Shown: one piece after another, positions 1-27,907 of the stretch
Layout: every line of letters starts with the position of its first letter
How positions within the stretch are numbered: the first letter of the stretch is position 1
IMG/VR virus record: IMGVR_UViG_3300020045_001898
Location: 1 to 27,907 of that record
Reading direction: 5' to 3' (one strand)
DNA: 27,907 nt
Source: a virus
Taxonomy: Duplodnaviria; Caudoviricetes
The notes under the pieces: model-generated
Databases searched by the model: none
The model's input: the letters and a program-made list of their open reading frames with translations, nothing else
Told to the model about the DNA's origin: nothing
Translations under genes and position numbers: made by a program

Positions 1-119
1 AACACTACGGTTTTTCCGCCGCCTGTAGGAAGTACGGCCAGAACGCTTAAATATGCGTTTCGGAAACAGGTACGAATCCCTGCGACCATTGTATTCTGAT
101 AATGGCGTAATGTAATCAT
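1..119 (-). CDS. SF2 (DEAD/DEAH-like) helicase, N-terminal part; runs off the window
   Basis: Manual translation from ATG at 119: MITLRHYQNTMVAGIRTCFRNAYLSVLAVLPTGGGKTVV, with a Q-motif (LRHYQ) and Walker A (PTGGGKT). Not in the ORF track. Confidence 0.85.
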   Translation of the reverse strand, partial: MITLRHYQNTMVAGIRTCFRNAYLSVLAVLPTGGGKTVV

Positions 120-133
120 GTGGATTTTTTTGG

Positions 134-313
134 TTATAGTTTTTCTATACTTTTCGCTACTTTGTTCCAGAACGCACGGTCCAGTCCGTCAACAGTGTCT
201 AGTCTTAAGATTTCAACACACGTAATAAACGCCGCCTGTTTTGCCTGTTCCCAGGTAAGGAATCCCAGAAACGACAGAACTAACGCCATGGCTTTTATTT
301 CGTGTTCTTCCAT
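134..313 (-). CDS. Small phage hypothetical protein (59 aa)
   Basis: Manual translation MEEHEIKAMALVLSFLGFLTWEQAKQAAFITCVEILRLDTVDGLDRAFWNKVAKSIEKL*. TAATG coupling to the upstream HTH gene; fills the gap to the helicase. Confidence 0.75.
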   Translation of the reverse strand: MEEHEIKAMALVLSFLGFLTWEQAKQAAFITCVEILRLDTVDGLDRAFWNKVAKSIEKL

Positions 314-513
314 TACGCTGTAGTTTCTTTTTTGGACATAGTGTTAATAGTCTTTTTTAACTTTTCGTAAGTTTCGAACGCTTCCGGTTCTTTTCGCGTC
401 CAGTTAGCTATCGTACTAGAAGGAATCTGCGCAGTTCTGAAAACCGAAGCCACAGAAAGTCCTTTTTCTTCGCATAGACGTTTGATTTCGTCGATCTTTT
501 TTTCTTTTGCCAT
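313..513 (-). CDS. XRE/Cro-like helix-turn-helix regulator
   Basis: 66 aa with an XRE-type pattern (IKRLCEEKGLSVASVFRTAQIPSSTIANW); first gene of a divergent operon. Confidence 0.75.
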   Translation of the reverse strand: MAKEKKIDEIKRLCEEKGLSVASVFRTAQIPSSTIANWTRKEPEAFETYEKLKKTINTMSKKETTA

Positions 514-536
514 TTTATGTATTAATTTTAATACTG

Positions 537-544
537 CAAATATG
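537..544 (-). promoter_or_regulatory. Putative leftward promoter -7 box (CATATTTG, one mismatch)
   Basis: Near match to Bacteroidota TAnnTTTG, 23 nt upstream of the HTH ATG. Confidence 0.45.
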
Positions 545-591
545 ATATATTATTTTTACATAAAAAAATTTTTTATTCGAAAATTTATTAT

Positions 592-599
592 TACGTTTG
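592..599 (+). promoter_or_regulatory. Rightward promoter -7 box (TACGTTTG)
   Basis: Exact TAnnTTTG in an AT-rich intergenic region, 30 nt upstream of ATG 630. Confidence 0.7.
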
Positions 600-629
600 T
601 CCCACTATTAATTCATAAACATTTTTAAA

Positions 630-839
630 ATGGCAAAAGAAGAAAAAGAACAGTTTTACACTGGCGAAGGTGTAGACGTTACAGAACGAATCGCGACTGG
701 AAAAACCAGGTTTTTTAAATCGCTAACTTTAGCGCAGTGGTGGGCGGATTTGCGAAAGATCCTACAGATACGAAGTTTTCGACGGTCCGACACCTGGAAA
801 ACGACAGTTAATCGGTTACGGAATCCCTCGATAATATGA
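630..839 (+). CDS. Small phage hypothetical protein, possibly frameshifted near 755
   Basis: Good start context. The +1 frame from 757 (RSYRYEVFDGPTPGKRQLIGYGIPR*, stop 832-834) looks more protein-like than the in-frame tail. Confidence 0.6.
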   Translation: MAKEEKEQFYTGEGVDVTERIATGKTRFFKSLTLAQWWADLRKILQIRSFRRSDTWKTTVNRLRNPSII

Positions 840-1615
840 TTCCCAATTATCACACCGACACGTCCGCGATATCTAAATCCGGTCTGGATAAAATAGACAT
901 TTCACCTTTAGACTATTGGTGGAAGTATCTACGTCCAGAACGCGAACCATACACGCCAGATAAACAGACGTTATTCGACGACGCCCTACGAATGGCCGTT
1001 TTCGAACCTAAATTATTCGCCCACAAATACGTTAAACTTCCGAACCTCAACAGATCGACCACCATAGGTAAATCCGAATTCGCTTCGTTAACAGCTGCAG
1101 CACAGGCAAACGATCAGTTACTTCTGCCTGCTTCTGATTTCGACGCTATTCGAAAAATGCAGGAAGCGATTTTAAAACACCCAACGGCGAAAATTTTGTG
1201 TACTGCAGGATTAATCGGAACGCCTGTTCGATTCGAAGAAATGAACACAGGCGCGCCTATTAAGTTTCGTCCGCACTGGATACACAACGGCGGAATAGTT
1301 GTCCATTTAATGTCGACTAAAGACGCTTCGTTCGGTAATTTTCAGAAGGAAGCCGGTAATTTTAGACACGATAAAAAAGCCGTTATCCAAATGGAAGGAA
1401 TGAAACTGGACGGAATGGCTTTTATAAACATCGAACCCGAAGCACCTTATAAAATTGGAATCCGTCACATGGACGAACGTTCGCTGTCTTTTGGACGTGA
1501 AACGGTAGTTCGTAACTGCGAAACTTATTTATCGTGCCTAGCGTCTGGAAAATGGCCTGGATTCGACGAACGAATACTTCCCGCAAGTTTGCCGGAATGG
1601 ATTTTTAAACAGTAA
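836..1615 (+). CDS. PD-(D/E)XK nuclease-like protein (RecE/exonuclease VIII, DUF3799-like), catalytic residues degenerate
   Basis: Family hallmarks YH..AISKSGLD..SP..YW, HP.A..L, K.RPxW, TKDAS..F, E...PY, C..SG.WPG..I...LP.W. PD is PH and DLK is HLM. Confidence 0.85.
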   Translation: MIPNYHTDTSAISKSGLDKIDISPLDYWWKYLRPEREPYTPDKQTLFDDALRMAVFEPKLFAHKYVKLPNLNRSTTIGKSEFASLTAAAQANDQLLLPASDFDAIRKMQEAILKHPTAKILCTAGLIGTPVRFEEMNTGAPIKFRPHWIHNGGIVVHLMSTKDASFGNFQKEAGNFRHDKKAVIQMEGMKLDGMAFINIEPEAPYKIGIRHMDERSLSFGRETVVRNCETYLSCLASGKWPGFDERILPASLPEWIFKQ

Positions 1616-1618
1616 ACC

Positions 1619-2821
1619 ATGAATCTATCAAACAAACAGGAATTATTTTATACCGAAGCGTTAGCAGGCGAAAATATTTTTCTAACAGGTAAAGCCGGAA
1701 CTGGTAAATCACACGTTACTAAAGTAGTTATTAAGGCATTTATAAACGCAGGAAAAAACGTAGCTGCTTTAGCACCTACAGGAATAGCTGCGAATAATAT
1801 CGGCGGCGCGACGTTACATTCTACATTTTCCCTTCCGCCGTTTGGTGTATTGGATTTTAAATCATGCAATTTCGTAAAACCTACGAAACGCCTGGTCCTA
1901 AATGCTATCGACGTTATAGTTATCGACGAAGTTTCTATGTTACGTCCGGATATCCTGGACGGCATTAACTGGACGTTAATTAAAAACGGCTGTCGAAGTT
2001 TGAACGAAATACAAATTATCTTTATTGGTGACATGAAACAGTTAGGAATAGTCGCCGACGATAACATGGTTTCGGTTATGCTTCAGAAATACGGTGGCTG
2101 TGAATGGTGGAAGGCAGAAATTTACGAAAAATTAAACGTCGTAAATATTGAACTAGACGAAGTCCTTCGACAGTCGGATCCGGAATTTATAGAAAATCTT
2201 AACCTGGTGCGCGACGGTAAAAAAGGCAAAGACGATTATTTCCGTAAATTCGTAAAAGAAGATCCTGCAGGAATAATTCTGGCACCACATAACGCCACTG
2301 TACAACGTTACAACATGGAAGGCCTTAATTCAGTTGAAGGAAAAACTTTCACTTTCGAAGCTACCGTGGAAGGAAATATTAAGGCCGCAGATTTTAACCT
2401 GGAACCTACAATTAACGTAAAACACGGCTGTAAAATAATGTACCTGGCGAACAGCAAAAACAATAATCTTTTTAACGGAACTTTAGGAACGTTTCACGTT
2501 TCGGACGAAGGAACAGAAGACGAACGATATTTTATCCAGGTCGGCGACGTAAAAAACGCTTTAGAAGTGCGAAAATTTACGAAAAAGGAATATGTATTAA
2601 ATCGCGAAGAAAATCGACTGGAACTGGAAGAAATAGGCAGTATCGAACAGTTACCGATAAAACTAGCTTACGCGCTTACGATTCATAAATCGCAGGGACT
2701 TACTTTAGACGAAGTCACGGTCGATTTAACGCTTCCGTGTTTCGCAGAAGGACAAATGTATATCGCGTTAAGTCGCGTCACTGCACCGACAGGATTAACA
2801 ATAATAGCAAAACGAAAATAA
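1619..2821 (+). CDS. Pif1-family SF1B DNA helicase
   Basis: FLTGKAGTGKS, APTGIAA, TLHS, IDEVSM, GDMKQL, LRQSD, NGTLG, PIKLAYALTIHKSQGLT, GQMYIALSR. Confidence 0.92.
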   Translation: MNLSNKQELFYTEALAGENIFLTGKAGTGKSHVTKVVIKAFINAGKNVAALAPTGIAANNIGGATLHSTFSLPPFGVLDFKSCNFVKPTKRLVLNAIDVIVIDEVSMLRPDILDGINWTLIKNGCRSLNEIQIIFIGDMKQLGIVADDNMVSVMLQKYGGCEWWKAEIYEKLNVVNIELDEVLRQSDPEFIENLNLVRDGKKGKDDYFRKFVKEDPAGIILAPHNATVQRYNMEGLNSVEGKTFTFEATVEGNIKAADFNLEPTINVKHGCKIMYLANSKNNNLFNGTLGTFHVSDEGTEDERYFIQVGDVKNALEVRKFTKKEYVLNREENRLELEEIGSIEQLPIKLAYALTIHKSQGLTLDEVTVDLTLPCFAEGQMYIALSRVTAPTGLTIIAKRK

Positions 2822-2851
2822 TTTAATTCCGGAGGGATACGCAAAAAAATT

Positions 2852-3343
2852 ATGTCTAGAATAACCAAAGAAATCGCAGAACAAGTCGCTAAAAAAATGA
2901 CTGAAGACAAAGAAAACGAAATAATTAAAATCAATAAGCAATTAACTAACACCGTTACTGATTTTGTACTTAAAACAATTCCTGAAGAAGTAATCGAATT
3001 TAACGAAAAATTTAAAGGTTATATCGATATGCGTTCTAACGTTAGACTTATTGGAAACGGTTGGAACTACGAAAATCTTTCTTTATCCAAATCGATTCCG
3101 CTTAAAAAACAAGATTTTATTCCCAATGTCAAACAGTCAGATATTCTTAAAAAATTAAAAGAAGAAGTTTCGGATAAAGAAAAACACCTGCAACAGCTTA
3201 GAAGAAAAATAGGTATCGCGCTTTATTCTTTACGTACATATTCAAAAGTCGCTATTGAATTTCCAGAAGCTGTTCCGTTTTTACCTAAAAAACAGGAAAC
3301 TAGTCTAGCAATAAATATTAACGACATTAGAGCAGAATTATAA
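2852..3343 (+). CDS. Nmad5-like protein (nucleotide modification-associated domain 5)
   Basis: N-terminal RITKEIAE and C-terminal LYSLRTYSKVAIEFPEAVPFLP resemble the family pattern; recalled, not searched. Confidence 0.6.
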   Translation: MSRITKEIAEQVAKKMTEDKENEIIKINKQLTNTVTDFVLKTIPEEVIEFNEKFKGYIDMRSNVRLIGNGWNYENLSLSKSIPLKKQDFIPNVKQSDILKKLKEEVSDKEKHLQQLRRKIGIALYSLRTYSKVAIEFPEAVPFLPKKQETSLAININDIRAEL

Positions 3344-3386
3344 AAAAAAAATAATCCTTAATACTGGCGAGTTTACGCAAAAAAAT

Positions 3387-3791
3387 ATGTCATTAGAAAT
3401 AAAAGGAAAAGTCAAAGTAGTAGGGTCTGCAATACAGGTTACTTCTTCCTACGAAAAACAGGAACTAGTAATCACAACGGACGAACAGTATCCACAGACT
3501 ATCGCTATTGAATTCGCGCAGGGAAAATGCGCTAATGAACTGGCGCAGCTTAAACCTGGCGATAACGTGAACGTTTCGATTAATATAGGCGGTCGCGAAT
3601 GGGTGAATCCACAAGGCGAAACGAAATATTTTAATTCGATTAAAGGGTGGCGCGTTTATACAATAATGCCGGCACATACTGCAGCACCTGCACCACAGGC
3701 ACAGGCACCCGCGCAAGCTGCACCACAGACGCAAGGATTCCAGGCGCAGGCAGATTTCAAAGAAGAAGAACACGACGATTTACCGTTTTAA
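3387..3791 (+). CDS. DUF3127-family single-stranded DNA-binding protein
   Basis: KQELVITTDEQYPQTI, GREW..PQG..KYFNSIKGW, Ala/Pro/Gln linker and acidic DDLPF tail. Confidence 0.88.
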   Translation: MSLEIKGKVKVVGSAIQVTSSYEKQELVITTDEQYPQTIAIEFAQGKCANELAQLKPGDNVNVSINIGGREWVNPQGETKYFNSIKGWRVYTIMPAHTAAPAPQAQAPAQAAPQTQGFQAQADFKEEEHDDLPF

Positions 3792-3809
3792 TTTTAAAAA
3801 AAATAAATT

Positions 3810-4580
3810 ATGTCAGAATTAGCAGTAATAAACGAATCGCAGTCAGTGTCTGTATTCAACAGTAAAGAAGCATTCGAACAGGCGCAGCGAATGGTCGTTC
3901 CTTTGTCACAGTCGACAATGGTTCCAGACGCCTATAAAAATAATTTACCTAATTGTATGGTAGCCATGGAAATGTCACACAGAATCGGTAAATCAGTCCT
4001 GGAAGTTATGCAGAACATGCAGATCGTAAAAGGGAATACCGGGTGGAAATCAGAATATGTTATTATGTCGATTAACAGATCCGGAATATTTAAAGACGCG
4101 CTGCATTTTGTATTTTCCGAAGACAGACAGTCATGTTACGCGACAGCCGTAAGGAAATCAAATAAACAGGAACTTCGCGGAACTGCAGTTTCTATGGAAC
4201 TAGCACGCGCCGAAGGGTGGCTAGAAAAAAACGGTTCTAAATGGAAAACTATGCCGGAACAAATGCTTATGTATCGCGCAGCTACTTTTTTCTGCCGTGT
4301 GTTTTGTCCGGAAGTTTTAGCAGGCGTTCAAACGGCCGACGAAATAGTCGATATCGGACACCTGGAAGTCGTAGGATCTAACCAGTCGATTTCTAAATTT
4401 AACGAAGCTGTTACTGCAGAAGTAGTCGAAGAAAATTTCGCGCAGGAAACCAGTTTCGAAGACGTACAGGAAACTGAAGAAACCAACGAAATAGAAGTCA
4501 AGGACGCGGAAGTTATAGAACAGGAACAGCCTGCAATGAATAACGCCGAAGCATATAAAGACGAAGACGACGATTTTTAA
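3810..4580 (+). CDS. RecT/Bet-like single-strand annealing recombinase
   Basis: S.MVP.AY....NC.VA.EM..R, VMQNM..V.G...W, A..EGW..K.GSKW..MPEQML.YRAA.FF.R..CPEV..G; acidic DDDF tail. Confidence 0.8.
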   Translation: MSELAVINESQSVSVFNSKEAFEQAQRMVVPLSQSTMVPDAYKNNLPNCMVAMEMSHRIGKSVLEVMQNMQIVKGNTGWKSEYVIMSINRSGIFKDALHFVFSEDRQSCYATAVRKSNKQELRGTAVSMELARAEGWLEKNGSKWKTMPEQMLMYRAATFFCRVFCPEVLAGVQTADEIVDIGHLEVVGSNQSISKFNEAVTAEVVEENFAQETSFEDVQETEETNEIEVKDAEVIEQEQPAMNNAEAYKDEDDDF

Positions 4581-4626
4581 TAAATCTTAAACCTCGCGAA
4601 GTATAGGTAAATCGCTAATTATATTT

Positions 4627-4860
4627 ATGGGAACACCATTCAAACACGAACTAGGAATCGAAGCAAAAGATATTATTACGGGATTTTCAGGAATCATAAT
4701 GTCCAGAAGTGAACATTTAACAGGCTGTAATGTTTATAGTATTTCACCGAAAACACTTCAGGAAGGAAAACTGGCAGAAACGCAGTGGTTTGACGAATCC
4801 AGGATCGAAAAGATAGGCGAAGGCGAAAACGATCCGACTTCTGCTTCTGACAGAAGATAA
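4627..4860 (+). CDS. Phage hypothetical protein (77 aa)
   Basis: LG..AKD.ITGFSGII..R.EHLTGC..Y...P....G......WFDE.RI is a pattern typical of a small phage protein family. Confidence 0.75.
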   Translation: MGTPFKHELGIEAKDIITGFSGIIMSRSEHLTGCNVYSISPKTLQEGKLAETQWFDESRIEKIGEGENDPTSASDRR

Positions 4861-4901
4861 ATATTTTCGAAAAATAACTATAAAATAAAAAACAAATTTA
4901 T

Positions 4902-4974
4902 TATATTTACAGCCTCATGGTTTTGGGTTTTTTGGTTAATAGTCATTAAAGGCGGTCTTCGGATCGCTTTTTTT
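4902..4974 (+). ncRNA. Candidate small RNA (~60 nt) with its own promoter box and intrinsic terminator
   Basis: TATATTTA (-7-like, 4902-4909), then CAGCCTCATGGTTTTGGGTTTTTTGGTTAATAGTCATT, then a GGCGGTC-TTCG-GATCGC-T7 hairpin. No credible CDS. Confidence 0.5.
4948..4974 (+). terminator. Rho-independent terminator
   Basis: AAAGGCGGTC-TTCG-GATCGCTTTTTTT: C(UUCG)G loop followed by a U-tract. Confidence 0.85.
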
Positions 4975-4990
4975 GGTTAATATACCCAAT

Positions 4991-5020
4991 AAAAAAAACA
5001 GCTAACGTATAGCTGTTTTT
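4991..5020 (-). terminator. Rho-independent (bidirectional) terminator
   Basis: AAAAAAAACAGCTA-ACGTA-TAGCTGTTTTT at the point where the two operons converge. Confidence 0.8.
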
Positions 5021-5026
5021 ATTAAT

Positions 5027-5321
5027 TTAATCGTCCATACAGAATCCAAAATTTCTGCGGTGCATGTGCATTTCTTTAATTGTAGGATTTCGCGTCGTTT
5101 CGAAGCACTTATGGTAATATTTAACTTCTGCCAGTGTGGTTTCTGTAATATCCCAATTTAACGCGAAATCTGTATTTTCCGAAGCCTGTTTAGGGTGCGT
5201 TCGTGCTAATGGCATAGGGATTAAACATTTCTTTTACTGGTTTTGAAACCTCGCTTTTTTGTGTCGCATTAGCGAATGATAAAGCACCGAACAGGATAAT
5301 TCCTAAAAATAATTTTTTCAT
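5027..5321 (-). CDS. Secreted small protein split across two frames (43 aa; 97 aa with a +1 shift at CCC-TAA)
   Basis: ATG 5321 gives the signal peptide MKKLFLGIILFGALSFANA, ending GCA CCC TAA (5198-5190). The +1 frame continues KQASENTDF...FCMDD* to 5027. Confidence 0.6.
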
Positions 5322-5378
5322 TTTGATAAAATTTAAGTTATTAATAATGTGCAATATAATAAATAAATCAATACGCAC

Positions 5379-5407
5379 AAAAAAACCGCCACAAAATGGA
5401 CGGTTTT
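5379..5407 (-). terminator. Terminator downstream of the endolysin
   Basis: AAAAAAACCGCCA-CAAAA-TGGACGGTTTT hairpin; U-tract on the minus strand. Confidence 0.65.
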
Positions 5408-5443
5408 AAATCACTATTCTAATCGACTAGCGGAATAGTTCTG

Positions 5444-5944
5444 TTATTGTGGAATTCGTTTAGCAACAGATTTTAAAACTGCCTTCAAGTTAGTAGCGTA
5501 ATTCGGATCTGTTGCATAACCTGCCTTCGCTATTTCTTCAAAAAAACGCGGTGGATCAGTTTTATATTTTAACGCTTCTTTGTATCGTGGATTTCTTTCG
5601 AAAAAATTAAGATAATCTGCGAATGATAATTCCGCACTGGCGTACTTACGAAACCAGTCTTTAATTTTATATTTGAATTTATTAACCGCTAATTTTACGA
5701 CAGATATCTTCACCGGATAATTGACAGTCGCCGTTTTGTGGTATTCTGTAGTAATAATTAACTGTTCGTTACCGTTAACACCGTCGGTGTCTTTTATTCC
5801 GAAGAAATTGTTTCCTACGGCTTTAGCACCCCAGGCACTTTCTGCCGCGCCCGCAGTTAAAGGAATTAAAAAATCAAATCCCTTTTTTGCCGCAGCTTTT
5901 TTAGCTTCTGGCAAATAATTTTTTATATATAATTCTGGTGTCAT
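5444..5944 (-). CDS. Endolysin, glucosaminidase (FlgJ/GH73-like) domain
   Basis: AAESAWG (catalytic Glu), NNFFGIK, FRKY.S...SF.DY, GYATDPNY. The start is probably ATG 5944 (ATGA overlap with the upstream stop) rather than 5956. Confidence 0.9.
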   Translation of the reverse strand: MTPELYIKNYLPEAKKAAAKKGFDFLIPLTAGAAESAWGAKAVGNNFFGIKDTDGVNGNEQLIITTEYHKTATVNYPVKISVVKLAVNKFKYKIKDWFRKYASAELSFADYLNFFERNPRYKEALKYKTDPPRFFEEIAKAGYATDPNYATNLKAVLKSVAKRIPQ

Positions 5945-6552
5945 AATCCAATCCATTTTATATATGTTACTACTCTGTAAGGATTCATTACATCGAATGC
6001 AGTTCCGTTTCCTATTGTATTTGTTTGCCCTACGTTCGCCTGTCCATTAACTCCCGCTAACAAAACATCAAAATTATTTGATTCTTCGGTCGTTGTATTT
6101 GCTGATTTTCTAGCTACAGTATTCAAAGAAGTGACTGGATTTTGTGCGTCTGCATCTGTAGAATTAGCAACAAAAAACGAGTGAGCTGGTAAGTTTGGAA
6201 CGGTTAATGTTTTCGTTTTTCCGCCGCCAGTATTTCCAATCGATCCGAATGCAGGATCGCCAGTTAACTGTCCAAAAGCTGTACGCCCGCGCATTTCGGT
6301 TACTTCTGCCCATCCTGCGGGAATATTAGCCACAATATCATTAAATAATACCCATCCTTTACCGTTGTTTCCTTCAGTTCCTAAAAACGGAGCCATTAAC
6401 GAATTGACTAAATCGTATAAATATTTCGTGCGACTAGCCAACTGCGACAATGCAATATTATCAACACCTTCCGGACCACCTTCTACAGGATCAGTCGTTT
6501 CAAATTGACGGATACCTGATACCCATCCTAAATTCTCTACTACGTTTGCCAT
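5941..6552 (-). CDS. Short tail fibre / baseplate fibre with tail-collar-like domain
   Basis: N-terminal ETTDPVEGGPEGVDN....LASRTKYL, then IPAGW, GGGKTKTLTVPNLPAHS and MNPYRVVTYI. Confidence 0.8.
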   Translation of the reverse strand: MANVVENLGWVSGIRQFETTDPVEGGPEGVDNIALSQLASRTKYLYDLVNSLMAPFLGTEGNNGKGWVLFNDIVANIPAGWAEVTEMRGRTAFGQLTGDPAFGSIGNTGGGKTKTLTVPNLPAHSFFVANSTDADAQNPVTSLNTVARKSANTTTEESNNFDVLLAGVNGQANVGQTNTIGNGTAFDVMNPYRVVTYIKWIGL

Positions 6553-6562
6553 ATCTTAATTA

Positions 6563-7006
6563 TTAAAATGAAATAGTCCAGTTTCCGTTCAAAATGATAT
6601 CGGAATTTTTATTAATTAATTCGCGGACCTTACGCGCGAATAGTGTATCGTCGTCACAAAGAAGGCCGAATTCGCGAATAGCTATTCCGTTTCCTTCACC
6701 TGCGCCCAGTTGCCAGTCAAAACGCACTGAAGAAATAGTCGGATAAGTAACCGCGCCCAGTGCTTTAGTGAATGCGCCAGTAATAGCAGAATCTGTCCCT
6801 ACAGGTGCAGTTCCGTTAGTTCCGACAGACAGCTTCGAAAGTTTTTTAGTAGAAGACGCCGCGCCTAGTAATGCCATTACTGCAGTGCGTCCGTTATTAA
6901 CTACCAAATTCGCGTCGACATACGTTTCAATTATTTTGCCGGTTTTAGCGCAAACGACCTGCAATTCGAAACGGCCTTTTAATGGATTTAATTTATCTGT
7001 ATTCAT
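6563..7006 (-). CDS. Baseplate/tail-fibre adaptor protein
   Basis: NLVVNNGR...GTNGTAP..TD....EGNG.AIREFGL......LFARK resembles the N-terminal domain of P2 gpH-like fibres; lies after gpI. Confidence 0.7.
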   Translation of the reverse strand: MNTDKLNPLKGRFELQVVCAKTGKIIETYVDANLVVNNGRTAVMALLGAASSTKKLSKLSVGTNGTAPVGTDSAITGAFTKALGAVTYPTISSVRFDWQLGAGEGNGIAIREFGLLCDDDTLFARKVRELINKNSDIILNGNWTISF

Positions 7007-7010
7007 AATT

Positions 7011-7688
7011 TTATACGTTTACTATATTTATGGTTAATGTATCGTGTGATTCTAAATAACGAGCCGTTCCGTTTCTTGTTATAGTTCCGTTATGGAATCT
7101 AGCAATATATTCCAGGTCTTCGTCGAACGTTGGTGCTTCGTATGTTATATTAAGAGTGTCATTCAGTGCGTCTAATATGTCCGAAATCGCAATAGTGTAA
7201 GCGATACCTTCAAGATAAGAACGTGCAGGTTTGTAGGACAGGATTAATTTAGCTAAATAAGTCTGCGAAGTTCCTTCTACACCTACCGTGTCGCCTAGTT
7301 CCGAAGAAATAGAAAAACGCGCCCAGTCTGTATCTGGATCGCCAGTGTCGATTCCTTCTACTAGTGTAGCGTCCGTGTATCCGACTAATAACATAGCCTG
7401 TTTTATGGCCCACACAGTCCCGGAATATCGTTTTAATTCGATAGCCTGTTTTATGATTCCGCGACGCTGTTCGTCTGTGGTTGCAAGTTTATAACCTGCG
7501 AATCCTTCGATATCGAACTGGTGCGCTAGATATGGAAGCGCAGAAGGCGAAACAGTATCGACAATATAAACCAGAAGGTTTTCTATTTCGACAGCGTTAA
7601 AACGATCTGCAGCCACGGCGTCAAAGGCGGCCAAATGTGGAACGCCTGCGATAGAATCCGGAAGTATATTTTCGTTTGTCTGGCTCAT
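7011..7688 (-). CDS. Baseplate/tail protein I (P2 gpI-like)
   Basis: LPYLAHQF, RR.IIK.AIEL.RY.GT.WAIK, YKPARS.L. Confidence 0.88.
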   Translation of the reverse strand: MSQTNENILPDSIAGVPHLAAFDAVAADRFNAVEIENLLVYIVDTVSPSALPYLAHQFDIEGFAGYKLATTDEQRRGIIKQAIELKRYSGTVWAIKQAMLLVGYTDATLVEGIDTGDPDTDWARFSISSELGDTVGVEGTSQTYLAKLILSYKPARSYLEGIAYTIAISDILDALNDTLNITYEAPTFDEDLEYIARFHNGTITRNGTARYLESHDTLTINIVNV

Positions 7689-7870
7689 TATTTATATATT
7701 TCTGGGTGTATTCGTTTTAATAAACGAAGACCTACCAAATCCTGAAGAACATGTGTAGCTTGCATAAATTCGCCGGGACGTTTTTCGCCTGGAAGTTCCA
7801 TATATAAATTATATGCTTCCTTTAATTTGTTTAAAATTTCGATTTCTTCTGGCGTTAATTTTTCTTCCAT
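7688..7870 (-). CDS. Small hypothetical protein (60 aa) between gpJ and gpI
   Basis: Tightly coupled (3-nt gap upstream, TAATG overlap downstream); helical, non-structural-looking sequence. Confidence 0.7.
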   Translation of the reverse strand: MEEKLTPEEIEILNKLKEAYNLYMELPGEKRPGEFMQATHVLQDLVGLRLLKRIHPEIYK

Positions 7871-7873
7871 AAT

Positions 7874-8998
7874 TTATCCTGGATTTGTACCTACTACGTT
7901 AACGGTTATACTAGAAATGTCCGCGAACTGCGTTTCGGTTACTACTAAATTAGCTGCGGGCGTAGGGATTGCTGCGTCGTAAACACCTGCAACCATAGAC
8001 AGCGATCTGATCTGATTAACGACCACGTCCTGTCCTAATAATTTTCTTCGGCCGTCGCGATACGCTTCTAGTGCAGCTTCTACAATTGGAACGACGTCTT
8101 CCTGTGTGGCCGATTCGTACAGCGTAAGATTAACGACTATCGAAGTAGCTACTGCAGTAGGCGAAAGTACTTCTACTGTATCGCTTAACGGTCTAATTTT
8201 GTCGGCATTCAAAACAGCAGAAACTGCGTCCAGAATTTCGGAAGGCGTTACCGATAGTCCTTCGACTAAAGGATAAACACGAACCGTTCCCGGTATTTCT
8301 GGCTGTTCTGGAACTGCTACGTCGATAATTAATGGCGACGCAGAAGCTGCGAAAAATTTATATGCTTTTACTGGTCCGGCATTAGAAAATCTATTCGGTG
8401 CCAGACGGATTCGTTCGCGAAGTTGATCGTCGGTTTCTTCGTCCGATCCACCTTCAGAAACTGAAGTATTTTCGGCAGTCGATAAATACGGCTGCGGATC
8501 TAGAATAACAGAAACAGTTCCCAGGGCGTAGTCGTTTCCTAATTTACCGGACTGCTGCGCGATTGCAATAACAGAAGCTGTATTATCTGCAGTCAAAACT
8601 GAAACGTCCTGGATAAGTTCAAAAGTAACGCGTCCGTCAGTTGTCTGCACGCGTAAACCTGAAGGGATAACGATATCGCCGTGGCCTTCAACAAGTGTAA
8701 GCAGAAGTGTAGTTCTGGCAGACTGCGAAGGAAGTCTGGAAACGCCTAGAAAGTCGCCCAGATAGTCGATAATTGGAAAACGGGCGAACGCTAACAGATT
8801 CTGCTTTGCTGCGTCCTGGATCTGATTTCGGACTAATAGTTCGCGATAAGGAAACGTTCCGCCGACTATTAGCGTTTCAATCTGTGCCGGTTCCAAAGTT
8901 CGTCCAGTTCGCGCTTCGTAGTCTGCGATACATTCCGCTATTATGGTGGCGGGATCTCTGTTTATAAATTCCGGATCCGGAAGATTGTCTATAGCCAT
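7874..8998 (-). CDS. Baseplate J / gp47-family wedge protein
   Basis: QNLLAFA, GGSDEETDDQLRERI, SNAGP..AY...A, PGTVRVY, IRPLSD.V.V. Confidence 0.93.
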   Translation of the reverse strand: MAIDNLPDPEFINRDPATIIAECIADYEARTGRTLEPAQIETLIVGGTFPYRELLVRNQIQDAAKQNLLAFARFPIIDYLGDFLGVSRLPSQSARTTLLLTLVEGHGDIVIPSGLRVQTTDGRVTFELIQDVSVLTADNTASVIAIAQQSGKLGNDYALGTVSVILDPQPYLSTAENTSVSEGGSDEETDDQLRERIRLAPNRFSNAGPVKAYKFFAASASPLIIDVAVPEQPEIPGTVRVYPLVEGLSVTPSEILDAVSAVLNADKIRPLSDTVEVLSPTAVATSIVVNLTLYESATQEDVVPIVEAALEAYRDGRRKLLGQDVVVNQIRSLSMVAGVYDAAIPTPAANLVVTETQFADISSITVNVVGTNPG

Positions 8999-9026
8999 TA
9001 TTTAGTATTTTTTTATTTGCTTTTTA

Positions 9027-9034
9027 CAAATGTA
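9027..9034 (-). promoter_or_regulatory. Internal promoter -7 box (TACATTTG) upstream of baseplate J
   Basis: Exact TAnnTTTG in the intergenic gap. Confidence 0.55.
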
Positions 9035-9055
9035 TGTATTTTTAATTTCACTATT

Positions 9056-9511
9056 TTAAAAGCAGGAATTATTTTCGTTCATTGCTTTAGCTATCTTTTC
9101 GATTTTATTACCTAAAAATTTAATAACGCCTTCAATTAACATAGTGATAAAATCCTTTGCCTTACTTTCTTTGAAGGTCATTATCGATTTGAAGCAGTGA
9201 AAAACCGATATCGATTCGGTTATCATTAAGACCTGGATTATTTTAGTCGTTATTTCGGTCATGTCTTTATAACCTAATCCCTTCGCTAAAGTTGCTACAA
9301 ATAAAACCAACGCTAGTAAAGTAAGTTTTCTTAACAATCCGAAAAAAAACATTTTAGTAGAAAAACTTAATTCCGGAACGACTACCGATTTAACGGCCCC
9401 GAAAAACATATCGAAACCCATAATAACAAAAAACCAAAAAAGTACTTTTTCGTTTATTTCTAAAACTGCTATTAGTGCATATAATACTGCTGTGATTTGG
9501 TTTTTATCCAT
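9056..9511 (-). CDS. Phage holin (Phage_holin_4_1-like)
   Basis: Several TM segments; D.F.G..KS......ST.....GL.RK, E.ISV. Confidence 0.75.
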   Translation of the reverse strand: MDKNQITAVLYALIAVLEINEKVLFWFFVIMGFDMFFGAVKSVVVPELSFSTKMFFFGLLRKLTLLALVLFVATLAKGLGYKDMTEITTKIIQVLMITESISVFHCFKSIMTFKESKAKDFITMLIEGVIKFLGNKIEKIAKAMNENNSCF

Positions 9512-9921
9512 TATTTTAATTTGTTGAAAAGTGACATTACAAATATTAAAGCCGAAATTCCCAACAATCCGCAGGAAATTATAGTCGTGTATTCGCTATC
9601 GGTAAAGTTAAAAACTATTGCTAAAAATCCAAATAAAAAATAAAAAGATAAAAACAAAGTAGCTAATATTTTTCTAAAACAGAACCTTAATTTTTCATTC
9701 CACAAGTACAAAGAAAATAAAATTAAAAACATTTCTAACTGTGAAATCATTGGATAAATTTTACAGGCGTAGTTTTTTTCGTATCTTAAAAAATACGAAA
9801 TAATTTCACCGATAAATATTAAGAAAATTGAGTAAATAAGAATAGCTTTTTTACTTTCTTTTACAAATGTGGCTGCCTGATTAATCCGGCATTTTAAACC
9901 ACAGGGCGGAACTCCTGGCAT
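9511..9921 (-). CDS. Membrane protein (~4 TM), unknown function
   Basis: Four hydrophobic stretches; coupled to the holin by TAATG. Confidence 0.7.
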   Translation of the reverse strand: MPGVPPCGLKCRINQAATFVKESKKAILIYSIFLIFIGEIISYFLRYEKNYACKIYPMISQLEMFLILFSLYLWNEKLRFCFRKILATLFLSFYFLFGFLAIVFNFTDSEYTTIISCGLLGISALIFVMSLFNKLK

Positions 9922-9925
9922 AATT

Positions 9926-10153
9926 TTAATTTTTATTTATTAATTGATCATTTATAATTTGGTCTTTTTTTGCGGAACCAGACGAATTTCCGAAATAGTA
10001 ATTCATTGGGATTTGTTGAGAAGCTACAATAGCGATTATAATTTGCGGATCTGGTTTATGATTTGAAAACAAACACACAAAAAAATAAGTGAATGAACAA
10101 ATCACAACTATTAGTGCTAAAATCGGTTTTATTAGTTCTTTTGCGTTTTCCAT
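9926..10153 (-). CDS. Small holin-like membrane protein
   Basis: Two hydrophobic segments followed by YYFGNSSGSAKKD, a motif typical of small phage holins. Confidence 0.7.
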   Translation of the reverse strand: MENAKELIKPILALIVVICSFTYFFVCLFSNHKPDPQIIIAIVASQQIPMNYYFGNSSGSAKKDQIINDQLINKN

Positions 10154-10219
10154 TTTTTACGTTGCTTAAAGTTAACTATTAGTTTATCTTTCTAATTCTG
10201 CTGTCATATTTATTTGTTT

Positions 10220-10981
10220 TTAAAATGTGTTATAAAATTTTCCTGCTCCTGCGTTGTATAATTGTGTTACTTCTATTGAAGTCAATTCTTTATTTTTCCA
10301 AATTGCTATTTCGTCTATTTTACCTTTATGTTTTAAAGAATCACTTGGCGACCAACCATTAATACCAGCAAAAACACTAAAATTTCCATTATTCATTCGT
10401 GTATAAGTACCGCCACTATTACTATTAGACGCTACATTTAAAGCTCCATCAATATAAATTTTACCGCTACCAACCGAACCGCTTCCGTCGTCTGTATAAA
10501 CTACGTGATACCAAGTACCAGTTGAAAAAAGACCCGTGTTTGTTATTATATTTTGAGAAATAGCGTTGTTATTATATTGCAACTTTGAAAAATAAATAGC
10601 TCCTGACAAATACATTAATTGCCATTCGTCTCCTCCAGTTGTTGCACTTCTTTTGTTTAAAAACCAATTACCAGTTGCAGAAAAAGCGGAAAAATTAACC
10701 CACATAGACATTGAAAAAGGTACATCTGTTGTTCCGTTTGTAAAACTGAAATCATTACTATCGGCTATTGTAAAATAATTCAAAGAAGTATTATTTGCAA
10801 AGTCAATGCAATTACTATTTTTACCACTTGGAAACGTTGGAGAGCCAAATACCGTTCCATTGTGTGTTCCTGTGTGAATATCTGTTGCGTTACTTGCATC
10901 AAATGAATAGTAAGCAACTAAACCAGTTAAAAAGCTAGTACTTGGTAAATTAGTTTGTTTAAATATAAATTTACGTCCCAT
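10220..10981 (-). CDS. LamG/concanavalin-A-like jellyroll protein (putative receptor-binding)
   Basis: GLVAYYSFD, FSMSMWV, WYHVVYT, KIYIDG, GKIDEIAIW..ELT..EV..LYN.G. Confidence 0.88.
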   Translation of the reverse strand: MGRKFIFKQTNLPSTSFLTGLVAYYSFDASNATDIHTGTHNGTVFGSPTFPSGKNSNCIDFANNTSLNYFTIADSNDFSFTNGTTDVPFSMSMWVNFSAFSATGNWFLNKRSATTGGDEWQLMYLSGAIYFSKLQYNNNAISQNIITNTGLFSTGTWYHVVYTDDGSGSVGSGKIYIDGALNVASNSNSGGTYTRMNNGNFSVFAGINGWSPSDSLKHKGKIDEIAIWKNKELTSIEVTQLYNAGAGKFYNTF

Positions 10982-12027
10982 TATATCCGTGTAGTTTTTA
11001 AAGTTGCCTGCAAATTATTTAAAGTAGTGGGCGAAGTTACTACCAAAGTAATTTTGTCGCCTATAGCTACCGTGTTAGCTGCTGTGGCTGTACCTGTTGC
11101 TATAGTAGTGCTAACACTTACTGCAGAAATTCCGGTTACATTTGTTCCGTTTATTTTGACAGCTACAGTGCAGGTTCCTAGATCACTAATAACCTTTAAT
11201 TCGTTAATGGTATATGCGTAATTTGCGTATAATTCTAAAACATAAGTTTGTGCAACTATCGAAGTATTACTGTCCTGAAAGGAAATGCTTTCAGTAAATG
11301 TTTTTGAAGCGTAAAAAGTATCTGCTTTTGACTTAATATAACTCCAAACATTTAACCAGGTTATTTTTTTAGATTTATTACTGTCTGCGCTATCGACTAT
11401 ATCTGTTAAATCTGCATCTACTAAAGTAGTTTTCGCTGTTAATCCATTTATAAGCGCACCCAGGACAGTTTCTGTTAATGCGGCCTGTTTTGCATTTAAC
11501 GCAGATTGCAAGTCGGTTTGTGCGGATAAAGTTCCAGTAATAGAACCCCAAACAGCAGCAACACCACCACCAGAACCAACGCTTCCAACTACAACCCAGT
11601 TTGCACCGTCGTAAACTAGCCACATAGAACCAGTTAAATCACCTGCAGCTACTGGCGTATCGTAATTTTTTAAAATAGGATCGTCAGATAAACCGTTTAA
11701 ATTCATTCTAGCGACACCAGTATTCGGATTTTTAAAGGTTGCTAAAAAATAGTATCCAGTTTCTAAAGAAGTCAATCCTTCTACGGTCGCCGTATATTCG
11801 TCTGTTCCTTCTGCGATAACGCCTAAACTTCTAAACGTAAAAGTATTACTAAACGGATCGTAAAAAATAGGCGCGCGCGCTGTAGGCGAAGAACTTCCGC
11901 CGGTATTAATTGAAGTAGCTATAGCGATTAAAACTTCCCGCATTTTTGCGGGATTTATAGCTAGTATATTATTGTCGATTATATAAGTATTTATTATCGA
12001 AACTAATTCTTCCTGTGTATATGCCAT
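10981..12027 (-). CDS. Tail fibre-like protein
   Basis: Mosaic of fibre modules: NTG...NLNGL...I.K......AGD, WGSITGTLSAQTDLQSALNAK, KKITW, and a C-terminal beta domain. Confidence 0.75.
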   Translation of the reverse strand: MAYTQEELVSIINTYIIDNNILAINPAKMREVLIAIATSINTGGSSSPTARAPIFYDPFSNTFTFRSLGVIAEGTDEYTATVEGLTSLETGYYFLATFKNPNTGVARMNLNGLSDDPILKNYDTPVAAGDLTGSMWLVYDGANWVVVGSVGSGGGVAAVWGSITGTLSAQTDLQSALNAKQAALTETVLGALINGLTAKTTLVDADLTDIVDSADSNKSKKITWLNVWSYIKSKADTFYASKTFTESISFQDSNTSIVAQTYVLELYANYAYTINELKVISDLGTCTVAVKINGTNVTGISAVSVSTTIATGTATAANTVAIGDKITLVVTSPTTLNNLQATLKTTRI

Positions 12028-12036
12028 GACTATAAA

Positions 12037-12477
12037 TTAATTAAATCCAAAATCGAAACCGTTACTAAAATTCCTTCCGATAGGTGGAACTTCCACTTCT
12101 ATTTCTGCCTGCCTGTCTATGTAAAAAAGTATTTCCGTCACTTCTGACGATTCCAACAAAGTAAAAGTAAGCGAAAAATCAATTCGGGAACCTGAAATTC
12201 TGTGCGTAAGGTTTTTTATTAAAATACGCTGTTCCCATTTGCCTATCGAATCAAGTATTTCAGCCGCTATATTAGCTACAGCAGTCGAAACAGGTCTGTC
12301 TATGAATTGCCAGATATCAGATCCGAATAACGGATTTAACGGAACGCTGCCTTTCGTAGTTGTTAATATGATACCCACGCACTGGCGTATGTCTTCGATT
12401 CCGGAAACTACCTGTCCGATTGTAGTCCTGGATAACTGCCAGTTTGTAGCGCGAATGTCCTGTAATTTTGTAGCCAT
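12037..12477 (-). CDS. Baseplate wedge gp25/GPW-family protein with C-terminal extension
   Basis: DIRQC...IL.T.KGS.P..P.FGS.....ID.P, I..WE.RI. Confidence 0.9.
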   Translation of the reverse strand: MATKLQDIRATNWQLSRTTIGQVVSGIEDIRQCVGIILTTTKGSVPLNPLFGSDIWQFIDRPVSTAVANIAAEILDSIGKWEQRILIKNLTHRISGSRIDFSLTFTLLESSEVTEILFYIDRQAEIEVEVPPIGRNFSNGFDFGFN

Positions 12478-12480
12478 TTT

Positions 12481-13206
12481 TTAAGGTGTTGCAGGTCCAG
12501 AAGTTCCGCCGCCAGTTTGTACGCCTGTATGTTTGTGCGCGGCCAGATCTATAGTTCCGTTTGTTATCGTTGCTCCTTTAAGTTCGCCTGTAGCTTCTAA
12601 ATTTCCGCCAGACATAGAAACACCTGGTCCAGATATCGAAGGCGCAGATATCGAAGCAGCAGCTACTGCGCCAGATACCGTCATAGATCCAGAAACAGTA
12701 ACAACGCCTTCAATATTTACTATCGGCGAAGTAATTTCCAATTCGTTAGAATCGACACTTACTGCTATCGCTGTAACTGCTACTGTGTCCGCATCGACAG
12801 AAACCTGCTGCGCTTCTACGCTTACAGTTTCGGCTTCGACATGGGTTTCGCCAGTGGAAATAATGTTTACTTTGCCCTGTACGTTTATATTATATTCGGA
12901 CGTGTTTTTATTATATTCGATAAACGAATCGTCCGAAAATTTCATTCTGTAAATTCCTGCACCGCTGCCAGATCCTGGATTCGTTTTGTCATTGAATAAC
13001 GCGCCCAGGATAACACCTTCGACAGAATTTTCGTCCATTAAAACCGCTACCTGTTCGTTAATATTGAAAGTAAAAGTGTCTTTATCCTGGATCGCAGCAC
13101 GGACCAGAACCTGTAAAGGTGCCGACACGATACCGTCGTCCAAAAAAGTTACACGGGCGTAACCGGTAACTGGATCTACTTCTGTTATATTTCCAAATCT
13201 TAACAT
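12481..13206 (-). CDS. Baseplate spike, gpV-like
   Basis: N-terminal OB fold, beta-helix repeats, C-terminal HKH metal-binding tip (AHKHTGV). Confidence 0.9.
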   Translation of the reverse strand: MLRFGNITEVDPVTGYARVTFLDDGIVSAPLQVLVRAAIQDKDTFTFNINEQVAVLMDENSVEGVILGALFNDKTNPGSGSGAGIYRMKFSDDSFIEYNKNTSEYNINVQGKVNIISTGETHVEAETVSVEAQQVSVDADTVAVTAIAVSVDSNELEITSPIVNIEGVVTVSGSMTVSGAVAAASISAPSISGPGVSMSGGNLEATGELKGATITNGTIDLAAHKHTGVQTGGGTSGPATP

Positions 13207-13210
13207 TTTT

Positions 13211-13218
13211 CAAAAGTA
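13211..13218 (-). promoter_or_regulatory. -7 box TACTTTTG, 4 nt before the gpV ATG
   Basis: Minus strand reads TACTTTTG-AAAA-ATG. Confidence 0.65.
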
Positions 13219-13229
13219 ATAAATTTTTA

Positions 13230-14363
13230 TCACCTCTTTACATAAATTCCTGTATTATCACCTGGTTTTTTGAAAACCTGACTTTCGCGAAAAACAGGAA
13301 CGTTATTCGGCTGTGGCTTTTTCTTCTTTTTAGTGGTTATCTGCGTAGATTTAACAGGCGTCTGCAGGCGTTTTATTTCGCATTCCACAACACGTCCGCC
13401 GCTTTTGTCTATTTTGTGGGAACTGGTTTTAATATTGTATTTTCCCGAAAGTTTTCCGATACCGTTTAACTGGAAATTATTTCCTGCCACTGCCAAATCG
13501 TAAAATTCCGAATTCGATATTTCGATAGTTCCTTCAAATTGATTTGCTGCTGACAGGTGCATTACTGCTTTTGCTTTTGCTTCTGACTGCTGTTTATTTT
13601 CAGAATAAGAATAGTCGATTTCTTCGTCGCCTGACTGCGTGTCCGGATATTTATAACCTTCTTCGGCCTGCCATTCTGCATATTCTTTGTTCGCTTCTAT
13701 TTTAGCGTTTCCTTTTGCGCTTCCGTGAACAGACTTCGAAGTTTTCGGTGCGTCGGATTTGTCTTTTAATGAATATCTAGCCAGATCTGTAACGTCCAAA
13801 ATAAAAGAAGCGTTTCTTTTTTCCAAAGTATAAACAGAAGTAAAAGTAATTACCTGGTCCCGAACAGAAAAAACGATTCCATAAATTCCGGCTATTCGTT
13901 TTAAAAATGCCAGGTCGGTTTCTTTATTTTGAGTAACGCGGCCGATAGTTATTTCCGGGATTTCACCCTGTACAGTAAGATTATTTTTTACGGCTATTTT
14001 ATCGACGATTTGTTTTAACGTTTTGTTTTCGTGTGCGTCAGATTTTTTAGTTCGAAGACTGGATTTTATACCAGTAGCCATTCCGCGAATTTTAACTACA
14101 GAAGGCGGTCCGTCTATGCCTATTTCGTCAATTTCAAAAACGCCGCAGTTAAGAAGTCCCATAGTAACCGTAAGTTTTGCGCCTTTTTCTGGATACCAAT
14201 TATTTTGCCATAAGGCGTCCACGTCGTCCACTTCGATATCTATTTCGTCAGATTCGCCGTGCGTTTTGTCTTTATAAGTGATCGACAGCATATATTTAGC
14301 TATGTCTGCCGTAATATTTTTAGTGTTATAAAACACTGTAAATCCAGTTACAGGTACTTCCAT
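13230..14363 (-). CDS. Baseplate hub, P2 gpD (late control D)-like
   Basis: SITYKD...ESDE, G.F.IDE....GPP....I...A, Q..ETDLAFL.R.A..YG, G.L.GKY.I....H. Confidence 0.92.
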   Translation of the reverse strand: MEVPVTGFTVFYNTKNITADIAKYMLSITYKDKTHGESDEIDIEVDDVDALWQNNWYPEKGAKLTVTMGLLNCGVFEIDEIGIDGPPSVVKIRGMATGIKSSLRTKKSDAHENKTLKQIVDKIAVKNNLTVQGEIPEITIGRVTQNKETDLAFLKRIAGIYGIVFSVRDQVITFTSVYTLEKRNASFILDVTDLARYSLKDKSDAPKTSKSVHGSAKGNAKIEANKEYAEWQAEEGYKYPDTQSGDEEIDYSYSENKQQSEAKAKAVMHLSAANQFEGTIEISNSEFYDLAVAGNNFQLNGIGKLSGKYNIKTSSHKIDKSGGRVVECEIKRLQTPVKSTQITTKKKKKPQPNNVPVFRESQVFKKPGDNTGIYVKR

Positions 14364-14367
14364 TTAA

Positions 14368-14586
14368 TTATCGTTTCCAAGGTGGTAAAAGTTCGCTGTC
14401 CAGTTGTATGTCCCCGTCTTCCAGTATTGGAATTACTAATCGCGTTCCTACTTCTAGGACTGGCGAAATAACTACGGATAAATTAGCTTCGATAATGCCT
14501 TCAATTAGTGAAGCGTCACCGTAGGCCTTAAAAGCGATAGTGTCCCACCTGTCGCCCTGTTTTACTACATATTCAGTAAATGCCAT
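14368..14586 (-). CDS. Tail protein X (LysM-like)
   Basis: YVVKQGDRWDTIA..AYGD....IIEAN...LPPWK. Confidence 0.92.
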   Translation of the reverse strand: MAFTEYVVKQGDRWDTIAFKAYGDASLIEGIIEANLSVVISPVLEVGTRLVIPILEDGDIQLDSELLPPWKR

Positions 14587-14587
14587 G

Positions 14588-15445
14588 TTATTTTCTTCTA
14601 ATTATTGACTGATTGCTATTATTTATATTTGCGTTTTGCGCTATAGAAATGCTGTTTCTTAACTGTTTAGTAAGTTCCTTAAATGAATTTATGTCCGAAA
14701 TCGGCAAAATTCCAGTTATATTTTGGACACTAGTATAAACGCCCTGTAAAGCCGAAGGAAGCAAAGGCGCGCCAGTGCTTAAATCCTGCGAAAAAGATAT
14801 GGCAGTCTGAACGTTTGTTATATTCTGTTCTATTTGCTTTAAAACCTGGCTAACTTTTCCGGAATAATATTCAAATGTAGCCGGATTTTTTTCTGCAGCT
14901 TCTGCGTGCTGTTCTATTTTTAATCCGGAAGTTTCCATTTTTGATATATCCGCAGTCAAAGAAGTAGCAGGCGAAGGTTTCGGCGGAATGATAGATCTTA
15001 CTTCTGAATTTCTGGATTTGGTGGCGAACGCGCTGTTTTTTGCCTGGTCGTTAGATTCTCGAAGCGGATCTTCGCTAAAAGATTCTAAAAGTTCCACCGA
15101 CAAAGAAACAGAAATTAAATTCCCAGAAGGATCTGTAAATTCTGTAGTTTTCGTAAAACTAGGAATAACAAAATTTCCCAAAACCTTACCTGTTCCAAGT
15201 ATAAGCGGAAGGATTTCGCCGTTCTGCATATAATCGCGCAAAATAGCGATATCCGCTTCCGGATCCGTGAACTGCGAATGTAGTAGCATTTCAAAAGAAA
15301 TAGTGTCTAAAACGTCGCCCACGCGTTCCAGACGTGGTTTGCTTTTGATTCGTTCATGCTGTGCGTAATTTACTGCGAAAGATTCTTCTAAAGAAGAAAA
15401 ACCTTTCGAACCTTCGAATCTTATAGTTCCTAATTGTGCGTACAT
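14588..15445 (-). CDS. Tail tube initiator, P2 gpU-like, with long C-terminal extension
   Basis: MYAQLG.I.F, YAQH..I..KPRL..VG..LD, LILG.G..LG.FVI, L.E. Confidence 0.85.
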   Translation of the reverse strand: MYAQLGTIRFEGSKGFSSLEESFAVNYAQHERIKSKPRLERVGDVLDTISFEMLLHSQFTDPEADIAILRDYMQNGEILPLILGTGKVLGNFVIPSFTKTTEFTDPSGNLISVSLSVELLESFSEDPLRESNDQAKNSAFATKSRNSEVRSIIPPKPSPATSLTADISKMETSGLKIEQHAEAAEKNPATFEYYSGKVSQVLKQIEQNITNVQTAISFSQDLSTGAPLLPSALQGVYTSVQNITGILPISDINSFKELTKQLRNSISIAQNANINNSNQSIIRRK

Positions 15446-15449
15446 ACTT

Positions 15450-15457
15450 CAAATATA
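15450..15457 (-). promoter_or_regulatory. -7 box TATATTTG, 4 nt before the gpU ATG
   Basis: Minus strand reads TATATTTG-AAGT-ATG. Confidence 0.65.
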
Positions 15458-15466
15458 TGTTATTTA

Positions 15467-17233
15467 TTAATACGAAAGTCTTTTTTTACGTTCCAGTGCT
15501 GCTTCTATTTCGCGAATAAGCTGTGGCGTGTATGCCTTCAATTGTGATAAGATGTCCTGCGAATTTCCGCCGGCACTTATTACAGGCGCAAAGTTTATAG
15601 TCATTCCGCCACCGCCAGTAGATCTTCCGCCACCGGAAACAGGTTTTATTCCTTTAGCCATTCCGCCAGAAGCTGCAGCTAGTGAAGGCGAACCTTTTTC
15701 GATTCCTTTTTTCGCACCTTCAGTAATATTCACGCCGTAATCCATGAAAACTTTAGACGGCGAAGCGATTCCTAAAACGTTTTTAAACGTCGAAGCTATT
15801 TTAGATCCTATTCCTTTAACGTAATCGAATAACGCTGTCGCTTTTGCTTTTATTCCGTTCCATAAACCCGAAATTATATCGACACCTAATTTTAAAAATA
15901 TTTTAGGAAGAAACAAAATTCCATTTATAAAGCCTAAAAATATTTTTTTTACTTTATCCCACAACCCAGTAAAGAAACCTGAAATTTTGTCCCAGTGTTT
16001 AATTATTAATCCGTGCGGTGTGTAGTTAAGAAATATATTTTTTATCCAGTTCCAGGCGTTAGAAAACATAGTTTTTATTCCGGCCCATAGGTTCGAAAAA
16101 AACGCAGAAACTTTGGACCAGTTTTTAATTAATAAATAACCCGCCGCTACTAGTGCTACAATTCCTATAATTATCCAGGTTATAGGATTCGCTAAAAATG
16201 CCAAATTTAAAGCAGTTACTGCAGCAGTCATTCCGCCAGTTATTCCGGCACCTGCTGCGGTGGCTGCAGTGTAAGCTATAGAAGCTACCCTGGCTAATTT
16301 ATAAATATTCATTCCGAAGGCTATAACTTTAAACAATCCACCGAAAACAAACGAAAGACCGGAAACAGCTAACGACAAAAGTCCTACTTTTCCGACTACG
16401 CCTGTAATAGTGGAAACCAGTCCAGAATTACGCTGCGACCAGGCGTTAAATCTATTCGCCGCGTCGCCTACTTGCGTCATTATTTTTTGAACTTGTGGAA
16501 GAAGCGTTTTTCCAATTGTTTCGGCTACTTCTGCGAACGTGACTTTCATTTTGTTAGCGGAAGTGGCTGTGTTTACTGCCTGTCCCTTAACCTGTGCTTC
16601 GACTTTCTTTAAAACATATTCCTGCGCTGCGCCTAGACCTTTGGTGGCCTGGATTTGCTTAATTAAAGGAATGTCCGATTTGTTTAACGCACCAGTTCGC
16701 GCTAGTGCCGTAGCACCTTTAGCAGGATCCTGTAACGCCTTACCTAATAATACCGCGTTTTGTGATGCTTCACCAAATCCGGCGGCCTGCAAATCATAAG
16801 CAGCAGCGGTCGCACGATTAAAAACACCAGAAGCGCGCGCGCCTTCGTCAGATACACGTTTAAACGTGGCTAATTTAGACTGGACCATTTGAATTTCTTC
16901 GTCTTCGACGCCGATCTGCATTTGTAATTTACTGGCGTAGTCTTCCGCTTCTTTTGCCGCTTTGTTGGTAGTTTCGCCCATAGTCTTAAACGTAGATTCC
17001 AGACGTCTGTTAGCGATTTCGCTGTCTTCTGCAGCTTTTACCGTAAGGCCTAATCCGGCTATTATTCCGCCACCGAATAAACCTGCGCCACGTCCAAACG
17101 CGAACGCTTTATCGCCCATTTTCGAAAGACTACCGATTCTTTTTTCGGCGTTTGCCGTCATTCCAGAAATTACGCGGGACGCTTTGTCGGAAGCCGACAA
17201 TATTAACGCTACTTCGAAAGATTTTTTAGCCAT
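15467..17233 (-). CDS. Tail tape measure protein
   Basis: Ala/Gly-rich helical sequence, ANPI.W.I..I..LV...YL..KNW, Trp/Phe periodic repeats, LGIASPSKVF; follows the chaperone. Confidence 0.93.
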   Translation of the reverse strand: MAKKSFEVALILSASDKASRVISGMTANAEKRIGSLSKMGDKAFAFGRGAGLFGGGIIAGLGLTVKAAEDSEIANRRLESTFKTMGETTNKAAKEAEDYASKLQMQIGVEDEEIQMVQSKLATFKRVSDEGARASGVFNRATAAAYDLQAAGFGEASQNAVLLGKALQDPAKGATALARTGALNKSDIPLIKQIQATKGLGAAQEYVLKKVEAQVKGQAVNTATSANKMKVTFAEVAETIGKTLLPQVQKIMTQVGDAANRFNAWSQRNSGLVSTITGVVGKVGLLSLAVSGLSFVFGGLFKVIAFGMNIYKLARVASIAYTAATAAGAGITGGMTAAVTALNLAFLANPITWIIIGIVALVAAGYLLIKNWSKVSAFFSNLWAGIKTMFSNAWNWIKNIFLNYTPHGLIIKHWDKISGFFTGLWDKVKKIFLGFINGILFLPKIFLKLGVDIISGLWNGIKAKATALFDYVKGIGSKIASTFKNVLGIASPSKVFMDYGVNITEGAKKGIEKGSPSLAAASGGMAKGIKPVSGGGRSTGGGGMTINFAPVISAGGNSQDILSQLKAYTPQLIREIEAALERKKRLSY

Positions 17234-17241
17234 AATTTTAT

Positions 17242-17271
17242 AAAAAAGCCGCTACCGTTATTCGGTACGGC
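17242..17271 (-). terminator. Intrinsic terminator between chaperone and tape measure genes
   Basis: Minus strand GCCGTACCG-AATAA-CGGTAGCGGC-TTTTTT. Confidence 0.75.
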
Positions 17272-17277
17272 CTGTTA

Positions 17278-17427
17278 TTATTCCTTTGTTTCGTTTAGTT
17301 CGTTGTGAACTTTGACTGATTCATTATACCAGTAGCATAATTCGTAAAGTTCCCATTCGAATAAATCAGTTAACGACGTGTTCGAAAAATGCGCCAGAAA
17401 AACGAGTTCTTCCGGCTTTAAGAGAAA
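17278..17427 (-). CDS. Tail assembly chaperone -1 frameshift extension (gpE+E'/gpGT-like)
   Basis: The -1 frame reads FLLKPEELVFLAHFSNTSLTDLFEWELYELCYWYNESVKVHNELNETKE*, has no ATG of its own, and resembles a gpE' domain. Confidence 0.75.
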   Translation of the reverse strand, partial: FLLKPEELVFLAHFSNTSLTDLFEWELYELCYWYNESVKVHNELNETKE

Positions 17428-17720
17428 AGATTTTCGAAGTGTGCGATCATAGTCATTACGTCTTCGCCGTCCATTTCGTCCAGGTCTTCAATCACTATTT
17501 TTTTTCCGTCTACTAAACAGGCTACAGTTATAATAGCAAACTGTGCTTTAGTGACGTCGCCGTCTACAATACGCTGCGCTTCGCGAACGTGTTTTCCTTT
17601 GAAAGGTGTTTTTTCTACAATTAATCCAGATACTGGAAGTTTAAACTTAGGATTTTTTTTGGCCGTGTTAGCTTTTTCGTTAGCTGCCGGCGTCTTTGGT
17701 TTTGGTTTTAAATCTGCCAT
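17418..17720 (-). CDS. Tail assembly chaperone (gpE/gp41-like)
   Basis: Lies between tube and tape measure; EDLDEMDGED motif. Confidence 0.85.
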   Translation of the reverse strand: MADLKPKPKTPAANEKANTAKKNPKFKLPVSGLIVEKTPFKGKHVREAQRIVDGDVTKAQFAIITVACLVDGKKIVIEDLDEMDGEDVMTMIAHFENLFS

Positions 17721-17751
17721 TAATAGTATTTAAGCGTTAATAATTATTTTA

Positions 17752-17776
17752 AACAAATACCGCCCGAAGGCGGCAT
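17752..17776 (-). terminator. Hairpin/terminator after the tail tube gene
   Basis: Minus strand GCCGCC-TTCG-GGCGGT-ATTTGTTT. Confidence 0.65.
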
Positions 17777-17782
17777 GTATTT

Positions 17783-18301
17783 TTATCCACCAATATTCGA
17801 ACGATAAGTCGCGAACACGTCTACGCCGTCCACGCTGTAAACGTTTGCCAGTGCGTCGTAATCGATAACTTCTTCGCCGTCGATTTCTAATTTGTAAGCA
17901 GTACAGGTTAACTTCGAAGTAGCTTCGACGTTATCGTGCTGTTTGTAGTTACCTGCAGGGAAGTTTTTAGGCTGTACTGTAAGATAAGCAACGCAGGGAA
18001 CTTCCTGTGTTAATCCGCTAGAATCGTAAGTTTCCAAACTAGCGCGAACCTGTAATTTCAACATTTTGCGCGGGTTTGCGAATTTCTTTAAAACGTCTGC
18101 ATAAAAAGCATTCCATTTAATGGTAACTTCTAATTTATCGATTCCGGAAAAAAGTTCCACTTTACCGATTTGGCCCAGTGCTTTATGTTCGGACATCATA
18201 AAAGTAATGTCTGGAAGGTTTACTTCTTCCGCCTTACCTAATTGGGACGCGCCGTCTACATAGACGTTTGCGTTCGTAAGTCTGTTTACTACTATAGCCA
18301 T
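17783..18301 (-). CDS. Major tail tube protein (P2 FII-like)
   Basis: NANVYVDG...LG.AEEV.LP, G.DKLE, Y.L.IDG.E....D.......VDG.D. Confidence 0.93.
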   Translation of the reverse strand: MAIVVNRLTNANVYVDGASQLGKAEEVNLPDITFMMSEHKALGQIGKVELFSGIDKLEVTIKWNAFYADVLKKFANPRKMLKLQVRASLETYDSSGLTQEVPCVAYLTVQPKNFPAGNYKQHDNVEATSKLTCTAYKLEIDGEEVIDYDALANVYSVDGVDVFATYRSNIGG

Positions 18302-19710
18302 TATACTAACTGTGTTAATAGGTTAATGTCAATTACTGACTTGAATGTGATACGTTCTGCAGGTGAAGCACCGGCGAAACTTAATTCAAATACTACATGT
18401 CCTGCAGCAAGTTCTTCCGCCGAATTATCCGCAGGGTTATAAATAACCTTACTTCCTGGCATACATGCACCGCGACCGATAAGCGTTTTGAAAAAACCGT
18501 TACCAGTGTCGCGAATCGAATCGATAAGGGCCTGCGTAAGTGCTTTGTCAATAAATTGAAGCGAAGCCTGTTCTAGTGATTCGTGTACGATATCCGCCAG
18601 TCTTCTAATCGGAATAAAATTTTTCTGATTTGTGCTAGTAGGATAAGAAGCAGATCTGTTTCCCCAGGTGCGTGTCCCAGTTCCATAGCCTGTAAACGTA
18701 GTAGTGATTCCGACAGAATTTAGAAGGTTTGCTTCTGTGTCTGCGTCATTAACCGAAGCCGTAACTACGAATTCAGTTCCAACAATTCCGAAGATCTCAT
18801 GGTTTGAAGGCGACACCCAGTAACCTTCCGTGTTGTCTACTCTAGACATTACACCGGCCATAAATGGACTATAAGGTCTATTTTGGTTTGAATTCGAATC
18901 CGAATCGTAAACGCTCAAATGTGGCATTAATAAATACGCACGATCCGAAGACGTTTTAAAATTCATAGTCGAAGCCGGACCGCGACCTGCTACCGCAGCA
19001 GTTACCGAAGTCCCAGAAGGCGCATCGATTAAAGCGATAGCGCGATATTTTGGAGCCAGTGCGATTAATTCTGTAGCAACTGCCGGAAGTTCGACAGATA
19101 CCGGAGCCAGTAATATTTTTGGATAAAACCCAAAAGTATTAAAGATTAATTCCCAGACTTTTGTCCCAGTTCTAACGCCTGAAACGTTAGTTCCTACAAT
19201 TTGCGCAGCTGTAACTGTTCCGACGTCTAATTTTTTGTATGTGAATTTAAGAACTAATCCTTCAGAAGCCACAGCAGATAATGCTGTAAAGTTTCCGAAC
19301 GCGTCCAGTTTATAATCCACGTCTGCAACACCTGTAAAAGGCGTAGTTCCGTTAGTAAGAAAAATATTTACTGCACCAATAGGCGCGGCATCTAGTTTTA
19401 ATTTTCCGTTTGTGATCGTTTTAGATTCTAACGTCGTTTGCGCTGTGTTAGTCGTACTATCAAAAGTATTAACTACTACAACAGTAGCAGGTCCCTGTTT
19501 GAAAATAGCATCTAACGCCTGCGGGATTGTAAATCCTGGAAGCTGCTGTCCAAATTGTGCCGCATCGTTAGGCGACAACACCAGGACAGGCGTATTTGCT
19601 ACGCCTATTGGTGCAGTTCCTACTAACGCTATCACAGAAGATCTTACGACTGTAACTGGCCTTCCGGCCTGTTCTATTTCTATGGTTTCGACACCGTGTA
19701 AATAAGCCAT
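18301..19710 (-). CDS. Contractile tail sheath protein
   Basis: YLHGVE.IE, VIALVGTAP, GYW.SPSN, LN..GITT, R.WGNRS, FI..RR, PAERITF. Confidence 0.95.
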   Translation of the reverse strand: MAYLHGVETIEIEQAGRPVTVVRSSVIALVGTAPIGVANTPVLVLSPNDAAQFGQQLPGFTIPQALDAIFKQGPATVVVVNTFDSTTNTAQTTLESKTITNGKLKLDAAPIGAVNIFLTNGTTPFTGVADVDYKLDAFGNFTALSAVASEGLVLKFTYKKLDVGTVTAAQIVGTNVSGVRTGTKVWELIFNTFGFYPKILLAPVSVELPAVATELIALAPKYRAIALIDAPSGTSVTAAVAGRGPASTMNFKTSSDRAYLLMPHLSVYDSDSNSNQNRPYSPFMAGVMSRVDNTEGYWVSPSNHEIFGIVGTEFVVTASVNDADTEANLLNSVGITTTFTGYGTGTRTWGNRSASYPTSTNQKNFIPIRRLADIVHESLEQASLQFIDKALTQALIDSIRDTGNGFFKTLIGRGACMPGSKVIYNPADNSAEELAAGHVVFELSFAGASPAERITFKSVIDINLLTQLV

Positions 19711-19732
19711 TTTTATACTGTTTTAAATTTGT

Positions 19733-20242
19733 TTAAGATTGTGGCGGAACTATAACCGTTTCGTTTCCGTCTAAATAAGTGATTTTTTTTAATAATACAG
19801 ATAAATCTTCGGTAAAGTTTTCAACATGTAGGCTAGTGCCTTGAAAGATAACGTTATAATGCCAAAGATTGTCTATTTTTTCCGCGCCAGGATTTCCGAT
19901 AATATGGTGTTTAGAAACCTGTAATCGTTTTACATTTTGTGGGCGAAAACCTGTTAAAGCTGTTTTTACAGCAGAAGCCAAATTCAAAACGCCTTTGGGA
20001 CCATATAAAAAAGTAGATCTAATTAACACCTGGATAAAAACTTTTTCGTCCTGCGCTATCTGAGCAGTACTGTTAGTTCCTTCGTATTCGGATCCGGCAG
20101 CTATAACGGTAAACCTTACTTCGTTGGGTGCGACTTGTGATTTTTGCGCTTCCGTTTCTGGAAGACGTTCCACTACGATTCCGATTCCTGCAAATGGCTG
20201 TAATCTTTCGACTACTTCGTCCGTTAGTTCTTCGTAATTCAT
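19733..20242 (-). CDS. Tail terminator/completion protein (Mu Gp37-like)
   Basis: Directly upstream of the sheath gene; GS.Y, L.G..G, ALTGFRP, W.Y. Confidence 0.7.
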   Translation of the reverse strand: MNYEELTDEVVERLQPFAGIGIVVERLPETEAQKSQVAPNEVRFTVIAAGSEYEGTNSTAQIAQDEKVFIQVLIRSTFLYGPKGVLNLASAVKTALTGFRPQNVKRLQVSKHHIIGNPGAEKIDNLWHYNVIFQGTSLHVENFTEDLSVLLKKITYLDGNETVIVPPQS

Positions 20243-20616
20243 ACCAGAATATCTTTTTTTATTAATCTAGCCACAAACGTATCACCGTCGTATTTTGTTT
20301 TAACTTCACTTACAGCAAAATATCCTAAAATATTTAACGGTTCGTTATGTTGTGAAATGGTAACAAATTCCGAATTCCCAGTGTCGACAGATTCTTTTAA
20401 ACCAGGGAAAAATCCTTTTCGGTATTCCATGAACGGCTGATCTGGATTCCATGAATCTATCCCGGACAGTTCCTGTTTTTCCGAAGGATCTTTATAGCCT
20501 ACCTGTGCGGTAAGTGAAATTTCCGATTCGCTCGAAACCCAGGTAGCATCGTAACCCATTACATGAGTAACTACGTCAAAGACCTTTGTTTTAAGCGAAT
20601 CGAATATATTTCCCAT
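20239..20616 (-). CDS. Head-tail joining (head closure) protein
   Basis: Position and size; DG..F.A.L near the C-terminus. Confidence 0.6.
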   Translation of the reverse strand: MGNIFDSLKTKVFDVVTHVMGYDATWVSSESEISLTAQVGYKDPSEKQELSGIDSWNPDQPFMEYRKGFFPGLKESVDTGNSEFVTISQHNEPLNILGYFAVSEVKTKYDGDTFVARLIKKDILV

Positions 20617-20619
20617 TTA

Positions 20620-20940
20620 CTATCTAGCTAAAAGAACGTTAACAGTTCCCGCGCCGTCTGCTGCAGCTTCCCAGGCATAACCTAGAAAAACGTTAGATCC
20701 TACAGTCGTTCCTGCTTCACCAGAAATAACATATAATTTCGCGCCCTGAGTAATAGCGCCTGAAGCTACTTTAGGCACAGCGTAAACGCCGCACATGTTA
20801 ACTACTGCGTCTTCGCCTATAGCGTAAGATCCTGCAGCTATTCCTGCTGTAGCACCTACAGTAACAATAGCACCAGAAGTAATCGCGCCCGCAATTGCAG
20901 GAACTAATAATGTTTCGCCTTTTTGAACAAAATTTTTCAT
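20620..20940 (-). CDS. DUF2190-family capsid cement/decoration protein
   Basis: MKNFVQKG.T, SG..V.VG, GV..VPK, G.A..AA......V.V.L. Confidence 0.9.
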   Translation of the reverse strand: MKNFVQKGETLLVPAIAGAITSGAIVTVGATAGIAAGSYAIGEDAVVNMCGVYAVPKVASGAITQGAKLYVISGEAGTTVGSNVFLGYAWEAAADGAGTVNVLLAR

Positions 20941-20988
20941 TCTAATTATTTTTTTATGCGGATTTCCGCTAGTTATCTTTAAAGTTAT

Positions 20989-21010
20989 AAAAGGGCGACC
21001 GAAGCCGCCC
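20989..21010 (-). terminator. Terminator after the major capsid gene
   Basis: Minus strand GGGCGGC-TTCG-GTCGCCC-TTTT. Confidence 0.8.
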
Positions 21011-21016
21011 AGTTTT

Positions 21017-23077
21017 TTAAGTCAATGCAGCACCGTTATTTCGGTAAACACCGCGCCAGTCGATTGCTTTTGCAGCAAATACCATTCTGGCTTTAATTTC
21101 GATCCCGTCGATATTGAAACCTTCGCGCTGTTCGATAAATAATTCTTCTTCGCCGTCCAAAAACGCATATTCGACAGTGTCGATTTGGTTTGGATCTGCA
21201 ATAAGGAACCACTGTAAACCTGTGATATTACTATCTACTACAACCTGCAACCCTAAAGACTGCGCCAAAGGCTGTCCCATTTGACTGTTAGGTGTGTAAT
21301 TTGCAGAAGTTAATTTCATAGCGCGCGTAGCGTTTTTCGGTCCTACGACTAAAAATTTCGGCGTTACGTTGATAAGATCACCTGCAGCGTCTTTTTGCTG
21401 CATAAATAACTGATAAGCTACGTCCAAACTTCCTTCGGTTAATTCAGTACCACCTGCAGTCTGATTTGCAGCTGTTCCTGTAAAGTTACCGTGGTCCGCA
21501 TGGAATAATGCTTTTCCGTCACCCATAGCCGCGAATCCGTTAGCTAAAATAGTATCATATACTAATTTAGTCTGCTTAATAGCAGCTTTAGAAGCGAAAG
21601 ACTGTGGAATTCTGTTGAAAGCCGATAAATCGTCGTTAACAATAGCTTCCCAAGTTACGCCGATAATACGACCGAACTTCCCTAGTTTATAGGTTTCGCC
21701 CGCTTCGCTTAAAGTAGCGTATTTGTATTCTTCACCTTCTTTTACAGCTAGTAAATCGCCTAAAATTTCAGACAAACGTACTCTGGAAATCGGTCTGAAA
21801 TCTGCAATACTTGCACGTCTGGCCCATACCATAAACGTTCTAGGTTGCTGCGCGTATTGTGCTAGCAAAGTACGGTTAACCGTATCCAATAATAATAAAG
21901 GAAAATCGGTAGTGTGGTGTAATCCACGAACTTTTCCACCAAGTGCAGCTGTAGCGATTTCGCGGGAAGTCATTCCACGCGTATTCGTTCCTGCCAGGAT
22001 AAGTGCTTCTTCCGCAAAACGTAAGAAACTCATTCCTTTGTAATCCGAAGCTGCTCTAGCGTTTTCTTCACCCATAGCAGTAGCCGCAGACGGATTAACT
22101 CTAATAGCTAACGCGTTAGCCATTGCAGCGCGTTTTTTATCTGCCGCTGTGTTGTCCTGTCCTGCGTTTGGTTTCGCATTTAATGGATTTCCTTTTTCCC
22201 ATTCTTCTAACGCGCGCTGTCCTGCGATAGCTGCGTCTGTAACGGTTTCGTCTTCGATAAGGGCATCTGCGAACGCGTCCGGAAGTTGTAAGGCGCGGAC
22301 GTGCTTTCTGATCCCTGAAATTCTTTCGCGTTCAGCTTTCGCTGCGGCCGAACGGGTTTTTTCGGCTTCCGCCCTTTTTTCTTCTTCAGTCATTGTACTG
22401 TTTTTATTGTTATTATTATTTTCGGTTTGAATTTCGGTAGTTTCTTCTGCTTCTTCCGTAGTTTCTTCGGTTGCAGGTGTTTCTTCTGTAGTTGTAACTT
22501 CTGGCGTAACGTCTTCGATAACGACCTGGTGTGCGGGTTCGTTTTCGTTATTTCTTACACGTGAATTAATGTCGGCCTGTACAGGCGTGAACGAAATTTC
22601 TGTGGCTTCCCATTTTGTAGCGCGATATTGTGGACGTTTGTCTTCTGATCGTGTTACCTGGTATTCAGGAACATTATAACCAACAGAAACACCTGTCACT
22701 ATTTTGTCCCTTACTTTTTCCATTAATTTCGTATCGTCTTCGGTGTTACCGAATCTGATTTTCGCAATACCTGCGTTATTTTCAAATCGAGCAGATTCCA
22801 CAACACCCACAACAGTATCGGCTGTTTTTCCGTATCGATTATGATTATCTAGTGCAGGCGCACCATTATTCAAACGAGTTAAGTCGCCGTTTTCTGGCAT
22901 ACATACCAGAATTTCGTCGACCATTTCGTATGCGTCCCAGTCGAACGTACGGACCGCAGTTTCTGTGGCGAAAATAACTTCGACAGTTCTGTCGGTTTCG
23001 TTAAAACTGTCGGCGACAAATTCTGCGCGGGTTCGCTGCGTAGGAATTTGTTTTGTGATTTTTTTCTTATCTGACAT
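21017..23077 (-). CDS. Prohead protease-scaffold-major capsid fusion protein
   Basis: HK97-type protease (LDNH, GVSVGY, EISFTPVQAD), acidic linker, then capsid domain (TTDFP.LL, DFR, GEEYKY, GR...VT.EAIVNDDL, ALFHADHGN, DWRG). Confidence 0.95.
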   Translation of the reverse strand: MSDKKKITKQIPTQRTRAEFVADSFNETDRTVEVIFATETAVRTFDWDAYEMVDEILVCMPENGDLTRLNNGAPALDNHNRYGKTADTVVGVVESARFENNAGIAKIRFGNTEDDTKLMEKVRDKIVTGVSVGYNVPEYQVTRSEDKRPQYRATKWEATEISFTPVQADINSRVRNNENEPAHQVVIEDVTPEVTTTEETPATEETTEEAEETTEIQTENNNNNKNSTMTEEEKRAEAEKTRSAAAKAERERISGIRKHVRALQLPDAFADALIEDETVTDAAIAGQRALEEWEKGNPLNAKPNAGQDNTAADKKRAAMANALAIRVNPSAATAMGEENARAASDYKGMSFLRFAEEALILAGTNTRGMTSREIATAALGGKVRGLHHTTDFPLLLLDTVNRTLLAQYAQQPRTFMVWARRASIADFRPISRVRLSEILGDLLAVKEGEEYKYATLSEAGETYKLGKFGRIIGVTWEAIVNDDLSAFNRIPQSFASKAAIKQTKLVYDTILANGFAAMGDGKALFHADHGNFTGTAANQTAGGTELTEGSLDVAYQLFMQQKDAAGDLINVTPKFLVVGPKNATRAMKLTSANYTPNSQMGQPLAQSLGLQVVVDSNITGLQWFLIADPNQIDTVEYAFLDGEEELFIEQREGFNIDGIEIKARMVFAAKAIDWRGVYRNNGAALT

Positions 23078-23081
23078 GCTA

Positions 23082-23089
23082 CAAATATA
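23082..23089 (-). promoter_or_regulatory. -7 box TATATTTG, 4 nt before the capsid ATG
   Basis: Minus strand reads TATATTTG-TAGC-ATG. Confidence 0.7.
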
Positions 23090-23147
23090 TTATTTTTTTT
23101 TATTAATTAACTTTTTTATTAAAAATTTTTTACTATAGAATAAAATA

Positions 23148-24851
23148 TTACGCCGGTGCTTCTTCCGAAGGTGGCGGCGTTATAGTTATCGGACGTCGAA
23201 TATTTCCTTCTTCCTTCCAGGCCGCGATCACTGCGTCGCCCATATCCGGGAATTTAGCTAATGTTCTGAAATACTTTTCGTCTTCTGGTGTAGGCGTTAT
23301 AGTACCGGCACGAACACCAACGCCGTAAGCGTCTAAAACTCGTTTAAGATCTTCTGCGTTTAAAGTTCCTGCAGCATCTGCGGGCGTGTTCGGATCCGAA
23401 GCGATTTTCGATTCGTTTTCGATAATCCATTCGACGTCGATTCCTGCATCTTTAAACATTTTTTTATCAGTTTTTATTTGCTCGAATAAAACGTCTGGAT
23501 TATAACCGCGACGTTTGCAGGCTTCTGTCCATGATATTAAACCGGTTTTTAGTTCTAAAATTAAACCGTTCATTTCCTTAACTGGATCTATCATTTCGCG
23601 TCCCTGTGGTGTCCAGTCTGCGCCTATAGTTCTATTAATAGTTCCTTTAATTATAAGCCCTTCAACAAACCAGGTCCAGATTTTTTCGCAGAACTGCGGA
23701 ATAAATAAATTATACTGCCAGTCTTCGATCTGTCTTTGCGCTTCAATCCAACCCATACGGCCAGAACTAAAATTTACACCCGAAAGGTCGCCGGTGATTT
23801 GTTCATAAGTAATTCCGTAACCTGCAGCGTTTTTCTGTTGGTTTTTAGAAACATATTCGGAATAATTAGAAGGCGTCGGCGGCTTGTTAAAAGTAACTTC
23901 TTCGCCTGGTGCCATGTGTTGGATAAGTCCCGGTTCCAGGTGGTCGACTGAACTGTCTTCGTCGTCACCGCCCAGTCCGTCTTCGGCCGCAGGTTTTGTA
24001 GTGAAGGCGACGTGGCACGCTGCTACTTTTTGCAGCATTAACTGCGCGTCTTCGTAGTCCGCCAGGTCGCGCATGTTAAGCATGGCAGAAGTTCCGAAAG
24101 GAATTCCGCGAACCTGTTCTGGATATTCTTTATAAAAAACCTGGATAACATCGTCAACAGAAACAAACTTCGGAGCCAGTCGGATAACGAATTCGTTATT
24201 CGGGTTATACTCATAAAGCCAGTAACCTACTTTGCGTCCGCGTGCGTCGAATTCTACGCCCTGCACGATATAATGATCCGGGCGTTCCGTTAACATGTAT
24301 CCGGATTTTTGGTGGTCGCACATGTGCGGCGACATGACCTGCAATTTAAACGGGACCAGGGATTTTGCGTCACGCTGACGAACCACAAAAATTTCGCCCT
24401 GCATGGCTATATTTCGCATAGACATAGACTGCATCCCGTAAAACTGAAAAAACCCGTCGAAGTCGCAATTTTTAACGAACCATTCCCAGGCCGCTTTTAC
24501 TTTTGTTAATTCTGATTTTGACAAAGGTTTTTCGCCAGGAAGTGCGACGGGCGTCGGCATAATTCCTGTTCCTATTACGTTATTCTGAATAGTTCGAATA
24601 GCTTTGAATATAGTAGAATTATTTTTGTATCCGTCGATCGAACGTTCACGAAGTGCGGACAGCGATTTCTGGATATCCTGGTTTTGATTGTTAGATCCGG
24701 AACCAGACCACCCGTCGCCACGTCTTCCACGTGTCGCGCCGTCGTAAGATCTTTTAGCGGAATTTAAAACCTTTAACTGCGCGCGAAATTTTGCACGATC
24801 TAGTCCTGCTTTTGGTGAAATAAACGAAACTGCTTTGTCTATTAGATTCAT
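23148..24851 (-). CDS. Portal protein, lambda family, with C-terminal extension
   Basis: YDGA..GRR, LR.RS.D..KN, GVEFD..GR..GY, Q.RG.P, LEPG.I..L.PGE, YE..TGD.S.VNFSS.R.G, IDP.KE. Confidence 0.95.
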   Translation of the reverse strand: MNLIDKAVSFISPKAGLDRAKFRAQLKVLNSAKRSYDGATRGRRGDGWSGSGSNNQNQDIQKSLSALRERSIDGYKNNSTIFKAIRTIQNNVIGTGIMPTPVALPGEKPLSKSELTKVKAAWEWFVKNCDFDGFFQFYGMQSMSMRNIAMQGEIFVVRQRDAKSLVPFKLQVMSPHMCDHQKSGYMLTERPDHYIVQGVEFDARGRKVGYWLYEYNPNNEFVIRLAPKFVSVDDVIQVFYKEYPEQVRGIPFGTSAMLNMRDLADYEDAQLMLQKVAACHVAFTTKPAAEDGLGGDDEDSSVDHLEPGLIQHMAPGEEVTFNKPPTPSNYSEYVSKNQQKNAAGYGITYEQITGDLSGVNFSSGRMGWIEAQRQIEDWQYNLFIPQFCEKIWTWFVEGLIIKGTINRTIGADWTPQGREMIDPVKEMNGLILELKTGLISWTEACKRRGYNPDVLFEQIKTDKKMFKDAGIDVEWIIENESKIASDPNTPADAAGTLNAEDLKRVLDAYGVGVRAGTITPTPEDEKYFRTLAKFPDMGDAVIAAWKEEGNIRRPITITPPPSEEAPA

Positions 24852-24854
24852 ATA

Positions 24855-25088
24855 TTAACGTCTTCTTCTGCCGCATTCCGTCCCTTTAGAAAAAGAAACG
24901 TATTTACGGCCGTTATTTTTATTGTTTTGTGGGAATAGACATGCTTCCATTAGCATCTGTAAACGAATCATGTCGTCCAGACTTCTGTATTCCACGGTTT
25001 TATCACCGTAAACCACCTTCGTAGCACCTAGCGCGACAGCTTCTGTTAAAGAATTATACTGTTCTATGGTGTATTTTGTGCATGCCAT
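24855..25088 (-). CDS. Head-tail adaptor, lambda gpW-like
   Basis: L.EA.A.G...V.YGDK.VEYRSL.DM; between TerL and portal. Confidence 0.88.
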   Translation of the reverse strand: MACTKYTIEQYNSLTEAVALGATKVVYGDKTVEYRSLDDMIRLQMLMEACLFPQNNKNNGRKYVSFSKGTECGRRRR

Positions 25089-25118
25089 AAGATAAATTTT
25101 GCAGTAAATATATAAAAT

Positions 25119-27047
25119 TTAATGTCTTTTATTCCAGAAGTCTGATTTTTTTTTCGGTGGCTTTTTTACTGAAGGCGTTTCCGGTGACTTCGAATAAACC
25201 CTGGAAGTAGATTTTATCTTTTCCCAGGTGGCTTCTTTAAATCTGTCGATACCAATTATAAAAGCCGCCGCCCTGGCATATATTCGAACGTCTAACGCTT
25301 CGTTTCGTTCCTGTTTTTTAACCCACTGATAAGTTACTTTTCCAGTTTTTTTATTTTTCAACATTTGCAGCTGTTCGGCTGTAAGCATTTTAAAATAATT
25401 ACGATCGTATTCTGGAAAATGACAATATCCCGCCGGATAAATGTCTGGTCCGTTTTCTACTTCTATAGCCTTCAATTTTAGAAATCCGTATAATTCAGAT
25501 TTCAACATCGACACACCTAATCCCCAAACTTTAGCGGATCCGATTTTTTTTCCAGACTTCGCCACGTTTAAAACTTTTGGATACGAAACCATAACGTCCA
25601 GACTATCCATTCCCTTAATAGGAATTACACGATCGTAACCCATAGTCTGGCAAAAGTCGTAAACTTTTTTAGTATTATATCCAGAATCGACGCAGGTTAA
25701 TTTTATAGGCATAAGCGAACCGTCCGCGTGTTCGAAGTGTTTATTTATTAATTCCTTTAACTGTTCCCAGACATCGTCTTTCGAAGTGTCACCGACCAGT
25801 ACGTTATACTGGATTGAATAAGTTATCCTTCCAATACACCACCCGACGACCTCACATTCTAAACGATCGACCTGGACGTCTACACCCATAGTTAAAAAAT
25901 AAACGTCTTCCGGTACGGTTCCAATCTGGTAAGATTCGCGTCTGTTATAAAGCGTTTCAAAATCTGGAACTTCACCAGACACCTTAAAAGTTTCACCCAG
26001 TACAGTATTAACGAAAGTCTGTTCTTTGTTGGTGTCGCCTTTAATTTTTAAAAAGTCGCGAACGATTTCTTCCCAGGAATACATACCCGCAGGCGAATAT
26101 AACGACGACACATGGAATCCGGTTTTTCGCGGATCTTCAGAAACAGCAGTCGATATCCATTTCGCTCGACCTTCTTCTGAATATCCTTCTTCTTCGAACA
26201 TGGCCGTTTTGTCTTTTTCTTCATGAAGGCCGCCGCAATTCGGACAGGCTAGTTTTACAGTTTCCGGCTGTCCGTCTGCCCAGGTAAGACATTCGAATTT
26301 TAGAATAAATAATTCGCTGCAGTGCAAACATGGAACGAAATAATACTGCTGATCTGTGGTTAAGAATTCGGCCCAAATAACAGAAACGCCTTCGTTCGTT
26401 GGTGTGGATATCATTAAAATTTTTCGATTCGCAAAAGTCCTAGTTCTGGCCCTAGCTAGTTCGACAGGACTTCCTTCTTCACCTGCCGACAATGGATAAC
26501 GATCGACTTCGTCTAGCATTAATTTAGCTATAGGCGTACTACTTAACGGCGTCGGTGAATTCGCGCCGACCATCATTAAAGCACCACCGGGAAACGATTT
26601 GTTATTTATAGTATTTTCTGCGTCTTTGGATCCGACAGCTTTTATTCGTTCGTTCAATACTGGACTGCTTTCGATCATGGGTTTAATTCTGGTCCGCGAA
26701 TTCTTTTTAATCGCGTCGTCCGTCGGCATAACTAACATAAACGGCCCAGGGTCTAAATGTATGGTGTAACCGACCCAACAATTCCCCAGTTCAGTTCCGC
26801 CGACCTGGGAAGACTTAACGTAGATCGTTTCCTGGATATCGGAAGTTTTTCCCAGGGTGTCCATTATTTTTCTATTATACGGCATTCTGGAAACACGATA
26901 GCGTCCTGGTTCCGCAGAAGAAGCAGAAGTCAGAAAACGATATTCGTTCGCCCAATCCGAAACCGTCATTAACGGAACCGGACGAAGGCCGTCGGCAAAT
27001 GGTTTTAAAATTAGTCTGCAGTCTTTGTCTTCTAGTAATTCAATCAT
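25119..27047 (-). CDS. Terminase large subunit, lambda GpA family
   Basis: KSSQVGGTE, LDEVDRY, EG.P..LA..RT.TF, ISTPT, CxxC pairs, GFH.SSLYSP, FVNT.LGE, GVDVQ, DSGY, RNEALD. Confidence 0.96.
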   Translation of the reverse strand: MIELLEDKDCRLILKPFADGLRPVPLMTVSDWANEYRFLTSASSAEPGRYRVSRMPYNRKIMDTLGKTSDIQETIYVKSSQVGGTELGNCWVGYTIHLDPGPFMLVMPTDDAIKKNSRTRIKPMIESSPVLNERIKAVGSKDAENTINNKSFPGGALMMVGANSPTPLSSTPIAKLMLDEVDRYPLSAGEEGSPVELARARTRTFANRKILMISTPTNEGVSVIWAEFLTTDQQYYFVPCLHCSELFILKFECLTWADGQPETVKLACPNCGGLHEEKDKTAMFEEEGYSEEGRAKWISTAVSEDPRKTGFHVSSLYSPAGMYSWEEIVRDFLKIKGDTNKEQTFVNTVLGETFKVSGEVPDFETLYNRRESYQIGTVPEDVYFLTMGVDVQVDRLECEVVGWCIGRITYSIQYNVLVGDTSKDDVWEQLKELINKHFEHADGSLMPIKLTCVDSGYNTKKVYDFCQTMGYDRVIPIKGMDSLDVMVSYPKVLNVAKSGKKIGSAKVWGLGVSMLKSELYGFLKLKAIEVENGPDIYPAGYCHFPEYDRNYFKMLTAEQLQMLKNKKTGKVTYQWVKKQERNEALDVRIYARAAAFIIGIDRFKEATWEKIKSTSRVYSKSPETPSVKKPPKKKSDFWNKRH

Positions 27048-27709
27048 TCAAATTTTCGGTTTTGGATATCGGATAACAAATTCAAAGTTTCGTTAATTTC
27101 TTTTTCGAAAAACCGATCTGCTTCCTGTCTATTTTTTGCGCCCATTATTTTATCCAGGCATCGGTAACGAAGTCCTTCGATAGCTGTTCGGATTTCCTGG
27201 CCGAAGGCAAAATTAACGGCGTTTACTTTTGTGATAGGAACCATTTGTCCGCGTTTTTCCATATACGCCAGACGTAGAATTTTAACTTTCAAAATAGCCG
27301 CCTGACGTTCCGCTTCTGGTTTTAAAACAGTGTCCGAAGTTTCTTCCGGATCTTCGTCGTCTATATTTTCCAGATCGTCTTTTGATATTGAAGGAAGTTT
27401 TTCGTCTAGCACTTCCTGGACTACCTGGTCCGCAGTTTGTGCCGTAGCACGTTCTGGCTTCGCGACGCGTTTCGGCTTAGGTGGCTGTGGCGAATTTTTA
27501 ACTTCTAGAACAGCTGCAGGTTTTCCGTCCTGGAATTCTGGAAGGATAGCTTTGCCCCATTCTGAAGAAGCTATTATCGGAATATATTTTTTGTCCGCCG
27601 TCAATCCATTAACAATCGAACCACGGTCGACGGCCTTACGAACTGCGCCTTCTGACTGTCCGACCATTTTAGCGAACTGGCGACCAGATACTGGTATTTT
27701 TAAATCCAT
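27044..27709 (-). CDS. Terminase small subunit (Nu1-like)
   Basis: N-terminal HTH (SGRQFAKMVGQSEGAVRKA...G.I), C-terminal L...E.RG.MV; ATGA overlap with TerL. Start is 27709 or 27730. Confidence 0.8.
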   Translation of the reverse strand: MDLKIPVSGRQFAKMVGQSEGAVRKAVDRGSIVNGLTADKKYIPIIASSEWGKAILPEFQDGKPAAVLEVKNSPQPPKPKRVAKPERATAQTADQVVQEVLDEKLPSISKDDLENIDDEDPEETSDTVLKPEAERQAAILKVKILRLAYMEKRGQMVPITKVNAVNFAFGQEIRTAIEGLRYRCLDKIMGAKNRQEADRFFEKEINETLNLLSDIQNRKFE

Positions 27710-27714
27710 AAAAA

Positions 27715-27774
27715 GTGCGCACAGTGACATAATGACGTGCGCACCAAATGTAGTAAATTTTTCTTTGTGCGTAC
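27715..27774. repeat. Three GTGCG(C/T)AC palindromic boxes upstream of terS
   Basis: GTGCGCAC 27715-27722, GTGCGCAC 27737-27744, GTGCGTAC 27767-27774. Confidence 0.7.
27745..27752 (-). promoter_or_regulatory. -7 box TACATTTG upstream of terS
   Basis: Exact TAnnTTTG between boxes 2 and 3. Confidence 0.55.
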
Positions 27775-27776
27775 TT

Positions 27777-27907
27777 AAAAATCACAAAACAAATTCCTAC
27801 GCAGCGAACCCGCGCAGAATTTGTCGCCGACAGTTTTAACGAAACCGACAGAACTGTCGAAGTTATTTTCGCCACAGAAACTGCGGTCCGTACGTTCGAC
27901 TGGGACG
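27777..27907 (+). repeat. Perfect 131-bp inverted copy of 22933-23063 (5' part of the capsid gene)
   Basis: Base-by-base reverse-complement match to the window end; encodes KITKQIPTQRTRAEF...RTFDWD with no start codon. Confidence 0.95.

Follow-up and report, generated by a model that had tools for sequence, protein, structure and literature searches.

A candidate FopS-like small RNA in a Bacteroidota phage, with predicted targets among the phage's own replication genes

The closest described counterpart of the locus studied here is FopS, a paralogous family of small RNAs of Bacteroides thetaiotaomicron (PMC11697453). In the available text of that work, FopS represses susC mRNAs, and FopS-10 pairs at the susC start region and blocks translation, with compensatory mutations as the proof; the protein RbpB acts against FopS, whose 5' part it binds, and a FopS sequence was noted in one Caudovirales phage (PMC11697453). 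GibS, also from Bacteroides, is described as having an unstructured 5' seed that anneals across the start codons of mRNAs devoid of a Shine-Dalgarno sequence (PMC7366714). For phages, the small RNAs VpdS (VP882), PreS (lambda), sar (P22) and OOP (lambda) have been reviewed, with PreS raising host dnaN and sar blocking the initiation of a phage mRNA (PMC12197685). VpdS and PreS need Hfq (PMC12197685), a protein that Bacteroides do not have according to the available text of PMC11697453. Little is known of the timing of gene expression in Bacteroidota phages; the characterised phage small RNAs in the available part of the review come from other phyla, and hosts named 'Bacteroid-' have 0 occurrences in that part (PMC12197685).

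The unit behind the recombination operon

The window, that is, the whole stretch of DNA that was analysed, is a 27.9-kb phage fragment (64% complete). The genes for terminase, portal, capsid-protease, tail, holin and endolysin lie on its minus strand. The host is probably a Flavobacterium, because the one named relative of the endolysin belongs to Flavobacterium sp. 25HG05S-40 (66%) and the best matches of RecT among cultured phages are Flavobacterium phages. The SF2 helicase gene, on the minus strand, starts at 119 and is truncated at the contig end; over its 39 codons it shows 100% identity to the beginning of a 516-aa ResIII/Helicase_C protein from the relative L004. At the very end of the contig a 131-nt perfect inverted copy (27777-27907 and 22933-23063) gives rise to a false ORF (27669-27905) and is likely an assembly or amplification chimera. 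The features relevant to this work are:

115..140, minus strand: leader and AUG of the SF2 helicase gene, the best-supported predicted target (duplex -21.7 kcal/mol, rank 1/39)
592..632, plus strand: rightward promoter TACGTTTG (592-599) and leader of the first rightward gene, a weak predicted target in the window
630..4860, plus strand: rightward recombination operon with exonuclease VIII, Pif1/Dda-like helicase, SSB and RecT (PHROGs)
1614..1622, plus strand: Pif1 start with a 9-nt complement to the seed, unsupported as a target
4902..4909, plus strand: promoter-like -7 box TATATTTA (Bacteroidota consensus TAnnTTTG; final base A, not G)
4914..4947, plus strand: predicted 5' single-stranded seed, about 35 nt, U/G-rich and mostly unpaired (predicted start 4914 +/- 1-2)
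4948..4977, plus strand: intrinsic terminator, UUCG hairpin and U tract, the first plus-strand terminator after the rightward operon
4994..5020, both strands: separate two-way terminator that ends the convergent lysis/structural operon (terminator calls and folding)

The element thus lies between the rightward operon, which ends at 4860, and the two-way terminator. The initial annotation had proposed here a small RNA directed against helicase start regions, and all the strings on which it was built are found at their positions (4902-4909, 4924-4943, 121-140, 4915-4923 versus 1614-1622, and 4970-4981). The UUCG terminator that it placed after the U/G-rich stretch is called by the scanner (4948-4971), and folding of 4912-4975 gives -16.1 kcal/mol (z -2.8), with an opening cost of the seed of 3.4-3.7 kcal/mol. 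The recurrence at 4970-4981 turned out to be incidental, being the U tract of the terminator followed by GGTTAAT; L004 and L005 share no more than the GGTT after the U tract, and 13 further relatives have a different sequence. In F. johnsoniae, promoters have a box-to-start spacing of 4-5 nt and a near-invariant final G, according to the available text of PMC6847099. The start of the predicted RNA is placed near 4914 by this spacing rule, and the box is counted as non-consensus because the final G is replaced, a point against it as a promoter. The proposed -7-like box is one base off the consensus; it is conserved in 15/15 relatives.

The unit stands behind the operon in 14/14 relatives with a RecT of at least 60% identity (L004-L017, from 80 loci), and its box, U-rich stretch and terminator are also present in L738 and L742; the contig of L741 stops short of it. 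The box reads TA(T/C)TTTAC in 15/15 aligned relatives, the sole variation being at one 'n' position, while the DNA just upstream varies and the sequences flanking the unit differ between relatives. A hairpin of -8.3 to -14.7 kcal/mol occurs in 15/15 copies with differing stems. RNAalifold on the 15 phage copies is weak (-2.5 kcal/mol) because the stems are out of register, and no covariation claim is based on it. No conserved peptide was found across 16 copies of the unit. Taken together, the element is likely a non-coding RNA gene of about 62 nt. A short leaderless peptide of 10 codons, read from the ATG at 4917, is a barely credible alternative: this ATG lies 3 nt past the predicted start and leaderless-like genes occur in this phage, but the frame has 10 aa in the window, 30 or more in L004 and 2 in L005, and clade B, L014 and L017 have no such ATG.

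The same TATATTTAC box precedes the late gene gpW in the window, L004, L011 and L013, and lies 4 nt upstream of the gpV ATG in L013 and of the gpU ATG in L017. In the window, TAnnTTTG lies exactly 4 nt upstream of the ATG in the capsid-protease, gpU-like and gpV-like genes (23077, 15445 and 13206, minus strand), as would be the case for leaderless starts. This arrangement is kept for gpV in L004, L010, L011, L013 and L017, and for the capsid gene only in L004. Given that the capsid gene is leaderless-like only in the window and L004, an escape of late genes through leaderless starts was dropped as a general claim. On the minus strand at 5190-5323, a small ORF with a signal-peptide-like start and no PHROGs family lies behind the endolysin. 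The relative G001 (L523-L525, 93% complete) carries three DNA methyltransferases and a primase, and no integrase was found among 22 of its proteins that were scanned; for the remainder of its 53 ORFs, types were assigned from the map or by similarity to genes of the window.

Similar units in phages and in Flavobacterium chromosomes

The best Rfam match of the 86-nt stretch 4900-4985 is FopS (RF04319; E 0.43), with the seed aligned to positions 8-41 of the model. There is no gathering-level Rfam match in the window, GibS included, and neither FopS nor another convincing match in 9 related loci. Over 151 Bacteroidota genomes, RF04319 itself gives 4 matches above the cut-off. A model of our own (R1) contains no base pairs, and its matches (73 of 141) were not counted as members because they are mostly weak and include gene starts.

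The exact core has 1 match only in viral contigs, within a coding region. The unit pattern has 0 matches in metagenomes, where RecT led to a single contig, close but short, and no record among cultured phages spans 80% of the unit. The stretch examined in the cultured Flavobacterium phage FCL-2 has no clear copy; behind gp38 of this phage (L609:4290-4380) a long U-rich stretch is followed by a terminator hairpin, which could be a related 3' RNA. For seed-only patterns, box and terminator occur together in 0/120 genome matches and 0/119 viral matches, and many of these matches are real gene starts on the opposite strand. The seed is complementary to a common Bacteroidota start motif, given that 58/120 genome matches open a long frame, and therefore a single match proves little.

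A pattern of box, TCAT and TTGGTTA gave 33 matches in viral contigs, with a terminator directly after it in 19/33 (13/26 distinct). In the control, boxes without the seed pattern were followed by a terminator in 8/55, and 6 of those 8 are orthologous to the window unit. Many of the phages with these matches are unrelated. Unrelated phages with this design are L475 (2963-3040), L495, L467, L474, L478, L482, L483 and L491; the unit of L475 is convergent with an integrase-like gene (assigned by eye), and those of L478 and L482 have the endolysin side on one flank and small early-type genes on the other. When the 8 unrelated cassette phages were scored on their own starts, a clear excess was obtained only in G513 and G518, which share an identical seed, and the top match of G514 is a self-overlap.

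Of 151 Flavobacterium genomes, 11 contain a 21-mer of this type. In four of them it has 3-6 copies, all with a hairpin and a U tract behind them, and six single matches with one mismatch have no terminator. The copies (G054:C1 at 127376, 668886, 958094, 1246160, 2309626 and 2491950; also in G079, G052, G059 and G135) have an identical 21-nt seed and varied terminator stems, with two types of upstream sequence, a -7-like box in some and an AGAAT-containing motif in others. No Rfam family matched the 3 copies that were scanned, and the multicopy unit is likely an undescribed FopS-like family. With the box-plus-seed pattern, 201 Flavobacteriaceae gave 3 matches versus 5 control matches.

Predicted pairing with replication-gene starts across lineages

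The seed of each phage was scored against the starts of that same phage (-30 to +15). The host null consists of 695 starts, called by a simple longest-ORF rule in two Flavobacterium genomes (0.8 Mb), which are not necessarily those of the host. In the window, the helicase start ranks first, and only 2/1000 shuffled seeds pair with it as well. Of the host starts, 4/695 (a fraction of 0.006) do as well without correction; once accessibility is taken into account, the helicase start scores -15.9, the next best start of the window -11.3, and 0/348 host starts are as good. As the best of 39 in the window alone, the helicase match has P of only about 0.1-0.2; the weight for this target rests on the relatives. 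The initial annotation placed the pairing just upstream of the helicase AUG; the leader match holds, and the predicted duplex also takes in the AUG itself through the UCAUG part of the seed. Its other named target, the Pif1 start, is not supported beyond chance, with 74/1000 shuffles as good, a corrected rank of 17/39 and a family p of 0.079. The first rightward gene start in the window has -14.7 kcal/mol (rank 11/39).

Between the HTH gene and the helicase, a 59-aa ORF (134-313) is present in the window and missing from L004, L005 and the contigs of runs X1 and X3; a relative of it lies behind Pif1 in L014. Its insertion swaps the upstream part of the helicase leader, and the seed match is still kept.

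The seeds differ strongly between related phages, by lineage. Against own starts, the helicase start ranks 1/39 in the window, 2/53 in L004, 5/21 in L005, 1/41 in L014 and 5/46 in L017, and in these five the own RNA is the best of 11 on the own helicase start. L742 (G522) carries a new seed and was located after the targets had been fixed. Its helicase start ranks 1/49 and pairs better than all host starts (0/695 as good), with the own seed the best of 16; the primase start (GTG) has a host fraction of 0.024, and the match to the first rightward gene fails (31/49). Clade B, in which six phages have the helicase gene, ranks it at 16/37, 6/21, 15/20, 26/50, 4/19 and 28/59. The best starts of this clade are the primase (1/37 in L006, 2/50 in L010) and the first rightward gene, which is rank 1 in L008, L010, L011 and L012 and fails in L013 (15/59). 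L015 and L016 are without helicase and first-gene starts and were left out of those tests. The proposed change of RNA and target together is therefore found for the helicase leader, except in most of clade B.

At the level of lineages, among 32 gene families, the lowest p values belong to the primase (5.6e-5) and the SF2 helicase (4.9e-4); the 'first rightward gene' class, chosen post hoc, has p 6e-5. Pif1, SSB, exonuclease and HTH starts were rejected as targets for showing no matched change with the seed, and the RecT start scores only in clade B. Good scores are also obtained for late genes (tail chaperone p 0.0035, a 145-aa gene of the baseplate region p 0.008), and therefore targeting of early genes only is not clean. 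In several lineages, L742 and L738 among them, the own seed pairs well with the start of the tail assembly chaperone gene (17720 on the minus strand in the window, and its orthologues), which makes it a possible late target.

When the RNAs of four lineages were swapped, with the post-hoc class left out, the true pairing was 1/24 in 8/8 sets, 1/24 being the floor of the four-lineage test; with five lineages it ranked 1, 2, 1 and 1 of 120. Accessibility correction retained the matching pattern across relatives. There are only 4-6 lineages, and the swap ranks overstate independence because the lineages are related to each other, with B1 and B2 forming one clade in the trees. The clade of the window itself (clade A) has no genome-wide excess (top-3 z -2.27 versus -2.13 expected).

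These results bear on whether the unit is only the 3' UTR and terminator of the early operon, with its likeness to start sites stemming from an old inverted leader copy or from low-complexity bias and no regulatory pairing at all. The unit does lie directly behind the operon and supplies its terminator, its box is non-consensus, U/G-rich RNA readily pairs with A/C-rich leaders, and the best-of-39 result in the window alone is non-significant. Nonetheless, the box is kept despite variable upstream DNA, terminators follow box and seed in 13 of the 26 distinct viral matches and follow boxes without the seed pattern far less often, the match is lost when natural seeds are swapped, and the lineage found later met the prediction. 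This origin is thus distinctly unlikely.

Alternatively, the RNA may be a real FopS-like regulator with mainly host mRNAs as targets, such as those of TonB-dependent transporters, which are maybe phage receptors, the phage leaders merely sharing the start style of the host. Repression of susC by FopS sets a precedent for this, and the seed complement is a start motif in many genomes. In Flavobacterium, 17/27 matches outside the small RNA units open frames of at least 77 aa, and 2 of the 3 such frames scanned are TonB-dependent receptors behind a seed-complementary leader; without correction, a few host starts equal the helicase start. The top 16 of the 695 host starts for the window seed are mixed, in a comparison that covers 0.8 Mb of two genomes. 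This alternative is unlikely, given that the signal falls on few replication genes and not on the structural genes, which are strongly expressed (in 6/8 phages the late genes have a mean z near 0), and that seeds diverge between related phages yet follow their own helicase or primase leaders.

The unit could also be a decoy or mimic that sequesters an RbpB-like host protein or competes with a host FopS-like family, or its pairing could raise translation. RbpB binds and opposes FopS, some Flavobacterium genomes have 3-6 copies of a similar unit, and lambda PreS raises dnaN. A decoy, however, would have no need to track phage leaders, and an RRM-1 protein was found in just 2/5 Flavobacterium genomes and in none of the 3 multicopy ones (genomes that may be incomplete); for activation, the helicase leader is already open (2.0 kcal/mol), leaving little to activate. 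Such roles are very unlikely.

Proposed function and comparison with known systems

The favoured reading, which we hold to be probable, is that the unit is a phage FopS-like small RNA that likely represses the phage's own replication genes. The anti-initiation role against the SF2 helicase start that had been proposed for it is supported by the conservation of the unit, its FopS-like layout and the matched change of seed and leader. The RNA would be transcribed from its own box, starting at 4914, or it would be the 3'-terminal part of the early operon mRNA. The scanner called no plus-strand terminator between 630 and 4948, and this mRNA would stop at the 4948 terminator and would contain the seed. 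The unpaired 5' half would then pair with the helicase mRNA across its A-rich leader and AUG, and the duplex would keep ribosomes from loading, in the way that FopS acts on host mRNAs. Adenines at -3, -6, -12 and -13 promote initiation in Flavobacterium, according to the available text of PMC6847099, and repression is expected because the duplex would cover them. The primase and the first rightward gene would be second-tier targets, with RecT in one clade, and build-up of the RNA would damp the early replication proteins. That the RNA is made late is a guess, weakly suggested by the occurrence of this box in front of head and tail genes.

More tentatively, and with somewhat less than an even chance of being right, Bacteroidota phages may widely carry a FopS-type switch in which one RNA acts on many leaders and closes the replication phase without Hfq, its seed being adapted, lineage by lineage, to the leaders of the phage's helicase, primase and first early gene, with the same design forming an undescribed multicopy family in Flavobacterium chromosomes. 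Neither a Bacteroidota phage small RNA acting on the phage's own genes nor this multicopy family was found in the literature searched, mainly titles and openings of abstracts. If true, a self-targeting FopS-like RNA would be the anti-start-site design of the host reused for phage control. The natural pairs of seed and leader from several lineages are ready-made compensatory variants, usable in F. johnsoniae without a phage isolate, and the 62-nt unit may double as a programmable knock-down scaffold for Flavobacterium. The particular contribution of this locus is that a named target could be tested in a lineage found afterwards, L742.

Among the known systems, cis-antisense RNAs and type I antitoxins overlap their target gene on the opposite strand, with full complementarity. 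The unit was rejected as a member of this class, being intergenic (4861-5026) with no conserved ORF on the opposite strand. With VpdS, PreS, sar and OOP it shares the nature of a phage-encoded small RNA predicted to tune phage development by base pairing; it differs from VpdS and PreS in their dependence on Hfq, from PreS in the action of the latter on host dnaN, and from OOP, which is cis-encoded. Like GibS, it has an unstructured 5' seed predicted to pair across a start codon; unlike GibS, which has 145 nt, two seeds, middle hairpins and a PM2 promoter, it has about 62 predicted nt and one hairpin.

The comparison with FopS is the closest. Differences are a score of 18.4 bits, below the cut-off of 56 bits; a single copy in the window phage (64% complete), G001 and G002, whereas FopS has many paralogues per genome; a phage-borne location with a seed that varies between relatives, UCAUG being missing from the seeds of clade B, L014, L017 and L742; and best predicted targets that are phage replication genes and not susC. 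As in FopS, a promoter-like box, an unpaired 5' seed and a terminator follow in that order, in agreement with the true FopS copies examined. Compared with the R1/R1' seed of FopS, UCAUGGU and GGUUAAUA in the window seed match the consensus of the model, with a differing middle. In line with the lack of a small ORF in FopS, the predicted RNA has no conserved peptide; it has a length in the range of 60-70 nt and is predicted to pair over a start region.
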